Of a stretch of 64,000 nucleotides of DNA, positions 1 to 64,000 are shown one piece after another. A program made the position numbers and the translations under genes. The stretch's first letter is position 1, and each line of letters starts with the position of its first letter. Below the pieces are notes generated by a model that was given only the letters and a program-made list of their open reading frames with translations, ran no database searches and was not told the origin of the DNA. This DNA comes from an uncultured Gemmatimonadales bacterium. Its GTDB lineage: Bacteria; Gemmatimonadota; Gemmatimonadetes; Gemmatimonadales; GWC2-71-9. The stretch spans positions 331,696 through 395,695 of the forward strand of contig CAWCFX010000003.1 in assembly GCA_963795085.1 (NCBI GenBank), written 5' to 3'.

Positions 1-1311
1 GCCGGCGGGAATGCGGTGGCCGTCCACCGGGTCGGCCTGGTCGGCATCGAGGATCCGGCCCAGCGTCCGGAACACCACCCGGCCCCCATCGGGCTGGGCG
101 TCCCGGGCATTGATGGTCAGGTTCATCAGGACCTGAAGAAACTGGGTCCGGTCGATCCGGACCCATTTCCCGGCAGGGTCGAGGTCCAGCTGCATCTCGA
201 AGGTGGGGCCGATCAGCCGCTGGAGGAGCGCCTGGGCTTCGAGCATCGCGGCATTGACGTCGAGGGTCTCGGGCGACAGCATCTGCTGACGGCTGAAGGC
301 GAGCAGCTGCGCCACCAGGGACCGCATCCGGTCGGCCGCCTTGATGATCTCGCCGAGGTCCACCCGGCCCTGCGGCGACAGCCCCGAGTCCCGCTCCAGG
401 AAGGTGGCAAAGCCCATGGTGGCCTGGAGCTGGTTGTTCAGGTCATGGGCCAGCCCGCCGGCCAGCCGGCCGATCGCTTCCATCTTGGTGTTCTGCCGGT
501 TCTGCTCCTCCGCCGCGCGCCGGAGCTCCTCGGCCAGGCGGCGGTCGTGAATGTCGAGCGCGGTGCCGATGTATCCCAGGAACTCCCCGTCCTCGCCGAG
601 ACGGGGGACCCCGGTGTCCAGCATCCAGCGGTATTCGCCATCATGCCGGCGCAGCCGGTACTCCACCCAGAACCGCTCCCGCTTCTCGAAGGACCCATTA
701 TCGGACTCGATCACCCGGGCCAGGTCGTCGGGGTGCACACCGTGCCGCCAGCCCCAGCCGATCTCCTGCGGCAGTTCCCGCCCGGTATACTCGAGCCACC
801 CACGGTTGAACCAGTCGCAACGGTTCTCCCGGTCCGAGGTCCAGATAAAAACCGGCGCCGTGTCCGCCATGGTGCGAAACCGCAGTTCGCTTTCCGCCTG
901 GTCCCGCTCGGCCCGCTTGCGGGCGGTGATATCGGTGGCGAAGACCGCGATCCCGACGTCGGTGGGATAGATGTAGTTATCGAACCACTGGTCGAAGGGT
1001 GCGTAGTAGTTTTCCACCTGGCGGGGCCGGCGGTCGGCGGCGGCGGCCAGCAGGGCGCGATAGTAATGGTTGCCGATCGCGTCGGGGAACAGGTCCCAGA
1101 TCGAGCGGCCCAGCAGGTCCTCCCGGGATTTCCCGAGGATCTTGAGCGCGCCATCGTTGACGTAGGTATAGCGCCACTCCCGGTCGTACACGGCGAAGTG
1201 GTCCACCAGGTCCGCCAGCACCTGGGCCAGGGCCTCCGGAGGCAGCGCCATCGCACTCCGGTCGGCGAAATCGTCCCCACCAGGGAATTGCAGGTTGGAT
1301 GGATCTGGCAT
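1..1311 (-). CDS. PAS-domain sensor histidine kinase (C-terminal end runs off the window start)
   Basis: Absent from the ORF track because it is open to the window edge. My minus-strand translation from the ATG at 1311 reads MPDPSNLQFPGG... It has two PAS-like segments (DREWRYTYVNDGALKILGK; RFRTMADTAPVFIWTSD...EYRLRRHDGEYRWMLDTG), a HisKA H-box MEAIGRLAGGLAHDLNNQL and an N-box NLTINARDA. The 455-aa plus ORF 16..1383 is its antisense shadow. Confidence 0.85.
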   Translation of the reverse strand, partial: MPDPSNLQFPGGDDFADRSAMALPPEALAQVLADLVDHFAVYDREWRYTYVNDGALKILGKSREDLLGRSIWDLFPDAIGNHYYRALLAAAADRRPRQVENYYAPFDQWFDNYIYPTDVGIAVFATDITARKRAERDQAESELRFRTMADTAPVFIWTSDRENRCDWFNRGWLEYTGRELPQEIGWGWRHGVHPDDLARVIESDNGSFEKRERFWVEYRLRRHDGEYRWMLDTGVPRLGEDGEFLGYIGTALDIHDRRLAEELRRAAEEQNRQNTKMEAIGRLAGGLAHDLNNQLQATMGFATFLERDSGLSPQGRVDLGEIIKAADRMRSLVAQLLAFSRQQMLSPETLDVNAAMLEAQALLQRLIGPTFEMQLDLDPAGKWVRIDRTQFLQVLMNLTINARDAQPDGGRVVFRTLGRILDADQADPVDGHRIPAG

Positions 1312-1520
1312 GCGCAGAAGTCTAGCAGCCACCCTTGCGCCCGCCAGTCAGGGTGCGGAAACAGCCGGGCGGAGCTATCCTGATTCGGACCTTGCTCCGG
1401 CCCTGCACTACCAACATTCCTGGAGGGTTTCGTGGGTCGCATCCCCATGCAGAGCCCGTTGCCTGGAATCACTCACGGCGGTGCCCCAGGGGCCACCGGA
1501 CCAGCCTCTCACCGCGGCCA

Positions 1521-2198
1521 ATGACCCCGGCCCCCCTGGAGATCCGTTCCCTGGTGGTGGAAGACCACCCGTCGGCGCTCGACGTCCTGGGCGAGGCCTT
1601 CCAGGACTACCCAGTCATGCGCTTTGTCCTGGGACCGGGTGGGGACTACCCCGGCCGGCTCCGGACCCTGGTCGGTTTCTTCCTGGCCGCCCGGGTGTTT
1701 CGCGGCGAGCCGCTGCTCGGCGCATTCCATGGCGACCACCTGGCCGGCGTCGCCATCATGAGCCTGCCAGGAGATACGCCTCCGCCGCCGGCGTTGCTCG
1801 AACGGCGCCAGGCGGTCTTCAGCGCCCTGGGCAGCGCCGAGCGCCAGCGCTATGAGGCCTATGGCGAGGCGAGCCGTACGCTCCACATCGCGGAACCTCA
1901 CCATCATCTCAACATGATCGGGGTGCGGCGCGCCCAGGCGGGAAAGGGCATCGGGCGCCGGCTGCTCGATGCCGTGACCACCCTGGCCGCCGCGGACCCC
2001 GGCTCCGCCGGCGTCTCCCTGGACACCGAGCGGGAGGACAACGTCCGGCTCTATGAGCATTGCGGATGGCGGGTGACGGGACACGCCCGGGTGGGACCGA
2101 CCCTGGAAACCTGGGCAATGTTCCGGGCACGCGCCCCCCAGGCACCAGTGCGCGAGGCTGTTCCTCAACCTACCTTTCGCGGATGGAGGGAAACATGA
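1521..2198 (+). CDS. GNAT family N-acetyltransferase
   Basis: Internal ATG (MTPAPLEIRSLVVEDHP...) of ORF 1335..2198. Acetyl-CoA-binding-like motif IGVRRAQAGKGIGRRLL followed by NVRLYEHCGW. The upstream part of the ORF is low-complexity Arg/Pro and unlikely to be coding. Confidence 0.75.
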   Translation: MTPAPLEIRSLVVEDHPSALDVLGEAFQDYPVMRFVLGPGGDYPGRLRTLVGFFLAARVFRGEPLLGAFHGDHLAGVAIMSLPGDTPPPPALLERRQAVFSALGSAERQRYEAYGEASRTLHIAEPHHHLNMIGVRRAQAGKGIGRRLLDAVTTLAAADPGSAGVSLDTEREDNVRLYEHCGWRVTGHARVGPTLETWAMFRARAPQAPVREAVPQPTFRGWRET

Positions 2199-3055
2199 AG
2201 ATCCTGGTAACCGGGGGCACCGGCACGGTCGGCTCGGCAGTGGTGGACGCACTCGCCGGTGCCGCCGAGATCAGCGTCCTGACGCGGGATGCGTCGAAAT
2301 CCTCACGCCTGCCGGCCGGAGTGGGCGCCGTGGTGGGGAACCTGCTGGACATCGGCGATATCCGCACCGTCTTCGAGGGCTTCGATGCCGTATTCCTCCT
2401 CAACCCGGTCGGTCCCACCGAAAACCACGAGGGGCTGCTGTCCGTCAACGGGATCCGCGACGCGGGGGTCAAGCGAGTCGTGTATCTCTCGGTGCAGGAC
2501 GCCGACCAGGCCGTCCACCTGCCTCACTTCGGGTCCAAGGTCCCCATCGAGATGGCCCTGGCGAAAAGCGGCATGACGTGGACGGTGCTTCGGCCGAACA
2601 ATTTCTACCAGAACGACGTCTGGTTTCGGCAGGCAATCATGGAATACGGGGTGTACCCGCAGCCGCTCGGCAGCGCCGGACTCTCCCGGGTAGATGTCCG
2701 GGACATCGGCGAAGCCGCCGCGGCCGCCTTTGCAGGAGGGGCCGATAACCGGATCGTCAACCTGGTCGGGCCCGAGTTACTCACCGGCGAAGGCAGCGCC
2801 CAGGCCTGGAGCAAGGCGCTGGGCCGAACGATCAAATATGCCGGAGATGACCTGGACAGCTGGGAAAAGGCCAATCTTTCCTATGGGATGCCCGCGACCA
2901 CGGTCTATGATTTCCGGTTGATGTACCAGTGGTTCCAGAAGCACGGCCTCAAGGCCTCCAAGGAGGACCTCGGCTTTCTGGCCGGACTCCTTGGCCACCC
3001 GCCTCGCCGCTACGACGACTACGTCAGGGAGACGGTGCGGGAATGGGGCGGGTAG
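2195..3055 (+). CDS. NmrA-like NAD(P)-binding protein (atypical SDR)
   Basis: Internal ATG at 2195 is preceded by GGAGGG at 2185-2190. Begins MKILVTGGTGTVGSAVVDAL (Rossmann GxxGxxG). The start overlaps the upstream stop by 4 nt. Confidence 0.8.
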   Translation: MKILVTGGTGTVGSAVVDALAGAAEISVLTRDASKSSRLPAGVGAVVGNLLDIGDIRTVFEGFDAVFLLNPVGPTENHEGLLSVNGIRDAGVKRVVYLSVQDADQAVHLPHFGSKVPIEMALAKSGMTWTVLRPNNFYQNDVWFRQAIMEYGVYPQPLGSAGLSRVDVRDIGEAAAAAFAGGADNRIVNLVGPELLTGEGSAQAWSKALGRTIKYAGDDLDSWEKANLSYGMPATTVYDFRLMYQWFQKHGLKASKEDLGFLAGLLGHPPRRYDDYVRETVREWGG

Positions 3056-4141
3056 TCAGTGGAGCAGCGCCGCGACCCGGTGTGCGATCCCGCTGGCGTC
3101 AACCCCCGCCAGGTTGTCCAGCACGATCACCGTGAGGCCCCGGTCCTCGTAGCGTACGATCGCCGAGGTGAAGCCCTGCCAGGACCCGCCGTGCTCGATC
3201 ACCCGCTCGCCGTCCCGGGTCCCGATCCGCCAGCCGAAACCGTAGCCTGCCGTGGTACCATCGTTCAGCGCGACCGGGGACCAGAGTTGGTCATACGATG
3301 CCGGACCGATCAGCCTCCGGTGGTGAAGCGCCGCCTCCCACTTCGCCAGGTCCAGCACGGTCAGGTACAACGCCCCGTCGGCGGTGGTGTTGACGCTGGG
3401 GGAGACCCACTCCTGGTTCCGGAGCACGCCGTCCTTGAGCACATATCCCGCCGCCCGGTTGGCCACGATGTCTGCTTCGCTGATGACCCGGGCGGTGGCC
3501 ATCCCCAGCGGCCGGAAGACCCGTTCCTGCAGAAAATCGCCGTAGAACTGGCCCGAGACCCTGCGAATGATGATGCCGAGGAGGACGTAGCCGAGGTTGC
3601 TGTAGTCCCAGCGCTCGCCGGGGCGGAAGGCCAGCGGGATCGCGTAGGCGCGCCGGAGCAGGTCGTCCTCGGTGTAGTCGAGCCGGAAATCGAAGTCGTC
3701 GGGGTAGTCGGTGGTGCCGCCGGTGTGGGTGAGCAGGTGGCGGATGGTGATTCCCTTCCAGGCGCCTGGCGCGTCCTCCAGATACCGGGTGATCGAATCA
3801 GCGACGCCCAGCCTGCCCTCTTCCGCCAGCATCAGGATCGCCATGGCGGTGAACTGCTTCCCGACCGAGCCGGACTGGAAGATGGTCTCCGGTTTGACCG
3901 GCACCTGGTGTTCCACGTTGGCCAGGCCGTAGCCCCTGGCAAGGACGACCTCACCATTCTGCACCACCGCCACCGCCACTCCCGGCACCCGGGTCCGGCT
4001 CATCTCGGCGGCGACCACGGAGTCGACCCGGGCAGCGGGAAAGGGGGACTGGGCGGAAAGGGACGCAGCGCCAAGGATCCCGGCCGCCCCGGCCAGGATA
4101 GAAATCCGCGGAACAGTCATAGGCCTTCGGCCATTCACCAT
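3056..4141 (-). CDS. secreted serine hydrolase, beta-lactamase/PBP family
   Basis: ORF track 361 aa. Signal peptide [20 protein letters not shown]-x-x-K nucleophile motif in [24 protein letters not shown], then YSNLGY. Confidence 0.85.
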
Positions 4142-4220
4142 TGGCTCCTGATCAGGGGTTCCCTGCCCCAGGCTTCCGCCTGGCTACCGCGCGGTTCTTC
4201 CGTCCTGATTCCCGCCCTGT

Positions 4221-6674
4221 TCACGGAATCGGAGCGCGGGGCCGGAACCGGACCAGGAAGAACCCTTCCTTCATGCTGGTGACGCCGACCACCCCGCTTT
4301 TGAAGAAGGGATAATTGCTCCAGCTGCCGGCGAAGCCGGCGGCGTCCTGGCCGAAGGGCACGGTATCGAAGTAGCCCACCTCGCGCGGGTTGACCGGATC
4401 GCTGATGTCGAGAATCCGGAGGCCGGCCACGTAGTTGGACTGGTAGACGTGATTGCCCTTCACGTACAGGTTGTGGTCGGAGGCCGGGGTCGTCCCCAGG
4501 AATTCCTTCGCGACGATCGGGTCATCCAGGTCGGTGACGTCGAAGATCATGGTGCGGGTGGTCTTGGCGGTGCCGGCCAGCTCGTCGCCCTCGTCGTCGA
4601 GATAGAAATAGCGGTGGTCGTCGGAGAGCCAGCCCTGGTGGGCGTAGGCGACATTGGGATAGCTCACCCGGCTGATCGGCTTGGGGTTCTGCTTGTCGGT
4701 CACGTCGCCGATACCCACCGCGTTCTCGGAGGCGTTGAAGCAGATCTCCCGGCCCCGGTAGGTCTCGTCCGGGCCGTGGTAGGTGACGCACTGGGCATCG
4801 TGGGTGTAGCCGCTCTTGGCGAACCCGGTGGCCGGGTCGGCATAGCAGCCGGCGAACTTCGGACGGGCCGGGTCCCGGATGTCAATCATGTGGAGCGCCC
4901 CGCCGCAGGTTTCCCCTCCCATGCTGTTCCCCACCGTATACGCGTAGCCTGATTCCTCGTTGATCACGATATTGTGGGCGCTGTGGATCCGGTCGTAATG
5001 GGCGGTCTCCGTGAAGGTGGCCGGTTTGGTGGCGACAGTGAGCAGCTGCCGGAGATCGAAGATCTGGACGCCATGAGGACCGGCCCCGTCGGACACGATG
5101 TAGGCGTGGCTCTTGTAGACCTTGATGTCCCGCCAGAGGTTGGGCTGGGCGCCCTGGTGGAGCGGCAGCTGGCCGACATACACCGGGTTGGCCGGATCGG
5201 TCACCTCGACAAACGCGGTGCCATCCACCCGCCCTACCAGCGCGAACTCGCGGCCGCTCTCGGGGTCGGACCACCCCCACATGTCGTTCAGCATGATCCC
5301 GCGCTCGGCGCCGAGCGCGCTGTTGGGCATGAAGGCGACGAGATCGGTGTTGCTGCAATCGAACAGCCTGACGCGCCCGGAATCGCACTTGAGCTCCGCG
5401 CCGGTGATGGCAGGCAGGCCGGTCGAGAGCGTGTCGGCCACCATGCCCTCTTCCCGCCAGGGGGCCTCCGCCGCGGGCCGGCGGTAGAGATAGGCCGACC
5501 CCTCGAAGAACTGCGCCATCGGCGCCCCGGCCACCGCGACCCCGTTCTCCGCCGCGAGCGCGGCCCCCAGCTGGGTGCCGATCCCCATCCCCCGGGTCGT
5601 GAATTTCTGGGTCTCCTCGTAACCGCCCGCGGCGTTCCGCCGGAGCACGTGGATCGACCCGACGCCGCCGGTGAGGACCGCCCCGACCAGGAGATCGCCG
5701 CCATCGCGCGCGAGGGAGGCGCCGAAGAGCGCCGGTGCTTCCGGCGAGGCTGGACGGATCCGCCCCGTCTCCCGCCAGGCCGATCCCTCGGCGCGGAACT
5801 GGAGCACCACGCCGGCGCCGCGGTCCGCGGTGGGACTGGAGACCAGGGCCTCGTTCTCGGCCAGCAGGAGCGCCGATCCAATGCCGCGGAGGGCGCTGTC
5901 GGCGGCGGCCAGCCGGGCCTCTTCGGACCAGCCGTTCGCCGTGCGGCGGAACAGGAAAGCCTGCCCTGGCCGCCGGCCGGCCGGCGGCCCCTGGCTGACG
6001 CCCGGGGGCGCCGATCAGCGCGCGGTCGCCGGACATCGAGATGGCGGCGCCAAACCGGTCGCCCGCCGCGATCCCCTTCCCGGCCAGGCGGCCCCGTTCC
6101 ATCCACTGGCCCGAGGCATCGCGCTCCCAGGCGATGACGGTGCCGGTCTGTTCGTCCCGGTCGGCCGCGCCCGCGAGGAGGACGTTGCCCGACAGGGCCA
6201 CCGCGGAGCCCACCCGGTCGCCGGCGGCGGCATCCGTGGGGGAGAGCCGGGCCCGTTCGGTCCACCGGCCGGAGGCTTCCCGCTCAAAGACGTAAACGGC
6301 GCCGCGGCGTTCCGAGGCGCCCGGCGCGCTCACCGCCAGCCAGCTCCCGCTCACGGACATCGCCGCCCCGAAGCCGTCGCCCAGCGCATTGTCCCGCGAC
6401 ACCAGCATGGCGACCTCGGCCCACTTCCCGTCTCTCTCCCTTCGTGAAGGCATGAACCGCTCCCGGTCTGGCTGGGCGGCATCGGGAAGTTGGGCACCAG
6501 CCCGGCGCGGCCCACCAGGACCTGGTCGCCGGCGATGGCGACCGCCGTGCCGAATCCGATCAGGGGCGACGGCGATTCGGGTGCGCCGCGCCAGGTCTGG
6601 GCCGCCGCCGGCACGGCGACAAGTCCGAGCGCGAGGCCAAAGGCAGCGACGAGGGAGAGCGGAAGACGCTTCAT
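4221..6674 (-). pseudogene. secreted FG-GAP-like repeat protein with a C-terminal LVIVD/choice-of-anchor-B-like propeller, interrupted by two frameshifts
   Basis: Three ORF-track pieces form one gene. 6351..6674(-) gives signal peptide MKRLPLSLVAAFGLALGLVAVPAAAQ. 4882..6453(-) is sensible only for its first ~150 aa (GAVYVFEREASGRWTE, GTVIAWERDASGQWME, ...ISMSGDRALIGAPG). The frame of 4221..5810(-) stays open upstream to ~6000 (VSQGPPAGRRPGQAFLFRRTANGWSEEARL) and carries HAYIVSDGAGPHGVQIFDL and GLRILDISDP. The frame changes at ~6000-6008 (C/G homopolymer run) and ~6440-6470 (GAGAGAGA tract). Confidence 0.65.
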
Positions 6675-6805
6675 GGCTATCTCACTTGGGGATGGTTTGC
6701 GGATAGGGGATTATGGCACTGGGGAGGGAATTTGGGTACTGGGGAGACGCGATCTGGCCCGCGAGGTGTGATCCCGCCACTTCATGCCCCTTCTCGTTCG
6801 CCCAC

Positions 6806-8254
6806 CTAGGTGACCTCGATATTCATCATCATGCCCATGTCTTCGTGCTGCAGGTTATGGCAATGCAGGGGGAAGACCCCGCGGTAGGTGTCGAACCGGA
6901 CCAGCACTTCCACGGTTTCAAACGGCATGAGCAGGGCCGTGTCCTTCCATCCACTTTCGTACGGGTACACCGTGTTCCGTCCGCCCTGGCGGGAGACGAC
7001 CTGGAACTGGGTGCCGTGCAAGTGGACCGGGTGAGGCAACTCGCTGACGTTGATAAACCGCCACCGCTCCACCTGGCCGAGGGGAATCCGTTCGTCCACC
7101 CTCAGCATGTCGTAGGTCGTCCCGTTGATCTCATGCATGCCCAGGTGGGTGGACAGGACAAAGTCCCGGGTGATGTCGGAAGGTGGAAGGGCCGGGATAT
7201 TCGACAGGATCGCCGGCAAAGGCGGGTCGTCCCACTGCCCCGGCCCGGCGACGACCAGGTCGAGAAGGTCCATAGCCGTGCCCTGGGGGAATGGCTCTCC
7301 CGCAACGGCATAGCCCGCGAAGGGCAGTGAGACGAGAGTGAGCCGCTCGCCGGGCGGAACGGTGGAGCAATCCACCAGGACGTCGGTCCGTTCCCCGACC
7401 CCCAGGTACAGGCGGTCCACCAGGGCGGCGGCGCGCAGCAGCCCGCCATCGGAGCCGATCACCGTGAGCGGGGCCCCGTTGGACAGTCCCAGGCAATAGA
7501 CCCTGGCATGCGACGCGTTGAGGATCCGGAAACGATAGCGGTCGGCGGTCACGGTCAGCGCCGGGAGGCGCACCCCGTTGCCGAACGGGACATTCCCCAG
7601 CTGGCCGACCAGTTCATCTGTCGGGGTGGTCTGATACAGCAGGGGATTGGGCCCATCACCACGGCGATCCTGCAGGATCAGCAGGACTTCACGTTCACCA
7701 CCGGGTAGCTCCAGCGCGTCTTCTTCGCCGTCGCCCACGATGAAGAACCCGGCGAGGCCGCGATGGATCTGGCCAGCCGTGCGGCGGTGGGCATGGGGAT
7801 GGTACCAGTAGGTGCCGGCACGCTGGACCAGTGGAAAGGAGTAGTCGTAGGTGGCGCCCGGGGAAATCGCCTGCCGCGGGTGCCCATCCGCCTGTGCGGG
7901 GACGATCAACCCATGCCAGTGGACGATCGTGTCTTCCACCAGTCCGTTCACCAGGGTAATGCGGGCCAGGTCGCCGGTCCGGGCCCGAATCGTAGGACCC
8001 GGCAGCATGCCATTGAACAGCCAGGCGGGGAGGGGCGCGCCGTCTCCGATCGAGGCGAGTCCCGCGGACGCCGTCAGCGTGGCGGCCGTGGCGGCGAGCG
8101 AGCCGGGTTGCCGGAGGGTGCCGCGGCGGGGGTGGTTGGCTTCCAGCACATCGGAGCAGCTGACAAGGCCGGAGCCCCCCACTCCGGCCAGCCCGGCAAG
8201 TCCGGCGCCCACCACGCGCACGAAGTCCCGACGGCTGCGGGCGCCCCGGGCCAT
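6806..8254 (-). CDS. multicopper oxidase with a Tat signal
   Basis: ORF track 482 aa. Twin-arginine signal MARGARSRRDFVRVVGAGLAG. Copper motifs HWHG, WYHPH and HCHNLQHEDMGMM. Confidence 0.9.
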   Translation of the reverse strand: MARGARSRRDFVRVVGAGLAGLAGVGGSGLVSCSDVLEANHPRRGTLRQPGSLAATAATLTASAGLASIGDGAPLPAWLFNGMLPGPTIRARTGDLARITLVNGLVEDTIVHWHGLIVPAQADGHPRQAISPGATYDYSFPLVQRAGTYWYHPHAHRRTAGQIHRGLAGFFIVGDGEEDALELPGGEREVLLILQDRRGDGPNPLLYQTTPTDELVGQLGNVPFGNGVRLPALTVTADRYRFRILNASHARVYCLGLSNGAPLTVIGSDGGLLRAAALVDRLYLGVGERTDVLVDCSTVPPGERLTLVSLPFAGYAVAGEPFPQGTAMDLLDLVVAGPGQWDDPPLPAILSNIPALPPSDITRDFVLSTHLGMHEINGTTYDMLRVDERIPLGQVERWRFINVSELPHPVHLHGTQFQVVSRQGGRNTVYPYESGWKDTALLMPFETVEVLVRFDTYRGVFPLHCHNLQHEDMGMMMNIEVT

Positions 8255-8256
8255 GA

Positions 8257-8922
8257 TCAGTGCACCAGGACGGTGCCGGACATCGTGGGGTGAAAATCAC
8301 ACACGTAGTTGTACGTGCCAGGATGGGCAAACGTGCGCGAGCCGGACCCGTTCACGATGGACGGGATGTTGCTCGGTGAGCCCGCCGACACGAAAGTGAT
8401 CGAATGTTGGACGGCGCCGAACGTCCAGGTGACCTCGCCACCGGAGGCCAGATGCACGATGGCCGGCACATAGGCCGGCTGCGGGACGCCGGTGCTGCCG
8501 ACGCCGGCCACTGAAGGAGGAACCTGCACCGTCACCGACATGGGGGTGGTCAGCGTCACAGTGCCCGCCTGCACCGTCGCAGTGATCTGGGCGGTGCCCG
8601 GCGCGACCGCGGTCACCGTCCCCGCCGCGGAGACCGTCGCCACGGCGCTGTTGAGGCTCGCGAAGACGGGAGACCCGGCGCCTGCCAATGTCGCGGCGTT
8701 CTGATCCCGGGGCGTCACGGTCAGCGTGACCGCGTTTCCCGGGGCCGTGTTCCAGATGGCCGCCTGGCTGGGGACAACCGAGAGGGTGGTGAGGACCGGC
8801 GCCGGCGGCTCGGTATTCGGTCCGCCATCGCCGCCACCGCAGGCCGCCAGGAAGGCCGCGGCCGCTATTGAGACGAGGCTCGGGCGGCGGAGTTTCGAGC
8901 CGGAAGGAAACGGTATGATCAT
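8257..8922 (-). CDS. lipoprotein with an Ig-like (Big_2-type) domain and a C-terminal cupredoxin (type-1 copper) domain
   Basis: Internal ATG at 8922 is preceded by GAGGAG. Lipobox AAFLAACGG. Ig-like segment AVATVSAAGTVTAVAPGTAQITATV. C-terminal type-1 Cu ligand pattern YVCDFHPTMSGTVLVH. The stop lies 2 nt upstream of the oxidase start, so it is probably co-transcribed. Confidence 0.75.
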   Translation of the reverse strand: MIIPFPSGSKLRRPSLVSIAAAAFLAACGGGDGGPNTEPPAPVLTTLSVVPSQAAIWNTAPGNAVTLTVTPRDQNAATLAGAGSPVFASLNSAVATVSAAGTVTAVAPGTAQITATVQAGTVTLTTPMSVTVQVPPSVAGVGSTGVPQPAYVPAIVHLASGGEVTWTFGAVQHSITFVSAGSPSNIPSIVNGSGSRTFAHPGTYNYVCDFHPTMSGTVLVH

Positions 8923-9030
8923 CGGGTGCTCCTCAGTGCAAGTGGGGTAGGGAATGATTTCCTGCCCCATGCTATTCCGACCCGGGTATCCACGGGTTAG
9001 GTTGGAGTTACCTTCCGGTTAAGAGGCGCG

Positions 9031-11931
9031 GTGTACGCACTTAGAGCCTTTGGCGCATTGGTGCTCGATCGAGACGGCGCGCCCATCCACTCACTGGCCG
9101 CCCACCGGAATGCGCTGGCCATCCTGACCGTCCTGGCCACGGATGGACTCGTGACCCGGGACCGCCTGATGGCGCTCCTCTGGCCCGACAGCGACCTGGA
9201 CCGGGCCCGTGGATCCCTGAAACAGGCCCTCCACACACTCCGCCAGCACCTCGCCTGCCCCGACCTCGTCGTCGGACGCGCCGGCCTGGGTCTCAATGCG
9301 GCGCTGATTGAAAGCGATGTCGGACGGTTCCAGGATGCCCTCCGGGCAGGGAACCTCCTCGAGGCGGTCACCCTGTACCAGGGTCCCTTTCTCGACGGGG
9401 TGCACCTGAATGGCGCGCCCGAACTGGAGCAGTGGGTGGAAGCCCGCCGGGCCACGCTCGCCCAGAGATATCGAGAGGGGCTGGAACGGCTGGCCCAGGC
9501 GGCAGAGGCCCGGAACGAACCCGGGGAGGCCATTCGATGGTGGACCCGCCTCGCCGGGGATGATCCGCTGGACGGCAAGGCGGCACTGCACCTGATGCAG
9601 GCACTGGAAGAGGGCGGTCGGCGAGCGGCCGCCCTCCAGCACTTCAAGGCCCACGAGCAGGTATTACAACGGGAACTGGGGCTGGCGCCGGATCCTGCGG
9701 CCATTGCCCTGGCCAACCGCTTGCTGCACCACTCGGTCCCCGCGGTGGCCTGGAACCCCGCGCCGGCGCCCGCGGCACCCCGGGATGTCACGCCGGCTTC
9801 GCCAGCCTCCCGCGCCGCATCCCCTCCCGTCCTCCTTCGCTGGATCGGGCCGATCGCCCTGGGCGCGATCGTCGTGGCTGGATTGGCCATTGCGGCGTCC
9901 CGCCGCCCGGACCCTGATATTCCGTCCGACCCCAACCTCGTCGCCATCGCACCCTTCGACGTCCTTGATCCATCGCTCGACCTCTGGGGGGAGGGACTGA
10001 TGGACGTGCTCACCGAGGATCTGGACGGTGCCGGCCCGCTCCGCACCGTGGACCAGGCCGTCGCGCTGCGACACTGGACCGGGCGTGCCAACCGCGGCTC
10101 CGCCGAGCGCCTCGGCGGCCTCACCGGGGCCGGGCTAATCGTGTATGGCAAGGTGGCGCGACGCGGGGAAGACTCGGTCAGTATCCGAGCCACCCTGCTG
10201 AACCGCAGCCCCGCCGAGGGAGGGGCCGACCTGGTCGAGGTCGCCGGGCCGGAGGGGCGCATGGGTGAACTGGTGGACTCGCTGGGGGTCAATATTTTGC
10301 GCGCCCTCGGCCGCGGACGCGCGATCGGGTCTCAGCGCCGCGTTTCAATCGGGTCCCGGTCGCTCTCAGCCCTCAAGGAGTTCCTGCAGGGCGAACAGTT
10401 CTACCGCCAGGGACATTTTGATTCCGCCCTGGCGCGATACGACCAGGCGATCGCGGAAGACAGCACTTTCGCCCTGGCGCTGCGACGGATGGCCTGGGCG
10501 GTTGCCCTGGGGGCAGTGACGTCCTGGAAGTATGCCAGCCAGGACCAGTATCTCCAGCAGGCCGTAAGGCACAATCATGGGCTCTCGCCCCGGGACAGTG
10601 TGTTGCTCCGGGTGGATTCCCTGCTGGTCCTCGGCACCCGGAGCAACCAGGCCGGTGAGATTGTCGCCAGCCTGATGACCGGGGTCCGGAACCTGGAGGA
10701 ACTGGCCCGCCGGTACCCCGACGATCCGGCCATCTGGTACGAGCTCGGTGAACATCGCTATCACGGGATCCCGCCGCTGGGCACTCCGGCGCTGGCGCTG
10801 GACGCCTTCGAGCGCGCCATTGCGCTGGATTCCGGTTTTGCACCGGCATACCAGCATACGGTCAAGCTGGCCATTCAGATGGGACGGCTGGACCGGGCGC
10901 GACACTACGCCCGCGCCTACGCGGTGCTTCATCCCGGCAACGCGCACGCCCCCGGGCTGGGCCTCGCCCTGATGGTGCTGGATTCGGGGGGGGTCCATCA
11001 CCCCCGGGTCTGGCGGGAGATCCAGCAGGCGCCAGGGAGCGCCCTGATGTGGGCCGGCCATGATCACTTCCGCTGGATGGTGGACACCGCGGAGACGGCC
11101 GTCGTCCTCCTGCGCGAGCTGATCGCCGGCCAGCATGACCTCAGCGGTTCAGGCGCCCTTTCCGCCGATTCTATTCTGCCGCTGCACCTGGCGGTGGCCC
11201 TGGTGTTCCGGGGGCACCTGCGCGAGGCCGCCGAGGTCAGCCAGCCGCTGCTCAATGAGGAAGGGATCGGATTCTATCGCTTCTCGATCGACCGGTTCCT
11301 CGACCTGGCCCTGTGGGATATTCTGCCAGACTCGGTGGTCCGCCGCACCTATCAGCTGGGGTTGCTGGCCGGTACCGACTGGAACGGCGGCACCACGTTC
11401 TCGAATCCCCGGTTTCTCCGGGCCCTCCCCTACTGGTTTGCCCGCGGGGATACCCTCTCCGTTATCCGGTTCCAGCGGCGGGCCGCCGAGGTGGCCCGCG
11501 CCGGGGCACCCGGTGTCGCCGAGTTGCGGGGGCGCTACTTCGAGATCGCCGCGCGCGGCTACCTCGCCCTCATGCGCGGCGATTCGGCGGAAGCCCAGCG
11601 AGTGATGGAAGGCATCCCTGATACGCTCTGTCTCATCGGCACCTGCTTCAGCGAACAGTTGCTGCTCGCCCAGCTGCTGGTCGCGCGCAATGCGGACCGC
11701 CAGGCGGCGGCGATCCTCGATCGATGGGCGTTGGCGGGCGACAACACGACCTTCGCGGTGATCGCCGCGCTGGAGCGGGGGAAAATCGCCGAGCGGCTCG
11801 GCGACCGGGCCCTGGCGGTCGAGCGATACCAGTTCGTCCTGGACGCGTGGCGGCGGGCCGACCCCGAGTTGCAGCCGTTCGTTCGGGTGGCGAGGGCCGG
11901 GCTCAGTCGGGTAGCGAGGGCCGACCAGTGA
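9031..11931 (+). CDS. BTAD/SARP-type winged-helix transcriptional regulator with a TM segment, extracytoplasmic module and TPR region
   Basis: ORF track 966 aa with a GTG start. N-terminus RDRLMALLWPDSDLDRARGSLKQALHTLRQHL (OmpR/SARP wHTH). BTAD-like LYQGPFLDGVHLNGAPELEQWVEARR. TM IGPIALGAIVVAGLAIAA. TPR-like C-terminal half. Confidence 0.8.
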   Translation: MYALRAFGALVLDRDGAPIHSLAAHRNALAILTVLATDGLVTRDRLMALLWPDSDLDRARGSLKQALHTLRQHLACPDLVVGRAGLGLNAALIESDVGRFQDALRAGNLLEAVTLYQGPFLDGVHLNGAPELEQWVEARRATLAQRYREGLERLAQAAEARNEPGEAIRWWTRLAGDDPLDGKAALHLMQALEEGGRRAAALQHFKAHEQVLQRELGLAPDPAAIALANRLLHHSVPAVAWNPAPAPAAPRDVTPASPASRAASPPVLLRWIGPIALGAIVVAGLAIAASRRPDPDIPSDPNLVAIAPFDVLDPSLDLWGEGLMDVLTEDLDGAGPLRTVDQAVALRHWTGRANRGSAERLGGLTGAGLIVYGKVARRGEDSVSIRATLLNRSPAEGGADLVEVAGPEGRMGELVDSLGVNILRALGRGRAIGSQRRVSIGSRSLSALKEFLQGEQFYRQGHFDSALARYDQAIAEDSTFALALRRMAWAVALGAVTSWKYASQDQYLQQAVRHNHGLSPRDSVLLRVDSLLVLGTRSNQAGEIVASLMTGVRNLEELARRYPDDPAIWYELGEHRYHGIPPLGTPALALDAFERAIALDSGFAPAYQHTVKLAIQMGRLDRARHYARAYAVLHPGNAHAPGLGLALMVLDSGGVHHPRVWREIQQAPGSALMWAGHDHFRWMVDTAETAVVLLRELIAGQHDLSGSGALSADSILPLHLAVALVFRGHLREAAEVSQPLLNEEGIGFYRFSIDRFLDLALWDILPDSVVRRTYQLGLLAGTDWNGGTTFSNPRFLRALPYWFARGDTLSVIRFQRRAAEVARAGAPGVAELRGRYFEIAARGYLALMRGDSAEAQRVMEGIPDTLCLIGTCFSEQLLLAQLLVARNADRQAAAILDRWALAGDNTTFAVIAALERGKIAERLGDRALAVERYQFVLDAWRRADPELQPFVRVARAGLSRVARADQ

Positions 11932-12043
11932 GCGAAGAAGTCACGAGGACGGGTGAGGAATTGATCAATGTGGGCAGACATTCTGCCGCCCGGTCCTACC
12001 GGCCGGGTTAGTTTCCGGATGTCCGGCCTTCGAAAGGATACTC

Positions 12044-12979
12044 ATGCTGTACCGTACCCTCGGCCGCACCGGCGAAACCGTCTCCGCCATCGGCGTCGGG
12101 GGCCATCACCTCGGCCTCCCCGGCGTCAGCACCTCGCTCAGCCTCCGCATCGTGCGCGCCGCGATTGACCGCGGCGTCACGTTCATGGACAACTCCTGGG
12201 ACTACCACGAGGGCGAGAGCGAGCGGCGGATGGGCAAGGCGCTGAAGGACGGGTACCGGGCCAAGGTCTTCCTCATGTCCAAGATCGACGGCCGGACCCG
12301 GAAGACGGCCACGGCGCAGCTGGAGGACTCGCTCCGCCGGCTCGACGTGGATTGCATCGACCTGGTCCAGCATCACGAGATCATCCGGTTCGAGGATCCT
12401 CACCGGATCTGCGCCGAGGAAGGCGCCCAGGCCGCATTGGTGGATGCCCGGAAGGCGGGGAAGCTTCGCTTTATCGGGTTCACGGGGCACAAGGACCCGG
12501 AGGTCCATCTTCACATGCTGCGGATCGCGGAGGCCCGTGGCATCCGGTTCGACACGGTCCAGATGCCGCTCAACCTGATGGACGCGCACTACCGGAGCTT
12601 CGAACGGCTGGTGCTGCCCGAGCTGGTACGGCAGGAGATCGGCGTGCTGGGGATGAAAAGCCTCGGGAACGGGATGCTGCTCAAGTCCGCTACCGTGACC
12701 GCGGTCGAGTGCCTGCGCTACGCGTTGAGCCTGCCGGTCTCGGTCGTCATCACCGGCATGGACAGCCTGGACCGGGTGGAACAGGCCTGCGGGCTGGCGG
12801 ACACCTTCGCTCCCCTTACCCCGGCGGAGCGGGACGCGCTGCTGGCCCGCACCCGCGAGGCGGCGGCCCGGGGAGAGTTCGAGGCCTTCAAGACCAGCTC
12901 GCTCTTCGACAGCACCGCCGCGCACCCGGAGTGGATGGGGGACGAGCCGGACGAGGTGGTGAAGCTCGCGAGAGGCTGA
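12044..12979 (+). CDS. aldo/keto reductase
   Basis: ORF track 311 aa. MLYRTLGRTGETVSAIGVGGHHLG...FMDNSWDYHEGESERRMGKAL...FIGFTGHK are typical AKR motifs. Confidence 0.9.
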   Translation: MLYRTLGRTGETVSAIGVGGHHLGLPGVSTSLSLRIVRAAIDRGVTFMDNSWDYHEGESERRMGKALKDGYRAKVFLMSKIDGRTRKTATAQLEDSLRRLDVDCIDLVQHHEIIRFEDPHRICAEEGAQAALVDARKAGKLRFIGFTGHKDPEVHLHMLRIAEARGIRFDTVQMPLNLMDAHYRSFERLVLPELVRQEIGVLGMKSLGNGMLLKSATVTAVECLRYALSLPVSVVITGMDSLDRVEQACGLADTFAPLTPAERDALLARTREAAARGEFEAFKTSSLFDSTAAHPEWMGDEPDEVVKLARG

Positions 12980-13029
12980 AACGCAACGTGGGGCTGCCGC
13001 CCCATCCTACCGCCCCGTCTTACCACCTG

Positions 13030-13974
13030 TTAGTCGCTGACCCACTCTTCCACCGCCGGCAGGTCCATCCGCCACACGCTGCTGTCCGGACTCCAGCGCA
13101 GAATCCAGGAGATGCCCCAGGGCCCGACGTAGTGGGAGGCTCGGCGGTAGGCCGGGTGGGCCAGCGCCTCCTCCAGCGAGATGAAACGGTAGCCCCGGCC
13201 CTGCGCCAGGCGAATCACCTCCCGGATGTAGTCCCGGTTGAGCTCGTTGGCGTGGAGCAGCAGCACCTGGGGAAACTCCGTGCCCACGACGCGCACCGAC
13301 ATGGACTCGGCGAACGCAAAGGCCTGTTCCATGTGTTCCAGGTAGGCCGGCACCAGCCGCCGCATCATGGCGCTGTCCCCGCGCGTAATGGCCCGGGAAT
13401 AGGCCGCCGCATACACCCACTCGTTGTTGTCGATGGTGACGGGGGCGACCGTGTACCCGCGCTCGACCAGCCAGCGGGCGAGGCCGCCGGCGGTGGCGCT
13501 GTCGCCCCCCGCGTGGAGGAAGGGATGGCGGAAGAACCGCACCCGGCCCTTCCCGCCGCGGGCGCGGGCGATCTGGCTGTCGGCACGGGCCAGGTCGGCG
13601 GTGTAGGTCGCGAGCGGCACCCGGCTCAGGTCGAGATGGCCGTGGCCATGATTGCCGATCACCGCGCCGGACTGCTCCCAGAGGGCGATGACCTCGCCGA
13701 GCACGGTATCCCGCAGCCGGGCGCACACGTTGCCAGTGGTCACCAGGGCCGCGCTGGGGGCGCCCTCCTCCAGCAGCGCGACCGTGAGACTTTCGTTAAT
13801 GGCGCGGAGCTGTCCCCGGTCGCAGCCGGCTCCGGGCTGCACCTGGCCCGCGGGAATGTCGTCGAACGTCAGCGCGACGACGCGCTGGGTCTGCGGGGGC
13901 GCGGCTTGATCGGCTGGCGGGCAGGCGGCACCGATAAGGAGGAGGGCGGCCGCGCAGGCGGCGAGCATTTGCAT
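13030..13974 (-). CDS. polysaccharide deacetylase (NodB-homology) family lipoprotein
   Basis: Internal ATG at 13974 (MQMLAACAAALLLIGAAC lipobox). VVALTFDDIP and NHGHGHLDLS motifs. Confidence 0.8.
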   Translation of the reverse strand: MQMLAACAAALLLIGAACPPADQAAPPQTQRVVALTFDDIPAGQVQPGAGCDRGQLRAINESLTVALLEEGAPSAALVTTGNVCARLRDTVLGEVIALWEQSGAVIGNHGHGHLDLSRVPLATYTADLARADSQIARARGGKGRVRFFRHPFLHAGGDSATAGGLARWLVERGYTVAPVTIDNNEWVYAAAYSRAITRGDSAMMRRLVPAYLEHMEQAFAFAESMSVRVVGTEFPQVLLLHANELNRDYIREVIRLAQGRGYRFISLEEALAHPAYRRASHYVGPWGISWILRWSPDSSVWRMDLPAVEEWVSD

Positions 13975-14036
13975 TGATGGAAGGTAATTCAGCGTGCCGG
14001 CCACGACCCGACAGGCGTGGTCCGGCCCGTCATGCA

Positions 14037-15161
14037 CTACCGCCCGTACGACTCCAGCCACTCCAGCCCGTCGGCGTCGGTCTGCACCAGGTACACCCGA
14101 TCCCCGGTCAGGCCCACCAGGCGCCGTCCCGCGGGCAGCGTGATCGTGTTACGGCGGCGCCCTGCGGAATCGAACACATCGATCCGGACCGCGGGATCCC
14201 GCACGGACACCGTCCGTACCACCCACACGTCTCCGCCGGGCAGGAGCCAGACCGGATGCTCCCCGCCGAACGGCGGCAACGTCCGGGGAAACAACTCATC
14301 GGGATAGGCCTGTTCGGTCGCCCGGCGCTGGGCTGGCGTGGGCTTGTCGCGGCCCGGCTGACCCTGCACCGCCGCCCGGCCCGCCGGTTGCATCGCGCGC
14401 TGGCGACGGAAGTGCTCCCGTTCGGCGGCTCCGAGAGACTGTGGCACATCGCCCACCGATGGACCAGCCCGCACCACGGCACCATGGTGCAGCCATTCCA
14501 CGCGATAATCGCTTCCCCGGACGACGGCCAGCCGCCCATCCGGCGATACGGCCCAGGCATCCCGTACGGGATAGGGGTGGAATCGCTGGCCATGCTGCGC
14601 CTTGGCGTGATCGTCCAGCGCGGCAACCTCCACCGGGTCAGAGCCTGGCCGCCAGCGAATCACCACATACTTCTGGTTCCGCTGGAAGCTGCCGTCCGGC
14701 ATCCGGTCGATGATGACCGACTCCCAGTAGAGGTTCCCCAGCGAATCGGACCCGCCGGGAGGTGCATACCCGCGGTTCGGCATCAGTGAGGGAAATGGGA
14801 TGCTGCCGGCCAGGGCGCCGCTGGGACTGATGCGAAGGAAGCGCCGGGTGTCAACGTCGTAAACGAAGAGGGTGTCGCCGGTCATGCGGGTCACCGCGAA
14901 CGGCCGGCGATACTCGTTCGGCCCGCTGCCGGTCCGACCCAGTCGGGAAACCGCGCCGGTTCGTTTGTCAACCAGCGAGAGGGTCCCTTCCCGGGAATCC
15001 ACCACCACCAGCCGACCGTCCCGCAGCGTGTCCAGCGAGGCAACCGAGGAAAACGGCTCGGCGGCCCTCCAGTGCAGACGTCCCACGGCGGGGGCTTGCG
15101 CCGGGACCGTCCGTGGACTACCAAACGCAAGGAGGAATAGCGCGAGGAAGACCCGGGACAT
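14037..15161 (-). CDS. secreted beta-propeller-like hypothetical protein
   Basis: ORF track 374 aa. Signal peptide MSRVFLALFLLAFGSPRTVPAQA. Repeated strand-like units (LVVVDSREGTLSLVD, LFVYDVDTRRFLRISPSG, VYLVQTDADG). High GC3. Confidence 0.6.
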   Translation of the reverse strand: MSRVFLALFLLAFGSPRTVPAQAPAVGRLHWRAAEPFSSVASLDTLRDGRLVVVDSREGTLSLVDKRTGAVSRLGRTGSGPNEYRRPFAVTRMTGDTLFVYDVDTRRFLRISPSGALAGSIPFPSLMPNRGYAPPGGSDSLGNLYWESVIIDRMPDGSFQRNQKYVVIRWRPGSDPVEVAALDDHAKAQHGQRFHPYPVRDAWAVSPDGRLAVVRGSDYRVEWLHHGAVVRAGPSVGDVPQSLGAAEREHFRRQRAMQPAGRAAVQGQPGRDKPTPAQRRATEQAYPDELFPRTLPPFGGEHPVWLLPGGDVWVVRTVSVRDPAVRIDVFDSAGRRRNTITLPAGRRLVGLTGDRVYLVQTDADGLEWLESYGR

Positions 15162-15264
15162 GGCGTAGGATCCAGAGTGAGGTCCCGGCTCTACGGGAAG
15201 GCGATCGGGAGGGATTCAGGCAGAAGCGTCCCTCGGTCATGCAATCGGCCCGGCGGTTTCCGCT

Positions 15265-16707
15265 TCAGCGCTGCACGCCCCACCGGGACCCCTCGATGAG
15301 CGTCGCCCCCATCCCGTCTTCGATCACCAGGTCGACCTGGCCATCCCCTTCCCGAAAGCGCGCCGTCGCGTTCGGGCCCACGACGAAATACGCGCGCCCC
15401 GCCTCGGAATAGGCCGGCGACCGGAAGTGCCCCCGCCAGTGCACCACCAGGGTCGGCCCACGCATCGACACTTCGACGGAGTCCCCGGTAGTGGTGCGGT
15501 AGACGCCGACGTGACGCGCGTTCTGGGTCGAGTCGGGCGCGAGGAGATGGCGGGGGCGTGGAGTGGCGACCGTGTCGCCCCGCATGATGGCCGCCAGGTC
15601 CTCCACCGCACCGCTTCCCCGCTCCAGGTTCGTCAGCAGGATGATCGTTCGGCGGCTCCCCGGGATCCGCATGATATAGCAGGAGAACCCGGGGAGGCCG
15701 CCGCTGTGCTCGTGCGTCACCCCGTCGGGTCCCCTCGCCACGAACCACCCGTAGCCGTAGCTCCCGAGGCCGGGCGTAAAGATCGAGTCGCGCATCGGCT
15801 GTTTCACCAGGCGCTCGGTGTAGAGGGCCTGGTCCCACCGGTACAGGTCGCGGGCCGTGGTCACCAGTCCGGCGTCGCCCTGCGGCGGACCCATGAGCTG
15901 GTAGAAGGCATTCAGGTAGTCCCCGCGGGACAGCCCGTTGAACCACGCGACGGGATACGCCCCGGGCCGGAGCCGGTAGCCCTGGGCCCGGTCGGGAAGC
16001 AGTTCGGCCGAATGGTCCTGGCTGCTGCGAGTCATGCCGAGCGGCTCGAGGATCCGGGTGCGGAGGAAGTCCTCGTAGGACATCCCGCTGGCCCGCTCGA
16101 TGATGTAACCCAGCAGGATGTAGGCGCTGTTGCTGTAGGAGAACCGGGTGCCCGGTGCGAAGTCGAGCGGCCGCTTCCGCGCGTCGCGCGCGATCCGGGC
16201 CGCCGCTCCCTCCTGGGCCATGTAGTCCGAATAGGCCTGGGTGTCGTAGCCGCCGAACCACTCCTCGTAGTCCGAGATGCCCGAGGTGTGGCGGAGCAGG
16301 TGATGGATCGTGATCCCGCTCCAGTCGGGAGGCAGGCTGTCGAAGTACTTGCTGATGGAGTCACTGATGCGAAGCCGCCCCGACTCGGCCAGCATCGCGA
16401 TGGCCATGGCGGTGAACTGCTTGGATACCGAGGCAACGCGAAAGCGGGTGTCCGGCGTGTTGCGCACCCCCAGCTCCATGTTGGCCAGGCCGAACGCCGT
16501 ATCCACCAGGACCGTCCCGTCTTCGGCCACCAGGACAGTGCCCTGCACGTGGCCCAGCGCGGACGCCGCGACGAGGTATTCCCGCATCTGGCCGACTCGA
16601 GGATCCGGGCGGGCCGACTGCCCCCCGGCAGCGCCGGGCGAGGTGGCGAGGATCAGGGTGATGGCAACGCCGAGTCTGACGAGCGGTGTCAAGGTCTTCG
16701 GGACCAT
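15265..16707 (-). CDS. secreted serine hydrolase, beta-lactamase family, with a C-terminal extension
   Basis: Internal ATG at 16707 (MVPKTLTPLVRLGVAITLILATSPGAAGG). S-x-x-K in [22 protein letters not shown], then YSNSAY. Confidence 0.85.
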   Translation of the reverse strand: MVPKTLTPLVRLGVAITLILATSPGAAGGQSARPDPRVGQMREYLVAASALGHVQGTVLVAEDGTVLVDTAFGLANMELGVRNTPDTRFRVASVSKQFTAMAIAMLAESGRLRISDSISKYFDSLPPDWSGITIHHLLRHTSGISDYEEWFGGYDTQAYSDYMAQEGAAARIARDARKRPLDFAPGTRFSYSNSAYILLGYIIERASGMSYEDFLRTRILEPLGMTRSSQDHSAELLPDRAQGYRLRPGAYPVAWFNGLSRGDYLNAFYQLMGPPQGDAGLVTTARDLYRWDQALYTERLVKQPMRDSIFTPGLGSYGYGWFVARGPDGVTHEHSGGLPGFSCYIMRIPGSRRTIILLTNLERGSGAVEDLAAIMRGDTVATPRPRHLLAPDSTQNARHVGVYRTTTGDSVEVSMRGPTLVVHWRGHFRSPAYSEAGRAYFVVGPNATARFREGDGQVDLVIEDGMGATLIEGSRWGVQR

Positions 16708-17085
16708 GGGGGTACGATCCTGATCGTGGGGAGAAGGGAACGCGTTTTGGAATATCACCGGACGCCAGCACCTGACGGTTAGTTGCGCGAATACATGGAG
16801 CGAGCGAACCCAGCGAGCCTGCCGCATCGACCTCCACTCGGCCTTCCGCCCGTCGCCGCCTGCCTGATTGGCCACGATTTCTCTCACGAGATGAGCCATC
16901 GGGAGGTCCGGCCCAACCGTCGCGGTTCCTCGAAGGACAAACTATCACCGCAACCTAACCGACTGCCAGTTATCGTATTACAGAGTGCTCGTCGCAGGAT
17001 GAAACCTCCTGAAATAGTCCTCCGTATTGGGTGGCGTCTCACCTCTCCAGAGTCACCGACCCTCTCGCCAGTCAAGGAGCAGACA

Positions 17086-17766
17086 ATGCCCCTGGTGTAC
17101 GTGGTCCACATCCTCGCGGGTAGCCTGGGGCTCCTGTTCGGCTACGTGGCCCTCTTCTCGGCGAAAGGCGGATCCCGCCACCGGCAGGCCGGGATGCTCT
17201 TTGTCTACGTGATGCTCACCATGGGGATCGCCGGGATGCTGCTCGCAATCGTGCGGAACAAGGCGCCGACGCTCAATCTTCCCGCCGCGCTGCTGACGAT
17301 CTACCTGGTGGTCACGGGACTGTGGACGGTCCGGCCGCCCGTCCGGAGGGGGCGTGGGCTGGCGATGGGTGCCATGGTGATCGGGCTGGCCGTCGGCCTG
17401 GTCAGCCTCGCCTTCGGCCTTGACGCCGTCACCGGAGGGAACCGGGACGGCATGGCCGCGCCCCCCTTCTTCCTGTTCGGCACCATCGGCCTCATCGCGG
17501 GCATCTCAGACATCCGGGTGGTTCGCCACGGTGCGCTTCGGGGCCCGGCGCGGCTGGCCCGGCACTTGTGGCGGCTCTGCTTCGCCCTCTTCATTGCGGC
17601 GATGTCTTTCTTCCTGGGCCAGGCCCAGGTGATCCCCGAACCCATCCGGATCATGCCGGTGCTGATGCTCCCGGTGCTGGCCGTGCTGGTGACCATGCTC
17701 TACTGGCTGTGGCGCATCCGGGTGCGCCGGAGCCTTCGGGGCGTCGTAACCGCCACGGCCTCGTAG
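17086..17766 (+). CDS. multi-pass membrane protein (family not assigned)
   Basis: ATG at 17086 is preceded by AAGGAG at 17074-17079. About 6 hydrophobic helices (VVHILAGSLGLLFGYVALF, MLFVYVMLTMGIAGMLLAIV, ...). Confidence 0.65.
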   Translation: MPLVYVVHILAGSLGLLFGYVALFSAKGGSRHRQAGMLFVYVMLTMGIAGMLLAIVRNKAPTLNLPAALLTIYLVVTGLWTVRPPVRRGRGLAMGAMVIGLAVGLVSLAFGLDAVTGGNRDGMAAPPFFLFGTIGLIAGISDIRVVRHGALRGPARLARHLWRLCFALFIAAMSFFLGQAQVIPEPIRIMPVLMLPVLAVLVTMLYWLWRIRVRRSLRGVVTATAS

Positions 17767-17853
17767 CCATTTTCCCGGACAGGATCTCTTGAAACGCGCC
17801 CCGCTGGTCGGTGAAGCCCGACGGATTTCACGCGTCTCGGGAGAACCAGGTGC

Positions 17854-18174
17854 CTAGAACGTCACCGCGACCACCGAATCGGCGGACAACTCCACGGTCT
17901 TCCACATCTCATAAATGCCCATCGCGTCACCTCGCTCTACGATGTCGACAGAAGTCCGGGCGGGAGACCGGATGACGAATCTCTGGCTGAGAAACGCCGG
18001 GATGGTTCCCAGGCTGTGTTCGGTGGTGTCGCGGTAGAAGAAGTCCATCGGGTGACTCATGGTATTCGTAATCTGGACCGTGTAGTCCACCCGGGAAGGA
18101 TGCCCGGGGGCAGGGACGCCGGCCACTACCGGCGTAATCAGGAGGCCGACAGCTAGAACGGCGATCTTCCGCAT
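17854..18174 (-). CDS. small secreted hypothetical protein
   Basis: Internal ATG at 18174 gives MRKIAVLAVGLLITPVVAGVPAPG as a signal peptide. 106 aa, no recognisable motif. Confidence 0.5.
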   Translation of the reverse strand: MRKIAVLAVGLLITPVVAGVPAPGHPSRVDYTVQITNTMSHPMDFFYRDTTEHSLGTIPAFLSQRFVIRSPARTSVDIVERGDAMGIYEMWKTVELSADSVVAVTF

Positions 18175-18465
18175 GGTATTGCTCCTTGAGAGGGACGCGA
18201 TTCCAGGAGCAAACTGGGAGGAGAGGCGGGATGGCGCTACCGGATTGCCGCCAAGCGCCGGGAACCTGCAGCCAATGGCGCAATGGTGCAGAGAGCGGGA
18301 GAGAGGACGGACCGGGCGCCACTTCCCCCGGCCTTCCGCCAGGGTCAGTTGTTCGGCGCCCCCTTCGTTGATGCAGGAAACGGTAAACACTCGCCTACCG
18401 CCCTTTTCCTTCTGCCCTTTTCCTACCGCCCTCCTGCTACCGTCCTGTTCTTGCCGAAAGAAAGA

Positions 18466-18900
18466 TCAGCTCGAGTGATCGTGCACCGTCAGCCAGCGGC
18501 CGTTCTTCTTTTCCCAGATGGTGGAGAACCGGCCGCTTCCCTCCGGCTTGTTACCCCCCGTCAGGACAAACCTCCCGGTCGCGATGGCGGCGTCGCCCCG
18601 GCCGAGGAGGCGGACCTCGACGTCCTCGAAGCGGAGCTGCTGCATCGGCTTTCCGTCGCGCCAGAAGCCGCGCTCGAGCAGCCCTCGAATGGCCGTGCGC
18701 CCGCGGATGAGTCCCTGGCTCCCCATCATGGTGGCGGAATCGGCGTAGGGAGCGACGTGGCGGTCGATGTCGGCATCATTCCAGGCCTTCTCGATGGCGG
18801 AGAGCTCCGCCCGGATGGCAGCGATGTCGCGGTTCTGCGCCGGGGCGGCACTGGGCAGCAGGACGAGGCCGATGGCAGCGATCAGGTAGGGCGCGCGCAT
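18466..18900 (-). CDS. SnoaL-like/DUF4440 (NTF2-fold) protein with a signal peptide
   Basis: ORF track 144 aa. The segments DIAAIRAELSAIEKAWNDADIDRHVAPYADSATMM and RFSTIWEKKNGRWLTVHDHSS are typical of DUF4440/SnoaL-like proteins. Confidence 0.7.
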   Translation of the reverse strand: MRAPYLIAAIGLVLLPSAAPAQNRDIAAIRAELSAIEKAWNDADIDRHVAPYADSATMMGSQGLIRGRTAIRGLLERGFWRDGKPMQQLRFEDVEVRLLGRGDAAIATGRFVLTGGNKPEGSGRFSTIWEKKNGRWLTVHDHSS

Positions 18901-19107
18901 GAGGAGTCCGAGTAAGGGAAGAGGAAACTGCCGGCAGGTTTTCCTACGGACCGGCCCGGGGAATGGGTTTCAGCACCGGAGGTGCAGCCTCACCTTCAAC
19001 TCGCACGGCCCGGCCCCTCGCCGCGTTACCTCACCCCGGTCCCCTCTTCACTTCGTGGAGAGGGGTGCCTACCGCCTTTTTTCCGTACCGCCCACCTACC
19101 GCCCCGC

Positions 19108-19352
19108 GCCCTCTGCGTAATCCGCGGTGGAGGGGTTGCTGTTGCGGGTGAGGGGGCATCGAGATCGCCCCCCCGCACGCTTCGATGCGCTTCACCGCAG
19201 AGGACGCCGATTGAACTGAGAAATTCGCAGAAACAGCCTTTTTGGGGGGGGGGTCCTGCGAACTCCGCGCGACCTCTGCGCAATGTGCGGTGACGTGGTT
19301 GCTGTTGGGGGGGGGCGGGCGTTGACTTTGTCCTACCGCTCGCTTCGATACG
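19108..19352. repeat. dispersed intergenic repeat, family A (long imperfect palindromes), ~1.5 units
   Basis: CTCTGCGTAATCCGCGGTGGAGGGGTTGCTGTTGCGGGTGAGGGGGCATCGAGATCGC..CGCACGCTTCGATGCGCTTCACCGCAGAGGACGCCGATTGAACTGAGAAATTCGCAGAAACAGCC...TGCGAACTCCGCGCGACCTCTGCGCAATGTGCGGTGA... The arms ACCGCAGAGGACGC and GCGACCTCTGCG..GCGGTG are inverted. Confidence 0.8.
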
Positions 19353-19354
19353 CT

Positions 19355-20626
19355 TCACCGCACCCCCGTGAGCATCCGGGCAAACCGGGCTTCCCCCCAC
19401 ACCAGCGCCGTCACGGCACCGGCGGCGTCGGTCTCCACCCGCACGGTCGCATAGTCCTGGGGCGAGAAGAAGGTGCTGTCGCTGGTAGGGATCAGGGCGT
19501 AGGTCCCCATCAGCCCCAGGGTCGGTGATGCAAAGGACAGCGGGACCGGCCCACCGATCTGATAGTCGCCTGAGTAGCGACGCTGGAGGTCGGCGCTGAG
19601 GGCGATTGGAGTGACAGCAGGCATAACCGGGGGAGCCACCGCCTCGCCCCGGGCCAGGCGTACCATGTCCCGCCTGAGGAAGTCCACGGCCCCGGTCGCG
19701 AGGTTCCCGGCGAAGATGACCGTGATCCCATCGCCAGCGGTGTAGTCAGCGAAGGCCCGGTATCCGTTGGTGACACCGGCCCAGCTGAAGTCGCCATTCG
19801 CCGAGGCAAGGCGCCGCTGGGCGGATTCTCCATATCCACCGGCGACCAGCCGCCGCATGATACGGAACAAGTCCCCGGGCGTCGTATAGACCGACCCGGC
19901 GCCGACGAGAAAGGAAAGATCCTTGGCCGGCGCCGGGACCAATCCACGCGAGCCATGGACCAGGCTGGCCGGGGCATTTCGCGGACTCCCCAGGGTCGCG
20001 TCGCGGGTCCCGGCCGCGCCCGCCGGCGCGAGCACGACGCTGTCCAGCAGCCGGGCGTAGGATGCTCTTCCCGCCAGTTCCAGCACCCGGGCCAGCACCG
20101 AATACCCCGCAGAGCTGTATAGGCGGGTCGAGTCGGGCGAAAAGACGGGCGAGGCCAGGGCAACGAGACGGACCATGTCGCTGGCCGTGCGCCGGGTATT
20201 CTCGTCATCCGGCTGGGTCACCCGGTGGGGAATTCCGCTACGGTGCTGCATCAGCATGTCCACGGTGATCCGGCCGGCCCGGGGAAAACCTGGCAGCCAG
20301 GTGCCGATCGTGTCTGTGAGGGACAGGCGGCCGGCCTCAATCAGGCGCATGGCCAGGATCACGGTGAGAGGCTTGGTGAGTGATGCGACCGCGTAGGGGG
20401 TATCGGTGCGGTTCCCGGCCCCGAAGGCCCGGTGATAGAGGATCTCATCCCCCCGCGCGACGAGGACGGTGCCGGAGAGCTGGTTGGCCCGGACCAGGTC
20501 GGCGGCCCAGGCATCGGCCGCGCGGGCCATCTCGGCCGGCTGGCGGGGCTGCTGGCCCTCGGCGAGTGCGGCGTAGAACATGGCGAGAACGAGCGCGCGC
20601 GTTACCCTGAGGACTGACGTCCGCAT
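19355..20626 (-). CDS. secreted serine hydrolase, beta-lactamase family
   Basis: ORF track 423 aa. S-x-x-K in YAVASLTKPLTVILAMRLIEAGRL, then YSSAGY. Third paralog in this window. Confidence 0.85.
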   Translation of the reverse strand: MRTSVLRVTRALVLAMFYAALAEGQQPRQPAEMARAADAWAADLVRANQLSGTVLVARGDEILYHRAFGAGNRTDTPYAVASLTKPLTVILAMRLIEAGRLSLTDTIGTWLPGFPRAGRITVDMLMQHRSGIPHRVTQPDDENTRRTASDMVRLVALASPVFSPDSTRLYSSAGYSVLARVLELAGRASYARLLDSVVLAPAGAAGTRDATLGSPRNAPASLVHGSRGLVPAPAKDLSFLVGAGSVYTTPGDLFRIMRRLVAGGYGESAQRRLASANGDFSWAGVTNGYRAFADYTAGDGITVIFAGNLATGAVDFLRRDMVRLARGEAVAPPVMPAVTPIALSADLQRRYSGDYQIGGPVPLSFASPTLGLMGTYALIPTSDSTFFSPQDYATVRVETDAAGAVTALVWGEARFARMLTGVR

Positions 20627-20756
20627 TCCGGCCCCCTGGAGGAGATGAGTGATCGAATGCGTGGTTGGATACGTCGAGCGCCGGGAACGTTGCCGCGGGA
20701 GGGGCCGGTCTGTGAGCGATGGGAGAGCAGAGATGTGCTAACTTTTTGAAATCGTA

Positions 20757-21140
20757 CCACGCCGCGGTGAGCGGGCGTTGAGATTGCCTACCCGCACACT
20801 TCGATGCGCTTCACCGCAGAGGATGCCGATTGAACTGAGAGTTTCGGAGAAACAGCCTTGGGGATGTTGCTGCGAACTCCGCGCGACCTCTGCGCAATCT
20901 GCGGTGGAGCGGTTGCTGTGGCGGGTGTGCGGGCGTCGAGATCGCATCCCCGCAGGCTTCGATGCGCTTCACCGGTGGAGTGGTTGCTGTTGCGGGTGAG
21001 GGGGCATCGCGTTCGCTTCCCCGCACGCCTCGATGCGTTTTAACGCAGAGGACGCGGATTGAACTGAGCGTCGCAGAGAACAACCTTTCGGGTGTTCCTG
21101 CGAACTCCGCGCGACCTCGGGGAACTCTGCGGTGAAGTGG
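20757..21140. repeat. dispersed intergenic repeat, family A, ~2.5 tandem units of ~150 nt
   Basis: The same unit as at 19.1 kb restarts at ~20798, ~20958 and ~21029 (CTTCGATGCGCTTCACCGCAGAGGATGCCGATTGAACTGAGAGTTTCGGAGAAACAGCC...TGCGAACTCCGCGCGACCTCTGCGCAATCTGCGGTGG). Confidence 0.8.
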
Positions 21141-21338
21141 ATGCCTTGAGTCCGATGGTATTCTGTCTCCGCGGTCTTTCGGTTGGCCCGGCCTTCTCTG
21201 CGTTAGGGCGCCTCGAAACGCCACTTCCGATGGTCCCTCCACCCACAGTCACCGGGGCTTCCCCGAGGTTGCCCGAAACCCTGCGCAGGGCGACATTTAG
21301 CCACTTCAGTTGCACTCCCCGACATAACCGGAGCATTG

Positions 21339-24287
21339 ATGGCGGTCGCCGCGCGCGCATGCCCTGCCTGTAAGACTCCTTTACCCGAGGAGGCCCAGTT
21401 CTGCCTCCGCTGCGGCCTCGCCACCCCGACCGATCCCGGCGTGCCGCCCCGCACCGGCGCCACCGGCGTGGTCGAGGTCAGCCAGGTGAAGCGGGCCCTG
21501 GCCAGCCGCTACAAGGTGGAGCGGGTACTGGGCGAGGGGGGCATGGCGACGGTCTATCTCGCCCACGACCTCAAGTACCAGCGCAGCGTGGCGGTCAAGG
21601 TGATGCGGCCGGAGCTGGCCTCCACTCTCGGCGCCGACCGGTTTCTCCGCGAGGTCCAGATCGCCGCCCGGCTCACCCACCCCCACATCCTGCCCATGTA
21701 CGAGTCGGGCGAGGCCGAGGGGCTGCTGTACTATGTCATGCCCTACGTGGAGGGCGAGACGCTCAGAGACCGGCTGCGCCGCGAGTCCCAGCTTCCCGTC
21801 GAGGACGCGCTCAAGATCGCCCGGGAGATCTCAGAAGCCCTCGCCTACGCCCACGCCCAGGGCATCATCCACCGCGATATCAAGCCGGCCAACATCCTGC
21901 TGGGCGGCGGCCACGCCATGGTCGCCGACTTCGGCATCGCCCGCGCGGTCACCGCGACCGCCACGGAACCGCTCACCCAGACCGGGCTGGCGGTGGGGAC
22001 GCCGCAGTACATGTCGCCCGAGCAGGCCATGGGCGACCGCGAGGTGGATGCCCGCGCCGACATCTACGCGGTGGGCGCCCTCCTCTACGAGATGATCGCC
22101 GGGGAGCCGCCCTTCACCGGGCCCACCCCCCGCGCGATCGTCACCCGGAGCATGACGGAGGACCCCCGCTCGCTCACCGCCTCCCGCGCGGGTCTGTTCC
22201 CTGACGTAGATCGCGTCGCCCTGAAGGCGCTGGCCAAGAGCCCCGCCGACCGTTACCCGACCGCCACTGCCCTCGCGGCCGCGCTCGACCTGGCGATGGA
22301 AGCTACCCGGAGCGGTGCCCGGCCGGTCGCCGTGGCCAGCGGCCCCGCCCCGCTCCAGGTACTCCTCCTCTTCCTCCTCGCCGGCACCGCGGTGCTGGCC
22401 GTGGCCTACGCCCTGGTGCGGAAGGTCGGCCTGCCCGGATGGATGTTCCTGCTGGCCGTCGCCCTGATGCTGGCCGGGCTTCCTATCATGCTGCTGACCG
22501 CGCGCGCAGAACGTCGCCGGGAAGGAGGCCGGGACGAACCCGGGATCCGCCGACTCCTCACCTGGCGAAATGGGCTGGCAGGCGGCGTCCTCGCCTTTGC
22601 CGCCTGGGGCGTCCTCGCGGCAGCCCTCGTCCTCCAGAGCCCCGCCGTGGCGGGCGCGGCCCCGGAAGGCGCCCGGCTCGCCGTCCTCCCGTTCACCAAT
22701 CGAGGAGCGCCCGAGGATGCCTACTTCGCCGACGGAATCGCGGACGAACTCCGCGGCAAGCTGGCGGGGCTGGGACGCTTCCAGCTCACGGCCCGGACCA
22801 GCTCCGACCAGTACCGGGAGAGCACCAAGTCCCCCCAGGAGATCGGCCGGGAACTGGGCGTGGATTACCTGCTCACCGCCACCGTCCGCTGGGCCAAGGC
22901 GGCCGACGGGACCGGCCGGGTCCAGGTGGTGCCCGAACTGATCGACACCCGGACCGGCGACATCACCTGGCAGCAGTCGTACGATGCCAACCTCACCGAT
23001 GTCTTCCAGGTACAGACCCAGATCGCCAGCCGGGTGGCGGGCGCCCTCGGCGTGGCGCTGGGCAGCCGGGAACAGGTCCAGCTGGCCGAGCGGCCGACCG
23101 ACAACCTGGCGGCCTACGATCTCTACCTCAAAGGGATGGCCACGTCCAGCACGGATCCGGCCAGCCTGCGCCGGGCCATTGCGTTCTTCGAACAGGCCAC
23201 CGCGCTGGATTCCACCTTTGCCGAGGCCTGGACCCAGCTCAGCGGCTCCCTTGGAACCCTGTACACCAACAGCGTCCCCGATCCCCAGGTGGGTCAGCGG
23301 GCGCTGGCGGCCGCCGAGCGTGCCCTGAGACTGGATCCGGATGGATCCCAGGGCCACCGGGCGCTGGCCCGCTATCACATCAGCGTCACCAAGAACCTGG
23401 CCGAAGCGGAGCGCCATCTCAGCCAGGCGCTCAGCCTGGAGCCCAATAATCCCGACTATCTGGCGTTGGCGGGAGCGATTGAGCGGACCTCAGGACGCTA
23501 CGAGGAGGCCCTGTCCCACATGCAGCAGGCATTCCGGCTGGACCCCCGGTCCATCCGGAACGCCATTCGGCTGCAGAACACCTACCTCTGGCTCCGGCGG
23601 TACCCCGAGGCGCTGCAGGCGAGCGAAGCGGCCCTGGCACTGGCACCAGGGGATCTGAGTATCAGCCAGGACAAGGCCATGGTCTACCTCGCCCAGGGGG
23701 ACCTCGCCGGCGCGCGGGAGGTGATTCGGCAGGTCTCTCCCACCGTCGTCATGCCGGACCTGGTCGCCTTCTTCGGCGTGTACTGGGACATGTACTGGGT
23801 CCTGGAGGATCCTCAGCAGGAGTTGCTGCTCCGGCTCACGCCCACGGCGTTCGACAACGACCGGGGTTCATGGGCGACGGTCATGATGCAGCTTCACTGG
23901 CTCCGCGGGGACCGCACCCGGGCCCGGGCCTACGCCGACAGCGCCCTGCGGGAGATCCAGGTCCAGATTCGCGGGGCACCCGACGACGGACAGCGGCATG
24001 TGATCGGCGCGCTGGCACTGGCGTACCTGGGCCGGAAGGCCGAAGCCATCGCCCAGGGACAGAGAGGCATCGCGCTCAGCCCCATCAGCGTGGACCACGT
24101 GAACGGGCCCTATTACCAGCACCTGATGGCGCGGATCTATCTGCGGGTCGGTGAGCCGGAGAAGGCGATCGACATGCTGGAGCCGCTGCTCCGGATGCCG
24201 TACTTTCTGTCGCCGGGGTGGCTCCGGGTGGATCCCACCTTTGCGGAGCTCAAGGGGAATCCGCGGTACGATCGTTTGCTTCGGTAA
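21339..24287 (+). CDS. Ser/Thr protein kinase with N-terminal zinc ribbon, TM region, extracytoplasmic module and TPR domain
   Basis: ORF track 983 aa (TTG at 21336, ATG at 21339). CPACKTPLPEEAQFCLRCG zinc ribbon. Kinase motifs GEGGMATVYLA, VAVKV, HRDIKPANILL, DFGIA, GTPQYMSPEQ. TPR-rich C-terminus. Confidence 0.9.
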   Translation: MAVAARACPACKTPLPEEAQFCLRCGLATPTDPGVPPRTGATGVVEVSQVKRALASRYKVERVLGEGGMATVYLAHDLKYQRSVAVKVMRPELASTLGADRFLREVQIAARLTHPHILPMYESGEAEGLLYYVMPYVEGETLRDRLRRESQLPVEDALKIAREISEALAYAHAQGIIHRDIKPANILLGGGHAMVADFGIARAVTATATEPLTQTGLAVGTPQYMSPEQAMGDREVDARADIYAVGALLYEMIAGEPPFTGPTPRAIVTRSMTEDPRSLTASRAGLFPDVDRVALKALAKSPADRYPTATALAAALDLAMEATRSGARPVAVASGPAPLQVLLLFLLAGTAVLAVAYALVRKVGLPGWMFLLAVALMLAGLPIMLLTARAERRREGGRDEPGIRRLLTWRNGLAGGVLAFAAWGVLAAALVLQSPAVAGAAPEGARLAVLPFTNRGAPEDAYFADGIADELRGKLAGLGRFQLTARTSSDQYRESTKSPQEIGRELGVDYLLTATVRWAKAADGTGRVQVVPELIDTRTGDITWQQSYDANLTDVFQVQTQIASRVAGALGVALGSREQVQLAERPTDNLAAYDLYLKGMATSSTDPASLRRAIAFFEQATALDSTFAEAWTQLSGSLGTLYTNSVPDPQVGQRALAAAERALRLDPDGSQGHRALARYHISVTKNLAEAERHLSQALSLEPNNPDYLALAGAIERTSGRYEEALSHMQQAFRLDPRSIRNAIRLQNTYLWLRRYPEALQASEAALALAPGDLSISQDKAMVYLAQGDLAGAREVIRQVSPTVVMPDLVAFFGVYWDMYWVLEDPQQELLLRLTPTAFDNDRGSWATVMMQLHWLRGDRTRARAYADSALREIQVQIRGAPDDGQRHVIGALALAYLGRKAEAIAQGQRGIALSPISVDHVNGPYYQHLMARIYLRVGEPEKAIDMLEPLLRMPYFLSPGWLRVDPTFAELKGNPRYDRLLR

Positions 24288-24766
24288 AACGTCTGGCGGC
24301 GGACGGCGGGTCGCTCTTAGCGACCGTGCCTGCTCAGGGTGCGGGTCAGCAGCATCGCTTCCGTGCCGGTGCCGAGGCGCATCAACGCGAGGGGCGCCAG
24401 GTAAACAAGACCTGAGAAACATTGGCGATTGGTCAATGTCCACCGCCTAGCCATACCGCCTTTCCCGCCGGGAGCCGCGACCCGGGCACACAGGACGACC
24501 CGGTCGCCACCAGGGCCATCACCAGGGGAACCAGCAGCAGCCAGCGCCCCCGGCCCCAATGCAGCCCGAAGCCACGGGCGACCGGGACACCTGGCCCGAC
24601 CGCAGGTCCTCGTGCGCCTCCTCCGCCCGGTCCTACCGCCCATTCTGACCGCCCTATTTGCTCCCCCGCCCGGGAGCGAAACGTGATCCCGGTCACATCT
24701 CAGCATGCTCCGGCTGGCCAGAAATGGTTCACGTCATCCCGCACCGCGGTAGCTCACCCTCACACG

Positions 24767-24825
24767 TGCAACCATTTAGTTGCATATATCCCGGCCCCCC
24801 GCTATGATACTCAACGGTACCGTTG
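24767..24825 (+). promoter_or_regulatory. sigma70-like promoter (TTGCAT-17 nt-TATGAT) bracketed by two CAAC-N6-GTTG palindromes
   Basis: -35 TTGCAT at 24780-24785, a 17-nt spacer, and -10 TATGAT at 24803-24808. Palindrome TGCAACcatttaGTTGCA at 24767-24784 overlaps the -35. Perfect palindrome CAACGGTACCGTTG at 24812-24825 lies just downstream of the -10. The site is ~40 nt upstream of the DUF2182 gene start. Confidence 0.5.
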
Positions 24826-24864
24826 CCTGACTATGCGACCCCAGGAGGCTCCTGACAGTTCGCC

Positions 24865-25560
24865 ATGCCTGACCACGCATCTCCGGATCCGCCCACCAGC
24901 CGCCCCGCGGTGGCCGCCGCCGCTCTCGCCATGACCCTCGGGATCGGGGCCGCCGCCTGGATGGTGACGCTCCGCCAGGTGCGCAGCATGGACACGGGGG
25001 ACACCGCCAGCCTCGGCCCTTTCGCGTCGTTCGTCGGCGCCTGGGCCGTGATGATGGCGGCGATGATGCTCCCGGCCGCCGCCCCCGCGGTGCTCCGGCT
25101 GGCCAGGGCCCGGGGCCGGGTCCTCGTGGTGCTTCGCTTTCTCGGGTCCTACCTGGCCGTCTGGACGTTCATCGGGGTGGTGATCTTTGCGCTGTACCGC
25201 CCGCCCGAATCCACCCTGGCCGGCCTGCTGTTGATCGCGGCCGGGATCTACGAACTGACCCCCGTCAAAGGGGAGTACCGGAGGCGGTGCCGGGAGACGG
25301 TCGGGTCGGGATGGCGGTTCGGGCTCGACTGCGCCGGCTCGAGCATCGGCCTGATGCTGGTGCTGCTGGCCCTGGGCATCATGAGTCTCGCCTGGATGAT
25401 CGTGGTGACCGTCCTGGTCCTGGTCCAGAAGGTCTTGCCGGCGCGGCGCGCCATCGACGTGCCGCTGGCCCTGGGCCTGGTCGCCCTGGGGCTGGTGATC
25501 CTCATCGCCCCGTCCTCGATCGGCCTCGTCGCCTCCATGCCGGCGATGCCGCACAGGTGA
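24865..25560 (+). CDS. DUF2182-like integral membrane protein (predicted metal-binding)
   Basis: ORF track 231 aa. Multi-pass protein with FVGAWAVMMAAMMLPAAAP and AAGIYELTPVKGEYRRRCR motifs as seen in DUF2182 proteins. Confidence 0.7.
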   Translation: MPDHASPDPPTSRPAVAAAALAMTLGIGAAAWMVTLRQVRSMDTGDTASLGPFASFVGAWAVMMAAMMLPAAAPAVLRLARARGRVLVVLRFLGSYLAVWTFIGVVIFALYRPPESTLAGLLLIAAGIYELTPVKGEYRRRCRETVGSGWRFGLDCAGSSIGLMLVLLALGIMSLAWMIVVTVLVLVQKVLPARRAIDVPLALGLVALGLVILIAPSSIGLVASMPAMPHR

Positions 25561-25606
25561 CCGGCCGGCGTCGCCGGCTGCTGCGATTACCTCAAGGAGA
25601 TTGTCA

Positions 25607-26383
25607 ATGACATCGCATACGACCGGAACCCGGGAGGAATGGCGCAGCGCCCGGATCGCCCTCCTCAAGGCCGAGAAGGAGTTGACCCGCAAGGGCGACG
25701 AACTGGCCCGGCAACGGCAGGCGCTGCCCTGGGTTCGGATTGATAAGCCGTATCGCTTCGACACCGACCAGGGACCGGCCACCCTCGCCGATCTCTTCCA
25801 GGGCCGGTCCCAGCTCCTGGTGTACCATTTCATGTTCGGCCCCGATTATACGGCGGGCTGTCCGGCCTGCTCGTCCATCGCCGACGGGTTCAACGGGCCC
25901 CACGTCCACCTGGCGAATCACGACGTCATGTTCTGGGCGGTCTCCCGGGCGCCGCTCCCGAAGCTCATGGCCTACCGGAAACGGATGGGCTGGAGTTTCC
26001 CCTGGGCCTCCTCCGCGACCACGGACTTCAACCACGACTTCCAGGTCTACTTTACCGAGGAAGAGCAGCGGACGGGGGAGGTCGAGTACAACTACCGGAA
26101 GTCGGGCCACAGTTCCCGGAAGGACATCGAGGAGCAGGCCGAGCCACCCGAAGGGAAGAAGATCGCGGCGACGACCGGCACCGACTGGGCGACCTACACT
26201 CGCGAGGCACCCGGCATGAGCGCCTTCGCGCTGGAGGACGGGGTGGTCTATCACACCTATTCCGCCTTCGCACGCGGGGTGGACGGGCTCTGGGGCATGT
26301 ACCAGTGGCTCGACCGGGCGCCCCAGGGGCGGAACGAGTCGGATTTCTGGATCCGCCGCCACGACGAGTACGGCCACCCATGA
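25607..26383 (+). CDS. DUF899 thioredoxin-like protein
   Basis: ATG at 25607 lies 7 nt after AAGGAG (25594-25599). REEWRSARIALLKAEKELTRKGDELARQRQALPWV...LLVYHFMFGPDYTAGCPACSSIADGF is the typical DUF899 signature. Confidence 0.8.
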   Translation: MTSHTTGTREEWRSARIALLKAEKELTRKGDELARQRQALPWVRIDKPYRFDTDQGPATLADLFQGRSQLLVYHFMFGPDYTAGCPACSSIADGFNGPHVHLANHDVMFWAVSRAPLPKLMAYRKRMGWSFPWASSATTDFNHDFQVYFTEEEQRTGEVEYNYRKSGHSSRKDIEEQAEPPEGKKIAATTGTDWATYTREAPGMSAFALEDGVVYHTYSAFARGVDGLWGMYQWLDRAPQGRNESDFWIRRHDEYGHP

Positions 26384-26826
26384 GTCCCGACCGGATTGAA
26401 ACGAGGGTCGAGGTCCTGGCTCCACGCACCCGGGTCTGGCGCGCGGTCGCCGACGCCGGAGAGTTCGGCAACTGGTTCGGCATGAAGCTGGATGGCGACT
26501 TCAGGGTCGGCGCGACCGTGCGGGGCCGGCTCACGGTCAAGGGCTTCGAGCATGCTTCGATCGACCTGACGATCGTCGCCATCGAACCGGAACACTACTT
26601 CGCCTACCGCTGGCATCCCTACGCGGTGGATCCCGCGGTGGACTACTCCGCGGAACCGACGACGCTGGTCGAGTTCCGGCTGGAGGAGACGGCCGGCGGG
26701 ACGGCCCTGCTGATCGTCGAATCGGGTTTCGACCGGCTTCCCCCGGCGCGGCAGGCGGAGGCGTTCCGCATGAACCAGCAGGGGTGGGCCGGGCAGTCGA
26801 AGAACCTGGTACGGTATGTCGGCTAG
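26380..26826 (+). CDS. SRPBCC/AHSA1-family protein
   Basis: ATGA start/stop overlap with the DUF899 gene. MSPDRIETRVEVLAPRTRVWRAVADAGEFGNWFG...FAYRWHPYAV...GWAGQSKNLVRYV. Confidence 0.8.
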   Translation: MSPDRIETRVEVLAPRTRVWRAVADAGEFGNWFGMKLDGDFRVGATVRGRLTVKGFEHASIDLTIVAIEPEHYFAYRWHPYAVDPAVDYSAEPTTLVEFRLEETAGGTALLIVESGFDRLPPARQAEAFRMNQQGWAGQSKNLVRYVG

Positions 26827-27181
26827 CCGGAGCGGAGCCCTGCGAAAGACCGCCGCACCGGGCGCCGTTCCCGCCGCGGCGCCGCTCTTTGCCGCGCTGG
26901 GCGACCCGACCCGGCTCGGCCTCATCCGCCGGCTCTCCGCTGACGGCCCGCTCTCGATCACCCGGTTGAGCCAGGGCACCGGCGTCACCCGCCAGGCCAT
27001 CACCCGGCACCTGCGGACCCTCGAGTCCGCCGGTTTGGTGCATGACGCGCGGCGCGGGCGGGAGCGGGTGTTCTCGCTGGATCTCAAGCGGCTGGAGCGG
27101 GCCCGGGCCTATCTCGACCAGGTCGCCCTGCAATGGCAGGCCGCCGCGATCCGGCTGAAGGCGTTCGTGGAGAAGGAGTAG
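26816..27181 (+). CDS. ArsR/SmtB-family transcriptional regulator
   Basis: ORF track 121 aa. LFAALGDPTRLGLIRRLSADGPLSITRLSQGTGVTRQAITRHLRTLESAGLV (wHTH). Overlaps the upstream gene by 11 nt. Confidence 0.85.
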   Translation: MSASRSGALRKTAAPGAVPAAAPLFAALGDPTRLGLIRRLSADGPLSITRLSQGTGVTRQAITRHLRTLESAGLVHDARRGRERVFSLDLKRLERARAYLDQVALQWQAAAIRLKAFVEKE

Positions 27182-27258
27182 CTGACGGACGCCGGCCGCA
27201 GTACGACGGTGTTGGTGGAAGACAATCATGCAATCCTTTGGAATTCATTCAACGAGGT

Positions 27259-27780
27259 ATGGTTCCCATGACCGCAATACACGCAACCGCGAGAGAGACT
27301 GATATTTTCCGAAACCAGGGCCAGGCGGTGGACACGACCGTGAAGCTCAACCTGGCCGGCATCACCCACGAGGAGAGCCTGATCCAGCCCGAGCCGGGCG
27401 GGAATTGCATCAACTGGGTGCTCGGTCACTTGCTGAGCATCTACAACCAGGCCCTTCCCCTGCTGGGCCAGGAACCGGCCCTCGATCAGGCCACCATCAC
27501 CCGCTATGCGCGGGGATCCGACGCGATCACCGATCCCGCCCAGGCCAGGCGGTTTGAGGATTTGCGGACGGCATGGGACACCACGGTACAGCGGATCGAC
27601 GCCGGCCTGGCGGGGTTGACTCCCGAGGGGCTGGACCGCCGGGTGCCGCCGGAGGGAAATGCCGAACCGGGGGAGACGGTGCGCGATACGTTGAGCGTCC
27701 TGATGTTCCACCAGGGGTATCACGCGGGGCAGACCGGCGTGTTGCGGCGGCTGGTGGGAAAGACGGGGGCGATCAAGTAG
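27259..27780 (+). CDS. DinB-family (four-helix bundle, metal-dependent) protein
   Basis: Internal ATG at 27259, or alternatively 27268. NCINWVLGHLL...LSVLMFHQGYHAGQTGVLRRLVGK are the typical DinB His motifs. Confidence 0.8.
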   Translation: MVPMTAIHATARETDIFRNQGQAVDTTVKLNLAGITHEESLIQPEPGGNCINWVLGHLLSIYNQALPLLGQEPALDQATITRYARGSDAITDPAQARRFEDLRTAWDTTVQRIDAGLAGLTPEGLDRRVPPEGNAEPGETVRDTLSVLMFHQGYHAGQTGVLRRLVGKTGAIK

Positions 27781-27817
27781 GGGGCGCGGACGACAGCGTG
27801 ATGGGGCGGTAGCTCCA

Positions 27818-28325
27818 CCTCCTGTGCAGCGGCATTACTCCCAGGCGAGTTTCGACGCGCATTACCGCAGAGGACGCGGGGTAAACGGAGAGTTTCGCAG
27901 ACGGGACATTTGTGTCTCTGCGATCTCTCGGGTGCCCCTGCGCTCTCTGCGTTAGTGCGCCTCGACGCTATCCGCCACTGTGATCTGGCTGCCCGGGACC
28001 GCAGGCAGCGGTTCAGCAGCCCGGATTGGTCGCCAAGACCGTGAAGGGCGCCCCTGCCGGAATGTTACCCCTCCTGTGCAGCAGCATCACTGCCAGGCAG
28101 GGTTCGACGCGCATTAGCGCAGAGAACGCGGGGGAAACCAGGAGGTTCGCTGAAGAAAAGATGGTGTTCTCCTCTTCTGCGATCTCTGGTTTACCCCTGC
28201 GCTCTCTGCGTTGATGCGCCTCGGCGCTATCCGCCAGTGTAATCTGGCTGCCCCGGGACCGCAGGCAGCGGTTCAGCAGCCCGGATCGGCCGCCATGACC
28301 GTGAAGGGTGCACCCACGGGAATGT
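27818..28325. repeat. tandem duplication, 2 x ~252 bp, the second unit ending inside the 3' end of the cupin gene
   Basis: CCTCCTGTGCAGC...GAATGTT occurs at 27818-28069 and again at 28070-~28325, roughly 85-90% identical by eye. Unit 1 contains a pseudo-copy (28012-28068) of the last ~18 codons plus stop of the cupin CDS. Each unit also holds one long imperfect palindrome of repeat family A. Confidence 0.85.
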
Positions 28326-28830
28326 TGAACCGCGTGACCAGGACGATGGCCGTGTCCACGCTGGTGACGATGGCCCGGTGGACCTGGTCGCCCACCTCAT
28401 AGTACGCGTTCCCGGGAACGTATACCGGGGTCTCCACGCAGCCACCCTTGCCAAGGTAGCGCTCGAGCTTGATCTCGCCCTGGAGGACGTAGATGAAACT
28501 GGGCCCGGGATGGGTATGCCACATGCCCGCGCCGGGCGGGAACAGGGACTGCTGGATGACGATGTCCTTCACTTCCTCCGACCGTATTCCGAAGCCGGGC
28601 TGCTGGACGCGAATGGGACCCATGGGGGCCCGGAAGGTGAAGGGGGTCAGGGCGAGGGTGCTGACATCGGAGGTGACCGCGGAGGACATGTGGCCGGCGC
28701 CGGCAGACATGACCGGGGACAGGTCGGCGCCGGCTCCGGCGGGCGCCACGGGCGAGTCGTCCGAGCACCCGGCAAACCCGCCGATGGCGATAATCGTAAG
28801 ACAAGCAATGGTGAGCATACGGCGTGACAT
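28273..28830 (-). CDS. cupin-domain lipoprotein
   Basis: ATG at 28830 lies 5 nt after AGGAGG. Lipobox IGGFAGCSDD. Cupin-like GAGMWHTHPGPSFIYVLQGEIKLE...PGNAYYEVGDQVH. Confidence 0.7.
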   Translation of the reverse strand: MSRRMLTIACLTIIAIGGFAGCSDDSPVAPAGAGADLSPVMSAGAGHMSSAVTSDVSTLALTPFTFRAPMGPIRVQQPGFGIRSEEVKDIVIQQSLFPPGAGMWHTHPGPSFIYVLQGEIKLERYLGKGGCVETPVYVPGNAYYEVGDQVHRAIVTSVDTAIVLVTRFNIPVGAPFTVMAADPGC

Positions 28831-28986
28831 GGGGACCTCCTGCAATGGGGTGAGTCAGGAAACCGCTCCTCAGTACCTGTTGCCGCCGAGGGACAGCGGC
28901 TTAGGTTTGGACAATCTTGACGACCCCCGTCACCCGTCAGTCGTCCGGCCGTCACCGCCGGGTGACGCCTCCGCCGAACCGCCGCG

Positions 28987-31329
28987 ATGATCGAGTTACG
29001 CACCCTGGGCTCCCTGGAACTGACCTCGGACGAGGGCGGAGCCTTCAGCGCCGTGCTGGCCCAGCCCCGGCGCATGGCCCTGTTGTGCTATCTCGCCCTG
29101 GCCGTCCCCCGCGGATTCCACCGCCGTGACACCCTGCTGTCCCTCTTCTGGCCGGACGATGACACCGAGCAGGCCCGGCATGCGCTCCGGCAGTCGGTGT
29201 ACTTCCTCCGCCGCGCGCTGGGGCCCACGGCGATCGCCTCCCGGGGCGACGAAGAGCTGGGGCTCTCGCCCGACCGGATCCGGTGTGACGCCTGGGCGTT
29301 CGAGGCGGCGGCCGGCCAGGCGCGCCCGGCCGAGGCGCTGGCCCTCTACCGGGGGGAGCTGCTCACCGGCTTTCACATTTCCGACGCGCCCGATTTCGAG
29401 CGCTGGCTGGACCAGGAGCGGGAGCGCCTGAGACAGATGGCCGGCGAGGCCGCCTGGGCGCTGGCCGGGGAGCGGGAACAGCAGGGCGATGCAGTCGGAG
29501 CAGCGGAGGCGGCCCGCCGGGCGCTCTCCTTCTCTCCCACGGACGAGAACGCGGTGCGCCGCCTGATGCTCCTCATGGAGCGGCTGGGAGACCGGGGAGC
29601 CGCGCTGCGTGCTTACGAGGGCTTCGCCGGGGAACTGGAAACGGAGTTCGAGCTACCGCCCTCGGAGGAGACCCGGGACCTGGTGGCGCGCATCCGCGCC
29701 GGCGCCGGCCGGAGCCCACCGTCCGCTCCCGAGCCCGGAACCGACCATCCGTCCGTTTCTGCGTCCGTGCCCCGGCCGGGTCCCCGGCGGGATGACTCGG
29801 CAGACCGCCAGGTCCCCACTCGTGAGAAGGCAGCCAGAAAGCATCGGAGGCTGGCTCTCCTGGGCGCGGTGGCCTTGCTCCTTGGCGTGGGGTGGGCAAT
29901 GCGCGGGCAGCTGGGGATTCCCCCGGCCACCGGGGAAGCCCTCGGGCCCCCCCGCTCGATCGCGGTCCTGCCGTTCCGGAACCTCCGGGGAGACTCGACC
30001 GGCGACTACTTCAGCGACGGGATCACCGAGGAAATCCTGCATGCCCTGGTGCAGATCCCCGAGTTGCAGGTTGCCGCCAGGACGTCGGTGTTTCAGTTGA
30101 AGGGCCAGACGTTCGATGCCCGGACCGTAGGACGCCGGCTCGGCGTGGCATCGATACTCGAGGGGAGTATCCAGCGGGAGGGGAACGACGTTCGCATAAC
30201 CGCCCGGCTCACGGACACCCGGACGGGGTACCAGATCTGGTCCGCCCAGTTCGACCGGCAACTCTCGGACCTCTTCCGTGTAGAGGACGAGATTTCCCTC
30301 GCACTGGCGGAGCGACTCAAGATTCCCCTGGGTCTGGTCCCGCGCCCCGTGACCGGCGCCGTCCCGATCGAGGCGCACGACCTCTACCTGCGGGGGCTCT
30401 CACTCCTGGCGCTCAGGGGGCCCGCGCTGCAGCAGACGATCGCCTACTTCGAGGGCGCCATCGCACTCGACTCGACCTACGCGGCCGCATGGGCCGGCCT
30501 CGCCGCGGCGCGGGAGCTGCTGCCGGCCTACGGGTTTTCGTCCTACCAGGACGAGTTGCCCCGGGCCGAGCAGGCGGCGCGGCGGGCGATTGCGCTCGAC
30601 AGCATGCTGGGGCCGGCCTACGCGGTGCTGGGCAGTGTGTACCGGGACCTGACGCGATGGGGTGATGCCGAGCGGGCCTATGCCCGCGCGCTCAGGCTCG
30701 CACCCAACGACGCCGAGGCGATCGAACAGTACGGCCAGTTCCTGTTCTGGACCGGCCAGGCGACCGCCGCCATTCCCTGGATGGAACGCGCCCGCACCCT
30801 CGACCCCCTGGCGCCCATTCCCGCGACCACGCTAGGGACCGCTCACCTCTTTCTCCATGATTATGACTCGGCGGCCACGCTGCTGGCCCATGCATCGGAG
30901 CTGGGCCCGACCCTCCATCTGCCCTTGATGTGGCGGATGTGGGCCGAATTGCTCGCACGGCGCTACGACCTCGCGGAACAGGCCGGGAGACGCCTGGCCC
31001 AGGTCAGTGGCGTCGATCCCGACATCTATTCCGGGCTGATCCGGGGCGTCGCGGATTCCGCTGAGCGCCGCCCAGCGCTGGCGCGGCTTGCCCGCATCCC
31101 GATCGACGCTCCCTCGGCGCTGAACAGTGATTTCCGGGCGAACTGGCTGACGCTGCTCGGGGACACGGCGTCCGCGCTGGAGGCGGTGGAGCGGCTGGCC
31201 GCGCACCCGACCCCCATGGGTATTCTCACGCTCTGGAATCCCGCGCTCGACCCCATTCGCGAAAGGCCGCGGTTTCGGGCGGTTCTGCAACGGCTGGGGC
31301 TGCCGTTCCAGTCGTCATTTCGGAGGTGA
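28987..31329 (+). CDS. BTAD/SARP-type transcriptional regulator with TM, extracytoplasmic module and TPR region
   Basis: ORF track 780 aa. RRDTLLSLFWPDDDTEQARHALRQSVYFLRRAL (wHTH). LYRGELLTGFHISDAPDFERWLDQERERL (BTAD). TM LALLGAVALLLGVGWA. SIAVLPFRNLRGDSTGDYFSDGITEEI. TPR-like tail. Paralog of 9031..11931. Confidence 0.85.
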   Translation: MIELRTLGSLELTSDEGGAFSAVLAQPRRMALLCYLALAVPRGFHRRDTLLSLFWPDDDTEQARHALRQSVYFLRRALGPTAIASRGDEELGLSPDRIRCDAWAFEAAAGQARPAEALALYRGELLTGFHISDAPDFERWLDQERERLRQMAGEAAWALAGEREQQGDAVGAAEAARRALSFSPTDENAVRRLMLLMERLGDRGAALRAYEGFAGELETEFELPPSEETRDLVARIRAGAGRSPPSAPEPGTDHPSVSASVPRPGPRRDDSADRQVPTREKAARKHRRLALLGAVALLLGVGWAMRGQLGIPPATGEALGPPRSIAVLPFRNLRGDSTGDYFSDGITEEILHALVQIPELQVAARTSVFQLKGQTFDARTVGRRLGVASILEGSIQREGNDVRITARLTDTRTGYQIWSAQFDRQLSDLFRVEDEISLALAERLKIPLGLVPRPVTGAVPIEAHDLYLRGLSLLALRGPALQQTIAYFEGAIALDSTYAAAWAGLAAARELLPAYGFSSYQDELPRAEQAARRAIALDSMLGPAYAVLGSVYRDLTRWGDAERAYARALRLAPNDAEAIEQYGQFLFWTGQATAAIPWMERARTLDPLAPIPATTLGTAHLFLHDYDSAATLLAHASELGPTLHLPLMWRMWAELLARRYDLAEQAGRRLAQVSGVDPDIYSGLIRGVADSAERRPALARLARIPIDAPSALNSDFRANWLTLLGDTASALEAVERLAAHPTPMGILTLWNPALDPIRERPRFRAVLQRLGLPFQSSFRR

Positions 31330-31344
31330 GATCGGGAAGGCCGT

Positions 31345-31530
31345 GCGGGCGGCAGCATCGCTTTCCTTCTGCGGTAGCCGGCTTCAGCCTTGGATCCCTG
31401 ACCCCCTTTCCCCATCCCGGTCACCTTGGATCCCTGACCCCTGTCCCGCTTCCCCCGTCAGGGAAAGGGGGAACGCGATGCAGGCGCCGGCGACAACCTT
31501 GCTCGGCCTGCTCTGTCGCGAATGCGACCA
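31345..31530. repeat. intergenic repeat cluster (family A fragment plus family B REP hairpin modules)
   Basis: GTGCGGGCGGCAGCATCGCTTTCC (family A head), then GGCTTCAGCC, CCCGCTTCCCCCGTCAGGGAAAGGGGGAACGCGATGCAGGCGCCGG and hairpin GTCGCgaatGCGAC, matching the modules at 39.3, 43.9, 45.2 and 47.6 kb. Confidence 0.7.
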
Positions 31531-31579
31531 GGTGCCCCTTTTTCAGACTGCCGGGATGGGCTAGACTTTCTAGGCTCCC

Positions 31580-34213
31580 ATGACCGCCCTGCCGCCCGAG
31601 CTCGCCGCCGCCCTCAGTGACCGCTATGCCCTCGAGCGGGTCCTGGGGCGCGGCGGGATGGCCACGGTCTATCTCGCCCGCGACCTGAAACACCGCCGAC
31701 CGGTCGCCATCAAGGTGCTCGAACCCACCCTGGCCGCTATCCTGGGCGGCGACCGGTTCCTCCGCGAAATCGAAACCACCGCCAGCCTCCGCCACCCGCA
31801 CATCCTGCCGCTCTACGATTCGGGCGAGGCGGGCCAGGCCCTCTACTATGTCATGCCCCTGGTCGAGGGCGAGTCGCTCCGGGACCGGCTCCAGCGGGAG
31901 CACCAGCTTCCCCTGGCCGAGTCGCTCCAGATCGCCCGCGAGGTGGCGGACGCGCTGGACTACGCCCACCGCCACGGCATCGTGCACCGCGACATCAAGC
32001 CGGGCAACATCCTCCTCGAATCGGGCCACGCGGTGGTGGCGGACTTCGGCATCGCCCGGGCGATCAATGTCGCCGCCGGCGAACGGCTGACCCAGACCGG
32101 GCTGGGCGTCGGGACGCCGGAGTACATGAGCCCGGAGCAGGTCGCGGGGGGCCAGGACCTCGATGGACGGAGCGATCTCTACAGCCTGGGCTGCGTGTTG
32201 TACGAGATGCTCGCCGGCCGGCCGCCGTTCACCGGCCCGACCGCGGCCAGCATTGTGGTCCAGCAGATGACGGACGCGCCCGGATCCCTGAGCCTGCTCC
32301 GCCCCGCGGCGCCGCCGGCCGTGGTGGCGGTCATTGCCCGGTGCCTGGCCAAGCTCCCGGCCGACCGCTGGCACGACGCGGACGAGTTGCGGACCCAGCT
32401 GGGGGCATTGGCCGGCTCCGGCACGACGCCATCCCCGCCGCCGGTGGCGGTGTCGCCGCCCACCCGCCGGCGAACCGCGATGCTGGCCGGCGTCCTGGCC
32501 CTCGGACTCATCGCCGTGCTGGGCCGCTGGCTGCTGCGCTCCGAGACGCACGATGTCGCCATCGGGCGGCGGGCGCAGGTGACCCACGGGGCGGGACTCG
32601 AGGTCCACCCCGCCCTGTCGCCGAATGGAGACCTGCTGGCCTATATCGCCGGCGATGATTCCCGGCTCTACGTCCGCCAGGTGCAGGGGGGCCGTCCCAT
32701 CCCGATCGCCCCGGAGGTCCCCGGGATACAGGCCTGGCCGAACTGGTCCCCCGACGGCAAGCAGCTGAGCTTCCTGTCGGCTCGGGGCATCGAGGTCGTG
32801 CCGGCGCTGGGCGGGGTTCCCCGGCTGCTGGTGCCGATTCCCCAGGCCGGCCCGCGGGTCACCGTGGGGGTGAACGGTCCCTGGTCCCCCGATGGCCGGG
32901 AAATCGCCTTCATGCGGAGCGACACCCTGTACGCCGTCGCGGTCGCCGGCGGAACGCCTCGCGTGATCGCCCCCGAACGGAGGCTTCACTCCTGCAGCTG
33001 GGCGCCAGGGGGAAGCCGGATTGCCTGTGTCAGCGGGAATTTTGAATCCGTGACCCTGGGACCCTGGCTCGGCAACCTGGGATCCAGCGCGATCCTGGTG
33101 ATCCCCGCGGCGGGGGGTGCGGCCACCCCGCTCATCCAGGACGGACAGGCCAACAGCAGCCCGGCGTGGCTCCCGGATGGCACCCTGCTCTTTCTCTCTA
33201 ACCGGGACGGCGGCCGGGACATCTACGCCGTGCGCCTGGACCGCCAGGGCCGCGCGGCCGCCCCGCCCCGCCGGATCACCACCGGGCTCAATGCGCTCAA
33301 CGTCACGATCTCGGCCAACGGCGCCCGGATCGGCTATGCGGCCTTCACCGAGACCTCCAATATCTGGACGACCCCCGCGTCACCGGCGGCGGCGGTGAGC
33401 CTGGCCGCCGCGACCCAGGTGACCTCCGGGAGCCAGGTCATCGAGTGGCTGGATCTCTCGCCCGATGGACGGTGGGTCGTGTTCGACTCCGATCGGGGCG
33501 GCAACTCCAGTATTTACCGGCTCGCGCTGGACGGTGGGGCCGAGCCGGAAAAGCTCACCAGCGATTCCGTCGACAATTTCTGGCCTTCCTGGTCCCCGAA
33601 CGGGAACGAAATCGCGTTCCATTCCTCCCGTGACGGGCATCGCCAGCTGTACCTGGTTTCGGCGGACGGGGGCGCCCGGCGCCCCGCAGTGGAGACCCAA
33701 AACGACGACCGCACGGCGTCATGGTCGCCTGACGGCCGGAGTCTCCACCTGCTTACGGACTACGGGTCCCCTGGCGCCGAGACCCGGGTCATTCGCCGCC
33801 TGCCGGATGGGACCTGGAGCCAGCCGGAACGGTGGCGCAAACCGCCGTGCATGCCGACCTGGTCGCCCGATGGCGCGCGGCTCGCGTGCGCCGACCTCGA
33901 CGGACGCATCCTGCTGACCAACGCGGCGGGAGACTCCCTGGCCACGCTGGTGTCCGGCGGCCTGGTGCGGGGTATGGGGCAGTACCCGAAATGGTCGTCC
34001 GACAGCCGCACCGTTTACTACCTGGCGGAGGACTCGGTGAGCACGAGTATCAACGCCGTGGCGGTCAGCGGCGGCCCACCCCGGGTGATCCTGCGCTTCG
34101 ATGATCCCGCCCGGCCTTGGCATCGGTACGGGTTCACGGTGTACCGGGACCGGTTCTACTTCACGATCGGCGAGCGGGAGAGCCACATCTGGGTGGGGGA
34201 GCTGGGGGAGTAG
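31580..34213 (+). CDS. Ser/Thr protein kinase with a C-terminal TolB-like PD40 beta-propeller
   Basis: ORF track 877 aa. GRGGMATVYLA, VAIKV, HRDIKPGNILL, DFGIA, GTPEYMSPEQ. One TM. Repeated PD40-type units (HPALSPNGDLLAYI, WPNWSPDGKQLSF, WPSWSPNGNEIAFHSSRDG, ASWSPDGRSL). Confidence 0.9.
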   Translation: MTALPPELAAALSDRYALERVLGRGGMATVYLARDLKHRRPVAIKVLEPTLAAILGGDRFLREIETTASLRHPHILPLYDSGEAGQALYYVMPLVEGESLRDRLQREHQLPLAESLQIAREVADALDYAHRHGIVHRDIKPGNILLESGHAVVADFGIARAINVAAGERLTQTGLGVGTPEYMSPEQVAGGQDLDGRSDLYSLGCVLYEMLAGRPPFTGPTAASIVVQQMTDAPGSLSLLRPAAPPAVVAVIARCLAKLPADRWHDADELRTQLGALAGSGTTPSPPPVAVSPPTRRRTAMLAGVLALGLIAVLGRWLLRSETHDVAIGRRAQVTHGAGLEVHPALSPNGDLLAYIAGDDSRLYVRQVQGGRPIPIAPEVPGIQAWPNWSPDGKQLSFLSARGIEVVPALGGVPRLLVPIPQAGPRVTVGVNGPWSPDGREIAFMRSDTLYAVAVAGGTPRVIAPERRLHSCSWAPGGSRIACVSGNFESVTLGPWLGNLGSSAILVIPAAGGAATPLIQDGQANSSPAWLPDGTLLFLSNRDGGRDIYAVRLDRQGRAAAPPRRITTGLNALNVTISANGARIGYAAFTETSNIWTTPASPAAAVSLAAATQVTSGSQVIEWLDLSPDGRWVVFDSDRGGNSSIYRLALDGGAEPEKLTSDSVDNFWPSWSPNGNEIAFHSSRDGHRQLYLVSADGGARRPAVETQNDDRTASWSPDGRSLHLLTDYGSPGAETRVIRRLPDGTWSQPERWRKPPCMPTWSPDGARLACADLDGRILLTNAAGDSLATLVSGGLVRGMGQYPKWSSDSRTVYYLAEDSVSTSINAVAVSGGPPRVILRFDDPARPWHRYGFTVYRDRFYFTIGERESHIWVGELGE

Positions 34214-34215
34214 AG

Positions 34216-34355
34216 TGGTGCGGGCGTCGGGGTGCGGGCAGCGGCATCGGTTCCCTTCCTGGCCGCCCCTTCGATCGTCCGGGTGGCGACATCACTTCCC
34301 TTCCAGTTCGAGGCGGTTTACCGCAGAGAACGCCGAGTGAACTGAGAGTACCCAG
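34216..34355. repeat. dispersed intergenic repeat, family A copy
   Basis: GTGCGGGCAGCGGCATCGGTTCCCTTCC...TTCGAGGCGGTTTACCGCAGAGAACGCCGAGTGAACTGAGAG matches the copies at 19.1, 20.8, 27.9, 35.0 and 36.0 kb. Confidence 0.8.
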
Positions 34356-34521
34356 AGGAAGGATATCGAGCCAGGGGAGCCCGGTATGGACGCTGGCCCG
34401 TCCCCACCCCCACGTCCTCAGCCCTCACCGAGGATACCCCCGCGTCCCGACTTGAAACCTTTCGGGCCGACCGGTAGTATGGCTGGCAGCTTCACAACCA
34501 CCCCTTACCCGGAAAAGACGA

Positions 34522-34887
34522 ATGAAACCGAAGACCCTGGCCCTGCTGCTCTTTGGCCTGCTGGCCCCGGGCGTGTGCGCCGCCCAGTCCCTCAAGCCCG
34601 GCACCTGGACCGGCACCGTCATCCCGCCGGAGGGCGAACCCGCGCTGGTGACCTATGACGTCACGGTAAACGGCGACTCCCTCGGCATCGTGATCCATGC
34701 CGGCGAGCACGGGGACTTCGTCACCGAAGGCGCCCGCTTCGCCGACGGCAAGCTTACCTTCCGATTTAGTCCCGGTCCAGTCGTCAGCTGCACCCTTACC
34801 CAGGGCGACAAGGGCATCTTTGCCGGCAGGTGTACGGAAGAAGACGGAAGTGCCGCTCAGGTCACGATGGTGCCTCCGGCTTCCTGA
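34522..34887 (+). CDS. small secreted hypothetical protein
   Basis: ORF track 121 aa. Signal peptide MKPKTLALLLFGLLAPGVCAAQ. High GC3. No family recognised. Confidence 0.55.
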   Translation: MKPKTLALLLFGLLAPGVCAAQSLKPGTWTGTVIPPEGEPALVTYDVTVNGDSLGIVIHAGEHGDFVTEGARFADGKLTFRFSPGPVVSCTLTQGDKGIFAGRCTEEDGSAAQVTMVPPAS

Positions 34888-34892
34888 GCCAG

Positions 34893-35282
34893 CGGCTGGT
34901 TCGCTCGCGCGGGCGGTGGCATCGTTTCCCTTCCAGGTTTGAGGCCCTTTACGCCTCGAGCCCGTCCAGCGGTGTGATCTGCCGCCCCCAGGGTGCAGGG
35001 GCAGTGACATCGCTTCCCTTTCTGGTTCGAGGCGCTTTACCGCTGAGGACGCTGAGTGAACTGAGAGTTTCGCAGGGACGACATTGTATTCTTCTTCTAC
35101 GATCTCTCGGTTGCCACTGCGCTCTCTGCGTTAAGGCGCCTTGAAGCCGTCCACCGGTGTGATCTGTCCGCCCCCGGGGTGCGGGGGCGGTGACATCGTT
35201 TCCCTTCCAGTATCGAGGCGCTTTACCGCCTCGATGCTGTCCACCGGGGTGATCTGTCCGCCCCAAGAGTGTCGCGTTGACC
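34893..35282. repeat. dispersed intergenic repeat, family A, three tandem sub-units
   Basis: Three ~90-nt units of GGTGCGGGGGCGGTGACATCGTTTCCCTTCCAG..TCGAGGCGCTTTACCGCCTCGA..GTCCACCGGTGTGATCTGTCCGCCCC. The middle one is expanded by the ACCGCTGAGGACGCTGAGTGAACTGAGAGTTTCGCAG...GCGCTCTCTGCGTTAAGGCGCC palindrome. Confidence 0.8.
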
Positions 35283-35894
35283 TCACCTTGGCTGGGACAG
35301 GTTCGCCCGGGCATTGGCCGTGATGGCATCGGTCACCGCGGCCTCGGCGGTTCCCTCCGGGACCACCTCGCCGTAGATGATCATCAGCTCCCGGCGCCGG
35401 GTATCGTCGGGCAGGTGAAAGAGGCGCAGGGTGGCGAAGGTGCCGTCGAGCTTGAATCCCCGGTCGGTCAGGAAGGTTTCGGCCGCCTTCGAGTCCGACC
35501 CGGGGCGCTTGTCCATGGTGAAATAGTTGTTCCGCACGCGAACATCCCCCAGGAAGGGGAGGCGGCCGACGGTCATCGGCGCCGAGGCCATCCGGGAGAA
35601 GTCGTAGGTATGGGAGTTCGTCGGGTAGTAGTGCTCGAACTGCACCCAGTAGAAGCGGCGGATGGACCGGTCCTCGGCGGCGTCGATGAAGAAGTACTGC
35701 TCCGCCTCGGCGACCCCCTGGATGTCGATGGTCTGGCTGCCCGCGTAGCGAAAAGGCTTGGCGAAGACGAAGGTGGCGGCAGGATCGGCGCGGGATACGA
35801 GGGTGTCTCCCCGCACCGCCCGGTCCGGCCCGGCCTGGGCAGCGAGAATCGTGGGGATGAGCATGGCCAGGGCTGCTGCGGCGTACCGGCGCAT
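35283..35894 (-). CDS. secreted hypothetical protein
   Basis: Internal ATG at 35894 gives MRRYAAAALAMLIPTILAAQA as a signal peptide. 203 aa, high GC3, no family recognised. Confidence 0.6.
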   Translation of the reverse strand: MRRYAAAALAMLIPTILAAQAGPDRAVRGDTLVSRADPAATFVFAKPFRYAGSQTIDIQGVAEAEQYFFIDAAEDRSIRRFYWVQFEHYYPTNSHTYDFSRMASAPMTVGRLPFLGDVRVRNNYFTMDKRPGSDSKAAETFLTDRGFKLDGTFATLRLFHLPDDTRRRELMIIYGEVVPEGTAEAAVTDAITANARANLSQPR

Positions 35895-35949
35895 GGTTGC
35901 TCCTGAAAGGTGTCTCACGTCGTACGCCCGGGCGGTTGGCCGGGTTTCG

Positions 35950-36050
35950 TGTGGGCGGAGGGCATGTGCGGGCGGCAGCATGGCCTTCTTTTCGGTTCCG
36001 AGGCGCTTTACCGCAGAGGGCGCAGAGGGAACTGAGAGTTTCGCAGAGGA
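35950..36050. repeat. dispersed intergenic repeat, family A copy
   Basis: GTGCGGGCGGCAGCATGGCCTTCTTTTCGGTTCCGAGGCGCTTTACCGCAGAGGGCGCAGAGGGAACTGAGAGTTTCGCAGAGG. Confidence 0.8.
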
Positions 36051-36166
36051 AGCTTGTGTTTCACCCCAGGCTCTCCTCGCCCTGACTACAGGCCCTTGCT
36101 GTATCCGCGCTCCTTACCGTCTTACGTCTTACCGCCGTACCGCCGTACCGTCCTACCGACCCGGCC

Positions 36167-36991
36167 CTATGGCCGTACCAGGCGGAGCGGCGCAGGGGAG
36201 CCCCACGGGCAGTCGCCGGCCTCGGCCGGGTACGTCAGGATGAGGGTATCGGCGCCGGGCGCGTAGGTTGTGGCAAAGAAACTGTTGCCCAGGGGGACGT
36301 TGTTCCACCCGGGAAAAGAATCGCTGGTGAGTTGAAGGAAGAGCGTATCATGCTGGACGAAGCCGAGTACGCTCCCGGCGCCATCGCCGCAGACGGTACT
36401 GGCGTCGAAATCAATATCATACCGGCCGGTGACGGCGTCTCCGATTGGGGTGAGAGAGAGGTCGAGATAGACCCCACCCGACATGGTGGTGGGATGGACG
36501 GTCTGGCCGTTGTAGTCCCCCGTCAGATCGGCGGCAACCAGCGGGGCCGGCGGCCCCTCGGGCACAGGCGGCTCCCGGAGAATCACTGACAACACCAGTC
36601 CCGATGTGTCGGCGCGTCCGGCGTCATCGAAGGTGATCGGCAGGAACACGACCTCCCGGCTCCAACCCGATCCCAGCGGCGGCTCGATGTCGAACTGGAC
36701 CTGGGCCAGGTCGAGCAGGGCATTGACCGGGATCGAACCCGAGAAACGGCCGTTGGCGCCGGTGGTCAGCGTTGCCTCGCCCCTCGGCTGGGGCGTGGTA
36801 TCCCAGACCCGCACCAGGACGCTCGCCCCGGGTACCGGAACGCCGATGGTGTCCCGGACCATCCCGTCGAATTCGAAGCCCGGCGCATCGAGGTCCGGGG
36901 CAGACTCCGAGCAGGCGAATAATCCAAGGACCCCGAGCAGGACCAGCGCTCGAGGAGGAGAGCAGCAGTCCGAAGGAATCAGGGTGGGCAT
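36167..36991 (-). CDS. hypothetical lipoprotein (N-terminal carboxypeptidase-regulatory-like beta-sandwich suggested)
   Basis: Internal ATG at 36991. Lipobox LGLFACSE. GMVRDTIGVPVPGASVLVRV...TTGANGRFS resembles CarboxypepD_reg-type domains. The rest is unassigned. Confidence 0.6.
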   Translation of the reverse strand: MPTLIPSDCCSPPRALVLLGVLGLFACSESAPDLDAPGFEFDGMVRDTIGVPVPGASVLVRVWDTTPQPRGEATLTTGANGRFSGSIPVNALLDLAQVQFDIEPPLGSGWSREVVFLPITFDDAGRADTSGLVLSVILREPPVPEGPPAPLVAADLTGDYNGQTVHPTTMSGGVYLDLSLTPIGDAVTGRYDIDFDASTVCGDGAGSVLGFVQHDTLFLQLTSDSFPGWNNVPLGNSFFATTYAPGADTLILTYPAEAGDCPWGSPAPLRLVRP

Positions 36992-37197
36992 TGTTCCCAG
37001 CGGCAGGTGATGGGATGGGGGACGCCCGAGACGGCGTGGTCTCACACAACATTACACTGACTCCGGTGAGGGCAATACCGGCCAATATAGGGCCTGGCCA
37101 GGCTCCGTTTCCGCCAGCTCGGCGATCTTCAGGGATTCACCGAAGCGGGAACGGAGGGGTCTCGAAGGCAGGCCCCCGGCGAACTCGCACCCATCGC

Positions 37198-38643
37198 TCA
37201 GGGCGGGCTCAACAGGTGATTCCGCTGCGGCACCGTCAGCGTTCGGTGCATCTGCCGCACCTGGTCGGGCGTGAACTTCTGGGGTTCCGGGTTATCGCCG
37301 GTCCCGCACATGGCGTGATAGCTCATCACATTCCGGACGTCCGGATCGAAGGTAAATGACACCGGGTTCCCGCCGATCGTCCCTGACACCGTGACCTGCG
37401 ACGACGTGCACACCTCGTCCGCCCGTCCATCGCTGTTGCCATGGAGATCATAGACGAAGGTGCCCGGGTCCGGCGGCGTGTCGGGGAGACGGTCGCCGTC
37501 GAGCGCGTCAATGGTCCCGCCGTTGCTTCCGATATGGGTGATGAGCGCCAGGTCGGCGGCCGCGGCCGAGCCGGTACTGGTGCCATACATGGGGTTGATG
37601 CCGTCCCACCCGGGGAAGGTGTGGTACAGGCCCAGGTAATGGCCCAGCTCGTGGGCGACGAAGGAACCGTTGCCCAGCGTCAGGAACGAGAGCCCGGTGG
37701 TGGGATACAGGCTGGGCAGGGCCACGTATCGCTGGTCGGCGTCAGTGACGTTGGCGGGGAGGGTACCCGCCCCCGGCGGTGGATAGGCGTTCCCATTCCC
37801 GGTCGGGTCGGCCGCGGAGCCCCAGCGCAACAGCAGGGGGATCCGGCCCGGCAGGGTCGCCGCGAAGGCGTTGCCGCCGGCAGCAATCGTGGCGTCCTGG
37901 TTCATCCCGGTGGAGTTTATCGGCTGCCAGTCGGCGGCCGGGTCGTAGAGAAACCGGATCCCGCTCCCCCGGAACACCCGGTTCACCCGGGCCACGACAT
38001 CGGTGAACTGGGCCGCCGTCACTTGCGGTGCCCGGGTCCCATCGTCGTTGCTCAGGGCGATCACCCGGAGGCGGAGGCCCACCCGCCGCACATGCAGCGT
38101 GAGCACCGGGGTGGTCACCTTGCCGCCGTGGAAATTCTCCGCCTCGGCGAACACGTCGAGCGACAGGTCCCAGAACGCTCCGATCAGCGGCTCGACATCG
38201 AGCTCCCAGGTCACCGACTCGGTCGGGTTCGCCGGCTGGCCGACCGTGGCGCTGCTCACCCTCTCCACCTCGGGTGTGCCGGCCAGCGTCGGGCCCTGGA
38301 CCGTGCCGGGCATCGAACGCCTCGTGGTCGCCCAGATCCGGATGGCGCGGATGCCCCCGTCCGGGTCATCGGCGCGCGCCGTGATGCTCACGTGATTGGT
38401 GTCCACCATCTCTCCAGCGGCCGGCGTGCCGCCGAGCGTGACATTCACCAGCGGCTGGTTCGGAATGTTGGCCTGGAGCCAGAGCGCAGAGGGCGAGGTC
38501 GGATCCTGCGGGGGAACATTGAGCTGAGGTGCGGGGGTACATGCCGTGACGACCAGTCCGACCACGGCCAGGGTGCTCACCAGGGAGCCGGATCTCCGGG
38601 CCACAATGACCTCCTTGCTGCAGGGGAGGAAACGGTCTGCCAT
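37198..38643 (-). CDS. secreted zinc metalloprotease, metzincin (M43/pappalysin-like)
   Basis: ORF track 481 aa. Lipobox-like VVGLVVTAC. Extended zinc motif HELGHYLGLYHTF (HExxHxxGxxH). Confidence 0.8.
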   Translation of the reverse strand: MADRFLPCSKEVIVARRSGSLVSTLAVVGLVVTACTPAPQLNVPPQDPTSPSALWLQANIPNQPLVNVTLGGTPAAGEMVDTNHVSITARADDPDGGIRAIRIWATTRRSMPGTVQGPTLAGTPEVERVSSATVGQPANPTESVTWELDVEPLIGAFWDLSLDVFAEAENFHGGKVTTPVLTLHVRRVGLRLRVIALSNDDGTRAPQVTAAQFTDVVARVNRVFRGSGIRFLYDPAADWQPINSTGMNQDATIAAGGNAFAATLPGRIPLLLRWGSAADPTGNGNAYPPPGAGTLPANVTDADQRYVALPSLYPTTGLSFLTLGNGSFVAHELGHYLGLYHTFPGWDGINPMYGTSTGSAAAADLALITHIGSNGGTIDALDGDRLPDTPPDPGTFVYDLHGNSDGRADEVCTSSQVTVSGTIGGNPVSFTFDPDVRNVMSYHAMCGTGDNPEPQKFTPDQVRQMHRTLTVPQRNHLLSPP

Positions 38644-38720
38644 GGTTGAGAAGTGTAAGTCGCGGACGGAAGATTGTTAGGGGACGAAGCCCCGAGCCAG
38701 TCCCCATCCCGCCTTCACCC

Positions 38721-47921: not shown

Positions 47922-48355
47922 TTCCCGTCACATCAACCTGGCATTCCCCTCACTTCAACGTTGGGTTCCCGCGAGTTGAAGGTTGGGTTCCCGTCACCTC
48001 AACGTTGGGTTCCCGTCACTTCAACATCGGGTTCCGGTGGCTTCAACATGCGTTTCGCGCCACGGCGGCGTGGGGTGACGGCCGGCCCGGGGTCAGGGTT
48101 CGCCAAGCCGCGGTCCCCTTCCCATCACCTCGACGGGCCGGTCCCCGGGTCCGGGTTCGGGTTCCCGCCATGTCAATGACAGGTCCCGCCAGCTCGAGGT
48201 CCGGTCCCGCCGGCCGGGGGCTCCTTCCCGCCAGGTCGAGGTATGGTTCCGCCGACCTCGAGGGGATTGAGCGGGGACCAGCGGAGGGGTTCCGGAAGCA
48301 TGCATGGCGGGTTCCCGGAGCATCAAGCTCAGCTTCCCCGGGCTTCAATCCCTGT
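47922..48355. repeat. degenerate tandem array of ~20 units with 22-bp (20-23) phasing; core TTCCCGTCACTTCAACGTTGGG
   Basis: TTCC(C/G) recurs at 47922, 47944, 47966, 47988, 48010, 48032, 48054, (gap), 48099, 48119, 48142, 48162, 48184, 48205, 48225, 48247, (gap), 48290, 48312, 48334. The five central units are nearly identical. The period is not a multiple of 3 and the same motif appears in all three frames of the ORF track, so the array is non-coding. Confidence 0.85.
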
Positions 48356-49042
48356 TGGAGATAGTTACCGGCATGGCTGGACCGTGATGCGGCGGGACCG
48401 GGAGCGACCTTCCGCTCCTCCCGTTCACGGCGTCCCGGTGGATGATCGCGGACACCGCGCGCGGGCTCCCGGAGGTTCGGGACCTGTCACTCCCTGGCCC
48501 GGCGGTGGGTACCGGGAGCGGCAACTCTGCCGGGCCGAAGCTTCCCGCCTTCTGAACGCCTGCCCCCTGTGCCCGTGAAGCACGCAGCGAGGCATGGTGA
48601 CCGGAGGGTGATGCTTGTTGGTAGTGGGCCTGCCGAGACCTGGCCGGGTATTCCATGGCCCCTGCCCCGCTCATTTCTGGGCGGGATGCCGGAACCTCCT
48701 GTCTCCCTTCCCCCGGAACGGGGCGGCCTTCACTCCATGTGCCACTTCTGCCATACATGGTAGCGGGACCCCGTGCCGGGGAATCCTTCCTGCCACGCAC
48801 CCCGGTTTCACCCTCGGCCATCACCAGTTACCGGCATGCGCCATATCGAACGAACCGCACGCGCTCCTGGCACGCGGTCCTGAGATCCGCCGCCACGACG
48901 AGTACGGCCGATGGCGGGCAGCGGGACACGCTGCAATCGTTTCCCGCCCTGCGATCCCCCGGTTACTTTGCGTTACCGGCGTCAAAGCGCCCGGAAATCC
49001 TGCCGGTGATCCGTCCGCCCCTGCACCCGGGAAGAGAATACC

Positions 49043-49489
49043 ATGGTTCACGCGAACACCCGAAACCTGGCCGGCGCCGCCCAATCCGCGCTTCGCATTG
49101 CCGCGGGCCTGGCCTTCTTCAGCCACGGGGCGCAGAAACTGTTCGGCTGGTTTGGCGGCGTGGGACCGGATGGAGGGACGGTGGAGCTCATGAGTCGATA
49201 CGGCGCCGCCGGCCTCATCGAAGCCCTAGGCGGCGCTGCCCTCGTGCTCGGCCTGTTCACCCGCCCCGTCGCGTTGATCGCTTCGGGCGAGATGGCGGTC
49301 GCGTATTTCTGGATGCACTGGGGACGATCCGGCGAGATGTGGTGGTGGGACAACCGAGGGGAGATGGTCCTGCTCTACTCGTTCATCTGGCTCTTCTTCG
49401 CCGCCGCCGGGGCCGGGCCACTCAGTCTCGATGCCTGGCGCGCGTCACGTGGCAACCCCAGCCACCCGGCAGGACCTACCCCGGGGTAA
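49043..49489 (+). CDS. DoxX-family membrane protein
   Basis: ORF track 148 aa. ALRIAAGLAFFSHGAQKLFGWFGG...GLIEALGGAALVLGLFTRPVALI is the typical DoxX signature. Confidence 0.85.
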   Translation: MVHANTRNLAGAAQSALRIAAGLAFFSHGAQKLFGWFGGVGPDGGTVELMSRYGAAGLIEALGGAALVLGLFTRPVALIASGEMAVAYFWMHWGRSGEMWWWDNRGEMVLLYSFIWLFFAAAGAGPLSLDAWRASRGNPSHPAGPTPG

Positions 49490-49625
49490 CCGGCTCGACC
49501 GGCAGGTTGCCCAGCTGACCCGCTGCCCGCACTCGGTCAGGCGCGGGACAAGGGCGTAGCCGGGGGCCGGGATTCTTCGCCAGCGCCTCGCTGCTCCCCT
49601 TAGGTGGCTTCGGGCAGGCGAGGTG

Positions 49626-51005
49626 TCAATAGTCAGGGGTTCCCTTCAACGTCAGCCCTCTGTCGGCTATGTAGCGGTCAATAGTTTCGGACTCGATTTC
49701 TCGATGAAAATATTCCTGCGGTTGCTCAGACACATTGATGACATCGACTATTCGATTGTCCGCATAGCGCACTTCCAACAGTAACTGAATATCCTCATGG
49801 TCTCCATAGCGGGTTAACTGTCCACTGCGCCGGTCAATAAACCATCCGGCGCCCCATGTTCCCAGGCCTCTGATGCCGACGAGGAAGTAGTCACGAAGTG
49901 GCTCTTCATCCTGGGACTCATGGTGGCTCCCATCGGTCATCCTGCCGAGTATCGCAAAGTCCTTGGCGGCAATTCGTCCGAACTCAGGCTGCCATTCACC
50001 CCCGGTATTCATGGAACTGCGCTGCCGCATGAGATACGAGCTCAGCGGCGACTGGACCATGATCTCCTTGCCGGCCAGGCTCCACACCAGGTTGGCCGGT
50101 CTCCCCTCATTCATGTCGAAGCGGAAACGGAGGCGTTCCCGGTAGTGCTCCAGCCGCTGCAATGCATGCTTGATCCTCGGAACACACACCCACACCCGAT
50201 TACTATTGCTCAATTCGACCGGGGGATCGTTAGCCGCGTGGACATGCCAGTCCTTGAAACCGATCAAGCTCAGAGTCTTGGTGACCTTATCTACTGCCTT
50301 GTAGTCCTCAAAATAGACTTGGGTGGCTAACCGCCTTAACCAGAAACTGGGGTCGGCCCCGGAATGATCCCTGGACCGTTCGACCGGCGGATACAATATG
50401 TCAACGCGCGGACCGGTGCGTTGACCCGTGCTGCCCAGTTGCCAGAACCGCCTGAGATTCTCGATTTTGGGTATTGCATATCGCTTCTTGATGGCCACCT
50501 CATAGAGATCATGGGTGAATCGCTCCTTGAAGTCCTTGTCGGACCGGAACGAATGGAACACGATCCCTTCCGCCTTCAGGCGCTTCTGAAATGCCCGGAG
50601 ATCTCGCTCCTGTCGGCCTCGGTCATTGTTAGCGGGCAGCTCTTTGAAGTATGCGAGGACGCCGAACGATGGGTCACTTCGATGCTTGGCTAATGCCCGC
50701 TCTACTTCGCGCTCGACATTCCCTTTTTTGTGGCCGGGCTCTTTACTGCCGTACCGCTTACCCAGGATGAGGACAAAGAAATGGCATTCATCAATGCGCT
50801 TGTTGATCTCGTCCTGAAAGGTTACCTCGCCCGCCGGCATTGCAGGCGGCCGGTTCTCCCACTTCCATGGCAGTATGTGCAGTTGGAGCGATTGGCTCAG
50901 CCGTTTGCTGGTAGTCTCAATTACTTCCTCGGCGATCTGCCGCTCTTTGGAAACATCGCCAGGCGATGAAATGAACGCTAAGTAAGACTGATAAGCCTTG
51001 GCCAT
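49626..51005 (-). CDS. DUF4062-like (TIR/deoxyribosyltransferase-like) N-terminal domain protein with an uncharacterised ~360-aa C-terminal region
   Basis: ORF track 459 aa. N-terminus YLAFISSPGDVSKERQIAEEVI...EINKRIDECHFFVLILGKRYGS fits the DUF4062 pattern (FISS..D...ER...ecD.fv.i.g.rYGs). No Walker A motif. Local GC is ~55% versus ~68-70% in the flanks. Confidence 0.7.
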   Translation of the reverse strand: MAKAYQSYLAFISSPGDVSKERQIAEEVIETTSKRLSQSLQLHILPWKWENRPPAMPAGEVTFQDEINKRIDECHFFVLILGKRYGSKEPGHKKGNVEREVERALAKHRSDPSFGVLAYFKELPANNDRGRQERDLRAFQKRLKAEGIVFHSFRSDKDFKERFTHDLYEVAIKKRYAIPKIENLRRFWQLGSTGQRTGPRVDILYPPVERSRDHSGADPSFWLRRLATQVYFEDYKAVDKVTKTLSLIGFKDWHVHAANDPPVELSNSNRVWVCVPRIKHALQRLEHYRERLRFRFDMNEGRPANLVWSLAGKEIMVQSPLSSYLMRQRSSMNTGGEWQPEFGRIAAKDFAILGRMTDGSHHESQDEEPLRDYFLVGIRGLGTWGAGWFIDRRSGQLTRYGDHEDIQLLLEVRYADNRIVDVINVSEQPQEYFHREIESETIDRYIADRGLTLKGTPDY

Positions 51006-51296
51006 CGCCCCCTCCAGACGTCAGGTCGTTGGTCTTCCACTGCATAGCCTGCACTCAAAAATGAATTGCGCAAGGGGGGGGCCGACGTGGATCAATGGGC
51101 GTTGCGGAGTCCGGGGGAAAACTGGCGCCGAAACGGGGTGGCCCTTCCCCGCCGGGTGCGCGGCGCGGTCGCGGGGCGGCGGGGCAGGACAACGGACTGA
51201 GCCAATGATGGCTACGCCCCTTCGGGAACAGAGTCTTCAGGGCTGCGCCTGGTGCAAGATGGATCTACTTGACGAGGGGAAGGACGCGGTGACACA

Positions 51297-52355
51297 TCAG
51301 GGGTGCCAGGACGTCCGCCGGATCCTGACGGTCACCCCGTAGCTCGAACTGGCGCCACACCCGACCTGGCTCTTGACCGAGTAGAACGTAGCCGGCAGCA
51401 GCCACTCACCGGTCGCGATCGTGTTGCGATGCAGTTCGTTGCCGTACACCCGATACGCCGCACCCGCTGTCGGGCCGTCACACCCATGCCAGGAATGGTC
51501 GTTCATCCTGCCGGTAATATCGAGGACGTCAAACGGCTGAATCCGGGGAAATGCATCGAGAGCGGCGTCATAGAAGGCATCGTCCAGATCACCATAGTTC
51601 GATACCAGTTCGAATCCGTAGTTCCACACCCCGAAGGCGAACAGCAGCGTGCTCGTCTGGTCCGGAGGCATGCTGAACGGGCCGACGAAGAGCTGGTGGT
51701 TCTCCACCGTGTGGGTTCCGTCCCGATAGTCCCCCAATCGCTTCGTGCCCGAGCACTCGGTGAGACTGCCGCCGCGGTGGCAGCGCTCAGGGTGGAAATA
51801 TTGCCCGTAGACATTTCCCATGAGGCTCAGCCAGGCGGTATCGGTGGTTCTCGCCCGGGTGTGGTTGACACGAATGTTGTCGACGGACACCGTATACTGT
51901 GCATAGGTCGGGATCGTGATGGTCGCGCTGGCCAGGGTTTCGGCACAGGAGAAGTCCTGGCCGGTGCCGGCGCGGCGACACACGATGATCTCCATGGGCC
52001 TGCCCGCCAGGCCGGCATAGGGGTGAAGAATGTGGCTCCGCTCGGCCGGCGCCTGGATGTCATCAAATACCGAACAGCCCCGGCCGTCCGCCCCGCACAC
52101 CATCACGGATTCGACCGGGCGAGCTCCGCCGACACCAGGCGACACCCGAAGGGTGAAAGGCAGCTCGACCAGCCTGCCCTCCAGCACCGGGATGCCCGTT
52201 GTGGGTTGGGCGAGCTCCAGCTCATACCTCGCCGTCAGCCGTAAAGCCGCTTGGGCGCCAATGCCCTGCCCCGGGAGGACGGCAGGACATGCGACCAGTC
52301 CCACCACGAGCCAGAGTGCATGGCGACCAATCCCGGCATCAGAGCACTCGAACAT
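51297..52355 (-). CDS. secreted hypothetical protein (Cys-rich, no family recognised)
   Basis: ORF track 352 aa. N-terminal hydrophobic segment HALWLVVGLVACPAVLPGQG. Intact here, fragmented in the mirrored copy. Confidence 0.6.
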   Translation of the reverse strand: MFECSDAGIGRHALWLVVGLVACPAVLPGQGIGAQAALRLTARYELELAQPTTGIPVLEGRLVELPFTLRVSPGVGGARPVESVMVCGADGRGCSVFDDIQAPAERSHILHPYAGLAGRPMEIIVCRRAGTGQDFSCAETLASATITIPTYAQYTVSVDNIRVNHTRARTTDTAWLSLMGNVYGQYFHPERCHRGGSLTECSGTKRLGDYRDGTHTVENHQLFVGPFSMPPDQTSTLLFAFGVWNYGFELVSNYGDLDDAFYDAALDAFPRIQPFDVLDITGRMNDHSWHGCDGPTAGAAYRVYGNELHRNTIATGEWLLPATFYSVKSQVGCGASSSYGVTVRIRRTSWHP

Positions 52356-52503
52356 GGGAATCCCTTTTCGGAAGCGCGTGAACCTTGGGCCTCTTCCTCG
52401 ACCAGGTCGAGAATGGCCTGGTCGCGACGGACGCTATGGCCCTCGAAGGGCGCCGAGAAGCCCTCCCGGCTTGCCTGCTACCCGCACCACGATCCCCCTC
52501 GGC

Positions 52504-53133
52504 CTATGTGATTGACGCCTGGACGGCTGCGAAGAAAGCCACAGGATCAGCGCGAAAACAGGCCCGAAGCATGGTCGGGACTTGCGGGTCAGCCCGGACC
52601 AGAACGCCGGGAGTGTGGCTGTCCCGGTGGGTCACCAGAAGCTCGACAAACAGCCCCATTATTTCGCGATCCTGAACGACCGGGTCGGCTATCTGCTGAA
52701 CCTGGCCGTTCTTCGTATGGAGTCCAATGATTCGAGCACGACTCCTGGCATAAATGCCGGCGAGATAGCGCCCCAGAACGGCATTGTCGCACGGAACCTG
52801 GGTCGCGATGAGGGCCAGGTAGGCCAGAAAGTCAGCTCCATGGGCCTGGGCACACGCACCATACAACTCCTTGGCATCTCGGTTGTGCCGCTGCCCATGC
52901 TGGAGTCGCTCTAGCACTTCACCTTGATGGTGGGCCATCGCATCAAGCGCGCGTAGCGGTGATTCCTTTCTCGCAAGGCCGTTGCCCCATTGCCATTCTA
53001 GGTGTTGCATGGAGGGTCCACAGGCGAGAGGAACGGGATCGGTGGTGTGCCGCCAATAGGGCCGCGTCTGTGCGCTGATGGAAGGCGCAGCACACAAGAC
53101 CCCGATCAATACGAGACACAGGTTTCTTCGCAT
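52504..53133 (-). CDS. secreted hypothetical protein (mostly helical, no family recognised)
   Basis: ORF track 209 aa. Signal peptide MRRNLCLVLIGVLCAAPSISAQ. Confidence 0.6.
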   Translation of the reverse strand: MRRNLCLVLIGVLCAAPSISAQTRPYWRHTTDPVPLACGPSMQHLEWQWGNGLARKESPLRALDAMAHHQGEVLERLQHGQRHNRDAKELYGACAQAHGADFLAYLALIATQVPCDNAVLGRYLAGIYARSRARIIGLHTKNGQVQQIADPVVQDREIMGLFVELLVTHRDSHTPGVLVRADPQVPTMLRACFRADPVAFFAAVQASIT

Positions 53134-53412
53134 CGAGCCCCTCCGCGTTCAGGTCCGCTTTCGTCCCCCCCTTAGCAATAGCGTGCCGAAAAGAACGAGA
53201 ATTCGCAAGGGATCTCGGCACCGCCGGCCACAAAGGCCCCCGCAATCCGCACCTGAAGCTCTTTCACCGAGCTGTCAGGGCTTTACCGGGCTGCCTGCTG
53301 GGACGTTCGGAAGCTACCGTGCACGTGGCACTTACACCGCTTCGCACCCCGGCCCCTTGCCGAACCCTGTTTTCGGCTGCACGCTGGAGGTTCACCCTTT
53401 CGGAGCACGGGA

Positions 53413-54329
53413 ATGCGCGCCGCGGCCATTGTTGTCACTGCAATGCTGGTGGGAGCCCCGTAGCGCCTTACGCGGTGGCTCAGGACACCCTTCGCTACAA
53501 CCACTTCGAGAACTGCCCCAAGTCCGATCCACCGGCCAGGACCTGCCATGTCGTCGTTACCCGGCGGATTCAGCCGGGGCATCACCTGACGGTGCGAATC
53601 GAGGCCACGGATCCCGCCACCTTCGAAGGGCGGGTTACCAACCTTGCGCTTAGCACCGCGACGAAGCCGGACGACCCTCTACGAATCAAGAACACGGCCC
53701 CGACCGGCTCCATGGATCTCGATATAACCCACGACGTCCGCTATGGCGGATACATGGTGACGATCGACCGGCAAAGCGGCAAGCCGGAACACGATACACT
53801 CCGACCGGCCATCCTGGTCATCCAGGTGGATGCCGAGGACAAGCCCTGGTCCTTCAGCGGGGGGATCTCGTTCACCACGATTCGCAACCAGCCCTTCGTG
53901 GTTCGCAAAGCCGACGACGACACGCTTCGGGTCCAGGAGGACCCGGATCGCCGGGACGACGCCTCAGTGGGATTTGGCACTTTCTTCACGATCGACCTTC
54001 CCAGGATAGACCTGGGACCGCTTGGGGCGGCCTCCAAGCTCGGGCTGGCCATCGGCATTGGGCTGGAGACTTCGGGGGAGACCCACTACTACGCCGGGCT
54101 GGCCTACCAGATCCATCGCGGGGTCTTTCTCAACTCCGGATACGTGCTCGGCAGGGTCAATGCGCTGCCGAGCGGACTTCGTCTCGATGACGCGGTCACC
54201 GATCCCAACGCGCTGTCCAACCTGCAGCGTCGCAACCAGAGCGGGTTCTTTATCGGTGTGTCCGCCGTGTTCCTGGGAGGGGGGCAATCGACATACTCCA
54301 AGCCGTTCGCGGGCACCCAGGAGAAGTAG
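53413..54329 (+). CDS. hypothetical secreted protein with a beta-rich, possibly barrel-like C-terminus; signal peptide displaced by a 1-nt frameshift
   Basis: The body is ORF 53319..54329. A 16-codon ORF at 53413-53463 (MRAAAIVVTAMLVGAP*) is a good signal peptide. It would join ...VAPYAVAQ|DTLRY of the main frame if one base were added in the CCCC run at 53456-53459. Confidence 0.55.
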
Positions 54330-54645
54330 TCGGCTCGAATTGCTAAACCCACTTCAACTCCGGAAGTAATGATGCCAAGGGGTTGGTACGTTAGCGCCCC
54401 CGGAACCGGAGGGGCCATGACCGGGCTTCCGCGCACAGGTTCTCACAGCTCCGCGACAGTGTGAATACGCTGAAGCGTGACCTCCCTGCACAGGCCCAGA
54501 ATGCAATCCGCTGCAGGATATCCGGATGACTGGACGGGTGACCTGGGTGATGAAGGTAGCGCAGTGGTACAATAGGCAAGGCGGCGGCTGGCGGAGGACC
54601 ATTCGGCCGCGCATATTGATCGCTCCCTCGCAACCCTTCTACGCC

Positions 54646-56580
54646 ATGCGCTCACGTCAGCCAAAGCTGATTCGGAGGCAATGTCTCCTTGGCCTGCTTA
54701 TCGCCCTGATGACCGGGTGTGGTGGAGACAGCGCTGGTCCTGATCCGGTCGACCCCACCTTGCCCGCAAAGATCACGATTCTGCCGGTAGCAAGCACCAA
54801 GATATTCATCGGGCTCACTCTCCAGCTTCAGGCGGTGGTCACCGACGGCAACGGAGATACGCTGGCCAGCGCCCCGGTTACCTGGTCCAGTGACGGACCC
54901 GACAATGCTTCGATAAGCAGCCAGGGTCTGGTCACGGGTATCCAGCATGGCACGGTGATTATCACAGCCACGTCGGGCGCTTTGAGCGTCACCCACACGC
55001 TCCATGTCATCGAGCTGGCCACCTACATCTATACCCCCGTTGATACCACGCTTGATCCTAACCAGGTGGTGCAGTACACGATCACTGGTCGCGACATCCA
55101 GGGCGTCCAGCATGGCGACCTTCCTTTATTCTGGAGCTCAGCCCAAGGCGCACTGGCCACGGTAACCCAGACCGGCACCGTGACGGCCCAGGAATCCGAT
55201 GGCGGGAATGTCCAGATCACCTTTACCATTGGCAGCCTGTTCGGACGGCTAAACCTCGTCATAGCACCTGCCCCTGTCGCCACGGTGACCGTCTCCACGG
55301 GCACCGGCTGGGTTGGTGAAGTCATCGCGCTGACGTATCAATTGTTGAGTTTCAACGGCGTTGTCCTGACGAACCGGCCGGTGACCTGGAGTTCGTCGGA
55401 CCTTCTCACCGCTACGGTTCAGCCGAACGGCCAGGTGACCGGACTTAAAGCTGGATCTGCTACGATCACCGTGACCAGCGGCATGGCCAGCGGTGGGAGC
55501 AGTTTTGTCGTCAAGCCGTTGCCGTCGTTCCAGCATCTGACGACAGGTGGCATCATTTGCGGGCTCTCCTTCCAGGGTGAGCTCTTCTGCTGGACCGAAG
55601 GCGTAACCGCTTTTCCCGCCCCAATCGCCGCCGGCTTCCAATTCACCGAAGTCGGGACCAGCGGACACATGTGCGGGCTCGCCTCGGGCGTGGCGTACTG
55701 CTGGGGCGCGAATGGCGCCGGCCAACTGGGTGACGGATCGACCACAGACCGTACCACACCGACGCTCGTGAGCGGTGGGCTGACGTTCGCTCATCTGGCG
55801 GTTGGTAACCTGTACACCTGCGGTGTTACAATCGGGGGCACGGCCTACTGCTGGGGCGCCAATACAAACGGTGAGCTTGGCAACGGGACCACCCAACCCA
55901 GCGCGGTACCAGTAGAGGTGTCGGGTGGACATAGCTTCAGCCAGATCTCCGCTGGAAGAATCGGCACGGCGAGCACCTGCGGCATTACTTCTCTCCAGAT
56001 AGCCTGGTGTTGGGGGGCAAACAATGACGGTCAGCTCGGCACCGGCGATTCTCTGCCTTCGACGACACCCAGGCAGGTGATCGGAGGCGTGACCTTCCAG
56101 AGTATCTCGGTCAGTAATTTCCAGACCTGCGGTATATCGACCTCGCAGGTCGCGTATTGCTGGGGCCCCAATGTCTACGGCGGACTTGGTGATGGCACGC
56201 TTGTCAGTACAGCGGCTCCCCACCCCGTGCTGGGCGGCAATTACTCGCATGTCGTCGCCGGATATCTATACAGTTGTGGACTCGCTACGGGGGGCGGAGG
56301 AAACCTGAAATGCTGGGGATGGAACGAGTCCTATCAACTTGGGGATGGAACCCAATCTCAGCGGCCGACGCCGGTGACGATTGGTAGTCTCGGCTTCACC
56401 GAGTTGAACACAGCAGCACGCGGTGGCTGCGGACTGACCTCAACTGGTCATGTACCAATCCAACCAGTTGGGGGGTTGCATCCACAGCCACCGCGTGCTG
56501 CTGTGTTCAACTCGGTGAAGCTCGAGACTACCAATCGTCACCAGCATCAGCCGCTGAATTGGGTTCCATCCCCAACTTGA
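54646..56580 (+). CDS. lipoprotein with three Big_2-type Ig domains and an RCC1-repeat beta-propeller; 3' end replaced by the palindrome junction
   Basis: Internal ATG at 54646 (MRSRQPKLIRRQCLLGLLIALMTGCGG lipobox). Big_2-like ITILPV...TWSSDGPDNASISSQGLVTGIQHGTVIITA, three times. RCC1-like YCWGANGAGQLGDGST, YCWGANTNGELGNGTT, WCWGANNDGQLGTGDS, YCWGPNVYGGLGDGT, KCWGWNESYQLGDGT. After ...GGCGLTSTGH the ORF reads through the inverted-repeat centre. Confidence 0.8.
   Translation: MRSRQPKLIRRQCLLGLLIALMTGCGGDSAGPDPVDPTLPAKITILPVASTKIFIGLTLQLQAVVTDGNGDTLASAPVTWSSDGPDNASISSQGLVTGIQHGTVIITATSGALSVTHTLHVIELATYIYTPVDTTLDPNQVVQYTITGRDIQGVQHGDLPLFWSSAQGALATVTQTGTVTAQESDGGNVQITFTIGSLFGRLNLVIAPAPVATVTVSTGTGWVGEVIALTYQLLSFNGVVLTNRPVTWSSSDLLTATVQPNGQVTGLKAGSATITVTSGMASGGSSFVVKPLPSFQHLTTGGIICGLSFQGELFCWTEGVTAFPAPIAAGFQFTEVGTSGHMCGLASGVAYCWGANGAGQLGDGSTTDRTTPTLVSGGLTFAHLAVGNLYTCGVTIGGTAYCWGANTNGELGNGTTQPSAVPVEVSGGHSFSQISAGRIGTASTCGITSLQIAWCWGANNDGQLGTGDSLPSTTPRQVIGGVTFQSISVSNFQTCGISTSQVAYCWGPNVYGGLGDGTLVSTAAPHPVLGGNYSHVVAGYLYSCGLATGGGGNLKCWGWNESYQLGDGTQSQRPTPVTIGSLGFTELNTAARGGCGLTSTGHVPIQPVGGLHPQPPRAAVFNSVKLETTNRHQHQPLNWVPSPT

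Positions 56581-64000: not shown

Follow-up and report, generated by a model that had tools for sequence, protein, structure and literature searches.

Gene and genomic context

The gene considered here occupies positions 49626..51005 on the reverse strand of the window, which is the whole 64,000-nucleotide stretch of DNA from an uncultured Gemmatimonadales bacterium that was analyzed. It appears in the list of open reading frames as a complete CDS of 459 amino acids with an ATG start and the stop codon included, the same extent that was given in the first-pass annotation, and full-length homologues of about 455 amino acids have starts and ends equivalent to those of this reading frame. The features of the gene and its product, including a Shine-Dalgarno-like sequence, are collected in Table 1.

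Table 1. Features of the gene and of the domains that it encodes, with residue numbers of the protein given in the first column
Feature	Positions	Strand	Basis or description
Shine-Dalgarno-like GGAGGGGG	51008..51015	-	2 nt upstream of ATG, read directly from sequence
DUF4062/NIR TIR-like NADase core, residues ~6-153	50547..50990	-	Pfam, Foldseek, hhalign to Eva01
Motif of the predicted catalytic site, G95-N96-V97-E98-R99-E100	50706..50723	-	Eva01 S82-Y83-T84-E85-M86-E87 aligned onto it
Helical stalk/linker, residues ~156-188	50442..50540	-	AF2 helices 156-176 and 179-188
Uncharacterized conserved alpha/beta module, residues ~195-453	49647..50423	-	10 strands, about 6 helices
Signature GIRGLGTWGAGWFIDR, residues 377-392	49830..49877	-	Strand, Gly-rich loop, helix

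The gene is isolated, as had been described, with 136 nt separating it from the DoxX gene (an identification that was confirmed) and 291 nt from the gene on its other side. Its GC content is 54.9%, compared with 66.3% for the window, and its GC3 is 65.9%, compared with 77-88% for the left-hand neighbors; the base composition of the gene is foreign. Besides DoxX, the neighbors in the window include an OMP, DUF378, a MerR/B12 regulator, a Big_2/RCC1 protein, and ORFs without a Pfam match. No defense island, integrase, or tRNA was found near the gene in this window, no TIR gene adjoins it, and no phosphatase is present among the scanned ORFs beside it. Around the gene, neither a sigma-70 promoter nor an intrinsic terminator could be recognized by consensus, a result that is uninformative for such an organism.

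The N-terminal DUF4062/NIR domain

The proposal that the N-terminus is a DUF4062 domain with a TIR-like fold agrees with both profile and structure comparisons. Pfam DUF4062 (PF13271) matches residues 11-104 (E = 2e-9, 38.0 bits, gathering cutoff 24.7) and is annotated in all full-length homologues; TIR_2 is sub-threshold (22.1 bits, cutoff 28). The full-length AF2 model (pLDDT 88) has beta-alpha repeats over residues 6-153, and the top fold match of this model, found by Foldseek for its N-terminal part, is TIR-STING 9lmq (E = 1.9e-4). Foldseek also matches nucleoside 2'-deoxyribosyltransferases (9emx/8pqt), L7 TIR (7vu8), AbTir (7uxu), and Cat1 (9mud).

Evangelion Eva01 (WP_000072390.1; Ibarra-Chavez et al. 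2026, bioRxiv 10.64898/2026.06.25.731849), a single-gene protein of the "core + AUX" type, has a homologous DUF4062 core. With hhalign, Eva01 (pMW2, L106) residues 2-153 align to residues 2-172 of the protein at a probability of 96% and E = 2.6e-9. The essential F11 of Eva01 corresponds to F11 here and its catalytic E87 corresponds to E100, and F11 and E100 are each invariant in 44/44 family sequences. E100 is the predicted catalytic glutamate on the strength of this alignment. The S-Y-T-E-x-E region of Eva01 is equivalent to the family consensus S-N-T-E-x-E, within which E98 is conserved in at least 90% of the 44 sequences. The glutamate that had been put forward as a mutation target, in the motif KERQIAEE, is E21, which is invariant but not catalytic. 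The present copy has G95 and V97 in place of the S and T of the family, and since these lie beside the predicted catalytic glutamate, the activity of this copy could be reduced.

Alignments to Eva01 and to PDC-S60, a candidate family of PADLOC, stop at residues ~170-172, while the N-terminal module as a whole, consisting of the TIR-like core and the helical stalk, extends to about residue 190. The remainder is an unrecognized domain, as the first-pass annotation had it, but it is about 260-280 amino acids in size rather than about 360. The end of the hhalign alignment at residue ~172 also means that the AUX domain of Eva01 (residues ~154-324) is unrelated to the module found here. Comparison with PADLOC, a check that had been suggested earlier, gave a partial match: about 165 N-terminal residues are shared with PDC-S60 (E = 7e-20), but these correspond only to profile positions 5-166 of 906 and the rest of the profile is absent, so that the protein is not a PDC-S60 member. 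The absence of a Walker A motif was correctly noted, as neither the strict form (G-x4-G-K-[ST]) nor a relaxed form is present in the protein; there is also no TM segment and no Pfam match to NACHT, NB-ARC, or AAA, and the protein is not a STAND NTPase.

The C-terminal module

The C-terminal module is a separate and strongly conserved unit. An AF2 model of this domain alone has a pLDDT of 91.4 and a pTM of 0.90. Residues E233, D234, C274, R277, S319, P320, Y324, D349, R355, and G377-G385 are invariant, and the C-terminal motifs are near invariant although overall identity is 30-45%. Mean pairwise identity is 39.5% in the module and 37.5% in the catalytic domain. Of all 15-residue blocks in the protein, GIRGLGTWGAGWFIDR is the best conserved (mean column conservation 0.86), and it is kept in every variant architecture. 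This block and RVWVCVPR had both been singled out from the sequence before, and both are real and among the most conserved positions of the family.

No relative of the module was found in Pfam (30 members), NCBIfam, PADLOC, or PDB sequences (phmmer and profile). Prediction of the C-terminal structure followed by Foldseek, the approach that had been recommended, gave no fold match for the domain-only model in PDB or BFVD (best E = 0.026 and 0.032, probability at most 0.47, TM at most 0.34). Foldseek showed no likeness to SAVED, STING, CARF, cNMP-binding, or wHTH folds, and neither Foldseek nor Pfam matched SLOG or Macro. HEAT or other repeats had no Pfam match, and the secondary structure of the module is mixed alpha/beta. 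Comparison of the module with itself and with the N-terminal TIR-like domain revealed no internal duplication and no cryptic homology (hhalign probabilities <3%). The module is unrelated to the auxiliary domains described so far.

A likeness to the ANT(2'')-Ia nucleotidyltransferase (E = 0.14-0.6) was rejected; it is not significant, Foldseek found no NTase fold, and the would-be DxD/E catalytic positions, including D405, are not conserved.

Variant architectures

The module is also found with other N-terminal partners. In P0190, a CAP12/Pycsar TIR (PF10137; Pfam E = 3e-27, PADLOC Effector_TIR 140 bits) is joined to the C-terminal module, which is exchanged in this way between two NADase effector families. 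P0190 is a classical case of an effector being swapped while the presumed sensor stays the same. There is no cyclase beside P0190, where the neighbor is a D12 DNA methyltransferase, and no cyclase or CD-NTase adjoins any family member. The N-terminus of P0219 is degenerate and has lost the catalytic glutamate, with the C-terminal module retained, while P0203 and P0216 have an unrelated N-terminus on the module, with P0216 lacking C274/P276/R277. A reading by eye of the P0203 N-terminus as Xre-HTH plus an MbcA/ParS antitoxin-like domain was dropped, having no Pfam support at E values up to 10.

The N-termini of P0219, P0203, and P0216 suggest that the module may have its own activity. The module could itself be an enzyme and the true or a second effector, with the TIR-like N-terminus being regulatory, oligomerizing, or a co-effector; this is considered unlikely, as is the corresponding active site, which would be built from E233-D234, D349, R355, R379, and GLGTWG and act on, for example, a nucleotide or nucleic-acid substrate. 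Consistent with an enzyme, conservation of the module equals or exceeds that of the NADase domain, its polar residues are near invariant, the module persists where the catalytic glutamate is lost or the N-terminus is unrelated, and the arrangement of strand, Gly-rich loop, and helix is typical of a phosphate-binding element. However, no enzyme family is matched by sequence profile or by fold, the ANT(2'')-Ia likeness is weak and without the DxD/E pattern, and C274/P276/R277 are missing in P0216. Both partners of the module, DUF4062 and the CAP12-type TIR, are moreover already established effectors.

Distribution and gene neighborhoods

The family comprises about 350 clusters, with members almost all from uncultured environmental phyla. 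A pattern scan of 185,579 species genomes found 30 loci (~0.02% of genomes) distributed patchily over more than 10 phyla. No copy of the C-terminal module turned up in 72,556 plasmids, 50,697 phage genomes, or IMG/VR; the plasmids gave only five weak matches, all of them to the N-terminal DUF4062. Decayed copies, either truncated or frameshifted, also exist. No conserved operon partner was found in 35 and then in 89 non-redundant loci, the most frequent neighbor family occurring in at most 4/89, and the gene has no obligate partner. At some loci the ORFs on either side are, among others, those for TIR, caspase, TIR-TM, Mrr, MTases, MADS components, and IS91/DDE transposases, while at many the neighbors are ordinary housekeeping genes such as guaA, pyrG, polA, and mutS.

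The protein might instead be an enzyme with a housekeeping or regulatory task in NAD or nucleoside metabolism, akin to nucleoside 2'-deoxyribosyltransferases and without any role in conflict. This reading would be compatible with the deoxyribosyltransferase matches of the N-terminal fold, with a context in the window that is not defense-like, and with the metabolic neighbors at several homologous loci. It is nevertheless very improbable, given a family that is so rare, spread patchily over many phyla, and without conserved context, the foreign composition and decayed copies, the exchange of the module with a CBASS/Pycsar-type TIR, and the fact that the bacterial DUF4062 proteins characterized so far are all defense effectors.

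Downstream of the gene and in the same orientation, two loci (L001 and L006) have a cassette for a ThsB-like TIR protein, a Peptidase_C14 caspase, and another TIR protein; L060 and L064 likewise have TIR genes close to the family gene. As a family feature this cassette was rejected, since it occurs at 2/89 non-redundant loci. A Thoeris-like pathway might nonetheless be imagined, in which the protein is a ThsA-like effector and its C-terminal module binds an NAD-derived signal from separate TIR proteins, encoded next to it or, depending on the genome, at another site, and this signal switches the NADase on. The recurrence of the cassette at L001 and L006, despite only 37% identity between their family members, fits such a pathway, as do the TIR genes of L060 and L064, and a small-molecule ligand would suit the highly conserved pocket-like motif. 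On the other side, the cassette is confined to these 2 of 89 non-redundant loci, P0097 (L004), a relative of P0099 at 61% identity, is without it, and no TIR gene adjoins the gene in this window. The caspases of L001 and L006 are 58% identical and thus better conserved than the family gene, suggesting that they belong to a separate co-located unit. A ThsA-like role is accordingly thought improbable.

Comparison with known systems

DUF4062, for which the name NIR is now used, serves as a TIR-like NADase effector in the single-gene phage defenses Swarozyc, Evangelion, and Vulcan, described in three 2026 preprints, and the same effector is present in Vesta and Avs2. A glutamate is needed for defense in all five: E97 in Swarozyc, E87 in Evangelion, and the catalytic E98, E103, and E108 of Vulcan, Vesta, and NIR-Avs2, respectively. 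In Swarozyc and Evangelion the auxiliary domain is needed as well. Each auxiliary domain characterized so far has a trigger of its own: the phage portal in one case, replication intermediates in another, and a small phage protein in a third.

Swarozyc KpSwz (Osinski et al. 2026, bioRxiv 10.64898/2026.05.01.722283), in which NAD+ depletion leads to abortive infection, resembles the present protein in being encoded by a single gene and in having an N-terminal DUF4062, a catalytic glutamate at about 97-100 (predicted here), and a helical stalk after the core. Its AUX domain is required for function and is C-terminal, as is the module here; however, the KpSwz AUX is a helix-turn-helix/winged-helix domain that binds the phage portal, while the module is a 10-strand alpha/beta domain, the two being compared by fold class only. 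Eva01 is borne on a Staphylococcus plasmid, whereas the present family was found on 0/72,556 plasmids. Vulcan, Vesta, and NIR-Avs2 (Le Mouellic et al. 2026, bioRxiv 10.64898/2026.09.04.749371) share the modular N-terminal NIR NADase, but Vulcan has C-terminal HEAT repeats, which the protein lacks, Vesta consists of two genes, one of them for an alkaline phosphatase (vstB), while the 89 loci have no conserved partner, and Avs2 combines a STAND NTPase with TPR repeats, while the protein has neither Walker A nor TPR.

The TIR effectors of CBASS and Pycsar (TIR-SAVED, TIR-STING, and PycTIR) are likewise built from a TIR-type NADase and a ligand sensor at the C-terminus, and it is a TIR of this kind that P0190 joins to the module. 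In these systems a CD-NTase or pyrimidine cyclase is encoded next to the effector and the sensor is of the SAVED, STING, or cNMP type; neither feature was seen for this family. Thoeris has an obligate adjacent ThsB-type TIR gene, while ThsB-like neighbors occur here at 2/89 loci only, and ThsA has a SLOG or Macro ligand domain, neither of which was matched. The first-pass annotation considered the architecture possibly undescribed; this appears to hold for the C-terminal module, but the class of single-gene proteins composed of a DUF4062 NADase and an auxiliary domain was described in 2026.

Proposed function

A single-gene role in conflict or defense, as first proposed from the sequence, is the best reading of a rare and patchy family with foreign composition, no conserved neighbor at 89 loci, and defense or mobile-element neighbors at some of them. 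The protein is, on balance, probably a stand-alone anti-phage (conflict) protein of the class "DUF4062/NIR NADase + auxiliary domain", that is, an abortive-infection NADase with a new sensor module. For the protein we infer NADase activity and a role in defense, and for its C-terminal module a role as sensor or regulator. The helical stalk would couple the NADase to this module, which would keep the NADase inactive until an infection cue is recognized and would then bring about the oligomeric rearrangement on which the activity of TIR-like NADases depends. NAD+ depletion and abortive infection would follow.

The near-invariant C-terminal motifs, in a module slightly better conserved than the catalytic domain, favor a conserved cue or oligomerization surface. 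The cue is more readily pictured as a small molecule, nucleotide, or nucleic acid, or the conserved surface as one for oligomerization, than as a fast-evolving phage protein. Conservation of the module at or above that of the catalytic domain is atypical of phage-protein sensors and counts against the reading as an abortive-infection NADase with a sensor. Also counted against it are the lack of a defense island in the window, the housekeeping neighbors, the absence from plasmids and phages, the N-terminal variants, and G95/V97.

A more specific form of the sensor reading is possible but doubtful, namely that the module represents a new fold, acts as the receptor of a conserved small molecule or nucleotide, and can be traded between NADases of the NIR and CAP12-type TIR kinds. 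The ligand of such a receptor might, equally tentatively, be phage-derived, damage-derived, or a second messenger, and would be an orphan, with no cognate synthase nearby.

Significance

The NAD+-depleting DUF4062/NIR immune effector is common to bacteria and the human vault protein TEP1 and was recognized only in 2026. Known DUF4062/NIR systems are set apart by how the NADase is switched on. The family contributes to these an auxiliary module of unusually high conservation, confidently modeled, for which Pfam, PDB, and viral structure libraries contain no detectable relative and which a CBASS/Pycsar-type TIR has recruited too. If true, the receptor reading would place the module beside SAVED, STING, SLOG, and CARF as a new class of sensor. 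The trigger, once found, would reveal a new principle of infection sensing and would show how a non-protein or conserved cue can gate TIR-like NADases. The uncultured environmental phyla that supply nearly all members of the family have poorly charted defense repertoires.

A two-module protein with a conserved NIR catalytic site

The target gene encodes an N-terminal DUF4062 domain, now renamed NIR, and a C-terminal module. The first-pass annotation had read a DUF4062 pattern at residues ~8-95; residues 11-104 match PF13271 (DUF4062; E = 2e-9, 38 bits against a gathering cutoff of 24.7 bits), and TIR_2 scores just under threshold. The full-length AlphaFold model (pLDDT 88) has a beta-alpha-repeat core at residues 6-153, then two helices at 156-188, and its Foldseek matches in the PDB include TIR-STING, a cyanobacterial nucleoside 2'-deoxyribosyltransferase, the plant L7 TIR, AbTir, and the CRISPR-associated TIR protein Cat1. 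The Walker A motif is absent, as had been claimed, and the protein has no hydrophobic segment.

DUF4062 domains have been shown to be TIR-like NADases (Osinski et al. 2026, 10.64898/2026.05.01.722283), and the domain, under the name NIR, as the effector of an Avs2 (Le Mouellic et al. 2026, 10.64898/2026.09.04.749371). Several described systems pair it with another domain or protein. Swarozyc, a single-gene system, is reported to require both catalytic E97 and an HTH/winged-helix auxiliary domain that binds the phage portal (Osinski et al., 10.64898/2026.05.01.722283); Vulcan combines NIR with HEAT repeats (E98), and Vesta combines a NIR protein with an alkaline phosphatase (E103) (Le Mouellic et al., 10.64898/2026.09.04.749371). 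In Eva01, the Evangelion founder from Staphylococcus aureus plasmid pMW2, F11 is described as essential and E87 as catalytic (Ibarra-Chavez et al. 2026, 10.64898/2026.06.25.731849). When Eva01 (NC_005011, 3863-4837) was aligned to the profile of the family, the full-length relatives of the target protein, its residues 2-153 matched query residues 2-172 (probability 96%, E = 2.6e-9), with Eva01 F11 on F11, E87 on E100, and S-Y-T-E-M-E on the family's S-N-T-E-x-E. Both F11 and E100 are invariant in the 44 aligned members. The glutamate in KERQIAEE that had been singled out for mutation (E21) is likewise invariant, but the catalytic position corresponding to Eva01 E87 is E100. A caveat for the activity of this copy is that it carries G95 and V97 within the S-N-T-E-x-E site, where the family has S in at least 70% and T in at least 90% of members, respectively.

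A C-terminal module without known relatives

The class of DUF4062/NIR NADase plus auxiliary domain is already known from the 2026 preprints, and the target protein is therefore not categorically new; the suggestion that its architecture was undescribed holds only for the C-terminal module. Going by the text of those papers and the libraries searched, this module is not among the described auxiliary domains, although the family may stand unnamed in their figure trees, which are annotated with auxiliary domains. Eva01 has a homologous DUF4062 core, but its auxiliary domain is unrelated, since the alignment stops at residue 172. The module also differs, as compared by fold class only, from Swarozyc's winged-helix domain and from the HEAT repeats found in Vulcan. 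The PADLOC comparison, which had been proposed as a check, gave a partial match: candidate family PDC-S60 has only its N-terminal 166 of 906 positions in common with the target.

The module is about 260-280 aa long rather than ~360 aa, and residues ~195-453 hold the strongest conservation of the whole protein. Its motifs are FED (E233, D234), W-x-C-x-P-R-N (C274, R277), S-P-L-x-x-Y-L-x-x-Q-R (S319, P320, Y324), A-K-D-Y-A-I-L-A-R (D349, R355), and G-I-R-G-L-G-T-W-G-A-G-W-F-I-D-R (15-residue block, mean conservation 0.86). Mean pairwise identity is 39.5% in the module against 37.5% in the NADase domain, and the module is the better conserved in 68% of 946 sequence pairs. The domain-only model from 30 sequences (pLDDT 91.4, pTM 0.90) is alpha/beta with 10 strands and about 6 helices. 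The annotation's impression of an unrecognised domain has been borne out: Foldseek returned no match in the PDB (best E = 0.026, probability ≤0.47, TM ≤0.34) or BFVD (best E = 0.032), the profile had no match among all PDB sequences at E up to 10, Pfam gave no consistent match in 30 members, and neither an internal repeat nor a relation to the N-terminal domain was detectable. Kinship with ANT(2'')-Ia was rejected, the similarity being weak, not significant, and without the nucleotidyltransferase catalytic pattern. As far as these libraries show, the module has no sequence or structural relative.

Five proteins among the cluster representatives carry the module behind another N-terminus. In P0190 this is a CAP12/Pycsar effector TIR (PF10137, E = 3e-27; in PADLOC, CBASS Effector_TIR 140 bits and PycTIR 109 bits), and the neighbouring gene encodes a type II DNA methyltransferase instead of a cyclase. 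In P0219 the homology runs from end to end, but the FISSP and TExE motifs have been lost; in P0203 and P0216 it is limited to the part after about residues 180 and 220, respectively, and the other regions have no Pfam match; and P0193 has an N-terminal extension followed by a core that is DUF4062-type as judged by eye, which Pfam does not call. Because it occurs behind such different N-termini, the module is an autonomous evolutionary unit that has been combined with NADase effectors of two distinct families, as would be expected of a sensor or regulator whose effectors can be exchanged. Forms in which the NADase is not intact leave room for an activity of the module's own, and it could be an enzymatic effector, which we consider unlikely. 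In the P0190 variant (L038:3-3096, L039, L040) a D12-class N6-adenine DNA methyltransferase extended by ~210 aa at its N-terminus always precedes on the same strand, and the two could be a functional pair.

Distribution and genomic neighbourhoods

Among 5.8 billion proteins searched, 118 relatives were found (31-45% identity), nearly all of 450-460 aa, aligning end to end and named only "DUF4062 domain-containing" or "hypothetical." The C-terminal part alone, used as a profile, retrieved 348 clusters, and HMMER, run exhaustively over 1.84 billion cluster representatives, gave 95 matches below 1e-30. The distribution is sporadic: the signature pattern G[IL]RGLGTWG, scanned in one genome for each of 185,579 species, occurred at 30 loci, all in MAGs, from Acidobacteriota, Chloroflexota, Planctomycetota, Verrucomicrobiota, Lentisphaerota, Zixibacteria, KSB1, Bacteroidota, Ignavibacteria, Desulfobacterota, and several proteobacterial orders. 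The module was not found in 72,556 plasmids, 50,697 phage genomes, or IMG/VR; the plasmids gave only five weak matches, all to the N-terminal DUF4062. Copies are frameshift-split in several MAGs (broken copies at L041, L023, L032, L036, and L042, the last without the entire N-terminal domain). Either accessory genes are decaying here or the indels arose in assembly; frameshifts and truncations fit an accessory gene, and assembly errors are possible instead. That the protein is a housekeeping NAD or nucleoside enzyme is highly improbable.

NIR genes in general are reported near known defence systems in 20% of cases versus 3.9% by chance (Le Mouellic et al., 10.64898/2026.09.04.749371). Clustering of the flanking ORFs at 89 non-redundant loci, taken from genomes and metagenomes alike, showed no family of neighbours at more than four loci, the commonest being an Mrr-type restriction endonuclease. 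Among 150 flanking ORFs scanned in bulk from 34 loci were caspase (2), ThsB-like TIR (3), TIR-TM, Mrr (2), PDC-S02, type II and type III methyltransferases, MADS components, and IS91 and DDE transposases, along with the housekeeping genes guaA, pyrG, polA, mutS, and amt. At L001 and L006, loci from two distant lineages with only 37% identity between their family members, three genes come after the family gene. They encode a ThsB-like TIR protein of just 123-130 aa, a 324-aa Peptidase_C14 caspase that is 58% identical in the two, and a TIR protein of 285-321 aa with weak winged-helix matches in the L001 copy. This cassette is in no other locus of the 89, including a 61%-identical relative, and we regard it as a system of its own located alongside the family gene, not an obligate partner; possibly it is a TIR-caspase defence system not yet characterised. 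A role of the family protein as a ThsA-like receptor for TIR-made signals is improbable. AbiEii also lies upstream at L001.

The gene in its surroundings

The target gene stands alone, as first noted, 136 nt from a DoxX gene (confirmed by Pfam) and 291 nt from its other neighbour, and its ATG is preceded by GGAGGGGG. Its composition is atypical, in agreement with the lower GC remarked on earlier: 54.9% GC versus 66.3% for the window, and 65.9% GC3 versus 77-88% in the genes to its left. DoxX and a MerR/B12-binding regulator lie on one side; a run of ORFs without Pfam match and a Big_2/RCC1 protein lie on the other. No integrase, transposase, or known defence gene was found among the ORFs scanned at 42-64 kb, and no tRNA gene in the whole window.

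Features of the target locus and of the TIR-caspase cassettes
Feature	Position	Strand	Description
Target ORF	49626-51005	minus	459 aa, ATG start
Upstream ORF	51297-52355	minus	352 aa
Upstream ORF	52504-53133	minus	209 aa
Gene-poor gap	47500-49040		~1.5 kb, between MerR/B12 regulator gene and DoxX
22-nt tandem array	within 47500-49040		TTCCCGTCACTTCAACGTTGGG, degenerate, 5.7 copies, 76% matches
21-nt array	within 47500-49040		3.9 copies
MerR-family regulator	46522-47490	plus	B12-binding domains
TIR-caspase cassette	L001:11437-14548		three genes, after family gene
TIR-caspase cassette	L006:11793-14355		three genes, after family gene

The right-hand ~14 kb (49000-63000) has a GC of 0.56-0.63 versus 0.65-0.73 over 1-49 kb; its ORFs have no Pfam match except Ig-like/RCC1 surface-type proteins, and no integrase, transposase, or tRNA marks its boundary. 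The two upstream ORFs have hydrophobic, signal-peptide-like N-termini; neither Pfam nor PADLOC matches them, and no other family member has a homologue of either beside it. The arrays, at 47922-48047 and 48182-48263, are not CRISPR because spacers are absent; extra dispersed copies of the 22-nt unit lie near 48159 and 48309, and the array region has no Rfam match. The regulator gene adjoins DUF378 and an OMP beta-barrel gene, and its architecture resembles that of CarH-type light- or cobalamin-responsive repressors.

Proposed mode of action

The best-supported model, and one we consider somewhat probable, is that the target protein is a single-gene abortive-infection system. The NIR domain, with predicted catalytic E100, would be kept inactive, with a helical stalk linking it to the C-terminal module; once that module recognised an infection cue, oligomeric rearrangement and NAD+ hydrolysis would follow. 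Family membership, the conserved catalytic site, the modular build, the lack of a fixed partner gene, the sporadic distribution, and the atypical composition are observed, and NADase activity, defence, sensing, and trigger are inferred. Since the C-terminal module is unusually conserved, we speculate that the cue may be a conserved small molecule or nucleic acid rather than a variable phage protein.
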